Positions 1 through 64,000 of a DNA stretch of 64,000 bases are shown here, in pieces. The translations under genes and the position numbers were made by a program. The stretch lies in NCBI GenBank assembly GCA_050287085.1, contig JBNKBE010000011.1:138240-202239 (forward strand), in the 5' to 3' direction. The stretch is from Polyangiaceae bacterium (lineage in GTDB: Bacteria; Myxococcota_A; Polyangia; Polyangiales; Polyangiaceae). Position 1 is the stretch's first letter. Each line of letters starts with the position of its first letter. Under the pieces are notes generated by a model. The model did not search any database. It had not been told where the DNA came from and was given only the letters and a program-made list of their open reading frames with translations.

Positions 1-326
1 TCGGGTACGTGCAAGAAATTCCGGTCGCAGACGATGAAGAGGTGCTGGTCGCCGAACTGGCCGCCCCCCCGAGCCCAGAGCTGATCGCCGCCATCGAAGC
101 GTGTCTTGCCCACCTCCCGCACGTAGACGGCTACGCCCTCGAACAAACCTTCAACAAAGAGCGCGATCTAGAGCCCCATCCGACTCTGACGCTACGCGTC
201 AAAGATCCCGAGGCGATAGACGCAAACAAGCTCAACGAGTTGCTGGCCGAGAAACTGGAAGGCAAGCTTCCGGACCCCGGATACATCGACGTTTTGTTTG
301 ACACAGCTGGCGCAAAGACCGATTAA
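1..326 (+). CDS. Partial (5'-truncated) hypothetical protein, possibly SseB C-terminal-like domain
   Basis: Frame open from the window edge, coding-like codon usage, stop overlaps next gene; SseB_C resemblance is only an impression. Confidence 0.45.
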   Translation, partial: GYVQEIPVADDEEVLVAELAAPPSPELIAAIEACLAHLPHVDGYALEQTFNKERDLEPHPTLTLRVKDPEAIDANKLNELLAEKLEGKLPDPGYIDVLFDTAGAKTD

Positions 327-1203
327 CGCTCCCCCGATGGCGCGTCCCGATCTTGTCAATGCGGCAAAGGCCCAGCTGAATCCGGTCGAATGGTGGCAGC
401 TACGAGCCGTCCGCCGAACGTTCATGCCTGGCCGGCTTGCAGACACCGTTCAATGGCTGCAGCGCAACGTCGGCTACCGCTGGATCCGCTTTGCGACCCG
501 CCAGCTGCATCGAGTTCATCATATCGAGCGAATGCCGCTCTACCAGCCCGATCAGAGCTTCATCATCGCATCCAACCACCGTAGCTTCTTCGATCTCTAC
601 ATCATCACACCTGCGATGATGTACTACGGAGTCAAGCAGCGCATGGTCTTTCCGGTGCGCGCCAACTTCTTCTATGATCACCCGCTGGGCTTGGCGGTTA
701 ATGGCGCCATGAGCTTTTTCGCCATGTACCCGCCGTTCTTTCGTGACCGCAAGCGGACCGCGATCAACATGATGGGCGTCGACGAGCTCATCTGGCTGCT
801 GCAGCAAGGAGGCCACTTCGTCGGCTTTCATCCGGAAGGGACTCGCAACATGGGAGATCCCTACGAGCTGCTCCCCGCAAAGGCGGGCATCGGAAAGCTT
901 GCGCATACCTCCCGCGTGCCCGTCATTCCGGTCTTCACCAACGGGCTGTTGCCGTCGGATTTGGGCAAACAGCTCAAGGGCAACTTCAGCAAGAACGGCA
1001 TGCCCATTCACACTGTCTTTGGGGCGCCGATCGACTTCGGAGAATTGCTGGACGAACCCGCATCGCAATCGCTGTACAAGCGCATGGCCAACGTCGTGCG
1101 CGAGCGCATCATGGAGCTTGGCCAGGAAGAGAAGCAGATCCGGTCAGAGTACGAGTCGGGCGTTCGCAACTACGATACCGACGGGCACTCTCAAGGTCGC
1201 TAA
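298..1203 (+). CDS. Lysophospholipid/1-acyl-sn-glycerol-3-phosphate acyltransferase (PlsC family)
   Basis: NHRSFFD (HxxxxD) catalytic motif, FHPEGTR motif, VPVIPV block. Confidence 0.9.
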   Translation: MTQLAQRPINAPPMARPDLVNAAKAQLNPVEWWQLRAVRRTFMPGRLADTVQWLQRNVGYRWIRFATRQLHRVHHIERMPLYQPDQSFIIASNHRSFFDLYIITPAMMYYGVKQRMVFPVRANFFYDHPLGLAVNGAMSFFAMYPPFFRDRKRTAINMMGVDELIWLLQQGGHFVGFHPEGTRNMGDPYELLPAKAGIGKLAHTSRVPVIPVFTNGLLPSDLGKQLKGNFSKNGMPIHTVFGAPIDFGELLDEPASQSLYKRMANVVRERIMELGQEEKQIRSEYESGVRNYDTDGHSQGR

Positions 1204-1235
1204 CGCTGGCCGTCCAGGGTCGCTGGCGTTCGGGG

Positions 1236-2402
1236 TCAGCGCCTCGCCCGCGGTAGGGCGACCACGTCGCCAGTCCGGAGCGGTCTCAATTCGCCGACGC
1301 GTTGCTCAATATGGCCGACGCGACCTCCCAAGGTCTCGAGGTAGGCGGGTCGACAGTCGGCGCAATCTAGAGGCAAGAGTGCGGCGCGAGTGACTATCAG
1401 CCCGCCGTCCCAACGCGCGTCCACGGACTCGACGCGATAGGAGGTGGGCGCCGCTCCCGGGGGAAGTAGCGCAACCAAGCCAATGCCGGAGACAAGAACG
1501 ACTCCGGCGCCTGCGTGCACGCGGCGGCGCGCAAGGTAGAGCGCGCCAGCCAACGTGACGCCGAGCAGGGCCAGGCCACGATCCGAGCCACGCCTTCCGG
1601 CAACGCTGGCGCTACCGCATCCGACCTCCTGAGTGTGCACGGTATCGTCCTGAGGCAACGGACGCGCGTACAAAGTGGATACCGTGATGGCGTCGCTCTG
1701 CTCCAGATCGCGTTTCGACGTCTCACCCGGCTCAGAGTAGGCATACATGGTGGCCCCCTCGTGGTCGTAGTCCTCACCCAGGCCCAAGAAGTGACCCATC
1801 TCATGCGTCAGCACATTCTGCAGGTCGTAGGCCTTGGCTGCTCCGGGCTCGGCTCCATTCAAGCACGCAAAATGGTGCTCCCCGTTGAGCAGTATGTCCG
1901 CATCGAGAATGGCACCTCGGTCGAGATCGAAGGTGATTACAGTGATAGCCAAGGCGCCGTTCGCACGCTCGGAACCGTTGCGCGCGTACATAACGGTATT
2001 CGTGTTCTTCCCAACTCGGGAATACCCAAGTTCCTGAGTTTCGCCACGAGCTACGGTCACCGTCGGCAGGCCGGTGCCGACGGTTTGCCAAGCGCTAACA
2101 GCCCCTATCAGTGCTTCGTACCCATCATGGGTGAGCTGGTCGACAGACACGTCGACCACCATCTGCACCTCGTCGCCTATCCATCGCGCACCCTGCGCGC
2201 CGCTACCGCGGCCGCTGTCAGCAGCAGAGGCAGAAGCGGACGTGGCAAACAGCCACGTCGCAATCGCTAACAACAAGCGAGGAGGGCGACCCATGTATCC
2301 GGGAACGGAAGCACGGCGACCAGCTTTAGCATTCGCGAACGGTCGCGCGCTCTGCGAGCCAAAGCAGGTCGCCGTCGGCCCCTCGCGCGTTCTCGAATCC
2401 AC
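1236..2402 (-). CDS. Matrixin (M10-like) zinc metalloprotease with GC-containing tail/TM segment and an extra C-terminal beta domain
   Basis: ILDADILLN, YDLQNVLTHEMGHFLGL, Met-turn ATMY; signal-like segment; true start probably near 2294. Confidence 0.85.
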   Translation of the reverse strand: MDSRTREGPTATCFGSQSARPFANAKAGRRASVPGYMGRPPRLLLAIATWLFATSASASAADSGRGSGAQGARWIGDEVQMVVDVSVDQLTHDGYEALIGAVSAWQTVGTGLPTVTVARGETQELGYSRVGKNTNTVMYARNGSERANGALAITVITFDLDRGAILDADILLNGEHHFACLNGAEPGAAKAYDLQNVLTHEMGHFLGLGEDYDHEGATMYAYSEPGETSKRDLEQSDAITVSTLYARPLPQDDTVHTQEVGCGSASVAGRRGSDRGLALLGVTLAGALYLARRRVHAGAGVVLVSGIGLVALLPPGAAPTSYRVESVDARWDGGLIVTRAALLPLDCADCRPAYLETLGGRVGHIEQRVGELRPLRTGDVVALPRARR

Positions 2403-2534
2403 GGAACGCGCCGAGAGCAGCTATTCTTGCTTAAGAACCCTCGCCAGAGGACGTATGCCTCAGCCGATTGGCGAGCTCAGTGAAACCACGGCGGGCTTTG
2501 CTGCGCGTCGTAGCCGCGGTATGACCGGCTTGCC

Positions 2535-3077
2535 ATGATCAGTGCCGAGCCGTTTGCCCACATCGAGCTACTCACTCCGCAAGCCAAACCAACGCCGTTC
2601 GGTTCACTCTGGGCCGATGGCCCCGTGGTGGTTACGTTCCTGAGACAGTTTGGGTGTATTTTCTGCCACCAGGCTGCGGCGGAAGTCCTCGACCACCGTT
2701 CCGAAATCGAGCGCCACGCACGCATCGCTTTCATTGGAAACGGTAATCCGTCGCACGCCGCCGCGTTCGCGAATCGCTTGGGTCTGGAGGGCTGCGTCTA
2801 TACGGACCCGGCTCGGCTATTGTACAACGCACTGCGCCTGAACTTTGGCGTATTCAAGACCGTCAACGTCGCGAGCCGCCGGCTCTATCGACAAGCTCAA
2901 GCGCAAGGTTTCCGACAAATCGGGACGTGGGGAGATCGCTGGCAGCTAGGTGGAACCTTCGTCATCAATGCCGGGGGCCTACTGGTCTTCACGCATCGCT
3001 CGGAACACGCTGGCGAGCATGCGTCGCTACGCGATTTGCTGCTCACATTGCCAGACGTCACCTCACAACCCCACTGA
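2535..3077 (+). CDS. Peroxiredoxin-like protein (AhpC/TSA-2, FAM213 type)
   Basis: FLRQFGCIFC motif, YTDP..LY..L, QLGGTFVI. Confidence 0.85.
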   Translation: MISAEPFAHIELLTPQAKPTPFGSLWADGPVVVTFLRQFGCIFCHQAAAEVLDHRSEIERHARIAFIGNGNPSHAAAFANRLGLEGCVYTDPARLLYNALRLNFGVFKTVNVASRRLYRQAQAQGFRQIGTWGDRWQLGGTFVINAGGLLVFTHRSEHAGEHASLRDLLLTLPDVTSQPH

Positions 3078-3141
3078 GAGCTTGCCCTCCGCCCAGCGCC
3101 CAAGCCCACGTTGGGATTGCGCGTGCGCCAAACGGGCCCCG

Positions 3142-4944
3142 CTACAACCAAGGATTGATGGCAAAGGGCGCAGTTCGGCTGCGGGCTAGGGTGGCGGCCC
3201 GCACGAGGGCCGCCGCAACAAGCACCAACGCGGCGGCCCCCAACGCGTGGCTCGCGCTCTCCCGCAGCCATTCAGGCCATACGCCGGCCCCCCACGCCGG
3301 CGCCCCGATCGCCGCAAGCAACGCCCAGGGCAGGACCCATTTGACCTGACCTCGATGCAGATACTGCCCCGGCACCGGAAGCTGATGGCCCAGGAGCAGT
3401 GCCCCGATGAACAAACACGTGCTGAGGAACTGATGGAGCAGCGCGCCAGAAAGGTGCATGACCCCTCCGGTCCCCAAGAACGCCGCCTCGAAGCAGTGAC
3501 ATAGGAGCGCTAGATGCACCATGTCGAGCTGGCGCTCTGAATATCCACGCAGAACGGAGCCGCGCACCCGATAGGCCGCCGACGACAAGGCGGTCGAGCC
3601 GATCATGAGCAGCCACACCCCCCCCGCAACGATGGTGGACGGCGAATGAAGCAGGACCCACGAACTCGTGTCCAATCCCCTCCCCCCGAAAACGACAAGG
3701 TGTCCGGTGTCCAACACCACGGCCAGCAGACAGGATAAGAGAGCGATCTGCGAGAGCGCCGCCCACAACACGCGACGCAAACCGTCAAACAACGACCAAC
3801 GTCCTGCACGCTCGCCTTCCAGCCAGCGAGCCAGCAGAGCGCTGCATAGCAGCGCGCCAAGCAGAACCACGAGATCGTAGTCCGCTGGCCATGGCACCGC
3901 CCGAAAACGCATCAAGGCAACGAGGGCACTGACTGCCAAGAACGCCCCAAGTCCAAATGCAACGCTGCCGTTTGCACTCGTCGCCGCCTGATGTTTGCCT
4001 CGCAACAACCCCGAACGCAGTGCGCTGACGACGCGCACGCGAGTCACCACCAAAACAAGCGCGCGCAGCCCGCCCAGCCGCGCCCCCATCAGCGCAAGGC
4101 AGAAGGGGAGCACCAACATCAGCGCACGCCCCCAGCGGCGCGCTTCTTCCGGAAGGTAGCCGGCGACGTCTATCGTCACCTCGGCGGCTCCTTGCACTCC
4201 TGCACGCTCCACCAACCAATGTGCCACTCTCTGCCCCGGAGCGGGGGCTAGATCCGAAGGCGCCAGGGCCGCCAACGCATCGGCCCGAAGCACGACGTCT
4301 CCGTTCCGCACGCCAGCCGCCGCAAGGCGGCCCTCGGTCCCAAGCGTCACCACCCGAAGCCCCAGCGCTTCGGAAACCGGGGCGAACTCACCTCCGAGGA
4401 ACGCAGCCAACCTCGGCTCAGCGTCCATCGCGCTCAGCTCCGTTGGGGCGGGGAGAAAGTCGAGCTGAACGTGAGCACTTCCTACGACCGGCGCCGCTCC
4501 AGCCACCTCGGGCGGAAAGGCTACCTGCACATTGCCCGTGAAGACGCAGTGTTTCGAACCATGCTCGACTCCAAGGGCCAAGCGCTGCGAAGCCGGCTCT
4601 AGCTCAAATGCAATCGCGTCGGCCGATTCGCTATGCCCACTACCGCTCAAGACAACGGGTTGCTTTGCCTCGCCCGCGCAACGCCGCTCACCTCTGAGCC
4701 GAACCCGCGCGTCGCGCCCCTCCGGAAATCCGCCGCCGCGGACGCGGAGCGGTTCGCTCGGTTCGACCACCGGCGGGACGATGTCGTGGACGGCGACTAG
4801 CTCCGGAACTTCGGCCTCGCAGGCGACCAATAACACGCCGACCAATACGCAAAACACCCGCGCCGTCCCGGGCAAGCTCAATGCTGCGAGTAGGCGCGCC
4901 CGCACTGCGCATCGGTTTAGTTGAGGGGAGCGGCCATCATGCAT
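3142..4944 (-). CDS. Hypothetical membrane protein: lipoprotein-like N-terminus, PDZ-like segment, multi-TM C-terminus
   Basis: 600-aa ORF; LLVAC lipobox-like; AAAGVRNGDVVL PDZ-like; many hydrophobic helices. Confidence 0.6.
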   Translation of the reverse strand: MHDGRSPQLNRCAVRARLLAALSLPGTARVFCVLVGVLLVACEAEVPELVAVHDIVPPVVEPSEPLRVRGGGFPEGRDARVRLRGERRCAGEAKQPVVLSGSGHSESADAIAFELEPASQRLALGVEHGSKHCVFTGNVQVAFPPEVAGAAPVVGSAHVQLDFLPAPTELSAMDAEPRLAAFLGGEFAPVSEALGLRVVTLGTEGRLAAAGVRNGDVVLRADALAALAPSDLAPAPGQRVAHWLVERAGVQGAAEVTIDVAGYLPEEARRWGRALMLVLPFCLALMGARLGGLRALVLVVTRVRVVSALRSGLLRGKHQAATSANGSVAFGLGAFLAVSALVALMRFRAVPWPADYDLVVLLGALLCSALLARWLEGERAGRWSLFDGLRRVLWAALSQIALLSCLLAVVLDTGHLVVFGGRGLDTSSWVLLHSPSTIVAGGVWLLMIGSTALSSAAYRVRGSVLRGYSERQLDMVHLALLCHCFEAAFLGTGGVMHLSGALLHQFLSTCLFIGALLLGHQLPVPGQYLHRGQVKWVLPWALLAAIGAPAWGAGVWPEWLRESASHALGAAALVLVAAALVRAATLARSRTAPFAINPWL

Positions 4945-4972
4945 TGTTGGTTACGCGCTATAGGCGATTACG

Positions 4973-4988
4973 AACTCGCGGGCGAGTT
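4973..4988. promoter_or_regulatory. Inverted repeat in divergent intergenic region, candidate operator
   Basis: AACTCGC-gg-GCGAGTT between divergent genes, upstream of a DNA-binding protein gene. Confidence 0.35.
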
Positions 4989-5062
4989 AACGGAGAGCGC
5001 AGGAGCAAGCTGCACTAGTTGCCTTTCACCGCCAGATCCGCCTATCTGTGCGGCATCCCATC

Positions 5063-5563
5063 ATGTCCACCTCCGCGCCGCCGACTCCCCCTGAAAGGCA
5101 CGTCATCAAGCGATACTCCAATCGCAAGCTGTACGACATGAAGAGCAGCCAGTATGTCACGCTCCAGCAAGTGGCCGAATTGGTCCGTGCGGGAGTCGAC
5201 ATCCAGGTCGTCGACAACGCCACCAAAGACGACAAGACTGAAGTCACCCTGGCGCTCATCATTTCTGAGGAGCTCAAGACCCGACCACGGGGGATCCCGC
5301 TGACCATGCTGAAGGAGCTCATCCGCAATCGAGGGGAACGTCTGCTCAGTACTCTGCGCGATGGTCCTATCGCCAAGTTGATTCCAAAAGACGGGGCGGA
5401 GCCTGAGCCGCGCGTTGAAGCCGCTTCTGCCCAGGAGGAGCTCAAGGGCATTCGCCAGGATCTCAACCGTCTGAACGACCGGCTGCGAGCGCTCGAATCG
5501 CGACTGGACGCATCTAGGGAATACTCCGAGCAACCCCCTGTTAGCCCTGCAGACGAATTATGA
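5063..5563 (+). CDS. PhaR-family (PHB/PHA accumulation regulator) DNA-binding domain protein
   Basis: VIKRYSNRKLYD..SQYVTL..V..G.DIQVVDN.TKDD.T signature; C-terminal coiled coil. Confidence 0.85.
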   Translation: MSTSAPPTPPERHVIKRYSNRKLYDMKSSQYVTLQQVAELVRAGVDIQVVDNATKDDKTEVTLALIISEELKTRPRGIPLTMLKELIRNRGERLLSTLRDGPIAKLIPKDGAEPEPRVEAASAQEELKGIRQDLNRLNDRLRALESRLDASREYSEQPPVSPADEL

Positions 5564-6216
5564 TGAGTGCCGAGCAGCAAGCCCGTTTCGAAAGCGAAGC
5601 ACTGGAGCAAGTCGAAGCCTTGATGGGGCTAGCCCGGCGACTGACGCGCAACGATGCTGAGGCGGAGGATCTCGTACAGGACACCTTCCTGAAAGCCCTA
5701 CGGGCCCAGGGCCAGTTCCAGCCGGGCACCAATCTGCGCGCGTGGCTGATGCGCATCCTACGGAACGCATTCATCAATCGCTACCACCGAGGTGCGCTCG
5801 AGAAGAGCGTACTCGGCGCTGCAGTGCCCGATCCCGTAGCCGACGGTTGGCTCAGTTCCGCGACAATGCAGGCCATGCGCAATCCCGAAGCCGCAACGCT
5901 TCGTCCCGAACTGGAACGCAGTCTCAGCACCGCGGTAGACGCCCTACCTCCAGAATTCCGAGAAGTCATCCTACTGGCAGACGTGGAAGAGTTTTCCTAC
6001 AAGGAAATCGCCGAGATGACAGGGTGTCCAATCGGAACGGTCATGTCTCGACTGCATCGCGCCAGGAAGCTGCTCAAGGCGAGCTTGATCGAACACGCGC
6101 GCGACCAAGGAATCGTCAAGGCGGAGACCGATATTGGCGCGGCCGAACCCATTGATCTCAACCGCTTCCGAAAGGCGGCCACGGAAGCCCAATCGAAACG
6201 AGAGCGAGGCAAGTGA
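5560..6216 (+). CDS. ECF sigma-70 factor (SigR/SigH-like)
   Basis: AEDLVQDTFLKA, FQPGTNLRAWL, FSYKEIAE..GCPIGTVMSRLHRAR. Confidence 0.95.
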   Translation: MMSAEQQARFESEALEQVEALMGLARRLTRNDAEAEDLVQDTFLKALRAQGQFQPGTNLRAWLMRILRNAFINRYHRGALEKSVLGAAVPDPVADGWLSSATMQAMRNPEAATLRPELERSLSTAVDALPPEFREVILLADVEEFSYKEIAEMTGCPIGTVMSRLHRARKLLKASLIEHARDQGIVKAETDIGAAEPIDLNRFRKAATEAQSKRERGK

Positions 6217-7193
6217 TGGATTGCACCAAAGTGCAAGCTCGGCTTGAAACGTTCTTAGACGGAGAACTTCAGCCCGAGAGCACCCTAGAAGTAGAAGCCC
6301 ATTTAGACTGCTGTCCGCGCTGCGCTGAAAGCATCAAGTTCTCTCAGGCATTGCGCAACAGTCTGTGTCACGTCGTCAAGCGTGAATGCATCGTCAGCGA
6401 CGAGTTCAAGCGCCGTCTCAGAACGGCCCTAGCCGCGGAACGCTGCCGTTCACCCGTGACTGAGCGAGCGGCAGAGGCCGAGCCCGTTCAAACGCAGAGT
6501 CCGCGCGGCGACCTTGCGCGGCGGCGTGCGGAGGTTGAGCAGCGACAACATGAGGGCTTTCCCTGGCGCCCATTGTGGACGCTGGTGGCTGCCGCTGCAG
6601 GATGGGTGCTATTTCTCAAGTGGGTCCCAGCCGAAGAGCGCATGGTCATGCCACCACTGGGGCATTCGAAAACCGCTGTCCCCGACAACAGCACCCACAC
6701 GGCTGGCTTCGCTGGCGCAAGAACCAACGTGGTCGACGACGCCTTGGACAAGCTCATCGACTATCATTCCTCCCCCCCCGCTCCGCAAGTCGTAGAGGAG
6801 GAACTTGTTCGTGATTTTGAAGCCGACGTCGGGGTTCGGGTTCACGCGCCAAGCTTGCAGCAATTTGGCGCGTTGTGGGAAGGAGCTAGCCTCGTTCCGG
6901 TGACTGATCACGCTGCGGCATACCTACGCTATCGGATGCCGCGAAGACATGTGACGCTGTACGTCTATGATCCGCGCAAGGTGCCACTGCGACGTAGCCA
7001 TGCTTGGCGAGCCGTGCACACGGGCGACGAGGTCGCCAAGTCCTCCAGTGAAGAAGGCCACGCCAATACAGTCTATCTAGGACACTGGCGTGGCTACTCG
7101 GTTGCGGCCAAAGAAGCCGAAGGTATCGGCTACGCGCTTGCCGCAGATCTGGATGACGATGCTGTCAGTCGGTTGATTACTGAGATTCACTGA
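6213..7193 (+). CDS. Zinc-finger (zf-HC2/ZAS) transmembrane anti-sigma factor
   Basis: C...FLDGEL...HLDCCPRC motif, one TM segment, 4-nt overlap with sigma gene. Confidence 0.85.
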   Translation: MMDCTKVQARLETFLDGELQPESTLEVEAHLDCCPRCAESIKFSQALRNSLCHVVKRECIVSDEFKRRLRTALAAERCRSPVTERAAEAEPVQTQSPRGDLARRRAEVEQRQHEGFPWRPLWTLVAAAAGWVLFLKWVPAEERMVMPPLGHSKTAVPDNSTHTAGFAGARTNVVDDALDKLIDYHSSPPAPQVVEEELVRDFEADVGVRVHAPSLQQFGALWEGASLVPVTDHAAAYLRYRMPRRHVTLYVYDPRKVPLRRSHAWRAVHTGDEVAKSSSEEGHANTVYLGHWRGYSVAAKEAEGIGYALAADLDDDAVSRLITEIH

Positions 7194-8130
7194 TCCGTCG
7201 GGCCGAGTCGCTCGCGCTTCTTCCCAAGCGGCCCCCGACGCCCTCTGAGTCCTCCCGCCAACGACGCGACCTGAAGTAGCGCTCGCTGGCGTAGAAGGCG
7301 TCGTCCTCATTGGCGGCAAACCAGCCGGGGATGCCCAGCACGGGCAGCGGATGAAGCTCAATGTCTGCGCCCGCTATTCGCGCCCGCAACTCGGCGTCTT
7401 GCTGGGCTCTCGAGAGCTGACTCGGTGCCATTCGCGTGTGCACCAAAAGACAGTGGCCAACCAGACCAATGTAGGGATCCAGCAGCGACTCCAACAGGGC
7501 GTGCCCCAGGGCGAGCGGAACCAAGTCGCGATTCCAAGCTCGCCGCTGAGCGAGGAACAACTCCTGCCAGCGTAGCGCTCGCACCAATTCCAGAAGTTCC
7601 TGGGAACTAGAGAATACGACAACACCCCGCTCGTCGAGATGCGTCAATTGATTCTGCAGAGGCGTCCGACCTGTGCTTCCAGCGCCACGGTCGGGCGGCG
7701 CCGCCTGCGCTCGGTGGATCGCCCACTTGGTCATAGGCAGGGCGCACCAGATCAGTGCATTGTAGAGGTCGTGCCAGTTTCTAGTGCGTGTGGGAATCAC
7801 TCCCTGCGCGTCGATGAACGCGTCGTATCCACCCGCGCGACGCACCACCCCTTTATCCACCTCACCGAAGCGCAACGCCCTCCCTGCCACGTGTCGCAGA
7901 GGCTCCGCGTAGCGCTCGACCTCGCTCACAGAGGGGAAGTCAGCAAGGCGGCCCAGGGACACGCGCCACTCCTTTGGAATAACGGTCGTGGGCGCCCCTC
8001 GCTCTGGCACCCCCCCGAAGTCGGTGGGCGGTGAAAAGCGGCGGGGCCTAGCGCACACAGGGCAACTCCTATCGGACGAGCGCGAGACCGTGCTTTCGCG
8101 GGTCGGCGCCGGCCGAAACAGCACCGCCAT
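7177..8130 (-). CDS. DUF3025 family protein
   Basis: IPTR..NWHDLYNALIW...P.TK, LTHLDERG, GHALLE, PLPVLGIPGW, FY....YFR; start probably further downstream. Confidence 0.85.
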   Translation of the reverse strand: MAVLFRPAPTRESTVSRSSDRSCPVCARPRRFSPPTDFGGVPERGAPTTVIPKEWRVSLGRLADFPSVSEVERYAEPLRHVAGRALRFGEVDKGVVRRAGGYDAFIDAQGVIPTRTRNWHDLYNALIWCALPMTKWAIHRAQAAPPDRGAGSTGRTPLQNQLTHLDERGVVVFSSSQELLELVRALRWQELFLAQRRAWNRDLVPLALGHALLESLLDPYIGLVGHCLLVHTRMAPSQLSRAQQDAELRARIAGADIELHPLPVLGIPGWFAANEDDAFYASERYFRSRRWREDSEGVGGRLGRSASDSARRISESQ

Positions 8131-9895
8131 CCCAGCTCACAGCCTGCACAGCATGCATTCCAAAATCGGTATGGCCCACTGCTTCACCACGCAAGACAAG
8201 GTCTTTCACGAAGGCTTCGTCCCAGTCTGGCGGCGCACTGATGGTGTCCTTTCCCAATGGTATGAGAAAGCGAGGCAGTTGAACCAGCCCAGCGGCGGGC
8301 ACTCCAAACACCAAATGAGAAACTACCAGCTGCGAAACATTGGTGGCAATGGTCATACCGCCAGACCCTCCCGCCGCCAGAGTCACGCGCCCCTCCCTTA
8401 CGACAAGGGTCGGCGTCATGCTCGACAGGGGACGTGCACCGGGTCGTGCACGATTGGGCGACACGGCAACGCCTAGACCACTTACCCAACGCTGAGCGGT
8501 GAAGTCGTCCAATTCATCGTTCAGCAGAACGCCGGACTTGGGGGCGAGAAGCTTGGCGCCAAACGCGCGATTTACCGTGACCGTCATCGACGCCACGTTG
8601 CCCTCGGCGTCAGCCGTCACCAGATGATGAGTTCCCGACTCCGGACTCTCGAAATCCTCAATGCGGTGCGTCCGGAACCCCCCGATACGGGCTCTTCGTG
8701 CTCGCATTCTGTCAGGTGCGAGCAACGCTCGTAGGTCCACTTGCTCGAACGCCGGATCTCCGAACACAGTCATGCGGTCGTAGAGCGCAGCCCGAAAGGA
8801 TTCTGCCAATGCGTGAACGTAGGCTGGACTATTCAACCCCAGGGCGCGAAGCTCACGAGGCTCATAGAGAGCCAACGTGTGCGCCAGCATATACCCGCCG
8901 GCACTGGGGAGCGGCATCGTGTAGACCTCTTGACCCGCAAACTCGATGCGCAACGGTTCACGCACCACTGGCGCGTAGGAGCGCAGGTCCTCCAAGGTAA
9001 GAGCCCCACCCGCGGCTTGCACCGTCTCAACGATTTCAGCCGCGACCGGCCCCTCGTAGAAGGCCGATGGCCCCCGCTTGGCAATGCGCGAAAGCGTGGT
9101 CGCCAAACGCGGATTGTAGATGCGAGCGCCTTCCGACGGTACGCGGCCCCGCGACAACCAAAGCGCAGAAAGCCCCGGGTCTTGGGCAAGCGCCGGACGG
9201 GCCAGCTCGAGTACCCGAGCCATATGAGGACCGATCCTGAAACCTTCACGAGCAACGCGCGCAGCCCGCTCAACCACGTCCTCCCACGGCAACCTACCGA
9301 AGCGTGTGTGCAGCGCAAATAGCCCCTTGACCTCACCGGGCACGCCAACCCAACGCCCCCGCTCGCGGCTGTCAAAAGGACGACGCTCAAAGGCCTCTGC
9401 TTCGAGGCGCGCCGGGGCGCTTTCGCGAAAGTCGATAATGATGGCACGCTGCGCACTGGCATTCCAATAGTTGACGAAGCCACCCCCACCAATGCCCGAC
9501 GATGACGAGTTAACAATTCCCCCGACCAGCGCGGCCACGACCGCCGCATCCGCGGCGTTGCCCCCTTCCTCAAGCACCTTAAGGGCCTCGTGGGTGGCGC
9601 GCGGTGCCTCCGTGGCCACTGCACCTCGGGCCGCTGCCTTGCGGCCAGCCCCAATTGCGGTGGGTAGCCCCGCGGGCTCTTCATCACCTCGCCGCAGGGC
9701 CGTCGGCACCGGTGTTTCTTGCGCAATCTGGTCCGTCGAGTGCTGCGCGGCTGCGTTCGGAGCCAAGGTATGCCGGGGTGCTGCGCTGAGCAACACGAGC
9801 CCAAAGCCAAACACCAACAACACTGGAAACAACTTTCCGCCCGACTGGCGCTTACACCGTTCAGGCCTCATCCCAATCTCCAGCTTGCCCGTCAC
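8069..9895 (-). CDS. ggt: Gamma-glutamyltransferase
   Basis: GGNAADAA, SSGIGGGGF, IDFRESAP, GVPGEV, GTHH nucleophile, LNDELDDF, RPLSSMTP, GGSGG, DPRK. Confidence 0.93.
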   Translation of the reverse strand: MTGKLEIGMRPERCKRQSGGKLFPVLLVFGFGLVLLSAAPRHTLAPNAAAQHSTDQIAQETPVPTALRRGDEEPAGLPTAIGAGRKAAARGAVATEAPRATHEALKVLEEGGNAADAAVVAALVGGIVNSSSSGIGGGGFVNYWNASAQRAIIIDFRESAPARLEAEAFERRPFDSRERGRWVGVPGEVKGLFALHTRFGRLPWEDVVERAARVAREGFRIGPHMARVLELARPALAQDPGLSALWLSRGRVPSEGARIYNPRLATTLSRIAKRGPSAFYEGPVAAEIVETVQAAGGALTLEDLRSYAPVVREPLRIEFAGQEVYTMPLPSAGGYMLAHTLALYEPRELRALGLNSPAYVHALAESFRAALYDRMTVFGDPAFEQVDLRALLAPDRMRARRARIGGFRTHRIEDFESPESGTHHLVTADAEGNVASMTVTVNRAFGAKLLAPKSGVLLNDELDDFTAQRWVSGLGVAVSPNRARPGARPLSSMTPTLVVREGRVTLAAGGSGGMTIATNVSQLVVSHLVFGVPAAGLVQLPRFLIPLGKDTISAPPDWDEAFVKDLVLRGEAVGHTDFGMHAVQAVSWDGGAVSAGADPRKHGLALVR

Positions 9896-9949
9896 AAAGG
9901 TGTTATAAAGGTCTGCGCCGCGTTTTCATAGCGGGCACCAGAGTTTCCA

Positions 9950-10888
9950 ATGCGTTTCCTTTTCATTATGGACCCGCTCGACGGGATCCTCCCTGACAAG
10001 GACACGAGCTATGCTTTCATGCTCGCGTCCGTGGCCCGCGGCCACCAAGCATTTCACTGCCAACCCCACGAGGTATCCAACCACGGCCACGCCGTGGCGG
10101 CCTGGACGCGCGAAGTCTTGATCAGCGATGGTGCGCGGCCGCCCGCAGCCGCCGCCCCGCAGCGAATGTCGCTGACGGAATTCGATGCGGTACTGATTCG
10201 GAAAGACCCGCCCTTCGATGCCGCGTACCTACATCTGACGCAGCAACTGTCCCTGGCGGGCGAGCGTCTGCTGGTGGTCAACGCTCCCGATGCCTTGCGC
10301 GCTGCAAACGAAAAGCTATACGCCTTCCAGTTCGCCGAGTTCATGCCGGAAACGTTGGTGAGCAGCAATACCCAAGAGCTGCTCGAGTTTGTCATGAGCG
10401 TCGGTGGACGCGCCGTAGTCAAGCCCTTGGATGGCGCAGGCGGGGCGGGGGTCATGGGTCTTGAGGGAGGCTCTCGCAACACGCGAGGTATTCTTGACTA
10501 CGTGACCCGTGAGGGACGCGAACTGGCGATGGTCCAGGCGTTTCAGCCCGAAGTGGTTGCAGGCGACAAGCGGGTCCTATTGCTCGATGGTGAGCTCCTG
10601 GGCGCGATTCGGCGCGTTCCTCGAGAAGATGACATTCGAGCCAATATTCACGTGGGCGGACGCGTCGAGGCAACCGACTTAACGCCAGCGGAACAGCGGC
10701 TGGTAGACACCGTCGGACCGCGACTCAAAGCCGTCGGACTATTCTTCGTCGGACTCGATCTCATCGCCGAGAAGCTCATCGAGATCAACGTCACCAGTCC
10801 CACAGGTATTCAAGAGCTTTCGCGCTTGTCGGGCACAGATCACGCCGCCCGAGTCATTCTGTGGCTCGAGGCAAATGCTCGAAACTAG
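9950..10888 (+). CDS. gshB: Glutathione synthetase
   Basis: FIMDP..KDTS, RKDPPFD, NEKL, KPLDG.GG, GDKRVLL, RANIHVGG, EINVTSPTG. Confidence 0.97.
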   Translation: MRFLFIMDPLDGILPDKDTSYAFMLASVARGHQAFHCQPHEVSNHGHAVAAWTREVLISDGARPPAAAAPQRMSLTEFDAVLIRKDPPFDAAYLHLTQQLSLAGERLLVVNAPDALRAANEKLYAFQFAEFMPETLVSSNTQELLEFVMSVGGRAVVKPLDGAGGAGVMGLEGGSRNTRGILDYVTREGRELAMVQAFQPEVVAGDKRVLLLDGELLGAIRRVPREDDIRANIHVGGRVEATDLTPAEQRLVDTVGPRLKAVGLFFVGLDLIAEKLIEINVTSPTGIQELSRLSGTDHAARVILWLEANARN

Positions 10889-10986
10889 AATCTAGCCCGC
10901 GCCCCATGGCGCGCAACGCTGCTCTCGGCCCACCAGGCCAGCCACCTTCGACCCTTGTTAGCTCGCACCCCGTACAACCGTCCATC

Positions 10987-13518
10987 ATGAGCCACGACTT
11001 CACCCAAGACGACTCCCCGCCACAGTCCATGTTGCCCGCATTCGGCGCCCGCACCGGGATGTCGGCCCCCGTACTGAAACGGGCTACTCTCGATCATCTC
11101 CACTACACTCTGGGACGCGACGTAGAAGACACAACTCCGGGGGACCTCTACGCTGCCCTGGCCCTAGCCATTCGCGATCGGTTGGTACACCGTTGGCTCT
11201 CGACGGAACGAGCGTACGAGGAGGGCAACGTCAAGCGAGCCTTCTATCTGTCGAGCGAATTCCTCGTCGGACGTAGCCTCCGCCTATGCCTACTGAACCT
11301 TGGGTTGGAGGAAGTGGCCGATCGTGTGCTGCGAGAGCGCGGCAGCAACCTCGAGGAAGTGGAGCAGCAGGAACTCGACCCCGGGCTTGGCAACGGCGGC
11401 TTGGGACGTCTAGCCGCGTGCTTCATGGACTCCCTCGCCACGCTGCAATACCCGGCTCGTGGCTACGGCATTCGGTATCGGTACGGCATCTTCGAGCAGT
11501 TGATCGAGGATGGCTATCAGGTCGAACGCCGCGATGACTGGCTGAGACGACCGAATCCTTGGGACCTTCCGCGCCACGATCTGGAACAGAAGGTCCGGTT
11601 CTTCGGACGAACCGAAACCCGCAAGGACGAACAAGGCAACCTGATCATCGAGTGGCTCGAGACGAAAGACGTCGTGGGAGTCCCGTACGACTCGTTCATC
11701 GTCGGGCACGAAACCAATACCGTCAACACGCTACGCCTCTGGGACGCTCACGCCACGCTCGACTTCGATCTGAAGCTCTTCAACGCTGGGGACTACAGGC
11801 GCGCAGTCGAAGAGAAAATGGACTCGGAGAACATTTCCAAGGTGTTGTATCCGATGGACCATACACCCGAAGGCAAGTTGCTGCGTCTCAAGCAACAATA
11901 CTTCTTCGTGGCCTGCTCGATCGCAGACATCATTCGTGAGTTCAAGGAGCAGAACGAGAACTTCCACGCGTTTCCGGACAAGGTAGCAATCCAGCTCAAT
12001 GACACGCATCCTGCGATAGCTGTTGCCGAACTCATGCGCATCTTCGTCGACGACGAACATCTCCCCTGGGACTTTGCTTGGAGCCTGGTCCAAAGGACGT
12101 TCGGCTATACCAATCATACGCTGTTGCCGGAGGCTCTCGAGAAGTGGCCAGTTTGGATGTTCGAACTGCTGCTTCCACGACATCTGTTGGTTATCTACGA
12201 GATCAATAGACGCTTCCTCCGACAGGTGGAGATTCGTTGGCCTGGCGATGTAGAACGGCTGCGCAAACTGTCCATTATCGAGGAAGGCGCCGAACGACAG
12301 GTCCGCATGGCTCACCTCGCTACCATCGCATCCTCGAGCGTTAACGGGGTAGCAAGGCTGCATACCGAGCTCATCAAGTCCGATCTGATGCCGGAATTCT
12401 ACGAGCTCTTTCCCGAACGGTTCAACAACAAGACCAACGGCGTGACCCCACGACGCTGGGTACTCAGCGCGAACCCAGATCTGTCTCGCGAGATCACGGC
12501 GCGCATCGGCGAAGAATGGATAATCTCTGACTTCTCAAACATCGTACGACTGCGCGAGTTCGTGAGCGACCGGTCAACGCTCGAAGCGTTCACCCAGGTT
12601 AAGCAGATCAACAAAGAACGGCTGTGTCGCGTGATCGCGGACACCACGGGCACATACACGTCACCGAACTCGATGTTTGTTGTTCACGTGAAACGCATCC
12701 ACGAGTACAAGCGGCAACTGCTCGCGATTCTGGGAGTCATTGCTCTCTATATTAAGGAGCGCAACAGTCCCACTGAGGCTTTCACGCCGCGCACCTACGT
12801 GTTTGCGGGCAAGGCCGCGCCTGGGTATGCGATCGCCAAGTTGCATATCAAGCTCATCAACGCTGTGGCGGAGGTGATCAACAACGACCCGGAGCTGCAC
12901 AATCGCATCAAGGTCGTGTTCATCCCCAACTACAGCGTGTCGCTAGCCGAACGGATCATTCCCGCTGCCGATCTATCCGTCCAAATATCCCTGGCTGGCA
13001 AAGAGGCCTCCGGCACCGGCAATATGAAGTTCGCGATGAACGGGGCACTGACGATCGGGACGCTCGACGGAGCGAACGTGGAAATCCACGAGGAGGTCGG
13101 CGACGAAAATTTCTATCTTTTCGGGATGCGAGTTGCCGAAGTCAGGAAGTTGCAGCAGCGAGGTTACAACCCGTCGGTCTTCATTGAGCAGTGTCCCGAC
13201 CTCAAAGCTGCCATTGAACTGATCGAGTCAGAGCTGTTTAGCCCCGATGAACCCGGTATTTTTCGACAGATCACGGACTCCCTGCGCTACCACGATCCCT
13301 ACATGGTGTGTGCGGACTTCCAGTCTTATGCGGATACTGAGGCGCGTGCCGCTCTAGACTACCAAGATACCGTGGATTGGGCCCGCCGCGCATTGTTGAA
13401 CATCGCGGGCTCAGCCCGCTTCTCCAGTGACGAGACTATTCACGCCTACGCCCGCGAGATCTGGAAGCTGCAGCCGGTACACGTCGATCTAGGCGAAGAC
13501 GATCACCTGATGCGGTAG
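10987..13518 (+). CDS. glgP: Glycogen/alpha-glucan phosphorylase
   Basis: GLGNGGLGRLAACF, QLNDTHP, YTNHTLLPEALE, KRIHEYKRQ, PLP site EASGTGNMKF. Confidence 0.98.
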   Translation: MSHDFTQDDSPPQSMLPAFGARTGMSAPVLKRATLDHLHYTLGRDVEDTTPGDLYAALALAIRDRLVHRWLSTERAYEEGNVKRAFYLSSEFLVGRSLRLCLLNLGLEEVADRVLRERGSNLEEVEQQELDPGLGNGGLGRLAACFMDSLATLQYPARGYGIRYRYGIFEQLIEDGYQVERRDDWLRRPNPWDLPRHDLEQKVRFFGRTETRKDEQGNLIIEWLETKDVVGVPYDSFIVGHETNTVNTLRLWDAHATLDFDLKLFNAGDYRRAVEEKMDSENISKVLYPMDHTPEGKLLRLKQQYFFVACSIADIIREFKEQNENFHAFPDKVAIQLNDTHPAIAVAELMRIFVDDEHLPWDFAWSLVQRTFGYTNHTLLPEALEKWPVWMFELLLPRHLLVIYEINRRFLRQVEIRWPGDVERLRKLSIIEEGAERQVRMAHLATIASSSVNGVARLHTELIKSDLMPEFYELFPERFNNKTNGVTPRRWVLSANPDLSREITARIGEEWIISDFSNIVRLREFVSDRSTLEAFTQVKQINKERLCRVIADTTGTYTSPNSMFVVHVKRIHEYKRQLLAILGVIALYIKERNSPTEAFTPRTYVFAGKAAPGYAIAKLHIKLINAVAEVINNDPELHNRIKVVFIPNYSVSLAERIIPAADLSVQISLAGKEASGTGNMKFAMNGALTIGTLDGANVEIHEEVGDENFYLFGMRVAEVRKLQQRGYNPSVFIEQCPDLKAAIELIESELFSPDEPGIFRQITDSLRYHDPYMVCADFQSYADTEARAALDYQDTVDWARRALLNIAGSARFSSDETIHAYAREIWKLQPVHVDLGEDDHLMR

Positions 13519-13665
13519 GGTATGCACACCTCGAAAGTGTGCACTTCCGGGGTGTTCACTTCCGATGTACATGGAGCTGGCCGCGGATCTGCCGCCAACT
13601 GGCACCCCGGGTTGGGCTCTGGTGGACGTCGCCGTCTGCGTCTATTCCTGATGCTAGCAATGCCT

Positions 13666-13762
13666 GCCGCAGTGCCCTGAGCCGCGGTGCCCTGAGCCGC
13701 GGTGTCCTGAGCCGCGGTGTCCTGAGCCGCGGTGCCCTGAGCTGCGGTGTCCTGAGCTGCGG
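13666..13762. repeat. 15-bp tandem repeat (GCYGCGGTGYCCTGA) x~6.5
   Basis: Directly visible, intergenic after glgP. Confidence 0.95.
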
Positions 13763-13952
13763 GGGGCACCCGCTGCTTCGGCGGCCGAGTCGTGGCGGGG
13801 TCTGCGCAATTTCCGCGCGAAGTGTCTCGCTTGCCCCACGAGCGGACCCCGAGCCGGAGAGCGGACGGCCGCAGCTCGACGCCATTGCACCACGGCCCAT
13901 TGCATTTCTGCGCCGTGGGTGCTGCGATGTTTGGGTGCCAACGCTCCCAAAC

Positions 13953-15074
13953 ATGTTCCCCAAGTGCGCGCCAAGGCCGCGAGTCGGGGGCATTGGGGGG
14001 ATCGGCGTTGCGCTGGCATCGGCCTTGCTGTCAACCGCGGCAGCGGCCGGCGACTTAGCCGTTCGATACGAGGCTCCGGGGGGGTGCGGCTCCGCGAGAG
14101 CGGTTCGGGAACGAGTGCGGCGGGCGCTCCCTGAGCGGGAGTTTGCGTCTTTGACGGCAACCATCGAAGTCAAGGCGGAGCCCGGCGGATATGGCATGGC
14201 TTTTCATGCCAGCGCTGGCAGCGCCGTCGTCGACAAGACACTGCACGTGGAATCTTGCGAAGCAGCCGTCGAAGCGGCCGCTCTGCTGCTGCTGCTAACG
14301 GTGGAGGAAGCACCGTCCGCGTCAGACGCCGTCGGAGCGGGCGCAAGTGGCGCCCCAGAGAAGCCCCCCGTCGCTACGGGCCAGACCCCCGTCGCTACGG
14401 GCCAGACCCCCGTCGCCGCGGGCCAGACCCCGACCCCAGCAACTCCCACCAAAGCGGACGCCACTGACCCGAGCCTTCGGCGCGCACCGGCGCCTCTCGA
14501 CGACCTCACTGCAGATGTCTCCACCGCCAGTCGCAGCTCCTCGCTAGAGGCCCTCGCGCTGGAGCTCGACGTGGGAGTTCAGGGCGCTTCGGGGCTGAGC
14601 CCCGGCTGGTCTCCGCTGGGGCGTTTGGAACTCGCGGTCGACGTAGAAAACCTCCGCATCAGCCTTGCGGGGGGCTGGGGACTGGAGCGCCAGACCGCGA
14701 TTGAGGGGAGCTCTGGCCTTGCTCTCCGCTGGTCTGAGATACGGGCAGAGGGAAACCTCGGCTGGACTTTGCGCCGCGGTCCGTGGCGCCTGACCTCGCT
14801 GGTGGGGCTCGGTTGGTTGCGGCTGAGTGCGATCCCGGTCAATACATCAACTCCAGCGTCCGGAGCTACCGGATGGTTGTATATCCCCGTAGGTCTGCTG
14901 GCTTCCAGGAGCATTGGGAAGCACGTGGGTATCTTTGGGCGCCTCGCGGGGGAAATCAGTTTGGAACGGCCAAAGTATGAGATCGGGGGTCTTGTAGCAC
15001 CCGCGCACACCCCAAACCCCCTAGGACTCGCACTGGGTCTGGGAGTGCGTTTGAGCTGGGGAGAGCACGACTAG
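13953..15074 (+). CDS. Secreted/outer-membrane hypothetical protein (Cys-containing N-domain, Pro/Thr linker, beta-strand-rich C-terminus)
   Basis: Signal peptide ending ..STAAAAG; amphipathic strands ending LGLGVRLSW; upstream ORF extension is repeat-derived. Confidence 0.7.
   Translation: MFPKCAPRPRVGGIGGIGVALASALLSTAAAAGDLAVRYEAPGGCGSARAVRERVRRALPEREFASLTATIEVKAEPGGYGMAFHASAGSAVVDKTLHVESCEAAVEAAALLLLLTVEEAPSASDAVGAGASGAPEKPPVATGQTPVATGQTPVAAGQTPTPATPTKADATDPSLRRAPAPLDDLTADVSTASRSSSLEALALELDVGVQGASGLSPGWSPLGRLELAVDVENLRISLAGGWGLERQTAIEGSSGLALRWSEIRAEGNLGWTLRRGPWRLTSLVGLGWLRLSAIPVNTSTPASGATGWLYIPVGLLASRSIGKHVGIFGRLAGEISLERPKYEIGGLVAPAHTPNPLGLALGLGVRLSWGEHD
14365..14431. repeat. 21-bp in-frame tandem repeat x3 (PVATGQT)
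   Basis: CCCCCGTCGCTACGGGCCAGA repeated. Confidence 0.9.
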
Positions 15075-15179
15075 ATGCAGGCCATATCATTCGAAATGGG
15101 TCACCTGCTGCAGGGTATTCGCGCCCTTTTTTCGACCTCTTTCACGGAATCATCCGTTGCCGGCCACTGGATATGTTGG

Positions 15180-15770
15180 ATGGCATTGCCGGCTCGCCCG
15201 GCTCCTGATCCGTCGGGCGACGCAGGTAGCGCCGCCCAAGGACCCGAGGAGTCCCCTGATCATGTTTCCTTCGAACAAGTCTACAGCGAATGTTTCGACT
15301 TTGTGTGGCGCGCAGCCCGAGGCATGGGCATGTCGGGCGCCGCAGCCGAGGACGTCGTTCAGGACGTGTTCGTGGTGGTACATCGCAGACTCGACTCGCT
15401 CGAAAACCCAGCCGCGCTACGGAGCTGGCTCTTTGGGATCACCCGCCGCGTCGTCAAGGACCATCGCCGCGCCGCCACACGGCGCGGCCCTCATGTTGAG
15501 CTCGACGCAGAGCGTGCAGGCGAAAGTGGCCCCGACCCCCAGCGGGTCGTTTCTGGGCAACAAGCACTCGGTCTCCTTCAAAGATACGTCGAGGGCTTCG
15601 ACGAGGATCGTAAAGCTCTGTTCTTCTTGGCCTTCATTGAAGAGCTGCCCATCGTCCAAGTTGCCGAAGCGCTGGGGGACAACGTGAATACCGTCTACTC
15701 AAGAGTCAGGGCACTCAAACGCGACCTGGCAGCCGCGCTGGCTGATGACCCAACGTCGGAGAAGCCATGA
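15180..15770 (+). CDS. ECF sigma-70 factor
   Basis: FVWR..AEDVVQDVFVVVHRRL..LRSWLFGI..NVNTVYSRVR. Confidence 0.92.
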   Translation: MALPARPAPDPSGDAGSAAQGPEESPDHVSFEQVYSECFDFVWRAARGMGMSGAAAEDVVQDVFVVVHRRLDSLENPAALRSWLFGITRRVVKDHRRAATRRGPHVELDAERAGESGPDPQRVVSGQQALGLLQRYVEGFDEDRKALFFLAFIEELPIVQVAEALGDNVNTVYSRVRALKRDLAAALADDPTSEKP

Positions 15771-16591
15771 AGAATCTCGACGAAGCACTGGCTCAGCTCC
15801 GCGAAGAGTACAGCCCCGACTCAGGCGCCAAGGACCGGGTTAAGGCGTCACTTGCCGGGCTGATTGCCGCCAGCCAAACGGGCATGGAATCGTCGCCGGA
15901 AACGTTGCCCAACGCAAACACGCCAGCGGGCGCCGAAAGTGGTATCGGGACCGGCGCGGCAGAGGCGACGCGCATTGGGAGCACCCTGGGCGTCAAGGCG
16001 CTCAAGCTGGGAGCTTTGCTGGGGCTCGGCACCACGCTGGCCGTGGTGGGCGTCAAGCTCTGGTCCTCAGGTGAAGACACAACGGCCAACTCTCAGCAGG
16101 CTCAGACGCTGACCACTCCTGAGCAGCCCCTCGCTGCCCCCCTTCCCCAAGTGCCCCCAGCTGAGGCCGCTCCTGCGGAGGACAAGGCATCGACGGCACA
16201 CGACGGCGCGGAAGCGGCCGCCGCAGCAGCGCTGCCCGAGCGCTCTTTCGCAAAGCCGCCCTCTGGAAAGGCGGTCAAGAGTCGTCGCCGACAGACGACT
16301 GCGAAGTCGACGGATTCCACGGGCAAGACGCCCGAAATGCTCGCTGAAATTCGCCTACTGCGAGCCGCTTCGAACGCCGTGCGCTCCGGAAAACAAGACG
16401 AAGCCCGCCACCTGCTTGCTCAGCACAGGCGACAGTATCCAAACAGCCAACTGGGTGCTGAGCGGCGCGGTCTCAGTTTGCTGCTAGACTGCACGAGCAG
16501 CAGCCAGGGACGCGCACGTGCCCGGCGCTTCCTAGCCGACCATCCGCGCTCGCCCGTTGCCGAGAAGATCCGCAAACAGTGCCTGGAATGA
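15767..16591 (+). CDS. Putative anti-sigma membrane protein with C-terminal TPR-like domain
   Basis: ATGA overlap with sigma; one TM; low-complexity linker; LAEIRLLRAA..HRRQYPNSQL.AER..FLADHPRSP. Confidence 0.7.
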   Translation: MKNLDEALAQLREEYSPDSGAKDRVKASLAGLIAASQTGMESSPETLPNANTPAGAESGIGTGAAEATRIGSTLGVKALKLGALLGLGTTLAVVGVKLWSSGEDTTANSQQAQTLTTPEQPLAAPLPQVPPAEAAPAEDKASTAHDGAEAAAAAALPERSFAKPPSGKAVKSRRRQTTAKSTDSTGKTPEMLAEIRLLRAASNAVRSGKQDEARHLLAQHRRQYPNSQLGAERRGLSLLLDCTSSSQGRARARRFLADHPRSPVAEKIRKQCLE

Positions 16592-17061
16592 TGTTGCCCC
16601 TTTGCCACCGCCATCTTCGTTGGATGGGCCTTGCGCTCCTCGTCGCGTGTTCACGAGACGTTTCGCTCGGCGAAAACGTGCCGGCTCAGACCACACCTCC
16701 TGCCGCGACTTCGGAAGGCTCGCCGCCCAACGCGGCACCTACGCAGTCGCCCTCGGACGACGACGAGCCCGGAATGTCTACCGATGACGAGGCAGACGCT
16801 GAAGACGCGGGCGCTAGCGCGACCCCTCCGTCGAGCACCGGCGACGACACCAACGCAGCGGGCGCCAGTGACGTCGATGATGTCGACTCAGATGACTCCG
16901 ACACGCTAGACAGAGACGATGCAGAGCTCGGTGAGGATAACGACCTGCTCGAGGGGCCCGACGAAGCGGATGAACCCGCCGATGGCCTCACCGACTCAGA
17001 CGATGCTACAGACGCCGGAGCCGATGAGGCCGACGCCGCAGAGCCCGAAGTCGAGCCCTAG
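16588..17061 (+). CDS. Acidic low-complexity lipoprotein
   Basis: Lipobox LLVAC; Asp/Glu-rich; ATGA overlap with upstream gene. Confidence 0.65.
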   Translation: MMLPLCHRHLRWMGLALLVACSRDVSLGENVPAQTTPPAATSEGSPPNAAPTQSPSDDDEPGMSTDDEADAEDAGASATPPSSTGDDTNAAGASDVDDVDSDDSDTLDRDDAELGEDNDLLEGPDEADEPADGLTDSDDATDAGADEADAAEPEVEP

Positions 17062-17815
17062 GCGGCGTCGGCTAGTCCACAATTGAGCTCTCGAGTCGGC
17101 TGATGCCCGACGCGGAACCGTGCTGCACCCCCAAACCGTGCTGCGGCGCTCCGCCGCTCAGGTAGCCGCGCCGCCCGCGACGAGGGGCAACCCCAACAAC
17201 ACATGGATACCCAGGCTCGCTGAGCGATCGCCTTCGCGTGTCATGACAATCGCCGGACTGCGCAGCCATTCGAGGAGGGCGGAGACGAGCCCGAGCGCCA
17301 CAGAGCACGACGATCGGCCGAGGTGGTATGGCTTTCCCATTCGCGAGCCTCAGGCTCGTACAGTAGCCGAGTAAGGCGAACACCTACAACGGGCGCCATC
17401 ATTGTCGCTTTCAGGTTACGAACCTTGTCAGTGCTGCGGCCTTGTGCGGTTCGGCCACCGTCCCCCAACTCTATTCACCTAAACGCGATATCGGACGTGA
17501 TTGGACAAGTTCGATCTCCCTGTGCCGCGCACAAACACGCCCAACAACACAGTTCGCAGGACAAGGGAGCCGACGCCAATGGGAGCGTTCTGTATCGCAG
17601 CGCGCCAGAAAGCACGTTTGCCGTTTCTCAATGCACCACGCGCGCCCCAAGACAGTCCCGTTCTGAGTCGCTTGGTGCGATCTAGTCGCGACTAATTGAG
17701 AAGCGCTCACAGATCAACAGCCCAGGGCCACTGCCTAGTCAAAGCCGATGCGCGCAACAGGGAGCGCCCATTGGCGAAGAGCTGAACCCTGACTTCCCGT
17801 TCCGGAGACCACTCA

Positions 17816-18409
<594 letters not shown>

Positions 18410-18463
18410 GCGCAGCGTCCGGTGTGCGCCCTCGAGTTCCCGCTGGAACTTGAAAGCCTCAAC

Positions 18464-18497
18464 GCGACGACGGACTCCAGGTGGAGTCCGTCGTTGC
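18464..18497. terminator. Strong hairpin between convergent genes (probable terminator)
   Basis: GCGACGACGGACTCC-AGGT-GGAGTCCGTCGTTGC. Confidence 0.65.
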
Positions 18498-18645
18498 CGT
18501 TTGTGTGTCCAGCATAGCCTTCGCGCTTAGGGCGCGCGGCTATGGGCGCGTTGGGAGTGTGGCACCGCATCGATACGAGGTGAACTCGGGACGCAGCTAC
18601 TTGGGTAGAAAGGTCCGCCGCGAGCGACGGCCAGAGCCCCGTGTA

Positions 18646-19050
18646 TCAGTCAGCAGCAGGGACGCGACCGGAAGCCAAGAGTGGCAACAGCTGCGCGCGG
18701 TGCGCGACACATAGGTAGGTCTCGAGCGCCACGAGCACTGCAACCATGCCCAACGAAGGCGCCAGCAACCAATGGAAGAGCGCGATGTTGACGATGATCG
18801 GGGCCAGTATGACAAGCGCGAGCGGAACTGCGCGACCCGCTAGTAGGAGCAGTCCGGCTACGACCTCGACCGCCTTGAGTACTGGGAATAGATAGCCGGT
18901 CGCCGCTAGAGCTCCGACAAACGCCCCCGCAGCATCGGGCATGGGCGGCATGGGCATGAACTGAAGAAAACCGTTCAAGCCAAAGACGAAAAAGATCAGG
19001 CCCAGGACGAGGCGAGCAGCGGTCGGCGCAATACGTTTGATAGCTTCCAT
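18646..19050 (-). CDS. DoxX family membrane protein
   Basis: ARLVLGLIFFVFGLNGF..TGYL..E...GLLLL..PLALVILAPIIVNI..FH; AAGGAG RBS. Confidence 0.88.
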   Translation of the reverse strand: MEAIKRIAPTAARLVLGLIFFVFGLNGFLQFMPMPPMPDAAGAFVGALAATGYLFPVLKAVEVVAGLLLLAGRAVPLALVILAPIIVNIALFHWLLAPSLGMVAVLVALETYLCVAHRAQLLPLLASGRVPAAD

Positions 19051-19160
19051 AAGTCGGCTCCTTAAAAAGGGATGGCCCAGATTGTGGACCGCTTGCGCTT
19101 CCCCACAAGGAGGGTAGTGTGGCCTTCACTGTCCCAAATCTGGGATAGCCGGAGGCCTTC

Positions 19161-20084
19161 GTGACCGACGTCAACCTCGACAATGTTCGTATCTTCATGC
19201 ACGTAGCTGACAGCGGCAGCGTCACCGCCGCCGCTAGGCGACTCGGGGTGCCCAAGAGCACCGTTAGCCGGCGCTTGTCTGAGTTGGAGACAGCAGTCGG
19301 AGCTCGATTGGTTCATCGAACGACGCGCAGCCTGGCGCTGACATCCGCAGGCAAGCGCTACTACGAACAGATCGCTGGCCCGGTCAAAGAGCTCGAAACG
19401 GCACTCCGCTCGCTGCATAGCCTCGACGCCAGCCCTCGCGGCACGCTGCGCATCACAACGCCAACGGATCTTGCCATTTCCGCCATGTTGCCGATGATGG
19501 AGTCGTTTCTGTCGACCTATCCCGAGGTGCAATTGGTCATTGTGCCCACGAGCCGCCGCGTCGACTTGATCGCCGAAGGCATCGACCTCGCCCTGCGCGG
19601 TGGTCCGCTCCCGGAAAGCACCTTGGTCGCGAGGCGACTGCTCAAGGGGCACTTCGAACTTCTCGCCAGCTCCGAATATCTGGCGCGCCGCGGAACGCCC
19701 CAAACCCCCGAGGACATCGAGCAACACGACTGCTTGATCTTCAGCGCTGACGCGCCCGTCCAGACTTGGCACCTGATCAGCGTCGAGCGAGAAGTGACCG
19801 TCACCGCGCGAGGTCGACTGGCCATGAACGACTTCGGTTCACTCACGCGGGCTTGTGTGGGAGGCGCGGGTATCGCGCTCCTGCCTCGTACGTGGCCACT
19901 GGCCGTGGGCGCCCCGGAAGGCCTGGTGCGTGTACTGCCTGGGTGGCATGGCGCAACAGCCGAGCTTCACGCCGTGTTTCCAAGCAGACAACAGCTGTCG
20001 CCCACGGTGCGCGCCTTCATCGACCACGCGACAGAGTACTTTCGCGACGTGCAAGGGGCGCTGCCCCCCCACGCCGCCGTCTGA
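19161..20084 (+). CDS. LysR family transcriptional regulator (CrgA-like)
   Basis: N-terminal HTH SVTAAARRLGVPKSTVSRRL..LE, RTTRSL.LT, VDLIAEGIDLALR; divergent from DoxX gene. Confidence 0.96.
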   Translation: MTDVNLDNVRIFMHVADSGSVTAAARRLGVPKSTVSRRLSELETAVGARLVHRTTRSLALTSAGKRYYEQIAGPVKELETALRSLHSLDASPRGTLRITTPTDLAISAMLPMMESFLSTYPEVQLVIVPTSRRVDLIAEGIDLALRGGPLPESTLVARRLLKGHFELLASSEYLARRGTPQTPEDIEQHDCLIFSADAPVQTWHLISVEREVTVTARGRLAMNDFGSLTRACVGGAGIALLPRTWPLAVGAPEGLVRVLPGWHGATAELHAVFPSRQQLSPTVRAFIDHATEYFRDVQGALPPHAAV

Positions 20085-20184
20085 GCATCGCCGTCTGAGC
20101 ATCGCCGTCTGAGCACCGCCGTCTGAGCACCGCCGTCTGAGCACCGCCGTCTGAGCATCGCCGTCTGAGCATCGCCGTCTGAGC
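20075..20184. repeat. 14-bp tandem repeat (CGCCGTCTGAGCAY) x8 starting at the LysR stop codon
   Basis: Directly visible. Confidence 0.97.
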
Positions 20185-20293
20185 GCGATCGGCACGCCCC
20201 CTATCGCTACCTGCGGTCGCGGCCCCCTCCTATCGCTGCCTGCGATCGAACGGTGCAGCACATCGCAGCGCCTCCGCACATCGCAGCGCCTCG

Positions 20294-20707
20294 TCACGAG
20301 GTGCTCAGAAGTTCCGCCCCAAGCTTGGCCATCGCGATATCCTCTTCCTCGGACATTCCGCTCACACCCACTGCACCGGCGACGCCACCCCCGACGCAAA
20401 CGGGAACACCGCCGCCCCACGTGACATAGCGGAGCTCACCGAAGTTCGTCAGCGGAAACCCCTCCCGCACTGCGGCTTCTCCCAGAGCCTTGGACTCGGC
20501 TCGTTCTCTAGCAGCCGTATAGGCTTTGTTGATAGCCACGGCGATGCAGGACAGCCGGCAGTCGTCCGTCCGCAGGAATGCAAGCAGCTCCCCGTGAGGA
20601 TCAACAACGGCCACAGCCGCCCCCCGACCGTGACGCTCTAGCTCAATCTTGAGCGCCGCAATGATTCGAAAGGCGTCGTCGTGTGAAAGCGAAGTACTGT
20701 TGAGCAT
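20294..20707 (-). CDS. Heme-binding protein, GlcG/HbpS family
   Basis: AVAVVDPHG.L..F.R.D..A.NKAYTA..GGGVP..GAVGVSG..ED. Confidence 0.92.
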   Translation of the reverse strand: MLNSTSLSHDDAFRIIAALKIELERHGRGAAVAVVDPHGELLAFLRTDDCRLSCIAVAINKAYTAARERAESKALGEAAVREGFPLTNFGELRYVTWGGGVPVCVGGGVAGAVGVSGMSEEEDIAMAKLGAELLSTS

Positions 20708-20863
20708 GAGGTGATTCTAGGCGGCTCGGGCGAGCCCTGAGGACCTCATTGCACGGGCTCCGAGGCAGTCACTCGCTGGCAACGCGCAAATCCAACCCGG
20801 ATGGCTGGTAAGTGGGCGGAACGGTCCCCCAACCTGGCCGTCGATTTTGAGTATAGTCCACCC

Positions 20864-21961
20864 GTGAAACAGCGACCGCGCCTCGACTACCTGGATGGTC
20901 TGCGCGGCTTGGCCGCGACCTACGTCGTGATTTTCCATGCGGTGGGCTTCCACGCGGGGGAGTTCGACACCCTGGGAAAGGTGCTTCGGAAGCCCTGGCT
21001 GTTCGGGCACGAGGCCGTCGCAGTCTTCATCGTACTGTCCGGCTACTGCCTGATGCTCCCCATCGCACGCTCGGATGACCAACGAATGCAGCGGTCGTTC
21101 GGGACCTATCTTCGACGCCGCGCCCAGCGCATCCTGCCGCCCTATTTCGTCGTACTCTTCGCGTCCATCGCCGCCATAGCCTTCATCCCGCTCATGAACG
21201 AGCGCACCGGAACGACGTGGGACGAGTCGTTTCCCGGCATAACGTGGGGACCCATCACAAGCCACGTGTTGTTGGTGCACAATTGGATGCCTGAGTACGC
21301 GACCCAAATCAACGGGCCGCTTTGGAGCGTGGCCAGCGAATGGCAGATCTACTTCCTACTGCCACTGCTCGTATGGGTGCGGCGGCAATGGGGTATTGCT
21401 GAACTGCTATCGTGCGCCGCTGTCATCGGCTACCTACCCGCCGTCTTCTTTCCGGAAGCCGCGGGAGCGGCAAACTCCTGGTACGTGCTTCTGTTTGCGA
21501 TGGGTATGGCTGCCGCCGACATCAATTTCAGCTCGGACGCGCTGAGTCAACGTCTTGCGCGTTGGAATTGGACGCGCGTGGCCTCGCTGCTGTGGCTGGG
21601 CTTTGTCGTGCTCGGCGTGGGACTCGCCCGCTACTGGTTTCGCTCCAAACTGTTGAGCGATCCCTATATGGGCGTCGCGACCGCCGCACTACTCATCACC
21701 CTAGGCTCCCAGTCGCACGCATCATCCCGACTTCGTCGTTTGCTTGACTCGCGCCCCTCTCAACTAATCGGGCGCTTTTCCTACAGTCTGTACCTCAGTC
21801 ACTTGCCCGTTCTCGCTGCGACCTACGCGCTCAGTCGCGGGCTCCACCTCGACCCAGCAAGCAACCTCTTGTTCATGAGCAGCGTCGGGCTACTGGCAGC
21901 GTACGGCGTGGCACATCTCCTATACATCACCGTCGAGCAACGGTTCCTCAACGCGCGCTGA
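20864..21961 (+). CDS. Acyltransferase-3 (OafA-like) membrane O-acyltransferase
   Basis: LDGLRGLAA..V..FH, F.VLSGY, RR..RI.PPY, LWSVASEWQIY, SYSLYL.H. Confidence 0.93.
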   Translation: MKQRPRLDYLDGLRGLAATYVVIFHAVGFHAGEFDTLGKVLRKPWLFGHEAVAVFIVLSGYCLMLPIARSDDQRMQRSFGTYLRRRAQRILPPYFVVLFASIAAIAFIPLMNERTGTTWDESFPGITWGPITSHVLLVHNWMPEYATQINGPLWSVASEWQIYFLLPLLVWVRRQWGIAELLSCAAVIGYLPAVFFPEAAGAANSWYVLLFAMGMAAADINFSSDALSQRLARWNWTRVASLLWLGFVVLGVGLARYWFRSKLLSDPYMGVATAALLITLGSQSHASSRLRRLLDSRPSQLIGRFSYSLYLSHLPVLAATYALSRGLHLDPASNLLFMSSVGLLAAYGVAHLLYITVEQRFLNAR

Positions 21962-22081
21962 CGAGCTCAGAGCGCCCGACGGAAGCTCTAATAGCCTAGA
22001 GGCCCGACGGATCACCGCGAGGAGCAACACATCAGGCCATTCCAGCGGCCGTCGCTCTCGCAGCGGCTTGGACAATCCGCG

Positions 22082-22927
22082 TCACTCCGCCCCCGCGGAA
22101 TACACAGCATCAAAGTGGTCCGCAAAACGCTTCATATAGCGTTGCCAGTCAAGTTCTTGATGGAGCTCGTGATAACACCCCTCTACAACGTGCAGCTCTC
22201 CATTCGGTAGGCGATCGAAGACCGCTTGCGTCGCTTGAACCGAGACAATGAAATCAAGCTGTGATTGGAGGCAGAACACTGGACAGGAAAGCGCCGGCGC
22301 TCGCTGCAATACTTCCTGCTGAGCCTCCAGCACCTCCGTGAACCAGCGCGCAGTAACACGGTGAATGGCCAACGGATCGGCATCGAGCAGGCGAGCGCGC
22401 TCAGCGTCATGAGTGAGTTTGTCAGAGGAAATCGTCGTCTCGTCAGAGTAGGTGGGCCAGACGCGGCTCATCCAACGGCCCAGCGCTACACGCCACGCAG
22501 CGGGCTGCAACCCAATGCCGAAGAGCGGAGAGCTCAGCACCAAAGCGCGCACATCAAGACGGTGTTGCAGCCAAGTTCGAGCGGTGATGAGGCCCCCCAT
22601 GCTGTGCCCAAACAGCACCGGCTTACCTGCGGCCGACCATGTGGGAAGCTCGTCCAGGGTCTGTAAGACGTCGAGCAGGTCGCGACTCCAGTCGTCGAAG
22701 CGCGCAACATGGCCGCGCCGCCCTTCGGACAGCCCCTGACCGCGGGGATCGTAGACGGCTACCAGATGACCGAGAGAGCGCCAATACTCCGCCACGTGGG
22801 CCCAACGCCCCACGTGCTCAGCGAACCCCGGGGTCAACAATACAGCGCCGCGAACGGCGGTCGACGGCTCAAACACGCAATAGCGCAAAGTCGGCATGCC
22901 AGGCCGCCGCAGGAAGAGATCTGCCAT
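22082..22927 (-). CDS. Alpha/beta hydrolase, lysophospholipase/monoglyceride lipase family
   Basis: GFAEH.GR, D.RGQG.SEG.RGH, GHSMGG, D..V, HEL. Confidence 0.92.
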   Translation of the reverse strand: MADLFLRRPGMPTLRYCVFEPSTAVRGAVLLTPGFAEHVGRWAHVAEYWRSLGHLVAVYDPRGQGLSEGRRGHVARFDDWSRDLLDVLQTLDELPTWSAAGKPVLFGHSMGGLITARTWLQHRLDVRALVLSSPLFGIGLQPAAWRVALGRWMSRVWPTYSDETTISSDKLTHDAERARLLDADPLAIHRVTARWFTEVLEAQQEVLQRAPALSCPVFCLQSQLDFIVSVQATQAVFDRLPNGELHVVEGCYHELHQELDWQRYMKRFADHFDAVYSAGAE

Positions 22928-22984
22928 ATATGAACCAAGGTAGCACGCAGTGCCCCTCAAGCGCACGCTGGGAGCCACGGGCCC

Positions 22985-23476
22985 CTAGGTGCGCCCGCAG
23001 GCGGCGGCTGCCAACGCGCTTCCTTGAAGCGCGAGCCCACGAGCTACCGCGGCCCTTGCCTGCTGCACCGCTTTCAGGTCGCGCGCGATGAGTTCGCGCT
23101 CACCCAGCGATTCCCTTCGCGCCCCCGGGGCAACAACTGCCTGCGCGTTCATCACGCCGGCAGCAACGCTCGAAGCTACAGGCCGCTCGGAGGTGCTCCA
23201 CGCTGCGGCAACCCCCGTGGTCCCTTCGCCAGACGCCGGGGACAACCCCAGACCGAGCCCTCCTTCTCCCTCGTCGAGCCACAAGGCGATCTCGTCCAGC
23301 CATTGCAGTTCTCCTCCGGACAGCTCTGATTGACCTTCCGACAAGTCGGTGCAGTCTTCCAAGAGCGCCAGGATCTCGTCGTCGGTAAGCTCAGACAGAC
23401 ATATTCCAGCGTTCTGGAGTCCCTCCGTCGGCGCCGGGGGAGCGCTCGAGTGAGTGGCCATTGCCTCCACGTTCAT
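22985..23476 (-). CDS. Hypothetical protein
   Basis: ATGA-coupled to upstream TPR gene; acidic N-half. Confidence 0.5.
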   Translation of the reverse strand: MNVEAMATHSSAPPAPTEGLQNAGICLSELTDDEILALLEDCTDLSEGQSELSGGELQWLDEIALWLDEGEGGLGLGLSPASGEGTTGVAAAWSTSERPVASSVAAGVMNAQAVVAPGARRESLGERELIARDLKAVQQARAAVARGLALQGSALAAAACGRT

Positions 23477-23877
23477 GCTTCGGCTCCCCCTGAAGAAGCC
23501 CGGACGGGAGCGTTCGACCGCGACACACTCCCGGGTTCACTGGACAGCCTGAGGCCTGCCTCGCAGAACAGAGCCGCCGCGCCGCGATGCGCTCCCAGCT
23601 CAAATGCGCGCTGCGCCGCTTCGAACCGTCCGGCCTCGGCCAAGCTGCGCCCAAGCAGATACCAGGCAGCAACGTCTTGCGGCTTGGACAGCACCAACAA
23701 GCGTTGAATTGCGGCCGCATCGCGATAGTGCGCCCCCTCGAATAAGAAGCGGCCCCACCGGCGAAGGCCTTGCTGCAAGCTCGGCGACAAACAGCTGAGC
23801 ACACGGCCGCGCGGGGCCGTTGTCGGCGGCGACTGGGCGCCGTTCCCCTCGGAGGGCATCATCGACTGGTTGTTCAT
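23473..23877 (-). CDS. Small TPR protein resembling SycD/LcrH class II chaperones
   Basis: G..LFE..HYRDA..I.RLLVLSKPQD..AW..LG.SL...GRFEAA..AF. Confidence 0.6.
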   Translation of the reverse strand: MNNQSMMPSEGNGAQSPPTTAPRGRVLSCLSPSLQQGLRRWGRFLFEGAHYRDAAAIQRLLVLSKPQDVAAWYLLGRSLAEAGRFEAAQRAFELGAHRGAAALFCEAGLRLSSEPGSVSRSNAPVRASSGGAEA

Positions 23878-23978
23878 GCCAAGCCCTCGCCCCGAGAATG
23901 GACGGGTTGCGCACAAAGGTTCGCAGACTCAACAAAGCGCAGGGTGCAAACTCAGAGCGGCAGCCCCTGGTACGGATT

Positions 23979-25061
23979 CTAGTCGGAACCGAGCACGTCC
24001 AAGAGACACCGAAAGTCGACGCTGTCCAGCGTCGGCAACTCTCGAGTCACGCACTCGCGCAGCAGACGCTCCAGGTAGGTCGAACGAAAGAAGTGCTGAC
24101 CCGAACGCACCACGTAGTTCAAGAGGAAGAAGCGATACGCCTCCTTGAGAAAGAGGAGGTCCTCTTCCTGCAGGGGAAAGATCTCGTGATAGGCCCGCAA
24201 GAACTCCCCGAAGCGTGGCTCGAAGAATGGGCGGGCATTGTAGCTAAATAGCGTCTTATCCCCCTCCGAGCGGACCACGCGGGCAGCAAAGTAGAAGTCG
24301 AGCGTGCGAGGTCCGATCCGGAACCAATCGTAGTCCCAACGCGAGTAGAATTTGAAGCCTGTGGCCTCCAGCCCCACCGAGAAGTTCCCAATGTTCCAGT
24401 CCAATAGCACGGGACTTCGCGGCATATGATGATATCCCAGTCGCTCCGCGTTGAGCAGCAATAGCTCACACTGTCCCCGCAGGAAATGCTCCTCCTGATC
24501 GCTCAATCCGTGCTCGTGGCGAAAGGAGTCACTGCCCAATACCTCGTGCAGCGCGGCAACGTCACTCCCAAGGGTCTTCCAGGTCGGATCCAAACGCGGA
24601 GCCACCGCGGCAGAAGCCAGATGAAAGTGAGCCAACTCCCGCCCAAAGGCCCGCACCTGATCCAAGGTCAATACCCGCGGCAGAAAGTCGTAGAACGGGG
24701 CCTTGTCGTAGAACACCACCCAGCGTTCTTGTTCGCGATAGGTAAACACGTCTCCCGGTGGACCAATGATGGGCGCCAAGAACTCCGAGAAGCGCGTGCC
24801 TCCAAGCAAGCGCCGCCACTGCGCGATCAGTTGGTGGTCTTGACGGAAGTGTACGTATGACCCGTAGCTCGAGGTCTTGGCGATCACCTCTGCGCCGCGT
24901 TCGAATGTGAGTCGAAACACCCGGTTCGTCGACACTTTGGCGCTGATGTCTTGAATCCCCACCGGGACGCCCGAATGACCCAAGGCTTCCCAAGCGCGAC
25001 GGACGAGGGCCGCATCGTTGAGCCTGCGGATATCGCTGTCACGATCACCCATTGGGCCCAT
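23979..25061 (-). CDS. Aminoglycoside-phosphotransferase-like kinase
   Basis: LAHFH, LLDWNIGNF (catalytic loop analogue), WDYDW (DFG analogue). Confidence 0.7.
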   Translation of the reverse strand: MGPMGDRDSDIRRLNDAALVRRAWEALGHSGVPVGIQDISAKVSTNRVFRLTFERGAEVIAKTSSYGSYVHFRQDHQLIAQWRRLLGGTRFSEFLAPIIGPPGDVFTYREQERWVVFYDKAPFYDFLPRVLTLDQVRAFGRELAHFHLASAAVAPRLDPTWKTLGSDVAALHEVLGSDSFRHEHGLSDQEEHFLRGQCELLLLNAERLGYHHMPRSPVLLDWNIGNFSVGLEATGFKFYSRWDYDWFRIGPRTLDFYFAARVVRSEGDKTLFSYNARPFFEPRFGEFLRAYHEIFPLQEEDLLFLKEAYRFFLLNYVVRSGQHFFRSTYLERLLRECVTRELPTLDSVDFRCLLDVLGSD

Positions 25062-25289
25062 ACTGTGACGCAGTTCAGTCCTCGGAGCATGATTTCCGGC
25101 ACAGGCCAAGCAGCCTGCGCTCTCGTACCCAAGTTCCGAACGGCCCGAGGTACTGGAATTGACGCAGGAAGCACTATTCGGACGCTCCTTGGCCGTCGGA
25201 TTGTGCTGGAGTTTCAACCGCTTTGGGGTGCAAATGAGCAGCGGCGGACGGCCCGCGTCGGGGGCGTGGCTTTTTTGTCGGACAAGCGC

Positions 25290-25318
25290 TTGCTAACTGA
25301 CCCGGACGCGACTAGCTT
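25290..25318 (+). promoter_or_regulatory. Sigma70-type promoter of rplU-rpmA
   Basis: TTGCTA-17 bp-TAGCTT directly upstream of rplU. Confidence 0.6.
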
Positions 25319-25332
25319 TGCCGCCCCTTCAG

Positions 25333-25644
25333 ATGGCACACGCGATATTTAAGACCGGCGGGAAGCAGTACCGGGCCGCAGAGGGCGACCGGATCCGCAT
25401 CCCAAAAACCGACGGAAACCCCGGTGACAAGCTCACCTTTGACCAGGTCCTGGCGCTCGACGGCGACAGCCCTAAGTTCGGCAAGCCGTTCTTGGCCGGA
25501 GTCAAAGTTGAGGCGGAAATCCTCAAGCAGGATCGAGACAAGAAGCTCATCGTCTTCAAGTTCAAGCGCCGCAAGCGTCATCGCAAGAAGGCCGGGCACC
25601 GTCAGGACTTCACTGAGGTGAAGATCACGGGCATTTCGGCCTGA
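25333..25644 (+). CDS. rplU: 50S ribosomal protein L21
   Basis: AIFKTGGKQYR..EGD, KFKRRK..RKK.GHRQ.FT. Confidence 0.98.
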   Translation: MAHAIFKTGGKQYRAAEGDRIRIPKTDGNPGDKLTFDQVLALDGDSPKFGKPFLAGVKVEAEILKQDRDKKLIVFKFKRRKRHRKKAGHRQDFTEVKITGISA

Positions 25645-25680
25645 TCGGGCGATTACACCGCAGACTGGAGAGAATGCAGC

Positions 25681-25938
25681 ATGGCACATAAAAAGGGCGG
25701 CGGCTCCACACGCAACGGACGTGATTCGAATCCCCAACACCGCGGCGTTAAGCGCTTCGGGGGTGAGCAGGTCAATGCTGGTACCATTTTGGTGCGCCAG
25801 GTAGGTGAAAGCGTCGCGCCCGGCACTAACGTCGGCAAGGGCAAGGACTTCACCCTCTACGCATTGATAGACGGCAAGGTAGCGTTTGAGTACGTGACCA
25901 AGTCGAAGCGGAAAGTCTCCGTCTACCCCGCAAACTAG
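25681..25938 (+). CDS. rpmA: 50S ribosomal protein L27
   Basis: [32 protein letters not shown]. Confidence 0.99.
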
Positions 25939-26003
25939 ATTGATCTGGGCGCACCTCGCGTCCAGCGATGTCACTGAAGCAGGCCGCAAAGACAGCGGCC
26001 GAG

Positions 26004-26032
26004 GCCTGATCCCACCTGGGGTCGGGCTTTTT
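26004..26032 (+). terminator. Intrinsic terminator after rpmA
   Basis: GCCTGATCCC-ACCT-GGGGTCGGGC stem (with G-U pairs) followed by TTTTT. Confidence 0.85.
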
Positions 26033-26054
26033 CGTTTGCGCGCTGAGTGTTAGG

Positions 26055-26660
26055 GTGCGCACTTTCGAGCCAATGGCTGCTGCAACCTCACAGACTCCTC
26101 CGAGACGACCCGTCTATCTAGCCCTTGCGCTCTCTCTGTGCTGGTTTCTGGCGTTCACCATCATTCAGAACGGCTACTTTACGATCAAAGTGGCCAACGC
26201 CCCCTTGGCGGCTCAAAGCATAGGCCTTCCCTCCGTGGTGAGCGAAGCCTGGGTCGAAGCCGTCGCCAGCAACCTCGGCACAGCAATCCCGATTTCGGTC
26301 GCGCAGTTGCTGCTCGGCGGGCTGCTCCTATTCGTCAGCTCCATCATCGTCCTGGGCGGACGGGTGCCGCTCGCTTTGAGCCTGCAAGCACTGGCAGCCA
26401 ACGCGGTGCTCGCAGTAGTCCACTATGCCATGAGCGGCGACGAGCGCTCCGCGTTGATCCGCGCCTTTGTAGAGCTCTCGGAAGTGCCCGGAGAAGATCC
26501 AGCCAGCATCAAGGCGATGGCAACCTCCGCCTATTACTGGGCGTTTCGTCTTGGACTCCTGACGCACTTGCTTCTTTTCGCGGTGGGAGCGTTTGCACTG
26601 ACGCGGCAGCGTGCGCGCCACTACCTTGCGTACGCCCCCGATCCGGGTCGCGAGCGGTAG
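26055..26660 (+). CDS. Hypothetical membrane protein (~4 TM)
   Basis: Four hydrophobic segments; coding-like ORF. Confidence 0.7.
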   Translation: MRTFEPMAAATSQTPPRRPVYLALALSLCWFLAFTIIQNGYFTIKVANAPLAAQSIGLPSVVSEAWVEAVASNLGTAIPISVAQLLLGGLLLFVSSIIVLGGRVPLALSLQALAANAVLAVVHYAMSGDERSALIRAFVELSEVPGEDPASIKAMATSAYYWAFRLGLLTHLLLFAVGAFALTRQRARHYLAYAPDPGRER

Positions 26661-26693
26661 AAGGCGGCAAGTAGACCTAAGATACTCAGCGTC

Positions 26694-28712
26694 ATGCCCC
26701 GGATCGCAGTTCTTCCCGCCGCTCTCGCCAGTCAGATCGCCGCTGGCGAAGTGGTGGAGCGCCCCGCGAGCGCTCTAAAGGAGCTGATCGAGAACAGTCT
26801 CGATGCAGGTGCCGAACGCTGCGATATCGAGATTGAAGGCGGTGGGATCTTGCGACTCCGCATTCGCGACGACGGCTCGGGCATGAGCCCAGAGGACGCG
26901 CCCCTCGCGGTGCAGCGCCATGCAACCAGCAAGCTGCAACGTTTCGAGGACCTCGACGACCTGCCGAGCTTCGGCTTCCGCGGGGAGGCACTGCCCAGCA
27001 TTGCTTCCGTGAGCCGCTTTTCGCTCGAGACGCGCACTCCGGAAAACGAAGCGGGCACTCGCATCGTCGTCGACGGAGGGGGTCCGCCGGCGGTCAGTCC
27101 CGTCGGGATGGCCCCGGGCACATGTATCGACGTGCGCGACCTGTTCTACAACGTACCCGCCCGACGCAAGTTTCTACGATCGAGTGGGACCGAGTCTGGG
27201 CACATCGCCGAAGTGGTCGACAACGCCGCCCTCGCTTGCCCCGGCGTCACCTTCACGCTGCTGCGCGACGGCCGCCGGGCGCGAGAATGGCTACGCGCGC
27301 CGGGAAGGGGTGAACGGGTTCGAGACGTCCTCGGCGAAAGCATCCCTTACACTTGCGCAGGAGAGCGAGGTCCGCTGCGCATAGAGGCGTATCTCAGCGC
27401 CCCCCAGCAGGCGCGCAGCGGCTCTTCGGCGCTGCGCCTGTTCTGCAACGAACGCCCGATCCGCGATCGCGCCATCCTCGGCACCGTCGCCCAGGTGTAC
27501 GGCGCGGCGCTCGAACGCGGTCGTTATCCCCGCGGCGTGGTGTATATCAACCTGCCTCCACAGCTAGTTGATATCAACGTTCATCCGCAAAAAACGGAAG
27601 TGCGTTTCGCCGATCCCCGCGCTGTGTGCGACGCCATATTCGATCTCCTCCACGGCCAGCTCGCCACGCAACTGACGCTGCCGCCTCCTGAGGTTCGACG
27701 CGACACCTTCGTGGGACAGACGCCGCGCGAGATCAACCCACTGACCGAGCATCTGCGGCGCGGCTCCTCGCGTCCAACGCAGCTCAGGCCCAGTCTCAAG
27801 CTGGCCGATGTGGCGAGCAGCGGACGCTTGCAAGCTAAGCCTAGGTCACAGCCGACAGGCAGCCAGACGATCTCTGCACAGCCGTTCGGACGTTCTGAGG
27901 GTCACGCAAAGCAAGTACTCGAAGGACTGAGCAACGCTCCGGCGCCGCACAGTGCTCCAGCACCGCACAGTGCTCCAGCACCGCACAGTGCTCCAGCGCC
28001 GCACAGTGCTCCAGCGCCGCACAGTGCTCCAGCGCCGCACAGTGCTCCAGCGCCGCACAGTGCTCCAACAGCCCCCGAGGCACCCGGTGCAACTCCCTCC
28101 CCGTCGCTAGCCACGCCAGGTCGCGGCGCACGGACTCCGCAGGGTGATGCTTTCGATGCGCTGCGCGTCCTTGCCACCATCCGCTTTGGGCTGCTCGTCT
28201 GTGAAGGGCCCACCGGGCTGTACATCCTCGATCAACACGCCGCGTCAGAAGCTGTAGTCCGCCATCGTCTCACGCAAGGCGACAACGGACAGGGCGCGGC
28301 ACGGCAGCGATTGCTCTTCCCCGAATCGATAGTTGTGACCGAAGTCAGTGAACAACACCTCGAGCGAGCGTTACCCTATTATGAACGCCTTGGGTTCGAA
28401 CTGCGACTCCACGGCGCGGGCGCGGCGAGTCTCCACTCCGTGCCACGGGTACTCAGTCATCGCCCGGCGCTGGAATTGGCCACAACACTGCTCGGTGCCG
28501 CGCGTCAGGACGACGAACTGGACGAAAGCCGTTTGCTCTCGGAGCTGGCATGCCAAGGTGCCTGGCGCAGCGATGAATCTCGAACCATTGCAGCGGCCCA
28601 AGCTCTTGTTGCGGAACTCGCCGGGCTCGATACGAAAGCACCCGCGATCCATCGACGCATAGTCGTACACTTCACGCCTTGGTCCGACGTGGAGCGGCGC
28701 ATTGGACGATAG
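26694..28712 (+). CDS. mutL: DNA mismatch repair protein MutL
   Basis: IAAGEVVERPAS.LKELIENSLDAGA, GFRGEAL, DLFYNVPARRKFL, VDINVHP.K.EVRF, LDQHAA. Confidence 0.97.
   Translation: MPRIAVLPAALASQIAAGEVVERPASALKELIENSLDAGAERCDIEIEGGGILRLRIRDDGSGMSPEDAPLAVQRHATSKLQRFEDLDDLPSFGFRGEALPSIASVSRFSLETRTPENEAGTRIVVDGGGPPAVSPVGMAPGTCIDVRDLFYNVPARRKFLRSSGTESGHIAEVVDNAALACPGVTFTLLRDGRRAREWLRAPGRGERVRDVLGESIPYTCAGERGPLRIEAYLSAPQQARSGSSALRLFCNERPIRDRAILGTVAQVYGAALERGRYPRGVVYINLPPQLVDINVHPQKTEVRFADPRAVCDAIFDLLHGQLATQLTLPPPEVRRDTFVGQTPREINPLTEHLRRGSSRPTQLRPSLKLADVASSGRLQAKPRSQPTGSQTISAQPFGRSEGHAKQVLEGLSNAPAPHSAPAPHSAPAPHSAPAPHSAPAPHSAPAPHSAPAPHSAPTAPEAPGATPSPSLATPGRGARTPQGDAFDALRVLATIRFGLLVCEGPTGLYILDQHAASEAVVRHRLTQGDNGQGAARQRLLFPESIVVTEVSEQHLERALPYYERLGFELRLHGAGAASLHSVPRVLSHRPALELATTLLGAARQDDELDESRLLSELACQGAWRSDESRTIAAAQALVAELAGLDTKAPAIHRRIVVHFTPWSDVERRIGR
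27936..28067. repeat. 18-bp in-frame tandem repeat x7 (APAPHS) in the MutL linker
   Basis: GCTCCRGCRCCGCACAGT repeated. Confidence 0.95.
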
Positions 28713-29661
28713 AATTCTCGCACTCGTCGGCCCGACTGCGTCCGGCAAGACGGCGCTCGCCATTGAACTGGCTTCGGCTATCGACGCCGAGATAGTCAGT
28801 GTAGACAGCGTTCAGCTGTACGCACACTTTGATATTGGAAGCGGTAAGCCCTCAGCCGAGGAATTGGCACGCATCCGTCATCACCTGATCGGCGTCGCCG
28901 ATCCGCTCGACGCCTGGGACGCCAGTCGCTTTGCCGCGGAGGCCCGCCGAATCGTCGACGAGATTCAACAACGCGGCAAACGCGTCGTGTTGTGCGGCGG
29001 CACCTACCTGTGGCTCAAAGCGCTGGTATTTGGACTAGTCCCAGCGCCCCCGAAAAACGACGCCTTGCGCGCGCAACATCTCGCGCTAGCGGAAACCCAC
29101 GGACGAGCGGCGCTGCACGAGCGCCTGACCCAGGTGGATTCCGAGGCCGCAGCGCGCCTGAATCCGAACGACTTCGTCCGCGTGAGCCGAGCGCTCGAGG
29201 TATACGAGCTTACCGGCCAGCGCCTGAGTGAGCTGCAAGCGGGTCACGGCTTCCAGCGCGCGCGCTATCCCACTTCGCTCGTCGGCATTCACTACGAACC
29301 CGCGGCTCTCGGCATTCGCATCGAAAAGCGAGTCCAGACCATGCTCAACGCCGGGTGGGAAGCGGAAGTCCGACGACTGATAGCTCTCGGCTATCGCGAT
29401 ACCCGAGCCATGCAGAGCGTCGGCTACCGCCAGGTGCTGGCGAGTCTGGATGCAGAGAACTCCGACCGCAGCTCGCTCGCTGCGAATGTGACGCAAGTCA
29501 CGCGCGTATTCGCACGAAGGCAGCGTACGTGGCTTCGGGATCAGCCCGTTTTGTGGCTGCCAGGCGACGCGCCCCTCGACGTCTCAGAGGTAATCCGCCG
29601 GCTGCACGCGGCGCCCCTGCTTGGCGCGACGGCTGCCGGCAGCGCTACTGACCAAGCTTGA
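28702..29661 (+). CDS. miaA: tRNA dimethylallyltransferase
   Basis: GPTASGKT, DSVQLY..DIGSGKP, HHLI, GGT.L, RALEV, ARRQRTW; follows mutL. Confidence 0.97.
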   Translation: MDDRILALVGPTASGKTALAIELASAIDAEIVSVDSVQLYAHFDIGSGKPSAEELARIRHHLIGVADPLDAWDASRFAAEARRIVDEIQQRGKRVVLCGGTYLWLKALVFGLVPAPPKNDALRAQHLALAETHGRAALHERLTQVDSEAAARLNPNDFVRVSRALEVYELTGQRLSELQAGHGFQRARYPTSLVGIHYEPAALGIRIEKRVQTMLNAGWEAEVRRLIALGYRDTRAMQSVGYRQVLASLDAENSDRSSLAANVTQVTRVFARRQRTWLRDQPVLWLPGDAPLDVSEVIRRLHAAPLLGATAAGSATDQA

Positions 29662-30763
29662 GAGCGTCGAGTAAGAGCTGACCGAAGCTCATTTCGGCGA
29701 CGGGCGAAGGAATCACAATAGTCGGCTCGAAACCAGTTGGCAGAGCGGCTTCGATGCGCGCGCCTGCACCCGTGGCACTCGTGCTCTCGGCCGCAGAGGG
29801 CCGACTCGAGCCAACTGCGTCGGGCTCTGAACGCAACCCCAGATCAGAATACGCCCCCGACTCCGACACGGATTCGTGGCGCGCCTCATGCTGGCGCTGG
29901 CGTTCTGCTTGCGCGGCATCGTGCGCCCGCAGCTCCTCTTGCGCTTGAGCCGGGGGGCGCAAGCTCGCATCATACGCTGCGGCAAAGGTGCCGACTGGCA
30001 ACACTTCCTCGAGCCCATCTGGCTGCAAAGCATCTTGCTCTGAGGGCTCGGGCGGCCCCACTGTCGTCCGGTGCAACTCGAGCCGGGACGGATCCGAATC
30101 GCCTTCGAGCTCAACCGTGGTGCCCAACTGCGCCATGGTGGGAACGGAGCCCGGCATGGAAACGGGTGCCCCGATATCGAGCTCGGGCTCGGGCATTTCG
30201 ATCCGCAGCGGCGGCGTAGAAACGATGGGACCGGACTCAGGCGGCGGGGTTCGCCCCTCTTGCTCGATGGAGCTTGCGCCATCGATTCCGTCCACCTCCT
30301 CCATCTCGCTGGAGGCCGGCATCGTCTCTTCTTCTTCTGCGCTGAGCTCTTCTTCAACGTATCCCGGAACACCCGAATGCGGAGGCTCGGGCTCCTCAGC
30401 CGCGGTCCACTCGGTGCCACTCGATCGCTGAGACAGCGGTCCAGCGTCCTCCTCCTCAACCGAGGCCCCAAAGGCAGCTTGGGCGCGCGCCGCCTGCACG
30501 TCTCCGTCGGTCACAATCGGATGCTCAAATGAAGTCGCGATCGCGTCCCGATGGGCTGCCTCGTCCGCAGCCACGTCCAAGGTCGTGACCTCCAGATCGG
30601 TATTCGGGGTGCTCGAGAGCAGGATGTCCTCGGCATTGAGCTCGAGCGCGCTTTCTTCTTCGACGGCCAAAGGAGAAAGACCGGCGCTGCGCTCAGCAAC
30701 AAGGGCCGAAGCATTGCGGCGCACTCGTTCGAGAAGGCCTTCGAGTTTCTGAAGCTGCTCCAT
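29645..30763 (-). CDS. Acidic, largely disordered hypothetical protein
   Basis: 372-aa ORF with AAGGAG RBS, ordered-looking termini; abuts upstream gene. Confidence 0.7.
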   Translation of the reverse strand: MEQLQKLEGLLERVRRNASALVAERSAGLSPLAVEEESALELNAEDILLSSTPNTDLEVTTLDVAADEAAHRDAIATSFEHPIVTDGDVQAARAQAAFGASVEEEDAGPLSQRSSGTEWTAAEEPEPPHSGVPGYVEEELSAEEEETMPASSEMEEVDGIDGASSIEQEGRTPPPESGPIVSTPPLRIEMPEPELDIGAPVSMPGSVPTMAQLGTTVELEGDSDPSRLELHRTTVGPPEPSEQDALQPDGLEEVLPVGTFAAAYDASLRPPAQAQEELRAHDAAQAERQRQHEARHESVSESGAYSDLGLRSEPDAVGSSRPSAAESTSATGAGARIEAALPTGFEPTIVIPSPVAEMSFGQLLLDALKLGQ

Positions 30764-31345
30764 TTACGCCGCTCCTTGTGTCGCGTTCAGCCGGGCCAAG
30801 ATCTCCCCATAATGGCGCCCCTCCCCCAACCACGACAAGACTGTTCCACGCGCACGCTCGTTGCATGCAAGCAAACGCACGACGCTGCCATCACGCGAAA
30901 GAGCCACAACACGCGCAGATAGGTTCAAACGGCCCAGGACACCCTCCAGCACGGCCCCCAGGAAGACATCACCTGGATCGACCTTTGCGCCCGTACCAGC
31001 GCTGAGCAACAGGGTGCTGTTGGAAATGGTGAACACTAGGGCGCGTCCCCAGCGCTCCAAGCCCAAACGCCCGAGCCCCATCATAGCGAGATGGCAACCA
31101 AGGTGGTCCACCACCCGTTGTGGAGGTAACTCCTCGAGATCGGGCAGCTCGTCCTCCAGAACACGCGCAACCTGTAGGCCCAGACCACGCCCGAAGTCGA
31201 CCAGCGTTTCCGTCGAGAGTTCGCGAAAGAGCCCAACCAGGCTTTGAAAGGGCACAAGCACACAGGGCTCGCCCGAACCAAGACGAACTCGTCCTTCGCC
31301 CAAGTCAAATCGGACCGCGCTCTGCATCGTGGACTGCTCAGCCAA
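30764..31345 (-). CDS. Hypothetical protein, V4R-like fold suspected
   Basis: FDLGEGRV..L.P..SL..L..FGRGLG..MGLGRL..ERWG pattern. Confidence 0.6.
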   Translation of the reverse strand: MAEQSTMQSAVRFDLGEGRVRLGSGEPCVLVPFQSLVGLFRELSTETLVDFGRGLGLQVARVLEDELPDLEELPPQRVVDHLGCHLAMMGLGRLGLERWGRALVFTISNSTLLLSAGTGAKVDPGDVFLGAVLEGVLGRLNLSARVVALSRDGSVVRLLACNERARGTVLSWLGEGRHYGEILARLNATQGAA

Positions 31346-31546
31346 TGATCATCCTTTCCACCGTGAGCGCTACGGGCCCGGCGTCTCGAAAGTATAGGCC
31401 GCGTTGGCCACTCCATGTCAAAGTCCTTGCAAATGAGGGCGTTCTCCAAGGCCGAGCCCTCCGGGTGCGCACTAGGCCACCTTGCGGGTTTGCGTAGGCA
31501 AGCGTAGGACTAGATCAGGTGTAATGAGCGCGTCTGGGCGCGGGAA

Positions 31547-33004
31547 GTGGTAGTGAGTCGGGTAGTGAGATGGAGCTGGGTGTCATACTTCGATAACCGT
31601 CTCCCGGGCGGGCTACGGGCGGCGCCCCACCCCTTTGCCAAGTCAAGACCGTTCTGGACCACGTTTCTGCTCGTGCTGGCGCTCTCTGCGCCGCTGCTTG
31701 CCGATCCGTCGTCGCGAAGCCTGTTGCTCGGAGGCCCGGCAAGCAGCCACTACCAGCCGAAAGACCTCGCCGCCCACCTTCCCCTGGGGGCGGCACTGCG
31801 AGTCCAAGTTCGGCCAGCTCTACCAGCCGTAGCCTGCGCCCCCAGAGCCCCCGTGTGCGCCCACGCTTCAACGCAGGCCTTGGCCGACCGCGGCGCGCAG
31901 CTCATGGCGCAAGCCTACGAACGACTGAGCATCGCCGTGGACCTACCACTGCCCCACGGCGATGGAGATGCGGGCGGCGGACCGGAACTCGATCTGTATC
32001 TCGTTTCGGACGCAAGCCCCCTCGTTGTCACCGCCGATCTGAGGACCCTGCAAGCAGACAGCACGTCGGGCCATTGTCAGCTCGGGGCCCTGGCATTGTC
32101 CGCCCAGGCGGCGACCCGCTGCTGGGTAGAGCTGAGCGCACTCCGCCTAGATGCCGCAGAGACTCCGGCTTTGCGGGCAGGCCTAGGCGAATACGAGTCA
32201 TGGTTGGCGCTCGGTCCCAGTGCCGCGGCAGCCGATCTCATCGGATTCGCACAAGCGAACCCTCAGCTCGGTTTGGCTGGACGAGCGCGCACCCCGGAAT
32301 CCGCCGCTAGCGCCCTCTGGTGGGCTCACCTAGACGCCTCCTTGTCCAAATGGGAGCCAGGCAAACTGCCGCTCGCCACCTACGCTCTCAGCCGCCGCGA
32401 CGAATCCTTGAAGCATAAGTGGCCGCCCAATGAGAGCATACAGTGGCGCAATGCCCCGGACGCGCTCGATGTGGTGCGCTCCTTCTTCGATCTAAATAGG
32501 GAGCGCGAGGCAGAGCATTGGCTACAATGGGCCGTGGACCGTGCCTTCATGGGCAGCCGCGACGACGGCGCTCACGCTGCTGCGGTACCATGGACGCAAG
32601 ACGAGGGACGGATCCGCTTCGACTGGACGCTGAAGACATCCACTCTGCCTCGCTACGTGATGAGCGAGCGGGCCATTGAACCCCTTGGCGCGATGTACAC
32701 CTGGGTAGAGCTGGACGACGCCCCCACCCAGCTCGGTTTGCGCGTCGAGTGGGAGCCTCCCGTCCGCTTTCACTGGGCCGTGGTGGGCGTGGACGAGAAG
32801 GGACGCGAAACCACCCGCTGGGAACTCGCCTACACGGAGCAGGAGCAACGGCTCGAACGTACGCTCATGAATTTTGCAAACGCGGTTGGGTTGATCATCG
32901 TGGGCGTCAATCTAGGAGGGGTGTCCTTGCAAACCCCTTTCGAGCCGGACTTTCAACCCTGGGAGCCACACCGCGCGTCTGTTTATCTCGCTCGCCTCGA
33001 GTGA
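31547..33004 (+). CDS. Secreted hypothetical protein
   Basis: 485-aa ORF with signal/TM segment; no catalytic motif recognised; start uncertain. Confidence 0.65.
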   Translation: MVVSRVVRWSWVSYFDNRLPGGLRAAPHPFAKSRPFWTTFLLVLALSAPLLADPSSRSLLLGGPASSHYQPKDLAAHLPLGAALRVQVRPALPAVACAPRAPVCAHASTQALADRGAQLMAQAYERLSIAVDLPLPHGDGDAGGGPELDLYLVSDASPLVVTADLRTLQADSTSGHCQLGALALSAQAATRCWVELSALRLDAAETPALRAGLGEYESWLALGPSAAAADLIGFAQANPQLGLAGRARTPESAASALWWAHLDASLSKWEPGKLPLATYALSRRDESLKHKWPPNESIQWRNAPDALDVVRSFFDLNREREAEHWLQWAVDRAFMGSRDDGAHAAAVPWTQDEGRIRFDWTLKTSTLPRYVMSERAIEPLGAMYTWVELDDAPTQLGLRVEWEPPVRFHWAVVGVDEKGRETTRWELAYTEQEQRLERTLMNFANAVGLIIVGVNLGGVSLQTPFEPDFQPWEPHRASVYLARLE

Positions 33005-35553
33005 GCGTCGCGACGTCGCGACAGCGTCGCAAGAGCTGCCGCGCCAAAGGCCAACAAGCTACCGGGAAGCGGCTCGTGGGGCAGCCCGAAAGCGCAACCG
33101 CCGTCCCCCTCTTGAGCAGACGCGTCGCGCTCCCGCTGGCGTACAATCGGGACCTCGACGTCCATGCTGAAGCCTTGGCCGTCGGAAAGCCCGACCGTCA
33201 GCGTCTTGCCAGCGGCCGCTTGATAGGCTTCAAGCGAAAGCTCGATTAGCCCGTTAACCCGTTGCTTCCTAGAGCGAAGTCTACCGTTGGCGATTGAGAG
33301 CTCGAGGGCGCGAAGCGACTCCTTCGCAAGAGGGTTCCCCGAGGTATCGCGCAGCAGCGCCAGCACCGCCAGCGGGGGCTCGCCCCCGGCGTAGGCTATG
33401 TTGTCGCCAGGTCGAAGCTCCGACTCCGCCGCACTCGGGCGCGACCTCGCGGCGGCCGAGCCCTCCATCGCGGAGAGACTGCGCCGGGCATTGACGATGC
33501 CCGCCCCCGCAAGGGATCCCTCGTCCTGAGTTCGGGATGCCCCTGCCAGCAACAAAGCTCGCATCTCCTTGTGATCGATCGAGGGATCCCGTTCGAAAAG
33601 GAGAGCCGCTACTCCGCTGACCAGCGGTGCGGCAAAGGACGTTCCTACCGCCGTACCCAAGTTATCATCCACCAATGCGCAGTTCGGCTCGGGGTTGGAG
33701 TCCGCGTCAAAGCACACCGGACTTCGCAGGAAGAGACTCACCGAATTGTTGCTCCCAAGACGCAGAGGATGAGCACGCGTCGAAACTGCACCCACAATCG
33801 CCGCCCCAGGCGCCAAGAGCTCTGGCTTCAGGGTCCCGGCCTCGGCAGGCCCGGCAGCACTGAACGGCGCTACACGCCCCAACATGCCCTGCGGCACCAG
33901 CTCACCGTGAAAACGAGCCGACACAGCTTCATCTTGTTGATACCCCGGCCATTGGAGCCGGTTCCAAGTGGCTCCAACCGCTATGAGCTCCGGCGCGTCC
34001 GCGGGAACGCTCACGGTACCCGAGCGCCATGCGGAGGTGAACAACACGCCCGAGCTCCCCGCAAACGGGCTGTAGCTGCCGTCTGACTGAACCCATAGGT
34101 CCACCACGCCGCCGCCTTCGATCACGATTTCGTAGTCCGCATTGGGCGTGATATCGCCGGCGAAGACCAGCGCCGCGCCGCGATCGAGTCCATCGACCTC
34201 GATATCAGGCTGCGCCTGGTTAAGCACACTGACCTCCCAGCGCCGGTCCGCACCGTCCACGACGCGAACCGCCTGTTGCTCACCTGGAGCCAGCGGCTCG
34301 ACCAGCACCTGACCGTCGCCTGCCCGTAAGCCAACACGCAACTCATCGAGCTTCGTTGCGCTAATCCAGAGGAAAGCAAGTGCACTATCGTAGGCGTCGA
34401 TATCGGGAGTCCGAAGGGGCGCCGCGCGGCTCTCGCCCTCAGCAACATGAAGCTGAGTATGGATCCCCAAGCGCTCGTTGCCGTTCGCCTGAACCTCTCC
34501 GCCGTTGCCAGCGGCCAGTACAATCGCGCGCCCAGTCCGTTCGGACGCAAGCTCGACCAGAGCCTGGCCGATGGCCGAGGAGCCATCGTGAGGTCCAAAG
34601 TCGCCACCCAAACTCAAGTTGACGACGGCCGGCTTGGCATCGTCAGCCGCCCGCTCGAAGACAAAACGAGTGCCAAGCAGCACCGCTTCATCCGCAACCA
34701 TCGCGTCGGTCGTGGCAACACGAACCACAATTAGCTCGGCTTCTGGGGCTACGCCGGCGTATTGCGGCTTGCGCCCGCCGTTGCCAGCCGCGAGAGACGC
34801 GACGAGCGTACCATGACCCAAGATGTCGGGAGGCAGTGTGACCAGGTCACCGTTGAGCACTACCCCTCCGGAAGTAACCAGCTCCTGGAGCTCCGGAGGG
34901 CCTAATACGGCGCAGCTATACGCCTCTCCGTCGCAGCCTAATTCCGCTTCGATTTCAGGATAGATCCCAAGCGGCTGCAGACCAAAGTCGAGCCACCAAC
35001 TGACCCGGCTCACACCACCGCCCGCCAGCGTGGGATGGCGAAGCTCAAGGCCGCTGTCGATGATCCCGATCACAACACCCGCGCCGCTGCCACGGTCAGC
35101 CCCCAGCGACTCCCGCGCAGCACCGAGCTCGAGAATACCACTGGCCCGATCCAGCAATAGCCGCCGCGGCGCTGACCACAAGGCGATGCCATCGCCCTCG
35201 TCCGCCCGGCCCCCCCTAGGGAGAAGTGAATAGTGCCGACCGAGCGCCACGGCCCCCAGAGGGCCAGCCCCCGCCGCGTGCCGCATCAGGTGGAAGCGGC
35301 CTCCGAAACGCGTGCCCTCCCAGGCCCGTAGCTGCTCGAAAAGCTGCGGCTTTCCGAGGTTTTGCGCCTTGTGAGGAGGGACGGCCGCGGGAGCCACAGC
35401 CGGGGCAGCGAGCAACAGCAACAGCAACAGCATCCGGACGAGGATGACCCGAGGCCAAGCGCAGTATCGTGCGCGCGGCGTCTGCCGGCGCCCTGCGCGA
35501 GCCCCCGACGCCCTTTCACGGCTCGGCAAGCAGTTGCTCCACGCTCGACTCAA
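32983..35553 (-). CDS. S8 (subtilisin-like) serine peptidase with MYXO-CTERM-like tail
   Basis: IGIIDSG, GHGTLVAS, AAGN, GTSFAAP triad motifs; GDGGC + TM + RRR tail; start probably ~35433. Confidence 0.93.
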   Translation of the reverse strand: MSRAWSNCLPSRERASGARAGRRQTPRARYCAWPRVILVRMLLLLLLLAAPAVAPAAVPPHKAQNLGKPQLFEQLRAWEGTRFGGRFHLMRHAAGAGPLGAVALGRHYSLLPRGGRADEGDGIALWSAPRRLLLDRASGILELGAARESLGADRGSGAGVVIGIIDSGLELRHPTLAGGGVSRVSWWLDFGLQPLGIYPEIEAELGCDGEAYSCAVLGPPELQELVTSGGVVLNGDLVTLPPDILGHGTLVASLAAGNGGRKPQYAGVAPEAELIVVRVATTDAMVADEAVLLGTRFVFERAADDAKPAVVNLSLGGDFGPHDGSSAIGQALVELASERTGRAIVLAAGNGGEVQANGNERLGIHTQLHVAEGESRAAPLRTPDIDAYDSALAFLWISATKLDELRVGLRAGDGQVLVEPLAPGEQQAVRVVDGADRRWEVSVLNQAQPDIEVDGLDRGAALVFAGDITPNADYEIVIEGGGVVDLWVQSDGSYSPFAGSSGVLFTSAWRSGTVSVPADAPELIAVGATWNRLQWPGYQQDEAVSARFHGELVPQGMLGRVAPFSAAGPAEAGTLKPELLAPGAAIVGAVSTRAHPLRLGSNNSVSLFLRSPVCFDADSNPEPNCALVDDNLGTAVGTSFAAPLVSGVAALLFERDPSIDHKEMRALLLAGASRTQDEGSLAGAGIVNARRSLSAMEGSAAARSRPSAAESELRPGDNIAYAGGEPPLAVLALLRDTSGNPLAKESLRALELSIANGRLRSRKQRVNGLIELSLEAYQAAAGKTLTVGLSDGQGFSMDVEVPIVRQRERDASAQEGDGGCAFGLPHEPLPGSLLAFGAAALATLSRRRDAHSRRAR

Positions 35554-36610
35554 AACGCTCGAGCTCAGGACCGCTAACGCCCACCATCAGGTCGTTCACA
35601 ATCCCCCGCTTGTCGATCGCAAAAACAAGCGGCAGCGAATAGGCGCTATAGGCATCTGATATCTTGCCGCCTTCATCCCACAAGACTGGGTAACGCAACC
35701 CCAGCGACGCCGCATCGCGAGTCGCCTGTTCAAAGGGGTCCAGCGTTACCCCAATCACGGAAACACCGAGGGCACGGCGCTCGTGCCAGGCGTTGAGATG
35801 AGGCGTCAAGGCGCGACAAGGACCGCACCAGGCAGCCCAAAAATCTAGCAAGACGACGCGCCCCTGAAGTTGGAGAAGGCTGGTGGGGACGTTGCCCTGA
35901 ACAAGTCGCCCCGTGGACACATTAGGCGCGGGATAGCCCACGTAGTGCCGGCGCAGACGTTCGCTCAGCGACGGACGCGGCACCACTTGTATTCTCACGA
36001 GCCGCGCCTTGCCATCGCGCAGAAATGCTAGGCCCCCAACGTCCCCCGGGTGCAGCGCCGAAGTCACCCGCCGGAAGTCGTCCACGGTGGCCAGCGACTC
36101 CCCGTTCCAAGTCTGCAGCACATCACCCTCTTCCAACCCAACGCCTTCCGCCGGCGAGCCCCGTGAAACGCGTTGCAAGGTAAGCCCGGCTGCGGCCGGT
36201 CGAACCTGGAGCCCCAGCCAAGGCTCACCCGCGGAGGACCGCGCGTCGGACACACTTGGACCGGCGGGCACCGCTTCAATTGTTTGGGGCAGCTCCGGAG
36301 ACGCCGGCTGGAACGTGCCCTGAAGGTCGATGGGAGGTGCCAAGGGCAAAGCGCTGGGTATGGCTGTAGCGGGATCTTGCCTGGGAGGCAGCGAGGGCTC
36401 GGAAGGATGGCAAGCGCTCAAGGCGAGTACTGCCATCAGGAGGTTGCTCACCACGGCCCGGAAAGATAGTGCTCTTGGATGCGCCACGCGCTCGCCTTCG
36501 GATTGCTGCTGAGCGGCTGTACAGGACGTACGCCCTACCCGTCCAACATCGGATCTAGCCACTATAGCGCGAGATCGGCAAGTGCCGACGAAAGCGACGC
36601 CCAATCGCAA
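35516..36610 (-). CDS. Lipoprotein with PDZ and TlpA-like thioredoxin domains
   Basis: PWLGL..GSPA..GL..GDV (PDZ); LDFWAAWCGPC; start probably ~36436. Confidence 0.88.
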   Translation of the reverse strand: MRLGVAFVGTCRSRAIVARSDVGRVGRTSCTAAQQQSEGERVAHPRALSFRAVVSNLLMAVLALSACHPSEPSLPPRQDPATAIPSALPLAPPIDLQGTFQPASPELPQTIEAVPAGPSVSDARSSAGEPWLGLQVRPAAAGLTLQRVSRGSPAEGVGLEEGDVLQTWNGESLATVDDFRRVTSALHPGDVGGLAFLRDGKARLVRIQVVPRPSLSERLRRHYVGYPAPNVSTGRLVQGNVPTSLLQLQGRVVLLDFWAAWCGPCRALTPHLNAWHERRALGVSVIGVTLDPFEQATRDAASLGLRYPVLWDEGGKISDAYSAYSLPLVFAIDKRGIVNDLMVGVSGPELERFESSVEQLLAEP

Positions 36611-37051
36611 GACACCGACGCAACCTCAAGACCGCGACACCGGGTGCGCCCCGACTCCGAGAAAACGCAACTCATCCCTTGGCCGCCCGCAGAAGGCCAG
36701 CGTCGCGCAAGCAGTCACGGCCCCAATCGTTGGTACGAAGTACGGCTACCGCGGGAATTCGGCCCGACCTACGCAGTGTGGTCACGCGGAGCTCAGGCTC
36801 CGGAAGGAACGCTCATCGCAGTAGCACTGGCGGCGAGTCCGGACGCGGACTTCGACGCCCTATGGACGATGGTCAAGAAAGACGGTGTCTGGCGCTTCGA
36901 GGTTTGGCCCACTGATGGCAACAGCGCTGATTCAACCCCGCTCCGGAGTAGCGAAAACACGCGGACCACCACGCTCTGTCATCAGTGTCATAGCCAGGCG
37001 ACAAGCGACTACGTCTTTGGTCCAGGCAGCTCGAACGGCGCTGAACGTTGA
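36479..37051 (+). CDS. Monoheme c-type cytochrome lipoprotein (cytochrome P460-like layout)
   Basis: Lipobox LSGC; M.K...W.F segment; C-terminal CHQCH..DYVF. Confidence 0.7.
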   Translation: MRHALAFGLLLSGCTGRTPYPSNIGSSHYSARSASADESDAQSQDTDATSRPRHRVRPDSEKTQLIPWPPAEGQRRASSHGPNRWYEVRLPREFGPTYAVWSRGAQAPEGTLIAVALAASPDADFDALWTMVKKDGVWRFEVWPTDGNSADSTPLRSSENTRTTTLCHQCHSQATSDYVFGPGSSNGAER

Positions 37052-37415
37052 GCGCGCAAACACGGCTCAAGCGACAGGCAAACTAAGCGTAAGCGTTAAG
37101 AAAGGCTGTGAAGCGAGCCATCTCGACCGGAACCCTGACGCGGCTGGACGGCCGCAGCTGACAGGGGCGCAAGACGGCAAGGGTTAGACCTGTAATTGGG
37201 TACTTGCAAGATGACGGCCGGCTCCAGAGCGACGACCAGGCTCAAGGCAAGAAAGAATGCCGACGGGATGACTCAACGCCAGCAATGAACCGAAACTAGG
37301 CAAGTTCGGCGGTGCAACGGTCCAGGAGCACCGCCGAAAAGGCAACCAAGGAGGAAATTAAGCGAAAGGTAAGAAGTGTGTAAGCTAAGCGACAGAAGAT
37401 TAAGGAAGGTTGCAC
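37052..37415 (-). ncRNA. Candidate sigma54-dependent CUU-rich structured non-coding RNA (~360 nt)
   Basis: No credible ORF; 24 AAG vs 1 CTT on + strand; several hairpins; directly downstream of a sigma54 motif; 3' end not defined. Confidence 0.55.
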
Positions 37416-37425
37416 CAAGGCCTTA

Positions 37426-37441
37426 AGCATAGGTCGTGCCA
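37426..37441 (-). promoter_or_regulatory. Sigma54 (-24/-12) promoter
   Basis: Minus strand TGGCACGACCTATGCT vs consensus TGGCACG-N4-TTGCW, correct GG-GC spacing. Confidence 0.75.
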
Positions 37442-37451
37442 ACCCCATCAG

Positions 37452-37469
37452 GCGCCAGAATTCTGGCGC
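37452..37469. promoter_or_regulatory. Perfect 18-bp palindrome (operator or + strand terminator)
   Basis: GCGCCAGAATTCTGGCGC followed by TTTT. Confidence 0.5.
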
Positions 37470-37811
37470 TTTTAGGCTCGTACCTCGCCAATTCTCCAGT
37501 CCGTTGCGAACTTGGAGGAGTTTTCCCGGATCCTCATGTCATACTCGACCCCGCGTTGGGCCGCTCCCGAACCCATCGAAGCCCGCGAAGCCACGGGCCG
37601 CGGGGTGGTGTTTGCGCCGGAAACGGACATTGCCGCTAGCTCCACGACTCTCGTGTCCTAGTCGCCCCCGCGGGTCCTAAGACGCTTCCCTGAGCACAAC
37701 CTGCTTCCAAGGCGGGCCAGACCTACAGCCGACCAAAGACTGTTTTTTGCCCCGAGCCAACAGAAGATACTCGCAACCGCCCAAAGGCATGTTAGTAACC
37801 GCGCTCCCAAA

Positions 37812-37885
<74 letters not shown>

Positions 37886-37959
37886 CAGCATCAAAAAGGC
37901 CTGATTCGCTCCCCTTCGCGGGGAGCCCTGTTCACAGCCTGATAACACGCGAGGAAGCC

Positions 37960-38175
37960 TTGGCTCTCCTCGCGTTTGCACGTGAGGGGGTCGGAGTTCC
38001 CCGGGAGCGTGCCGAAGCATTTGCTCGCGCGGTTCTTGACCTGGACGACGCCAGCCGTCTGGCGTTGGCCGTTCTCGACGGCGGACTGTTCGCCGGTGCG
38101 CGACTGGTCGAGCTCGCGGCACTCGTGGCCGAACCGTCCGCGGGGGCGGATGGCGCGGAAGGCGCATCGTCATGA
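37960..38175 (+). CDS. Small ORF downstream of tRNA; frame open from 37822 through the tRNA; possible C-terminal piece of a split integrase
   Basis: No stop 37822-38172; ATGA-coupled to Rep gene; integrase origin is inference. Confidence 0.45.
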   Translation: MALLAFAREGVGVPRERAEAFARAVLDLDDASRLALAVLDGGLFAGARLVELAALVAEPSAGADGAEGASS

Positions 38176-39472
38176 TGGCGCGAGCGGGCATCGTTCGCCC
38201 CTCTCGGGCGGCTCGGCGCGCTTGTAAGAACAAGGATAAGTCGCCGGAGACGGAAACGAGGCCCGACAGGGCCGGCCGTCTTCGGCGTGCGAAGGCACTA
38301 CCCAAACAGGCTTGGGAAGGCCTACCTCCGTACGTCCAAGCTTGCGCAGCGAACCGCCACCGCAAGCGCCCGTACTTCCTCTACGTGTGGAACCCCGACA
38401 ATCCAAACAAGAAGACCCGCATCGACTACTTCTGTCGCAGCTGGCGCTGCCCCTACTGTCGACACCATGAGAGTCACGTCTTGTATTCGCGTGTCAGGGA
38501 GGCCTTCGAGCCATTCAACGCCGCGGACATCGTGTTCTTTGTGCTGACGCTCGACCCGAGGGAACACCAACGCGGCAAGACCGAGCTGACCCAAGTCTAC
38601 AGGGAGTTCACCCGGCGCGGTGCCAATCTGCTCAAGCGTGTGCGACGCTGGATGACGAAGCACGGCATGAAGCCGTTCGGAAGCGAGTGGGTCTCGACTA
38701 TCGAAGCGCACAAGTCTGGCGTTCCGCACATCAACTACATGGTGCACAGTCCCGAGCTCGCGGCGTTCTTTCGGGCGGACGCAGAGTCGAGACGGGTTGC
38801 TGGTGAAAGCAGCGTCGAGTCCATCATCATCCGCGGCGAGCTGCGTCAGCACCTGGAGGCGTGCGGCTTCGGTTGGCGGTCAACCGCAGAAGCTGTGCGC
38901 CTCCATGGTGATGCAGTGAACGGCGTATCCAAGCTCGCGGGCTACATCACGAAGATTGCCGGCAACACGGAGAAGACGCACGGCGAGCTCGCCAAGTTGA
39001 GCCAAGTGCCATTGATGGCGCCAAAGAACTTCCGTCGACTCCGCTCGGGAAAGAAGTTCCTGCCCAAGCGCCGCAAGGGTGACGGGACCGGCGCTCTCCT
39101 CCGGCGTTACCCATCCAGGGAAGGCGACGAGGCGCCGAAGCGGTCACGCGCAGTTCCGACCCGGAGTACATGGCTCATGTGCGCGCTTGCGTGAGGCAGG
39201 AACAGGAACTGGTCTTCGAGGATGAGCGGCGGGTTGCGACGAACCGTTTCTGTGTGCGGTGGGGCCTGCCGCTGGCCACGGTGCCGCCCGTTCAGGCGTT
39301 CTTGTTGCCGCCGGTGAAGGTCTACGCGAAACCCGTGCCGCCCGCCGTCGACCAGCGCGAACAGTGCGCGTTCGATTCACCAGTTCAGCTTGTGATACGG
39401 GTCAACGGTCATGCGCGAGGCGGGCGCCAGGGCTACGCACCGGCGTCGCTCTCCTTCGCGGGCTGCTCCTGA
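38172..39472 (+). CDS. HUH rolling-circle replication initiator (Rep); probable -1 frameshift near 39133 (frames 38172-39194 and ~39134-39472)
   Basis: Zn ribbon CRSWRCPYC, motif I FFVLTLD, motif II EAHKSGVPHINYMV, motif III GYITK. Confidence 0.8.
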
Positions 39473-39927
39473 CGTGCGCCAACCCTCCCCCCCAGCTGGT
39501 TCCTCTTCTGAAACGTACCGATGTTGATAGTGGGCAGCGGAGGTAGCACGAGCCCGCCGGCGCCTGTCACCATCGCCACGTGAGCGCGAAAGTACGGGTA
39601 TACAGCCATGCGGCCGACGTCTGTCAGAAAAGCGATAGCAGCACCGTCGTCTTCGTCGACCCGGCTGTAGTGCACAAGGTAGCGAGCCTTTACGACGAAC
39701 ATGGCCTCGCGAGCCTCGTTGTCCCTGATTCCGCGAAAGAGCCATTCGCAAACGCCGACGACGGCGCCCTCGTTTGCCCGATGCTCCTGTTCGACCCAGT
39801 TGGTACCAATCTCCAACGACAGCGGCTCCCCTTGGGCATGCTCGGGCTTCAGGTCGAACTCCGAGTACACCAGCTTGAGCGCTTCGAGGCGCGCCTTCGC
39901 CGCGATGGACGCGTACGCTTCGCTCAA
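39433..39927 (-). CDS. SecB-like chaperone (TAC chaperone)
   Basis: F.VKARYLVHY strand, AVYPYFRAHV..VT...GL.LPPLPTIN SecB-type C-terminal signature; 4-nt overlap with antitoxin. Confidence 0.85.
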   Translation of the reverse strand: MSEAYASIAAKARLEALKLVYSEFDLKPEHAQGEPLSLEIGTNWVEQEHRANEGAVVGVCEWLFRGIRDNEAREAMFVVKARYLVHYSRVDEDDGAAIAFLTDVGRMAVYPYFRAHVAMVTGAGGLVLPPLPTINIGTFQKRNQLGGRVGARQEQPAKESDAGA

Positions 39928-40478
39928 GCTGCCCTCACATCGTTCGCGGGGTCAAAGTCGAACTCGTATTCTGGCGCGGGTGACCAGACATGAACAGGCT
40001 CATGCCAGACAATGTCCTCTTCGGCATGAGCCGCCACCCTAACGCTCGCGGTGTCGTGCGCGCTCTCGCGCTGCAAGCGACGGTGCACCTCGGTAGGATA
40101 GATAGCAAAGGCTTCCAAGAGCCCTATGAGCGGCTCACTTGCTTCCTTCCGCCCCTTGAGCAGATGTGACAAGTACGTGGGAGTAACACCACACGCACGC
40201 TCGACGTCACGATTGGATACTCCGGCTTTCTCGTGAATGGTCTCCACCAAGAAGGTCAGGTGCGTTCGTTGGTCCGCCAGGTACGTTGGTCTGAGCACTG
40301 CCTTCGCTGCCTCGCGCAGAGACTCATCGAAGAACATCGCACCGCAGACGCTGCACGTTGGCACCTCAAAGCCCGTCGGCAGTTCGTACTTGCTACCACG
40401 GCGATAGGTGAACATGCGACCCTCGCCGGAGCGGGGCTCGATTCGTCCCTCTAGGCATTCGGTACAGATTTCACTCAT
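39924..40478 (-). CDS. MqsA-like antitoxin (Zn ribbon + HTH) with C-terminal chaperone-addiction-like extension
   Basis: CTEC...CSVCG..FF; HTH VSNRDVERACGVTPTYLSHLLKG; ~45-aa aromatic/acidic tail. Confidence 0.85.
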   Translation of the reverse strand: MSEICTECLEGRIEPRSGEGRMFTYRRGSKYELPTGFEVPTCSVCGAMFFDESLREAAKAVLRPTYLADQRTHLTFLVETIHEKAGVSNRDVERACGVTPTYLSHLLKGRKEASEPLIGLLEAFAIYPTEVHRRLQRESAHDTASVRVAAHAEEDIVWHEPVHVWSPAPEYEFDFDPANDVRAA

Positions 40479-40887
40479 CGTCTTCCTCTTCGTAGTCCAG
40501 GACGGTGGTCCTCAGGACGGTTTGGTCTGCAAGGCGTATCTCTCGGGTTGGATGAAAGGACAAGAACCACTTCTTGCTACTGAGGCCTTCGCCCAGACGG
40601 ACGCCGAGCTTGATGTACCAGGCGTATTCTTCCTCTGAGCGGCCACCAAAAGCGTCGCGCATGATTCCGTAGACGTCGGCGCACGGCTCGTATTCGGCTC
40701 CAGGTTGGGGCCAGTTGCCGCAGAAGTCAGAAGGGTCTAGCTGGCGACATATCTTCTTCACGACCTGCATGTACTCGTCCCCCAAGAGTCCAATAAGTCG
40801 CTCCACCCGGGCCTCGCTGATGCGAAGCTCGACTGCGCCGCTTGCTATACCGGCCTTCAATGCGGCCAAATCGTGGAGCGGCTTCAA
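40471..40887 (-). CDS. MqsR-like (RelE-fold) mRNA interferase toxin
   Basis: P.HDL..LK, L.PSDF, DVY, WYIKL, LSFH follow the MqsR pattern; 8-nt overlap with antitoxin. Confidence 0.82.
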   Translation of the reverse strand: MKPLHDLAALKAGIASGAVELRISEARVERLIGLLGDEYMQVVKKICRQLDPSDFCGNWPQPGAEYEPCADVYGIMRDAFGGRSEEEYAWYIKLGVRLGEGLSSKKWFLSFHPTREIRLADQTVLRTTVLDYEEEDDE

Positions 40888-40904
40888 CCTGGCCTGTGCC
40901 CTTC

Positions 40905-40932
40905 ACTATAGGGTGCATTGTACTCAGTACAA
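40905..40932 (-). promoter_or_regulatory. Sigma70 promoter of the TAC operon with overlapping palindromic operator
   Basis: TTGTAC-16 bp-TATAGT; palindrome TTGTACT-G-AGTACAA (40918-40932) covers the -35. Confidence 0.7.
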
Positions 40933-41092
40933 CCCATGACGACCGATTTGTCCAAAACGTTGAGGCTGCCCGCACCAATTCGGCCCGAAAGCCCCGCCCT
41001 GAAACGGTGCCCCCTGAACCCCAATTCAGCCTATTTGGCGCCGAATCTTGAGCGCCTGTCCAGTCTTTTGTGAGTTGAATCCGCTTAACCTG

Positions 41093-43260
41093 TCACGCCA
41101 CCGCGTACTTGCTCTGCCCGTCGCCCCAGTAGCTCTCGTAGACGTGTTCGAAGACCTGACCGCACTTCTTGTCGTACAGGTCGTCGCTGTAGGCGTCGGG
41201 GAGCGCGTCGAGCATGTCTTGGATGCACGCGCGGACTCCGGCTTTGCGGCGCGCTTTTTTGCGCCAGTCGATGACTAGCTTGTCCGCCTTGAGCTTGCTC
41301 AGTAGCTCCTTGGACAGATCTTTCACCAGCTGCCGGTCCTTCTTGGTCAACTCGACGCTCGGCTTGGTGAGCAGGTCGAAGACCGCGAGCTCTTCCACGC
41401 TGAGCCCCTCCTTGACGTGGCGCAGCTCTTCTTGGTTGAGCGACGCGATGAACTCCTTCAGCTGCTCGAAGGACTCTTGGACGTTTTGGGAGCCGGAATT
41501 GTACTCCTCAATGAGCGCCTGCAGCTTCTCGTAGAGGTCTTTGCGCGTCGGGTTCTGACGAACAAGCTCGTCTACCTTGCTGGTCGCGGCTTGCTGCAGT
41601 GAGTTCAGTGTGGCCCGCTGGCTCTTGGACTTGTCGAAGAACGCCTTGAGCGCGTCGAAGTCGATTTGGCTCAGGTCGACGCGACGGCTCACCGGCGGCA
41701 CCGAATCGGAGATGCGCATCGTCGTGGGCTCGGGGATGACATATCCGTGGGCGTCGATGGACTCGTCAAGCAAGTGCTCTACTTGCTGCATGACCTGGCT
41801 GATGTCTGGGGGCGGTATGTTCGCTTTGATGGCCTGGGCTACGAGCTTGATGACATCGCGGTCCTTCGCAAAAGGGTCGACACGCTCATCCAAGCCGATG
41901 GCTTTGAACAGGCGCTCGATACGTCCGGCCATGGCGAGGTACTTGCGCCGTGTCTCATCCGGGAAGATAAGTGCCTCCCGCGCTTCCTTCAGTCGAGCGA
42001 GCCGTTCGAGCACCGAGCCGTCATGAACGGTGTCGAGCTCGGTGCCATTGTCCTTGGCGAACGCTTTCTTGTCGCGGATGAGCTGCTCGAGTTCTGCTAC
42101 TTGCTCATCCTTGGGCTTGACCGGTGTGTCGCTCGCGCTCGTGCCTCCAGCGCCGCCGTAGATGGCGAGTGCCTTTTGCAGATTTCGGAAGACGCCGACA
42201 TAGTCGACGATGAGTCCGCTCGGCTTGTCCGGGTAAACGCGATTTGCGCGGGCGATGGTCTGCATCAGCGTGTGGTTGCGCATCGGCTTGTCGAGGTAGA
42301 TGGTTGAGCAACTCGGCACGTCGAATCCCGTGAGCCACATGGCGCAAACGAACACGATACGGAGCGGGCCCTCGTCGTCTTTGAACTGGACGTCGATGCT
42401 CCCTTTCTTCATCCGCTTGCGATGCGGGGCGATGTCCAGGCCCTTCTCCTTGAAATCCGCCACCTCGTTTTGCGACTCGGAGACGACAACAGCCATGTCG
42501 GTCTCGCGCATGAACTCAAGCTCGCGCTCGCGAGCCTGGCGCACCTGAGCGGGCGCGACCTTGAGCGCAGCCAACTCCGCTTCCAGCTTGGCCAGCTTCG
42601 CCTTCCAGGCGGCTTGCACCTTGTCGAACATGCGGACAGCGGTCACCTTGTCGATGGCGATGACCATGGCCTTGCCGCGACTGTCGCAGTCGCCGAGCCC
42701 CATGTAGTGCTCGACGAGGTCCGCTGCGACGGTGTCGAGGCGCTCATCGCGCGTGATGAGGTGGTACTGGCGCCCGAACTCGCGCTCGACCGCCTCTGTC
42801 TGGTCTTCGTCCAGGTCGGCCTTCTCAACGATGTCCGCCAGCTGCTCCGAAAGCTCTTCGTTGCTGAGCTGGAGTTCTGGAATACGGTTCTCGTAGTAGA
42901 GGGGGACGGTGGCGTTGTCCTCGATGGCTTGGCGGAAATTGTAGATGGAAACGTAGTCACCGAACGTTTCGCGGGTCTGCTCTTCACCGGCCATGAGGGG
43001 CGTCCCGGTGAAACCGATGAACGCCGCGTTGGGGAGCGCGTGGCGCAGATTGCGGGCGAAGGTGTCGTACTGGGAGCGATGGGCTTCGTCCGCAATGACG
43101 ATGATGTTGCTGCGCTCAGAAAGCGTTGGGTAGCGTTCGCCCTTCCGCTTCGCCTCTTTGTCGACCTGGAACTTCTGGATGAGCGTGAAGACGTAGCGAT
43201 GATTCTCGGTGAGCAGCTTCTTGAGGTGGGCGCCGCTCGTGGCCTGGACCCCGACATGAC
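41093..43260 (-). pseudogene. hsdR: Type I restriction enzyme R subunit, 5'-truncated (helicase and C-terminal parts only)
   Basis: TLIQKF, DEAHRSQY, FTGTP, QAIED.ATVP, MWLTGFD.P, H.LMQTIARANR; nuclease domain and Walker A absent. Confidence 0.9.
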
Positions 43261-43302
43261 TGGAGCTTGAATCCGGGGCGAACGACCTGGCCAAGAGGTG
43301 GC

Positions 43303-43721
43303 CGACTCAACGTTCACTTCCACATCATCCAGATCGACGGCGTTTACCTCCCCGAAGACGCAGCGACCGACGCTGGCCCGCTCAGCTTCTACCCCCTGCC
43401 AACTCCGAGCCGAACCGAGACGACCCGGGTCGCTGCTCGCATAGCCGATCGCGTGGACGCGATACTGAAGAAGCACGGCCGTAGTCTCGACCCCGACGAG
43501 GCCGACTCCGACCCCACCGAGCTTCAGCTCGACCATCCCGCTCTGGCTGCCTGCTACAGCGCGGCGGCCTTGGGTGTCGAGGTCAGCGGAGCAAGGGCGG
43601 GGCAGCCAGGACAGAGTCCGCTGCGAGGAGGCTGATGACCAAGCTGGGACTCGCCCCACACCCGCCGCCCACGCGACCCGCACCGCCGCTCGGTCAACTG
43701 AGCTTGCCGTTCGGCAAGTGA
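43303..43721 (+). mobile_element. IS91-family (HUH/Y2) transposase remnant, internally deleted
   Basis: RLNVHFHI..IDGVY; shares DRVDAIL.KHGRSLD and GQL.LPF with the copy at 45629-46645. Confidence 0.8.
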
Positions 43722-44128
43722 ACGGAGCTCAGTTCGAGGCCAACTCTCACCCTCGGACTCACCGAGGCCGCCCACTGCTCCATCCTCCGCACGGCTGCTG
43801 TAAGCCCGGGCAGGGTTCGTTGCGCAGAAGCCACGAGCCTCAGGCCATCGAGCAAGGTCCCCAGAACCCACCACGCACGCGGCCCGCGGTCCGAGACTTC
43901 CGTTTCCTGCCGTTTTCGTAGGTCGTTTGTCTTTGGCGCCGCCGGAACGAATCACGGAGTCACGCCCACAGATTCTCCGGAAGAGCCATAAATCCTAGAA
44001 TGTGCGCCAACTGGTTCGAGCAGCGGCTATGCGCTATGACGCGAGCTGATCCAACCTATTGCAAGGCGCTGTAATAGCGCCGACGGCCATGGACCAAGAC
44101 AAAGTGCAACAAGGAGGGAGATCTAGAG

Positions 44129-44866
44129 ATGGTACGTGAGATGATTGTGGCGTGTGGCAAGCTAGCGAGCTGTGTGATTTTTCTCGCGGTAGGCTGCGGT
44201 GGTGAACACCAAGCAGATTCGCCAACGTCGGGAGCGGCAGACGTGGCGGCTACCACAGAGTCAGGTGGCATGGGGACGGGTGATGAACAGTCACTCCAGG
44301 GCGCAGCGGAAACCGGCACAAAGGAAGTCGACGAGCGTAATTTTTACGCATTATTGCGAGAGACGCATATCACCTTTCCAGTTGCAGCGAATTATGTCGA
44401 ACAGACTGAGCGCAGCGAGTTGGTCGTGCGGGGAACGTTTGGCGCGATCGAGGGCAGCAGTATCTCTGCCTTTACTGGCGCCGGACGACAACTGAACGTC
44501 ATGGTCTTGGAGGTCGTGGTCAGCGAAACATTGAAGGGCGATCCGACAGAAAGCGCATACTTTGGCTACATCGTCTCTGGAGAGGTTTCGCTCGAAATGA
44601 TGCGGGAGCGCAAACCGGGAGACGAGCTCATCGTCTTTCTGAATGACGTCACTGACCTCGGTGTTTTCCCGGGCGTTGAGGGGCGTCCCGAAGGGACGCG
44701 ACTATATGAGATGGCAACGCCTCAAGGCCTTGTAGTCCGAGCAGAGAACGGAAGCGCCCTCCAGCCCTTGCTAGACGATCATCCTGACGCGATCATCAGC
44801 GAGCCATCGTCCTTTGGGGAGGTGGTGCTTGCCGTAAAGGCCGCAACTGAGGAACAGCCTCCATGA
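44129..44866 (+). CDS. Hypothetical lipoprotein
   Basis: Lipobox LAVGC; AGGAGG RBS; SELVVRG..V.ETLKG..LIVFL beta-domain pattern. Confidence 0.7.
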   Translation: MVREMIVACGKLASCVIFLAVGCGGEHQADSPTSGAADVAATTESGGMGTGDEQSLQGAAETGTKEVDERNFYALLRETHITFPVAANYVEQTERSELVVRGTFGAIEGSSISAFTGAGRQLNVMVLEVVVSETLKGDPTESAYFGYIVSGEVSLEMMRERKPGDELIVFLNDVTDLGVFPGVEGRPEGTRLYEMATPQGLVVRAENGSALQPLLDDHPDAIISEPSSFGEVVLAVKAATEEQPP

Positions 44867-45142
44867 GCCGAGCGGCGGCGAGGTAACCCGCGCTCGCCGG
44901 CCAGTCGGCTTGGTGGCGTAGATCGTCCGTCACGCCGAGCGCGTCGTGCGCAACGAGGATGTTCGAACGGTGTTTTTGTGTACGAAGTCGCCGAGGCCCG
45001 TCCTGCAAAGCCGCGATGGCAGCCGCGACCGAGCCGATGAGCGGGAGCTTCATTCGCTCAAAGCGATCGGCTGATCGGTGGAATGCGAATAACGAAAGAA
45101 AGCATGAATCAGAAGCGGCGCTGATGGCACTTCATCATTGAA

Positions 45143-45424
45143 GTGTCGAGCACGCAGCCTTCGATTCAGACGACTCCCGACGAACTCCGCACCTGGCTCG
45201 AGGAGTTGGTGCGGCAGCTGCAGTTTGCGCGACTGATAGCGGCGGTGATCGCGCTGGTGACGCGCCTGCGGGACCTGAACACGGAGCTGACGAAGCAGCT
45301 TGCAAATCTGCCGCGCTCCGAACGCCTTCGGGTATTGGAGGCCCAGTTGCAGTTGCCATGGTTGAACGCGAACTCCGATCAGGGGCATAGGCAGAATGAA
45401 CTGTCAAAACCGGCAAGCTGGTGA
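45143..45424 (+). mobile_element. IS66-family transposase N-terminal fragment
   Basis: Coiled coil followed by PRSERL...QLQL typical of the IS66 TnpC N-terminus; abruptly truncated. Confidence 0.55.
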
Positions 45425-45628
45425 GCACCTGTGCAGGGGAAAGGGGGTGGCAAGGGCGACTCGGACCCATCACTCCGCAGTTCGGCCGTCACGATCAGCT
45501 CGAGGTCAGGCCTCCCGCAGCCCCCACGAACTCTCGTGAGGCACATTGCGCCCCCGAAGCACACAGCGGATGGAGCCGTGCCCCACGCCGAACACACCGA
45601 CGTCGCGAGTTGGCCGCAGAAGTCGCTT

Positions 45629-46645
45629 TCAATTGTCGAACGGCAACCCCAACTGACCAAGCGGAGCTTGGTGTGGCCGCGGGGGCGGTTGCGGAGCATA
45701 GCCGAGCTGCACCATCAGTCGGTGGGCGGCCGCTTCAGTCTTCGCAACCTCGACCCAACGCATACAGCCGCCGCACTTCACACAAATCTCAACGTCAGCG
45801 CGAAACACATGCGCGAGCATCCACGCCCAGCGATACCTGTTTGTGTTAGATGAACATCCATCTTCTTCCCCCAGAAGCTCCAGCTGGTCGCCTGCCGCTG
45901 GAGCTGGCCGATGACATGTGGTATCCTCCGGCGGCTCAGGCACGACGCGAGACCGGTGAGAGGAATGGCTCGAGAGGACGCCAAAATACCTGACCATGTG
46001 GAAGCGCGGAGGCGCCACTGCAGCGCAAAGACGCACCAGCAAATCTTCCGGCTGCAGCACGAGGCCGACGCTGCCGTCCTTCCACTGCTTCTTGAAGCCC
46101 AAGAAGAGCGTATCGTCATCACGGCGGGTGAGCCGCTCCTGTGCGATTGGAGGGCGCGTGATGTACCTCGCCAGCCGCTCTATTTGTTTTCTGTCGATAC
46201 CATCGACCCATTGCTTGCCGTACAGATTGACCCCACGAACCTCTGCGACAGGCTCGTCGGGCAAGGGTTGACGCTCCGGCTTCTGCTCGACATCAGTGAG
46301 CATGAGCCGAAGCTGCGGCTGCCCTGCCCTGTCGCCACTGATGCCAACTCCGAGTGTGGCGGCGTCGTAGCAGACAGCCAGAGCAGGATGCTCCAATTGC
46401 ACTTGGGTTGGCTCCGCGTCGGCTTCATCGCGATCGAGACTACGCCCGTGCTTTTCGAGGATCGCATCGACACGGTCAGCGATGCGGCGAGCGATGTCTT
46501 CTGTTTCTCCACGCGTGGGTGGCGGCAGAGCGTGAAACGTGAGCTCGCCGTGATGGTCATCCGGGTACTGCCGAACGTAAACACCGTCCAAGCTCAAAAT
46601 ATGGAAGTGTGTGTTGAGTCTGATCGCGGAGTCGACTCGCTGGGA
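45629..46645 (-). mobile_element. IS91-family transposase, C-terminal half (5' end replaced by IS110 DNA)
   Basis: QRVDS..RLNTHFH.L.LDGVY, ERLARYITRPP, RFHMVRYFGVL, C.KCGG.M. Confidence 0.9.
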
Positions 46646-47580
46646 GATCCCAAAAACCAGGGTCTCCCATCCTTCCATGCGTGCTCGACACAATCGAGGC
46701 GTGTCGGCACATGTTGTCGTACGAGAAGAGGAACCGGCCAATCTTGCCAACGGCTTCGCCGCGCACGACGAGCCAAGGACAATTGCGACCTGGTTCCCTT
46801 CAACCTTGGAAGTTGCGGCCTCCGGTAGAGACGGCTCTGAGGCGCCTACGCAGCCTCTGAAGCTGGACGCAAACGGTCGGGCTCGTAGACTGAGCCGTCG
46901 CGCAGCACGTAGTACGCGATCCGCAGGATGTGGCGGGCCGCTGCTACGACAGCGATCTTGCGCCGTGCGCGGCTCGTGTGGACGCGCTCGGCGAGCGCTT
47001 TGAGCGGCTGTGCCTCTTTGGTCTGGCAGCGAGATAGCAGGACGTGGCCGCACTGCACCAAGCAACGGCGCAGCTGGCCGGTTCCCTCCTTCGTGATGCG
47101 ACCAGAAAGCAACACATCGCCGCTCTGATGCGTTGATGGGACAAGCCCCGCGTAGGAGGTTAGCAGCCGGGCGTTTCTGAAGCGCGAGATGTCTCCCACC
47201 CAGGCGTAGATCATGATTGCGGTCAAGTTGCCGATACCGGGGATGGTCTTCAGGCGCTCGATCGCATCGATCGGCTTGCCAACTTCGAATAGACGTTTCT
47301 CCACGTCGCGCAGTTCCTTTTCGGCGCTCTGTTCCATTCGGATACAGAGCTCCAGTGCTTGCGCCAGATACTCGTCGAGGCCATCGGGATTCGACACTGC
47401 GGTCTCGAGCAGCCGCGTCACCGAACGCGTGATTTGGGTCTTGTAGCCCGCGCCTTAAAGGTGGGCTCTGGCTGTTGCCAACCAGCGCCGTCGTTCCACT
47501 AACAGAGCCTGCCGCTGTGACAGCAAACTTCGCAATAGCCGAACGGTTCCCGTCGGAATGTAGACTGGATGCGGAGTTGG
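46646..47580 (-). mobile_element. IS110-family element remnant: transposase pseudogene (46846-~47580, in-frame TAA at 47455-47457) plus ~200-nt 3' non-coding end
   Basis: L.TIPGIG.LTA, GDISRF, SYAGLVP...QSG, ITKEG...LR, A.VA.AR; DEDD N-terminus missing. Confidence 0.88.
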
Positions 47581-48273
47581 CCACGGCCACGGGCCGTTCC
47601 CGCCACAGCGTCGGGCGCTGGCTGTCGGGACGCACGCAACCGCGGTTCCACGAGTTCCTGCAGCTGATCGAAGCGACAACTGGACGTGTCCACGATTGGG
47701 TGGCGGAACTGCTGCCAATCGAGTTGGTGCCCAGCTTGCTATCGGCTCATCGACAGGCGCAAGCTGCTCGCGACATCGCCTTCGAACACCCTTGGGCCGA
47801 GGCTGTGCTGAGAGTGCTGGAAACGGCTCACTACAGGCACGCGCCGGAAATCACCCACTCGACCATCGCGGCTTGGCTTGGGATCAAACAGGAGCAGCTC
47901 GAAGCCGCCTTGACCGGGCTGGAGGATGCAGGGATCCTCACCCGCAAGGATGGCAAGTACGAAGCCGTGAGAGAGCTGACGGTCGACAACGCGGGGAAGC
48001 GATCACTCGCTGACAACCTTGCGTCGTCACTGGCTGCAGGTGGCGTTGGACCGAGTCGAGGGTGAGCACGAGGACTGGTTTGCGTACAATGTCTTCACTT
48101 GCAGTCACGCGGATCTGAGGCGCATCCAGAGCGAGCTCCAGCGGATCTATCGCGACTCGCGTGCCGTCATCGCCAAGTCCGAGCCAACGGAAGTCGCTGC
48201 TCTGATGTTGATGCAACTCGTTCGCTGGTCGCCCCATGAGGCAGGCGAAAAAAGAAAAGGGCCCACGAGCTAG
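47570..48273 (+). pseudogene. HTH + DUF4423-like protein, 5'-truncated and frameshifted near 48010
   Basis: SRHSVGRWLSG..QPR..EFL; LTVD; second frame LRRHW..FAYNVF..S.ADL.RI. Confidence 0.7.
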
Positions 48274-48326
48274 CGTCGAGATACGTCGCTCGAGGGCCCT
48301 GTGACGAGTCTTCCGTCAGATACCCT

Positions 48327-49013
48327 CTAGAGGTACTGAGAGCAGAACTCGTCCTCGACGTTCACCACGCGATGAGTCAACAACGCGGGATCGTCCTGCT
48401 TGCCACCGTCATTGGCCCGAAGATCGGCTACGTCGGGGCTGTCTAGGACGCTGCAGGAGACTCCCAGATTCCCAGTGAACTGAATATCGATGGCTTTGCC
48501 ATCGACCAGGACATGGGCCGAACCAGAGAGGCGACCCATCTCGTGGCTCTCTATCACCAATGTTCCGGACTCGGCGAAGACTTCGGTTTCGCCGCGTCTC
48601 AAGCCGATACTGACGTCTCTGGATAGCTCATATTCACCCAGCAGCGAGAACCCTCTTGGCTGAACCCTGGGTAGCTGTAGAGTGAGGGTGACGCGATCGA
48701 CGTTGGAAGCGTCCGTCACCTGGATTGAGAGTTCGGCTGAGTCGGTTTCCCCTAGCTCCTCGCGTATCTCGAGTAAGGCGCTCCAGTTGGAAAGCTCGGC
48801 TCGAGCGCCGTCTTCTAGGACGACAGCGCCACCGCGAGACACCTTTGATTTTGCGCCGAGCTCTTCTGTGGGAGCAGCTGGCCCCGATCCGCTGGACGTG
48901 GAGGAACGCTCCTCGCCGACGGTAGAGGGGCGCTCACCCTGGGTAGCACCATTGCACGCGACGACGAGTGCAACGAACCCCGCCGCACTGAGTAGAGTAA
49001 TTCTCTTCATCAT
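48327..49013 (-). CDS. Hypothetical lipoprotein
   Basis: Lipobox LVVAC; last gene of a three-gene cassette. Confidence 0.72.
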   Translation of the reverse strand: MMKRITLLSAAGFVALVVACNGATQGERPSTVGEERSSTSSGSGPAAPTEELGAKSKVSRGGAVVLEDGARAELSNWSALLEIREELGETDSAELSIQVTDASNVDRVTLTLQLPRVQPRGFSLLGEYELSRDVSIGLRRGETEVFAESGTLVIESHEMGRLSGSAHVLVDGKAIDIQFTGNLGVSCSVLDSPDVADLRANDGGKQDDPALLTHRVVNVEDEFCSQYL

Positions 49014-49016
49014 TTT

Positions 49017-50102
49017 TCAGCACCCCGACGGGACGGTGACGCGTAGCCCCGTCTCTGTTGCATTGTTGAATTCATCGTCCTCAGTGAACTCGTCTCCGGG
49101 ATCGATGATAACGCCCACGTGATACGTTCCTGGGGACAGCGAGGGTACGGTGACGGTCCAGCTGGTGGTTCCAAAGTACCCGCTGTCCATCCACGACGTG
49201 CCAGTGGCAGCCAGCACATCGCCCGTGCTGATGTAGTCGTCGTTCGAGAACACGATGTGTACGTCGGCGTGATTGGACGACTCGATGTTCTTCTTGCCTA
49301 GGTTCGCAAGAGAGAACTTGACGCTGGTGGTCTGCCCGGGGCACTTCTGGCGGTTCGTTCCGTTGTAGTTCAGACTGATCCCGCTCGAGGTGAACTGCCA
49401 AGGGCTCACCGTCGGATCAACGTTTCCTGAGTTGCTGGTGCCGTGATAGCGGACAGCGAACAGTGTTTCATCACCCCAAATGGTTTCGGGATGACGACCC
49501 AAAGAACTGGTCGTTGCCCCACTCCGACGTCCAACTTTGCCACAAGTGTTGGACGTGCACATGACGGCCATGACGTCGTCTTCGTGGTCGGCGCCAAGTA
49601 CGTGCCCAAGCTCGTGGATCAGCGTCTCACGCGCCCCCAGACGCGTGTCGAGTTCCTCCAAGAACCCGAGGGGGAGTGTTTGGTCGATCACGACGCTGGC
49701 CCCGCTCAGGGCCCCATTGTTGGTGCAGTCCGTTGGCCCAAACTTCGACGCCACGCCGGCATTGCCGTCGAGCACCGCATCGCTTGCGGGGACGAGTCCG
49801 ATGTCCCAGACACCGTTTGAACCGGGGCCCACCGAACAGTTGCTGTCGCCACCGGTAGAAGAGAAGCGATCTGACATGCCGTATAGGTCATTCCAGTCGT
49901 GCATTGCCTCGTCGATGACTGTCTGTTCAGCGCTGCCAGCGGGTGTGTCGCAACGGTCGACTGCGAACGTGACGTTGCTGTGGAGTCCGCGGTATATCTC
50001 GCCGTTGCATTGGAGCGCCTCGTAGGCGGCGACCCTGCCTACGCCGAGCGCGACCACGAAAATCGCTGGGATAGCCCCCAGTACTGTCCTGCTATTCATC
50101 TG
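49017..50102 (-). CDS. Secreted matrixin-like metalloprotease with C-terminal CARDB/Ig-like domain
   Basis: HELGHVLGADH, Met-turn AVM, PG.YHVGVIIDP....E.DE.NN; AGGAGG RBS. Confidence 0.85.
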   Translation of the reverse strand, partial: QMNSRTVLGAIPAIFVVALGVGRVAAYEALQCNGEIYRGLHSNVTFAVDRCDTPAGSAEQTVIDEAMHDWNDLYGMSDRFSSTGGDSNCSVGPGSNGVWDIGLVPASDAVLDGNAGVASKFGPTDCTNNGALSGASVVIDQTLPLGFLEELDTRLGARETLIHELGHVLGADHEDDVMAVMCTSNTCGKVGRRSGATTSSLGRHPETIWGDETLFAVRYHGTSNSGNVDPTVSPWQFTSSGISLNYNGTNRQKCPGQTTSVKFSLANLGKKNIESSNHADVHIVFSNDDYISTGDVLAATGTSWMDSGYFGTTSWTVTVPSLSPGTYHVGVIIDPGDEFTEDDEFNNATETGLRVTVPSGC

Positions 50103-50910
50103 ACTCCTCCTTGCCAGGCGCTTCATCGCTTCCACCCTGCTGTTCGGATTCTTGCCCTCGCTCTTGGGTACTCTGCGGCGTCCTGCTGCTGTCGTTCGGC
50201 GGTAGGGATAGTGGTGCTATCGGAAACACGCCCGGTGCCCGGCTGGTGTGCGAGGCCTGCGCTCTCAACAGAGCCAGCACTGCCGATGCGCCGGGCAAAG
50301 GTCCGTCTTGTGCGAAGGACGACACTGTCTCAGGTACGCGCGCGGTACCTCGCTCGGCTCTTGCTTTCTCGGCCCTCTCCTCGAGGGAGTCCGCAATCTT
50401 CGAGCCGCGGAGCAGACCGAAGGTGGGGCTCGCCTTGATGATTCGTCCGCTCATGTCCACGGCGACGTCGTTTCCGCGTACGGTCGTGAGCCTGAGCAGC
50501 GCGTCGCGCTCAGGAAGTAGCGGGCTAACATAGTAGTCCGACCGAAGAGTGAATATATAGCGATCTCCGACGACTAGCGCCGGGACATTGCTGAATGTTT
50601 GGCGTTGACCGTCTGGCGTTACCCCGCCGCGAAACACCAAGTCGACTGTCTCACCTGAGGGTTCCTGACCCCGCACTTTTTCGACCTGTCCAAGGTGGAC
50701 AACTGTGAGCGGATTGTCGGGATCGTCACTCGCCCGTTCGTCGATTGACACGACGGTTCCAACGACGACGGCGTCGCTCCGTTGTACCATCGTTGAACTG
50801 TCTGCGGGTCGTGGCTTCCAGGCGAAGGCCGCTGCACTCAGCGTGGCTAGTGATACCGCTAGCAGCCCACCACTCCATTTGTGTCGTACTCCCATTGCAT
50901 CTCCTTGCAC
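50092..50910 (-). CDS. Secreted hypothetical protein (protease-associated beta domain)
   Basis: Signal peptide; SDAVVVGTV..V..VEKVRG..RGG..P.L.VGDRYI; overlaps protease start. Confidence 0.72.
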   Translation of the reverse strand: MQGDAMGVRHKWSGGLLAVSLATLSAAAFAWKPRPADSSTMVQRSDAVVVGTVVSIDERASDDPDNPLTVVHLGQVEKVRGQEPSGETVDLVFRGGVTPDGQRQTFSNVPALVVGDRYIFTLRSDYYVSPLLPERDALLRLTTVRGNDVAVDMSGRIIKASPTFGLLRGSKIADSLEERAEKARAERGTARVPETVSSFAQDGPLPGASAVLALLRAQASHTSRAPGVFPIAPLSLPPNDSSRTPQSTQERGQESEQQGGSDEAPGKEESDE

Positions 50911-50967
50911 TCCCCCGCTCTGTGCGCCGGAGTCTCGCTCCTAGCAATCCTGGATTGGTACCGTCAA

Positions 50968-51680
50968 CTACCGTGGGGTCCCGGAACGTGTCAACGAGTT
51001 GGAGACAGACGGTTGTTGAATATAGGCGGCGTCCTCCGTGTACGGACCGCCTGTCACGGCGCGTGCATCGCGCGAGCCGTCTGAGGTCACGCCCGCACGC
51101 CCCGCGCCAGGCTCAGGTTTGTTGATCCAGACGGCGCGTTCGGGGCGTCGTGCCAGCGGACGGCCCAGCGGAAACCGTTCAGGATGGGCGACGAAGGCCT
51201 TGTCGAGCACACTCTGGCGCTCGATGACGCGCTGTTCGGTACGACCGTAGTGTACATCTGAAGGCGTCAGAAGCTCAAGTCCGCTGTGGTGGTGCTCATT
51301 ATTGTACCAGGAGAAGAAGTCTTGGCTGAAGGCACGAGCATCCTCGATGCAGCCGAAGCGAGTTGGAAAATCAGGGCGATACTTCATCGTCTTGAAGTGC
51401 GACTCACTGAATGGGTTATCGTCCGACACGTGCGGCCGAGAATGGGTCCTCGTTACCCCGAGGTCCGCAAGTAGAAATGCCACGCACTTCGACTTCATCG
51501 ATGACCCCCTGTCAGCATGAAGCGTGAGTTGCTCTGGCTTTACGCCTTGGCGCAGATAGGTTTCGGAGATGAGCTTACGTGCCAGGGTCGCGCTTTCGCG
51601 ATGCGCGACCATCCAGCCAACCACGTAGCGACTGAACACGTCCAGAATCACGTAGAGGTAGAAGTAGCTCCACTCCCCAG
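50968..51680 (-). mobile_element. IS3-family transposase C-terminal (integrase core) fragment with right end near 50989
   Basis: YLYVILDVFSRYVVGW, LHADRGS, SRPHVSDDNPFSES.FKT.KY, WYN..HHHS; terminal TGTCAA. Confidence 0.9.
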
Positions 51681-52003
51681 CCGCACATGGCGGCGGGTTT
51701 ATGCTGACTGACCCGTGGGAGCCTGGGGCGAGCGACAGCGCGTTCGAAAGCGGCGCGGAAATAGAAGACCCGTGGGCGGAGCCGCCGATCAGTGAGTTAG
51801 CGCTATTAACAGATCCCTGGCCCGCAAGACCGGAGCCTGAGGTGAACGCAGAGCACTCGGCGGCTGACTTGAACGTTCCAGCGGATGTGGATGCACCGTG
51901 GCGCAGCGCTGAGCCACTGCTGCCTGCTCCTTAGATTGGTCTAGGTGCGGAAGTGGGGGACGGCTGCGGGGTCGTGCATTAGGTCCAGCACGCCCCAGTC
52001 GCG

Positions 52004-53815
52004 TCAGTTGCAGACGGCGCTGTCGTCGTTGTCGTAGGAGCCGTAGTACCCCGCGTAATCGACGAGCTGCTGCAGCAGCGCGTCCGCGGCGCACTGGGGC
52101 AGGACGGGGTTTTGCCTCAAGAAAAGGAATTCACCACCGCTCGCCCCTAGGGAGCTAAGCTTCGCGAGACCGCTGAGGCTTGCGAGGGTGCTGTTATTTT
52201 GAACCTTCATGTCTAGGCCGACGGAGACGAGACTGTCGAGACCAGAGAGGCTTGTGAGGGAGGGATCGCTTTCGACGATGAGGCTCCCGCCGATAGAGGT
52301 GACGTTGTCGAGGCCCCTCAGGCTCTCAAGTAGCGGGCTATCCGTGATGGCCAGGTCGCCGCCGACAGAGGTGATGTTTTCGAGTCCCCGTAGGCCTTTG
52401 AGGACCGGGTTGTAGGAGAGCGATAGGGCCCCGAGGCTTGTGAGCTTGCGAAAGGGAGTGAGATCCATGAGCACGGGGTTCGAGCTGATCGCCAGGGCCC
52501 CGACAGAGGTGAGGTGTTCGAGGGGGCTCAGGTCGTCAACGGGTGGAACGCGCATGGTCTCCCCCACGGAGGTGAGGTTTTCGAGCCCTTTGAGGCTGGT
52601 AAGAGAGTTAGCAGTCAGGGAGCCCCCGATCGTGGTGAGGTTTCCGAGACCGGCGAAGCTCGTGATTCGGGTGTCCTGGATGAAAAGATCGTCGCCGATT
52701 GAGCTGAGCCTTTCAAGGCCGGCTAGGCTCTCGAGAGCGGGGTTGTTCTCCAAGGTCAGAGAGCTACCGATATTCGTGAGACTTGAGAGGCCGCTGAGGC
52801 TGGTGAGAGTCGAGGACAAGCGGACCCAGAAGTCGCCCCCGACTGCGGTGAGCTTGCCGAGGCCGCTCAGACTTTTGAGCGATTCAGGGTTTTGAATTAG
52901 CAGTCGCCCGGTAACAATGGTGAGATTGTTGAGGCCGCTCAGACTCTCGAAGGCGCTTGACCCAATCGCTAGGTCACCAACGCAGGTCAGGTTTTTGAGA
53001 GCGTCCAGGCTTCCGAGCGCGGTATTGCCGGCGATTGCTAGGCCGCCTGGAAGGGAGGTGAGTTCGAGGCCGTCGAGGCTCTCCAACCCTTCGTTCAGCC
53101 GGACTTCCAGAAAGCCCCCAATGAAAGCGAGACTCTCGAGACCGCCCAGATCCCTAAGCGCCGTGTTGCCGAACCGCATGCCATTCTCGTCCGTCACGGG
53201 CCCCAATGTCAGGTCGCCGGCGACCGACGTCAGATTGCGGAGCCCGTCGAGGCTCGTCAGCGAAGCGTTGCCGAGGAGCGCCAGGTTGCCGCCGACGGCA
53301 ATGAGCGCTTCGAGGTCGCTCAGGCTTTCGAGGTCCAGCACTCGGATGTCCAAGTCACCGCTGATGGAGGTGCAGCCGCGCAGGCTCGCGAGATCCGCTT
53401 TTGACATAATCATGAACGAACCGTCGCATGGCTGAGCGTCAGCGATGCATTCGCCGATGACGCACGGGTTGACCGCGTCGCAGGTGAGGTCTGGCATGGG
53501 GGACGCGCCGCGGGTTCCGGCCTCGGCACCTCCACTGCCGATACCGTACGCCGGAGAGCCGCCAGCGCCGTCTTCGTCAGCATGGGAGATGGACATGCCG
53601 CCCGCGAGCTCGCTGCCCGCATTTCCGCTCCCGCCGTCTCCAGCGACATCTTGTTCAGCCCATTCTGCACCACCGGCTGGTCCAGTGCCATCAGCCGCCC
53701 CAGAGCCATTCGCCGCAGAAGCTTTGGAACTACTCTGTCCGCAGGCGCCTACCCAAGGGACGCCACTCAAGACCAAAAGTAGTGACCACGACCTGCGAAC
53801 GGGCATTAGACTCAT
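52004..53815 (-). CDS. Lipoprotein with receptor-L/leucine-rich repeat solenoid
   Basis: VGAC lipobox; >15 repeats of NxxLxSLxGLxxLxxVGGxLxI; LPQC cap. Confidence 0.88.
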   Translation of the reverse strand: MSLMPVRRSWSLLLVLSGVPWVGACGQSSSKASAANGSGAADGTGPAGGAEWAEQDVAGDGGSGNAGSELAGGMSISHADEDGAGGSPAYGIGSGGAEAGTRGASPMPDLTCDAVNPCVIGECIADAQPCDGSFMIMSKADLASLRGCTSISGDLDIRVLDLESLSDLEALIAVGGNLALLGNASLTSLDGLRNLTSVAGDLTLGPVTDENGMRFGNTALRDLGGLESLAFIGGFLEVRLNEGLESLDGLELTSLPGGLAIAGNTALGSLDALKNLTCVGDLAIGSSAFESLSGLNNLTIVTGRLLIQNPESLKSLSGLGKLTAVGGDFWVRLSSTLTSLSGLSSLTNIGSSLTLENNPALESLAGLERLSSIGDDLFIQDTRITSFAGLGNLTTIGGSLTANSLTSLKGLENLTSVGETMRVPPVDDLSPLEHLTSVGALAISSNPVLMDLTPFRKLTSLGALSLSYNPVLKGLRGLENITSVGGDLAITDSPLLESLRGLDNVTSIGGSLIVESDPSLTSLSGLDSLVSVGLDMKVQNNSTLASLSGLAKLSSLGASGGEFLFLRQNPVLPQCAADALLQQLVDYAGYYGSYDNDDSAVCN

Positions 53816-54053
53816 ACTTCGTTCCCTATGCCCGGATACATGGTGTTCACCATACCCTGGCTTCGGGAAATGTCAAAGTTGGCGTGGTCGCTCAACCCGC
53901 GTATGGCTCCGGTCGTCGGCCGCAGGTCGCTCCAATCCGGGTGTGTCCACCTGTGGCGCCAAAACGCAGCACTAGCCGAACCCCGGCAGGCACCTCGCGC
54001 CGCAGGCCGGGTTACAGCTCTTGTTGCAGGAGCGGGTCTGACAACGAATCCTC

Positions 54054-54878
54054 TTGGGGGAGCGGGTCTGCCAAAGAGTCTTCTGCCAAGTCGGCGAATT
54101 AGTTCTGAGCTCGGATAGGCGGAATCTGAAGGCTGCTGTTGCGAGCCGAAAACCCTTAGGTGGGTACGATCTTCACTTGAACCGCGGCACGCCGACGAAA
54201 AAACAGCGTCGACCGCAGCGGCCTCGCCGTATGGTGGTACGCGCCAAGAAAGTGAACATCAGGCTTACCGACTGGAGAAACCACAAGGGGCAGCACTCGC
54301 AGGACGAGGTCTTCTGGGCCGTGCACCTGAGAGAAAAGCGACCTCCCACCGGTGCAGAGCGACTGGAGTGGTTCCTGCTAACGACCTATCCGGTCAACTC
54401 CCTGGACGACGCGCTTAGAGTTGCACGTGGCTATACGCTGCGTTGGAGAGTCGAGGAGTTCCACAAGACCTGGAAGTCCGGCGCTTGCAGCATCGAAACG
54501 AGCCAGCTTCGCACCTGTGAAAACCTCAAACGATGGGCTACCTTGCTCGCTGCCGTGGCCGCGCGCATAGAACGCTTCAAATACGTTGGTCGAAACCACC
54601 CTGATACGCCGGCAACAGAGATTGCCAGCCGCGAGGAGATCGATGCAGCGATCATTCTCACGAAGCAAGCGACCAAGCAAAGCAAGTGGGAGGTAGGCCA
54701 GCAGATGAACGCTGGGGAATTCGTTTTGCTCGTCGCCAACCTCGGCGGCTACACCGGAAAGTCATCCGGTGGCCCACCTGGGTCGATCGTCCTCAAACGC
54801 GGCCTTGAGCAGGTCGTCCCTGCAGCCGCCGCGCTTCGCGCGGTCCGAGGCAACTGAACGAATGCGATCAATGGTCAG
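54054..54878 (+). mobile_element. IS4-family (IS50/Tn5-like) transposase C-terminal fragment with right inverted repeat (54861-54878)
   Basis: LEWFLLTT, Y..RWRVEEFHKTWKSG (YREK), LGGY..PPG...L.RG; end reads CTGACCATTGATCGCATT on - strand. Confidence 0.88.
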
Positions 54879-55515
54879 CTTCCCAAGACCCCTCCCCCGC
54901 TTCAGCGGGGCCCCCTCCCCAAAAGGACGCGTCGGCGGGGACGGGCGCTGACAGGTCGCTGGCCCTCCGGGCTGCGCGCACTGCTTTGCGCGGTACACTG
55001 ACGTCGCTGGCGAGACGTTCAACGGCCTGGACGGGTCGCTGGCCCTCCGGGCTGCGCGCACTGCCTGTTGCGGATGTGCTTTGGCGCCATCGACCGAGCT
55101 CTTGGCGGATGCGCTGCACGACGGCGCCGAGCGCGGTTTCGACGTCAGCGGCAGGGATGCGCAGCACGCGGTAGCCAGCCGCCGTGAGGCGCCGGTCACG
55201 CTGCGCGTCTGCGCGGCGCCCTGCGTGCCAGCCGCCGTCCACTTCCACGATCAGCCCCACCGCGCTGGCGTAGAAGTCTGCGATGTACCCGCGCAGGACC
55301 ACCTGACGGCGGAATGTTACGCCGAGCTGCCCCGCGCGCAGCGCTTGCCACAGCAGCCACTCCGTTGGCGTGGGCTCCTGGCGCATCCGACGCGCGCGCT
55401 GGCGCAGCAGGCGACGCTGGTGGGAACTGACTTGCCGCCCTTGGGGTTTCGAGTCCCCGCCAAAGCTTCCCTCCCGATGCTCCGCATCGCGTGGGGCCCT
55501 GCTTTGGGGCCCCAC
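54868..55515 (-). CDS. DUF559 (Vsr-like) endonuclease domain protein
   Basis: RARRMR...T..E..LW..LR..QLGV.FRRQ...GYIADF..LIVEVDG.WH..D..RD..L...GYRVLR; true termini uncertain. Confidence 0.88.
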   Translation of the reverse strand: MGPQSRAPRDAEHREGSFGGDSKPQGRQVSSHQRRLLRQRARRMRQEPTPTEWLLWQALRAGQLGVTFRRQVVLRGYIADFYASAVGLIVEVDGGWHAGRRADAQRDRRLTAAGYRVLRIPAADVETALGAVVQRIRQELGRWRQSTSATGSARSPEGQRPVQAVERLASDVSVPRKAVRAARRASDLSAPVPADASFWGGGPAEAGEGSWEADH

Positions 55516-55915
55516 CTGAACCTTCTCGGCTCGTCGCGGGCGGCGCAGGCGCCGTGACGCGCCACAACTTCAGTGACGACTCACTGCAGCCCGCGGCTGC
55601 GCGGCGCGGCGCGTGCGCCACTCGGCAGGACGAACTCGAAACCCCAAGCGCGCTCAACTTGAGCTGGCTGCGCGCCTCGAGACATCTTGCGCTCCGACGA
55701 GCAGCTCACCTTCCCCCGGCTGCCCCCAGCCCAACGGGCGAGGACACCAAGGGGGAAGCAGCAGACCGAAGGGCTGCTGGATGGGGGCTCACCCAGCCGA
55801 AGGCGAGGACGACTTGGGACCTCTACGGCCCGCTTGACCCTCGCAAGACTAGCGCTGAAGACGTTGTACACGATCTTGCTCGTCACGGCGCCCGCTGCCC
55901 GCGGGCCGCTACCGC

Positions 55916-56473
55916 GTGGACACGCCGCGTGCGGCCAGCTCCTTCCGCGTCGTGCCAAGCGCTACCCTGCCGCCGCTGACCCCGCCCAAGGTCAGCCTGG
56001 GGACTGCACGCCGCTGGACCCGGGATCCAGAGCTGGGCGGTAAGCCGCTGGATGCGCGCTGGGCTCAGTCGCTGCGCGTCTCCTACGACCGCGGCATGCT
56101 GGTCGCCGATCACTATCCCCCCGACGCGGAGCCGGCCGTGAACTTGGAGGCGATCGAAGACGACGACGGCGTCCATGGGACGTATTGGATTGGTGATCGA
56201 GGGGGTTGCTCCGAACCCAACGTGGGCCGCGACCGACAGTGCACGGAGCTGCGGGTTCGCTTCGGAGCGCTCGCGGGCAACGGGGACTTCTCGGGCTGGA
56301 CCGAGTGGACCGCTGTAGCCGTACCGGGTGCAACACTGTGCAGCGTTGGCACGAGCAAGATGGTGGACGCCGAGGCTCGCCGGAGCGTGGGTGTTGGCGC
56401 TCGCCAGCCTGGACCTCGGAATCCCTCCGAAGCGGCGGCTGCAGTTTCGGCATGGGTGCGGCGAAGCTCGTAG
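55916..56473 (+). pseudogene. Remnant of a secreted protein C-terminus with Cys/TM sorting-like tail
   Basis: AGNGDFSGW..CSV then hydrophobic residues in a shifted frame; no convincing N-terminus. Confidence 0.35.
56279..56405. repeat. ~127-bp dispersed direct repeat, copy 1
   Basis: Near-identical to 63354-63479. Confidence 0.9.
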
Positions 56474-56967
56474 GCGACGTCGCCCGTGCTGAGGGGACCT
56501 CGACAATGTTCTACGTGAGGCTGGGCGGGACCATGCCGTATTTGACACGGTGAGCAGATGCGACAAGCCGAGATGGTCTCGTGGGCACCTCACTCCCGAA
56601 AACCCATGCGTCGTTCCGCTTTCGCATACTCCCATCGCACATGGCTTTTCAACGGCGCGCCACTGTGCGCTGGCAGCCTGAGCGGCACGCTGCTCGGCTG
56701 GGTCGCTTGGGTTCCGCTCATCGGAGCGCTGTTATCGAATGCGTCCGCATTGTCGACCCGGGCTGTCGTCGTCGACCGCTGAGTTTGGGCGCGACAGATA
56801 GTTACGCGGCCTCCCGCATAGCGTTTCGGAACATTCTTCTTCCCGCGCGCGCTGCGCACTCGTGAAGCCGGCGAGCGAGGGCGTCCGTCGTGTGAAGCTA
56901 GACCGTGAGAACCAGGGACTCGTGGAGATTTCGGGTACGCTCAAAGAGACGTTGAGAACGGCTGAGC

Positions 56968-57420
56968 TCAGTCATTCCCCTCGGTCAAGAGCGCGATGTC
57001 GGCGAGATCCTTCGGACGCCCCGAAGCACGCTTGTTCTTGAGCAGTCCGTCGCGGCCGAGGAACCCAACTTCCTGGTCTCCGAACTCGGCGACCAGCCGT
57101 TCATCCCAGGCTTCTGGGAAGGTGAGCCCATCAACGCTGGTCATGACATCGATCCGCAGCGGAGGACGACCGAGCGTGGCCATTCGCTCTGGCGTAGAAA
57201 ACTCTTCAACTGCATTCGCTAACGCAGGAAATCCAAATTCGCCGAGGGCCGCGCAGAGTCGAGTTGCGTTTTCCTTGGTCGGTTCAATCCAGAAGTCAAT
57301 GTCCTGAGTTGCCCTCGGGCGGCCGTGCGCCGCCAACGCATGAGCTCCGACGATGAGGAACCTAACGCGATGGGCGCACAGTAAGCTGATAAACTCGCTC
57401 CAGTCGGGCGGCAGCTTCAT
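56968..57420 (-). CDS. Nucleotidyltransferase-fold protein (DUF6036/AbiEii-like)
   Basis: FLIVGAHAL..HG.PRATQDIDFW, RIDVMT, L.KNKRA.GRPKDLAD. Confidence 0.85.
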   Translation of the reverse strand: MKLPPDWSEFISLLCAHRVRFLIVGAHALAAHGRPRATQDIDFWIEPTKENATRLCAALGEFGFPALANAVEEFSTPERMATLGRPPLRIDVMTSVDGLTFPEAWDERLVAEFGDQEVGFLGRDGLLKNKRASGRPKDLADIALLTEGND

Positions 57421-57556
57421 GGTCGTAGATCCCCAGAGTGACCTCCCTGAGCGTTTCCACGGCGGACACTCTGTCGACAACGCTCTGCTCGGCCCAGTAG
57501 GCAACCTCGCTTCGAACAGCGTCTTTCGGTGTTGTCCATTCAAACACTTTCTCCAT
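57362..57556 (-). CDS. Small hypothetical partner of the nucleotidyltransferase
   Basis: 64 aa, YW...S..DRV.AVE.LR...RLERV; overlaps NTase start. Confidence 0.7.
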   Translation of the reverse strand: MEKVFEWTTPKDAVRSEVAYWAEQSVVDRVSAVETLREVTLGIYDHEAAARLERVYQLTVRPSR

Positions 57557-57804
57557 GGTTCGCGTTAGCCTAGCCCGGCGTGAGCAGCGGGTCACGCAGC
57601 AAGCCGAAAGTCCACCACTGCGGTTGTAATTTCTTCTACCCGGGATTCGGGAAGGACGCTCCCGCTTCGCGGTCGCTTACCAGAGCGAATCGTTACGCGG
57701 TTTCGGGGGAGACGGCGCGCGCAGACCTCGGGGTTTTAGGGGGCGGCGCGGGGAAGTCGTGGTGCGACGTCGCGATCAGAGGTGCTTTCGCGTCAGCGTG
57801 CGAG

Positions 57805-58050
57805 CTGTTGGCGAATGCGCGCAACGACCGCGCCGAGCGCGGTTTCGACTTCAGCGGCAGGGATGCGCAGCACGCGGTAGCCCGCCGCCGTGAGGCGCCG
57901 GCCACGCTGCGCGTCTGCGCGGCGCCCTGCGTGCCAGCCGCCGTCTACTTCCACGATGAGCTGCACCTCCGATGCGTAGAAGTCCGCGATGTACCCTTCA
58001 GTGACGACTCACTGCAGCCCGCGGCTGCGCGGCGCGGCGCGTGCGCCCCC
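57805..58050 (-). pseudogene. Second, internally deleted copy of the DUF559 module
   Basis: 57810-57997 matches 55104-55290 and 57998-58048 matches 55569-55619. Confidence 0.85.
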
Positions 58051-58413
58051 AGCAGGACGGACTCAAAACTCCAACGGCAGCCTCGCCGACCCGGCGAGTC
58101 CGGCCAAGACAGCTTGCGAGGCGACGCCAAGATCAACTTCCCCCGGCGCCCGCAGCCCGCAGGGCGAGGACGACTCCTCAGACGCGGCCCTTCGGCAGCC
58201 TTGCCCGCTCTTCGAGCCGGCACGTGAGGTGGCATCGGAAAGGGCGGCAACGCTACCACGGGCCAGCGCAGCGCGTCTGCCCCCCGAGCACCCTGGGGCC
58301 CGCGACGCTCCCTCGGGCCGGAGTGTGCGCTCCGTCGCAAGCGAACTCCGCTCCGCAAGGGTTGCCGCCCGTGCCATACTACCCTCCCAACACGCACAGC
58401 CTGCGAGGGACCG

Positions 58414-60000
58414 ATGCACTTGGGAATCGACTTTGGAACGACGCGCACCGTGGTGGCGGTCGCGGATCGCGGCAACTACCCGCTGGTGACGTTCACGGGC
58501 CACGAGGGCGCGCTCTACGACTACTACCCGAGCGTCATCGCCGACGACGGGACCGAGCTCCGTTTTGGCTTCGATGCACTGGCTCTGGAGGGGCAACCCG
58601 GCTGGGAGCTCTACCGCTCCTTCAAGCGCGTGCTGTACACGAGCGAGGGCGGTTTCGACCGTGCGGTCCGTCTCAACGGACGCGAGCTCTTGGCCGTCGA
58701 CGTCATCGCACAGTTCCTCGAGCAGTTGGCGCTCGACTTGAAAGGGCGCTCGAATCTGGAGACTACGGCACCGATCCAAGAGCTGCCGACCGTGCTCGCT
58801 GTGCCTGCGAACGCCCACAGCGCCGCGCGGCTGATCACGCTGGAGGCGTTTCGCATGGCCGGCTACTCCGTGATCGCGATGCTGAACGAGCCGTCCGCCG
58901 CCGGTATCGAATACGCTCACCGCTACCACTCCAGTCTGACGTCCAAGCGCGACAACGTGATGGTCTACGACATGGGGGGCGGCACCTTCGACAGCACGCT
59001 GGTGCTCATGCGCGACCACAAGCACGACGTACTGCTGAGCCGAGGCCTCGGGCGGCTTGGCGGCGACGACTTCGATGAGGCGCTGCTCAAGCTGACCCTG
59101 GAGCGCTGCAGCTCTCCGACGGCCGAGCTGTCCCACGCTGCGCGGGAGCGCCTGAAGAACCACTGTCGCGAGCAGAAAGAGAAGATCCACCCCAACACGC
59201 GCCGGATCCTGATTGAGCTCGGGGCTCAGCTGACCGCGGATGAACGCGGGGCGCTTGGCGTCGAGGAAGACGCCGTCGTCATGATCCCGGTGGAGGACTA
59301 CGAACAGCTCTGCGCGCCCTTGATCGACCGCACGCTGGGCGTGCTCGAGCAGCTCCAATCGGATTGGAGCAAAGAGCTGGGCCGCGACGTCATGCCGGAG
59401 ATCGCCGGTCTGTACGTCGTGGGCGGCGCTAGCTCCTTGCCGGTGGTCCTGCGCCGGTTGCGCGACGTCTACGGTCGCCGCGTGCACCGGTCCACGTATC
59501 CATCGGGCGCGATCGCCATCGGTCTGGCCATCGCGCTCGATCGCGAGGCGGGCTACGAGATGACCGAGCGCTTCTCGCGGCAGTTCGGTGTGTTCCGGGA
59601 GACCCAGTGCGGCGAAGCCGTCGCCTTCGACGTGATCTTCGACGGCTCCACGGTGCTGCCCGAGCGCGGCGGCCGCACGGAGAGCGTGCGTCGTTACCCT
59701 GCGACCCACAACCTAGGACACTACCGCTACGTAGAATGCGGCTGGCTGGATGCGGCGGGCGCCCCCAGCGGGGACATCACGTCCTTCGCCAACATCCGCT
59801 TTCCGTTCGACCCAGGGCTGCGGGCGCACGGCGACCTCGCTGGCGTGCCGGTCTCCCGCGCCGCTCACGCCTACTGCGAGGTAGAAGAGATCTACCGCGT
59901 TGACGACAGCGGCGTGGTCGATCTCACGATCCGCGACGTAGGGAGCGGTTTTGCCAAGCACCATCGCTTCCAGCACGGCGGCGCGGTTGCCAGCCCGTGA
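58414..60000 (+). CDS. Hsp70-family ATPase (non-canonical, no DnaK-type lid)
   Basis: GIDFGTT, VPA, LNEPSAA, YDMGGGTFD, LGGDDFD, VGGASSLP. Confidence 0.93.
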   Translation: MHLGIDFGTTRTVVAVADRGNYPLVTFTGHEGALYDYYPSVIADDGTELRFGFDALALEGQPGWELYRSFKRVLYTSEGGFDRAVRLNGRELLAVDVIAQFLEQLALDLKGRSNLETTAPIQELPTVLAVPANAHSAARLITLEAFRMAGYSVIAMLNEPSAAGIEYAHRYHSSLTSKRDNVMVYDMGGGTFDSTLVLMRDHKHDVLLSRGLGRLGGDDFDEALLKLTLERCSSPTAELSHAARERLKNHCREQKEKIHPNTRRILIELGAQLTADERGALGVEEDAVVMIPVEDYEQLCAPLIDRTLGVLEQLQSDWSKELGRDVMPEIAGLYVVGGASSLPVVLRRLRDVYGRRVHRSTYPSGAIAIGLAIALDREAGYEMTERFSRQFGVFRETQCGEAVAFDVIFDGSTVLPERGGRTESVRRYPATHNLGHYRYVECGWLDAAGAPSGDITSFANIRFPFDPGLRAHGDLAGVPVSRAAHAYCEVEEIYRVDDSGVVDLTIRDVGSGFAKHHRFQHGGAVASP

Positions 60001-60051
60001 GGCAAGCGCACGCGCCCCTCGGGCAGTGCATTTGCGGTGCTGCGGCGACGC

Positions 60052-60948
60052 TCACCAACCACCGTCGCTCTTCGATTTCTTCTTCTTCTTCTTTCCCTTT
60101 TTTGCCGCTGCGGCCGCGGCCTTCTGGGCTCGCTTCTCTGCTTCGGCGGCCCGCTTCTGGTCGGCGGCGACGGCGGTGACGTAGCCGCTGAACAACTGGT
60201 CGAAGGCGTCGCGGGAGGGCGGGCGCTCGCTTGCGCGCTCTACGCGTACGGTCTCACGCCGCAGTTCGCCTTCGGGGCTCAGCCACTCCAGCTTGATGGT
60301 CAGCACGTCGGACTTCTCACCTCCGCCCGGTGCCGCGGTCGCAGCCGCAGCTGTGGCTGAAGTCTGTGGGCTTGCTGTCGCCTTCGGCGCTGTCGTACCG
60401 CGGGGCGCAGCCTTGGAGCCGGGCGCAGTCGTGGAGTGAGGTGCAGCAGTAGCGTGGGGCGCCGCCGAACCCGGAGGCGAGGCACCGGGCTCGCTCGTGG
60501 CGGTCGGAGCGGGGGCGGGTATCGACGCGGGCTGAAGCCCTTGTTCGAAGCTGAGCACGTGCCACCCTTTTTCCTTCAGCTGGCTAGGCTCGAACGGCGC
60601 AAACCGCTCGAACTGCAGCCCCTTGCCGAAGCCCACCATGGTACTGGCGATGACGGCGAGCTTCTCTACCTGCTTCAGGTTGTCCTCGTTCGTCAGCGCC
60701 CAGCCCTGATCGGAGAAGCCGGAGAGCTGATAGTACAGCGTTCGCTCGTCCGTTACCGAGGCCGCGCCGCCTGCGCCTTCCGCGGGGTCTTCGTTCTTGA
60801 ACAGGTCACAGGCCGGCGCGAGCAGTTGCGCGGCGACCGCCACCGTCCCGACAAGAGCGCGGCGGCGCCACCCTCGCACTCCGGCACCCACGCGCGCGCT
60901 GCGATCCACCATGCCCGGTAGTGTTGCAACGAGGCGCCGAGCGCGCAA
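60052..60948 (-). CDS. Hypothetical lipoprotein with Pro/Ala/Thr linker and Lys-rich tail
   Basis: LAPAC lipobox-like; low-complexity middle; KKGKKKKKK tail. Confidence 0.6.
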   Translation of the reverse strand: MRARRLVATLPGMVDRSARVGAGVRGWRRRALVGTVAVAAQLLAPACDLFKNEDPAEGAGGAASVTDERTLYYQLSGFSDQGWALTNEDNLKQVEKLAVIASTMVGFGKGLQFERFAPFEPSQLKEKGWHVLSFEQGLQPASIPAPAPTATSEPGASPPGSAAPHATAAPHSTTAPGSKAAPRGTTAPKATASPQTSATAAAATAAPGGGEKSDVLTIKLEWLSPEGELRRETVRVERASERPPSRDAFDQLFSGYVTAVAADQKRAAEAEKRAQKAAAAAAKKGKKKKKKSKSDGGW

Positions 60949-60997
60949 ACCAAACTCAGGGCCGAAGTTGTGGAATTCCGGGCAATCGCGGCGCTAG

Positions 60998-61504
60998 TTG
61001 GCGGGCGACCGGCCCCCGCGCGGGACGGATCCGGCGTCCGCGTCGGGCCTCACCCGGACCGAGCTGCGCCTGCACGGTTGGACGCGCGGCCTTGCCTGGA
61101 TGTTGCTCGTCTTACCCGCTGCGGTATTCGTCCTGAGCGTCCTCGGGTCGAGCGCCTGGGGCATCGTCTTTCTTCCGCTCACGGACAGTACGACGGAGGC
61201 GACCAACCCAATGACGCGCAGCACCTGGATGGGAGTGGTGGACGGCGCCCAGTGCGGCGCGCTGACGGCGTTGGCTTGTCTGCCGCTCGGGGCCCCGCTG
61301 CTGGTAGCTTCACGCGCCCTCGCGCAGCCGCGTCGCCGCATTCCCCAATGGGCGATGGGTCTCGTCTTCGCCTGCGGCTGCGTGCCGACGTGGGTCCAGC
61401 AGGTGACCGAGGGGCTGCCGGGCTGGTTTGGACCCGTCTTCGGAGCGCCCGCGTGGTGTCTCGCCCTGGCGCTCGGATACGTCGATTGGCGGTATCGGCG
61501 CTAG
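60998..61504 (+). CDS. Hypothetical membrane protein
   Basis: Four hydrophobic segments. Confidence 0.55.
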   Translation: MAGDRPPRGTDPASASGLTRTELRLHGWTRGLAWMLLVLPAAVFVLSVLGSSAWGIVFLPLTDSTTEATNPMTRSTWMGVVDGAQCGALTALACLPLGAPLLVASRALAQPRRRIPQWAMGLVFACGCVPTWVQQVTEGLPGWFGPVFGAPAWCLALALGYVDWRYRR

Positions 61505-61688
61505 GGAGCCTTCCCGTGGAGATCCAGGTTCGGACGCACGCGATGCACGCAGACGCCGAACGCCGCCCAGCGTCGCACGCGGGCTCCAAGCCTGCGAGGC
61601 CTACGCCGTATCGGCACCTTGAAGCTCAGCGGTAACTCCACCTTGAAAGCTCTGCAGGCCTCTTTTTGGCGTAGCCACGATTGACGGC

Positions 61689-61922
61689 TTGGACATCCAG
61701 GACAACTCGTCGTTGGTCAGCGAAAACCCACAGCTGCTCAACCTCGACGGCCTGGCAAGCCTGACCACGGTGGGCAGACCAGACGAACCCACCAAGGGGT
61801 TCGTCAGCATCACCTTCAATGCGAAGCTCCCCCAGTGCACAGTTGATGCATTGGAAGCCCAATTGATGAGTTACACCTCCTTCGATTCCTTGGAAAATGA
61901 CTCGAAGGGGAGTTGTGACTGA
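61689..61922 (+). pseudogene. C-terminal remnant of a receptor-L repeat protein (paralogous to 52004-53815)
   Basis: NPQLLNLDGLASL..LPQC.VDAL..QL..Y..ND...C mirrors the paralog's C-cap. Confidence 0.7.
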
Positions 61923-61967
61923 GTCTCGAGTGTCGGTGGACGGTCAGGCCGCCCCGAGCCGCAGTCG

Positions 61968-62975
61968 TCAGGAAGAAGCTGACGCCGACACGTCTTGGCG
62001 GGCCGCCGCATGAGACGGCTCATCGCCGAGTTGCTGCGTCCCAAGACTTGGGATAAGAGCACTCAAGAAGTACTGGCGAAACCAGTACCACCACAGACTT
62101 CTTTCGCGCAGGCGTGGGTCGATCTTTTCGCGGATGAGCGCGTGGGCCGCCGGCGCCTCGCTCCAGTGGAGCGACGCATTCTCGTGGTGCACAGTGTGGA
62201 GCCCGTTGTTGAACAGTAAGAAGTTGAGAAGTTTGCCCTCGAAATTCCGGGAGTGATCGTACCGGGAGTAGGCGTTGGCGTGGACGTGCTGCTCGTAGTT
62301 GAAGAGCATGACCGTCCACAGCGCCACGAACGCCGGGAGCCCCAGGGTGAGGCCCCACAACTTCAAACCGAGTGCCGGACCGTGCGCCCAGATCGCCAGA
62401 CCGAGCAGCGTGGCCTGGCAGGAGTACACGAAGACGTACTGGCGGATGATGGCGCGGTACGCCGCGGGCCGCCGCTGCTTGGCATCACGAATGAAGCGAT
62501 TGATGGGATCGGCCTGAAAGTATGCGGAAACGAAAAAGTACGTCGCGGCCACGAAGATGTTGTGGCTGTTGGTGAAGCGCCAGGTGATCGTCGCATCGCC
62601 GGGCTTGTTCACCAGCTGGTGGTGATTGAGGTTGTGGGTTGGCACCCAGGCAAACGTTGGGTAGCCGTAAAAAATGGAGATCCAGTCTGCAAAACGCTGG
62701 TTCCAGACCTTTTCTTCGAAGACCGGGACGTGCTGGTGGTTGTGGGCGACCACGGCACTCGAAATGGCGAAGTAGAAACTGACCCAAGACAAATAGGGCA
62801 GGAGCTCTGGCCAGATGTACTGCAGGGCCACTACGCTCGGCATGAGCACAACCATCCAAAGCAAAGTGCGCCAGTCAGCTGAATTGCGGAGAGTCAGCGT
62901 TACCGTCTTTCCTGAGGCCGCGCGGGCCACGTGCTGGGTCCAAGAGTTGAACGTCCGTACCACAAATTGGGCCAT
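61968..62975 (-). CDS. Membrane fatty acid desaturase
   Basis: His boxes HNHQH, HNLNHH, HTVHH; start uncertain. Confidence 0.9.
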   Translation of the reverse strand: MAQFVVRTFNSWTQHVARAASGKTVTLTLRNSADWRTLLWMVVLMPSVVALQYIWPELLPYLSWVSFYFAISSAVVAHNHQHVPVFEEKVWNQRFADWISIFYGYPTFAWVPTHNLNHHQLVNKPGDATITWRFTNSHNIFVAATYFFVSAYFQADPINRFIRDAKQRRPAAYRAIIRQYVFVYSCQATLLGLAIWAHGPALGLKLWGLTLGLPAFVALWTVMLFNYEQHVHANAYSRYDHSRNFEGKLLNFLLFNNGLHTVHHENASLHWSEAPAAHALIREKIDPRLRERSLWWYWFRQYFLSALIPSLGTQQLGDEPSHAAARQDVSASASS

Positions 62976-63353
62976 TCCGGGCGGATTCTCGTCCCGGGGC
63001 AAGGTCGGAGGGCCCGGGACGTCCCCGCGCGGGCCAAAAAGCCCTCGACCCGTCCACCGCAAATTGGGTACTGACACGATTGTTGTTCCCGCGCGGGTCG
63101 AGCGGAACGAACTGCTGCAGCTCGTCGCTCAGAAAGAAGCTGAAGCCGTGTAGCACAAAGGCGTCTTCGACTCGCCGCGGCGCAAGCGCTGGTACCCGAG
63201 CCCGCTCGGGATCTATGCGAGACGCAACAACGCGGTGAGCAGGTGAGCTTTGGCAAAACACAACCCCGCGCCGCTCGCCACGACCTCACTGGCGCGGCAC
63301 GTCACCTCCGTGCGCCCCGCGCCTCGGCAGGTCGCGGCTCCTCCCCTCCGCAC

Positions 63354-63479
63354 AACGGGGACTTCTCGGGCTGGACCGAGAGGACCGCTGTACCCGTACC
63401 GGGTGCACACTGTGCAGCGTTGGCGCGGGCAAGATGGTGGACGCCGAGGCTCGCCGGAGCGTGGGTGTTGGCGCTCGCC
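63354..63479. repeat. ~127-bp dispersed direct repeat, copy 2
   Basis: Near-identical to 56279-56405. Confidence 0.9.
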
Positions 63480-63587
63480 GCGAACGTCGGCATCCTGCTC
63501 CGAGCGCGCGTTCGACGCCGCGAACGTAGGAGCCGCCGTCGAGTACCGGAGTAGTGGCGTGGACTGAGCACTGGTCGCATGGGAGTT

Positions 63588-63920
63588 GCCGCTCGAGTGC
63601 CGCTTACCCGCCAGTGCAGCGGAGATTTGAGCACTCGGGTGCCGCTTATGCGCCAGCGCTGTCGAGAGTGAGCCACTCGAGTGGTGTTTACTCGACAGTG
63701 GCTCGTGAAATTGAGCACTCGGGTGCCGCTTATGCGCCAGCGCTGTCGAGAGTGGACCACTCGAGTGGTGTTTACTCGACAGTGGCTCGCGAAGCCGGGC
63801 ACTGGAGTGGCGATTTGTCCTGAGTGCTGTCGAGAATTGGGCACTCCAGTGGCGCTCGGGGCGGGTAGTGTCGAATACGGGGCGTCGGAGTGGCGTTTAC
63901 TCGGCAGTGGCGGCGTGAAC
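63588..63920. repeat. Degenerate ~42-bp tandem array (~8 units) with CACTCGAGTG-type palindromic core; includes a near-exact 84-bp duplication
   Basis: 63627-63710 approximately equals 63711-63794; core recurs every ~42 bp. Confidence 0.85.
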
Positions 63921-64000
63921 CAGCGTTCTGGTGTTTGAAGAATCCAACGAAGGCCTACGGCCCTCGCGGAGCGAGGGAGCGGCGCAGCCGCAGTGAATCC

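Follow-up and report, generated by a model that had tools for sequence, protein, structure and literature searches.

The window, a stretch of 64,000 nucleotides from a Polyangiaceae bacterium, very probably contains a gene for a non-coding RNA with a sigma54 promoter and a dense array of CUU motifs, one copy of what appears from its sequence to be an independent, apparently single-copy RNA gene of the class Polyangia. The preferred reading, to which we give a probability of roughly 60%, is that of a protein-titrating RNA controlled by an enhancer-binding protein, which would be built like CrcZ or RsmZ with a new motif. Promoter, enhancer, motif array and terminator polarity can be read directly from the DNA, and transcription, regulation and function are inferred from them. 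A preliminary description had proposed an undescribed sigma54-driven CUU-repeat RNA on the minus strand, and this core claim is borne out by synteny, by the enhancer, by terminator polarity and by inversion of the unit. The sponge logic is known already; it is the motif, the lineage and the partner that would be new.

The window copy and its surroundings

The locus comprises the following elements, in window coordinates.

37529..37541, minus strand: candidate upstream enhancer, a degenerate YGACA-N4-TGTCR with right half GATC (from the motif and same-genus loci)
37452..37469, no strand: perfect 18-bp palindrome, then four T on the plus strand, between enhancer and promoter
37426..37441, minus strand: sigma54 -24/-12 promoter, TGGCAC-N6-TGC (from sequence; syntenic in 17 of 20 relatives' tRNA-Arg(ACG) loci)
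37050..37415, minus strand: predicted non-coding RNA of about 365 nt with 24 CUU, 3' end uncertain (from sequence)
37339..37415, minus strand: 5' single-stranded CUU tract with 11 motifs (by count; mostly unpaired in the partition function)
37305..37338, minus strand: spacer hairpin 1, -21.1 kcal/mol, without CUU (by folding; not alignable to relatives)
37259..37284, minus strand: spacer hairpin 2, -9.0 kcal/mol on the minus strand against -2.8 on the plus strand, stable only on the minus
37133..37166, minus strand: spacer hairpin 3, -16.3 kcal/mol on either strand (by folding)
37052..37114, minus strand: 3' CUU tract with six motifs (by count)
37048..37072, minus strand: last hairpin, -9.6 kcal/mol, without a U tail, candidate 3' end (by folding), overlapping the stop codon of the convergent gene
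37812..37886, plus strand: tRNA-Arg(ACG), divergent neighbour and synteny anchor (tRNA/Rfam match)
36479..37051, plus strand: cytochrome P460-like gene, convergent neighbour (below the Pfam cut-off)
35516..36610, minus strand: PDZ-thioredoxin (AhpC/TSA) gene, second synteny anchor (domain match), its true start probably lying further downstream than this call

The plus strand of 37052-37415 holds 24 AAG against 1 CTT, i.e., 24 CUU against 1 AAG on the minus strand (AAG 26 and CTT 2 on the plus strand over the full span, 37052-37441), which confirms the counts given earlier; at least 24 motifs were reached by 0 of 5000 mononucleotide and 2 of 5000 dinucleotide shuffles. The 24 CUU stand in the contexts CCUU (8), UCUU (7), GCUUA (5) and others (4), and the repeat noted earlier near both ends, CUGUCGCUU, is indeed present at 37395 and 37077. 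Ranked genome-wide in 364-nt windows, the window copy is the tenth AAG/CTT peak. AAG is mostly confined to one or two reading frames, in a lysine-codon-like manner, in the 16 other peaks inspected; in the window copy it is spread over all three frames, each with 5–6 stops. With 16 CTT in the 200 nt on its 3' side, the window site is the highest of 1218 relaxed sigma54-like sites in the source genome (the next has 11), and the scan of these sites revealed no paralogue of the RNA there. The locus had also been called AT-richer than its flanks, which holds for the direction of the difference and less for its size, the excess being mild (56% GC against 62% and 60.5%).

The predicted RNA has no ATG within its first 200 nt, and the 100-aa GTG reading frame on the plus strand that overlaps its far end (36885-37187) is without a Pfam match. 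The Rfam scan that had been suggested, run over 30000-45000 of the window (E<=5), returned the tRNA as its only match and no known family at the RNA. Each of the three hairpins described earlier folds as claimed, that at 37259-37284 on the minus strand alone, and the window RNA as a whole is no more stable than shuffled sequences (z -0.10). The hairpin at 37048-37072 did not come up in the terminator scan, and no U-tailed terminator follows the last motifs of the window copy; as these motifs run to a hairpin without a U tail, the 3' end is uncertain. Mere compositional drift, or a small coding gene, would agree with this folding and with the lack of an alignable homologue, but against it stand the shuffle and genome-wide ranks, the recurrence at syntenic sites and the coding potential of the RNAs from the tRNA-chosen loci treated below, 10 of 18 of which are without ATG in the first 200 nt and which share no reading frame. 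Such an origin is highly improbable and is already largely refuted.

The sigma54 promoter that had been placed at 37426-37441, aimed into the CUU region, is there and is conserved by synteny; from the usual geometry of sigma54 promoters, transcription presumably starts at about 37415. The enhancer sits about 90–100 nt upstream of the -24 element, with equal motif and distance in same-genus loci, and is a probable candidate site for a sigma54 enhancer-binding protein. The palindrome between the two has no counterpart seen in the relatives' upstream regions and, with its four T, may end the mRNA of the convergent P460-like gene; with 37452-37473 as its terminator, this mRNA would run antisense over the entire RNA gene. 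Palindrome and four T would also fit a plus-strand product that has its terminus in the 37452-37473 hairpin, be it an AAG/GGA-rich RNA, the alternative already raised in the preliminary description, or the P460-like gene's own long 3' UTR, and a reader might be sought in the CsrA encoded by the source genome, the plus strand having 7 GGA. However, the skew follows the strand of the sigma54 promoter in every carrier, inverted ones included, the CUU strand is the one that bears promoter and U-tailed hairpins, the convergent gene is missing in many carriers and antisense GGA counts range from 0 to 8. The single CsrA gene, moreover, is directly behind a flagellin-like (FlgL-like) gene with a sigma54 site of its own, and Hfq, the reader of ARN repeats, was not found in the source genome. 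A plus-strand RNA retains the slightest of chances.

P460-like homologues flank the RNA at 8 of 32 loci searched, and PDZ-thioredoxin homologues were found at 13 of 32. Behind the tRNA-Arg, window positions 37887-43294 look like a mobile island. It holds a gene of 340 aa whose matches to rolling-circle replication proteins are weak (E 0.005-0.013), a gene with an HTH and a fragmentary type I restriction subunit R, and the 3' end of the tRNA is not repeated within the window.

Recurrence in the class Polyangia

Two sets of loci were chosen through the tRNA and are the only unbiased ones, part of the 63 loci discussed below having been found by patterns that require the enhancer or CUU. In the first, picked via the tRNA alone, 21 of 30 loci have the ACG anticodon, the window copy included; a divergent sigma54 site is missing at three of them (L014, L017 and L025) and present at 18. 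All 18 have 11–19 CTT in the 200 nt downstream of the site and 0–4 in the 200 nt upstream. Promoter and CUU skew, on whose conservation the preliminary description had made its claim depend, are therefore both kept at 17 of 20 ACG loci of relatives. The second, family-wide set of 30 loci has 18 with ACG, or 15 once the window copy and two repeats are left out, and the RNA unit is present at 10 of these 15 new loci and at 0 of 12 loci of other anticodons. A DNA search with the window copy matched 0 of 17 other genomes of the genus, DNA similarity searches elsewhere gave the tRNA alone or nothing, and local alignment scores between the window copy and its relatives are at or slightly above the best shuffle. 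As judged from these comparisons, the design is conserved and the linear sequence is not.

Pattern searches were made order-wide and over one genome per species. The latter yielded 38 loci, 29 with at least 8 CTT in 200 nt, from which three non-myxobacterial (chance) loci, L113 (of another RNA type) and ten duplicates were dropped; several record titles of the remainder are uninformative, and the informative ones read Polyangia, Polyangiales, Sandaracinaceae, Nannocystaceae, Haliangium, Kofleriaceae, Myxococcales, Myxococcota and HGW-Deltaproteobacteria. The order-wide search gave 13 loci without the tRNA. Among the family's carriers are genomes in a single contig (G217, G573). The member set comprises 63 loci, 51 of which have the enhancer, as YGACA-N4-TGTCR or a degenerate form. 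A U-tailed hairpin was found on the CUU strand at 51 of the 63 and on the opposite strand at 14, a contrast inflated by the tendency of a U-rich strand to favour such calls. Apart from the window, 31 loci were compared with Rfam and none matched (18 of them at E<=3, 13 at E<=2).

The neighbours differ by family, with LolA, cNMP-binding and S8 protease genes beside the RNA, and in three genomes (L280, L287, L243) promoter and CUU tract are inverted as one unit between unchanged flanking genes. Thus, the RNA unit behaves as an independent gene, and of the signs that it is a self-contained transcription unit the inversion is the clearest. This bears on a further alternative, that the tract is a cis element, either an extended 5' leader belonging to the gene downstream or a part of the tRNA-Arg promoter region that acts as DNA. 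The PDZ-thioredoxin or LolA genes are often next on the same strand, and the link to the tRNA is kept across the family; yet the next gene is convergent in the window, neighbours change by family, the tRNA is missing at 13 loci, the unit has been inverted and U-tailed hairpins close most copies, and a cis role is very improbable.

Outside the class, the promoter-plus-CUU pattern is no commoner than chance, occurring in 15 of 242 genomes where the reversed control occurs in 24, and 0 of 15 inspected loci have the enhancer; the RNA was thus not found in the outside genomes searched. Within it, strict patterns gave no match in many genomes, so that presence is under-counted and absence carries no conclusion. 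A compact variant is seen at L074, L078, L080, L098, L100, L104 and L106, the CUU tract running out into long stretches of U that lack a strong hairpin, and with further enhancer-like palindromes downstream of the tract. The literature searched, mainly abstracts with few subscription papers, holds no description of a CUU-repeat RNA in myxobacteria. A published survey of Myxococcus xanthus non-coding RNAs reportedly exists that could list the RNA without naming it, and the same is true of the supplements of large RNA-motif screens.

The enhancer and its regulon

The strict enhancer with a sigma54 site 78–135 nt downstream was found in 93 of 301 genomes of the phylum against 4 of 301 for the reversed-pattern control, and on account of this difference YGACA-N4-TGTCR can be regarded as a real regulatory site; in the window's own family it has a degenerate form. 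It is not named in the accessible portions of PMC6211767, PMC3333781 and 10.64898/2026.06.06.730518. Many same-family loci have a second upstream site with a GCA-N5-TGC-like core, absent from the window copy, which resembles the NmpR consensus as outlined in PMC11841059. The source genome encodes some two dozen enhancer-binding proteins, and no single activator is assignable among them. An identity with the PilR site was rejected, the similar half-sites of pilin promoters being spaced by 5 nt and the 4-nt form occurring at 0 of 15; a PilR paralogue is a possible activator. The pilin promoters themselves (L201-L216) show recurrent GTGAC(A/G)-N5-TGTC-type palindromes upstream of sigma54 promoters, which are candidate PilR sites in the phylum.

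The enhancer with its promoter also drives other short RNAs. At six loci of another family (f30: L110, L113, L120, L121, L138, L153) this is a different short RNA, a stem-loop whose loop is of the type UCCCC(C/A)AC and which has a terminator at several of the loci; by eye it resembles the first loop of Pxr, and Rfam gave no Pxr match for it. In several other families (L149-L151, L157-L160, L162-L171) it is a third short RNA with a GAGA(C/U)G-type motif at its start and a strong terminator at its end; Rfam gave no match on L151 and L157, and the genes 3' of it read, from their sequence, like a lipid kinase or an FAD-linked oxidase. Judging by eye, we take the regulon to include an RpoD-like sigma factor, a CarD/CdnL-like gene and many lipoproteins (L108, L117, L118, L126, L161, L130 and others).

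Pxr (RF01812) and the CUU RNA are alike in being myxobacterial and in having a sigma54 promoter, an upstream enhancer and a terminator, as far as PMC5568312 and PMC5684412 outline Pxr. They differ in that Pxr is about 108 nt long with conserved stems and 5–6 CUU, and in that pxr sits behind its own regulator gene, pxrR, whereas the CUU RNA has different neighbours. Sites of the form TT[TG]CA-N4-TG[AC]AA are carried by 10 of 10 Pxr loci and the CUU-RNA enhancer by 0 of 10, which led to the rejection of the enhancer as a PxrR site and of the RNA as a stand-in for Pxr. The RF01812 model, which recovered 4 of 4 true Pxr loci at 123–129 bits, had 0 matches in the source genome (150 of 1209 candidates scored), the window and the member loci; Pxr searches over genome samples matched nowhere, and no absence is drawn from them. 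By model match, neighbours and palindrome, then, the CUU RNA is not Pxr as the available parts of PMC5568312, PMC5684412 and PMC10217877 present it. The TT[TG]CA-N4-TG[AC]AA motif occurs in two copies upstream of Pxr at L179-L188 and is a candidate for the PxrR binding site. The source genome encodes a protein with a PxrR-like helix-turn-helix (C8:98966-100432), and no Pxr was found there.

The motif array and its putative reader

The predicted RNAs are about 110–370 nt long with about 8–28 copies of (G)CUU(A), and motif number and RNA length vary freely between members, which fits a repeated binding site and not a single seed. In the 18 RNAs of the unbiased set, CUU (227) is the commonest trimer, followed by GCU (150), and GCUUA is the top 5-mer with 61 copies; the dominant motif spacings are 4 and 5 nt (31 and 45), CUU is preceded by G in 48% and by C in 19% of cases and followed by A in 49%, and the A content over the first 150 nt is 15%. 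CUU is unpaired at 0.65 against 0.38 elsewhere in the RNA, with shuffles reaching 0.62 and 27 of 39 RNAs lying above their shuffle; the motifs are distributed over hairpin, interior, multi- and exterior loops and stems alike. There is no special loop display of CUU, and its accessibility is largely compositional. The covariation check suggested earlier gave two-sided changes at 9 of 53 pairs (equalled in 1 of 500 shuffles), with CUUA in a hairpin loop, in one subgroup of 8 alignable sequences, close kin whose structure was derived from the same sequences; it gives modest support for a structured RNA and reaches no further than this subgroup.

These figures bear on two other readings of the array. 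The first is that of a base-pairing small RNA, whose CUU tracts would pair with purine-rich (AAG/AAGG) stretches of many mRNAs, in their ribosome-binding regions or in translational enhancers; the pyrimidine-rich tracts are unpaired, the window copy has one anti-SD-like stretch and 8 CCUU, and CCUU occurs in 14 of 18 RNAs. The anti-SD pairing of the preliminary description would, however, lead one to expect other motifs, the 18 RNAs holding CCUCC 3 times (in 3 RNAs) and CUCCU 8 times (in 6 RNAs) against GCUUA 61 times. The base before CUU is mostly not C, there is no conserved seed of pairing length, and Hfq was not found in the source genome, all of which makes pairing unlikely. The second is that of an array of endoribonuclease sites, serving as a decoy for RNase E/G or a GCU-cutting toxin, or for fast decay. 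The substrates of RNase E are single-stranded sites that have U two bases downstream, and that of MqsR is GCU, here the second commonest trimer. Against this, a purine two bases upstream of CUU is no commoner than background (0.38 against 0.37), a tandem spacing of 4–5 nt is unnecessary for cleavage, and no toxin gene was identified beside the annotated loci; this possibility is a poor one.

On the titration reading, an enhancer-binding protein, probably a two-component response regulator to judge from the DNA motifs, would bind YGACA-N4-TGTCR and activate the sigma54 promoter. The RNA would then display its (G)CUU(A) copies, often in 4–5 nt tandem, in poorly paired stretches between variable hairpins, and would mostly end at an intrinsic terminator. 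It would bind many copies of a single-strand RNA-binding protein, drawing it off its mRNA targets, as in the pairs CrcZ/Hfq and RsmZ/CsrB with CsrA. The protein-sponge proposal of the preliminary description thus agrees best with the anatomy and falls short in that no candidate partner is found in every carrier.

Hfq (PF17209) was not found in the source genome, which is 97% complete (control positive in 5 of 14), and its CsrA would read GGA. Of 8 carriers tested, 7 gave an RRM and G031, searched twice, gave none; a tandem-RRM protein was not found in carriers G031 and G050, and a cold-shock domain was absent from the search results in 9 of 18 genus genomes, the source genome included. The tandem-RRM protein and the cold-shock protein were each rejected as sole partner by these counts, which are to be read with the incompleteness of carrier assemblies, from which short genes can be lost. 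Since every carrier tested for both (the source genome, G031, G050, G144) has at least one of the two, they may share the role, and small RRM and cold-shock proteins taken together are the leading, if still doubtful, candidates. KhpA/KhpB come after them as an improbable choice and before an unrecognised protein. The source genome has four RRM genes and, by motif search, KhpA- and KhpB-like genes, and one of its small RRM proteins matches solved structures of hnRNP A1/A2, CIRBP and glycine-rich plant proteins. The domains of hnRNP A1 type recognise UAG/UUAG, which is contained in the tandem CUU motif. In Bacteroides, RRM and cold-shock proteins are described as functionally redundant (PMC13370968, in the part available).

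A Rho decoy was rejected: of 5 carriers, 4 (the source genome, G008, G011 and G031) gave no hit for the Rho RNA-binding domain and one, G217, did (control positive in 9 of 14), and the dimers UC and CC are under-represented in the RNAs (0.72 and 0.85). These searches by themselves make a loss of Rho in parts of the order possible. A mimic of the tRNA-Lys(CUU) anticodon loop was likewise rejected, the loop heptamer occurring 0 times in 18 RNAs. GCUUA is not enriched in the predicted leaders of the source genome (62 sense against 57 antisense, with a rough gene caller). One 464-aa porin-like gene there (L303, G000:C28, start 11648, minus strand), without a Pfam match, has a dense CUUA cluster in its leader, a feature not conserved in 14 homologue loci (2 without a usable leader).

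CsrB/CsrC and RsmY/RsmZ combine a repeated short motif with poor linear conservation, variable motif number and an intrinsic terminator. The CUU RNA is like them in its repeat design, an analogy noted for such RNAs in the accessible text of PMC4063720, and differs in the motif, GGA occurring twice on the transcribed strand of the window copy against 24 CUU, in that their motifs lie in hairpin loops, where CUU is not concentrated, in its sigma54 promoter and in the absence of any Rfam match at the thresholds given above. CrcZ/CrcY of Pseudomonas, in the CbrAB-RpoN-CrcZ-Hfq circuit, resemble it at the motif level in having a sigma54 promoter with an upstream activator site. According to the same partial source (PMC4063720), CrcZ joins such a promoter and a two-component activator to a repeat-motif titration design, and shares a length of a few hundred nt, many short motifs and a proposed protein titration. 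It differs in its A-rich (ARN)n repeats for Hfq, where the CUU RNA has CUU on the transcribed strand, and in its need for Hfq, which was not detected in the source genome. FopS/GibS of Bacteroides, with the RRM protein RbpB, offer a parallel for RRM binding of single-stranded RNA regions in a lineage without Hfq, as PMC11697453 outlines; FopS are 14 paralogues that pair with mRNAs via seeds, in contrast to one gene with many internal repeats, and RRM binding is putative for the CUU RNA, G031 having no RRM match.

Myxobacteria are without Hfq according to the part of PMC5684412 that is accessible, and Pxr alone was found as a myxobacterial small RNA in the literature searched. Neither BLAST nor Rfam can see the family, whose conservation is confined to promoter, enhancer and motif density, and this suggests that further sponge RNAs are escaping notice likewise. 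The enhancer defines a phylum-wide sigma54 regulon. More tentatively, the CUU RNA may be the founding member of a class of signal-controlled sponges whose target is a global RNA-binding protein, neither CsrA nor Hfq (RRM or cold-shock chaperones, KhpA/B or some further protein), and the output in Polyangia of a phylum-wide enhancer circuit that drives unrelated small RNAs in one myxobacterial lineage and another. With its identical sites, numbering up to two dozen, the RNA can serve as a bait for the missing global RNA-binding regulator of Polyangia.
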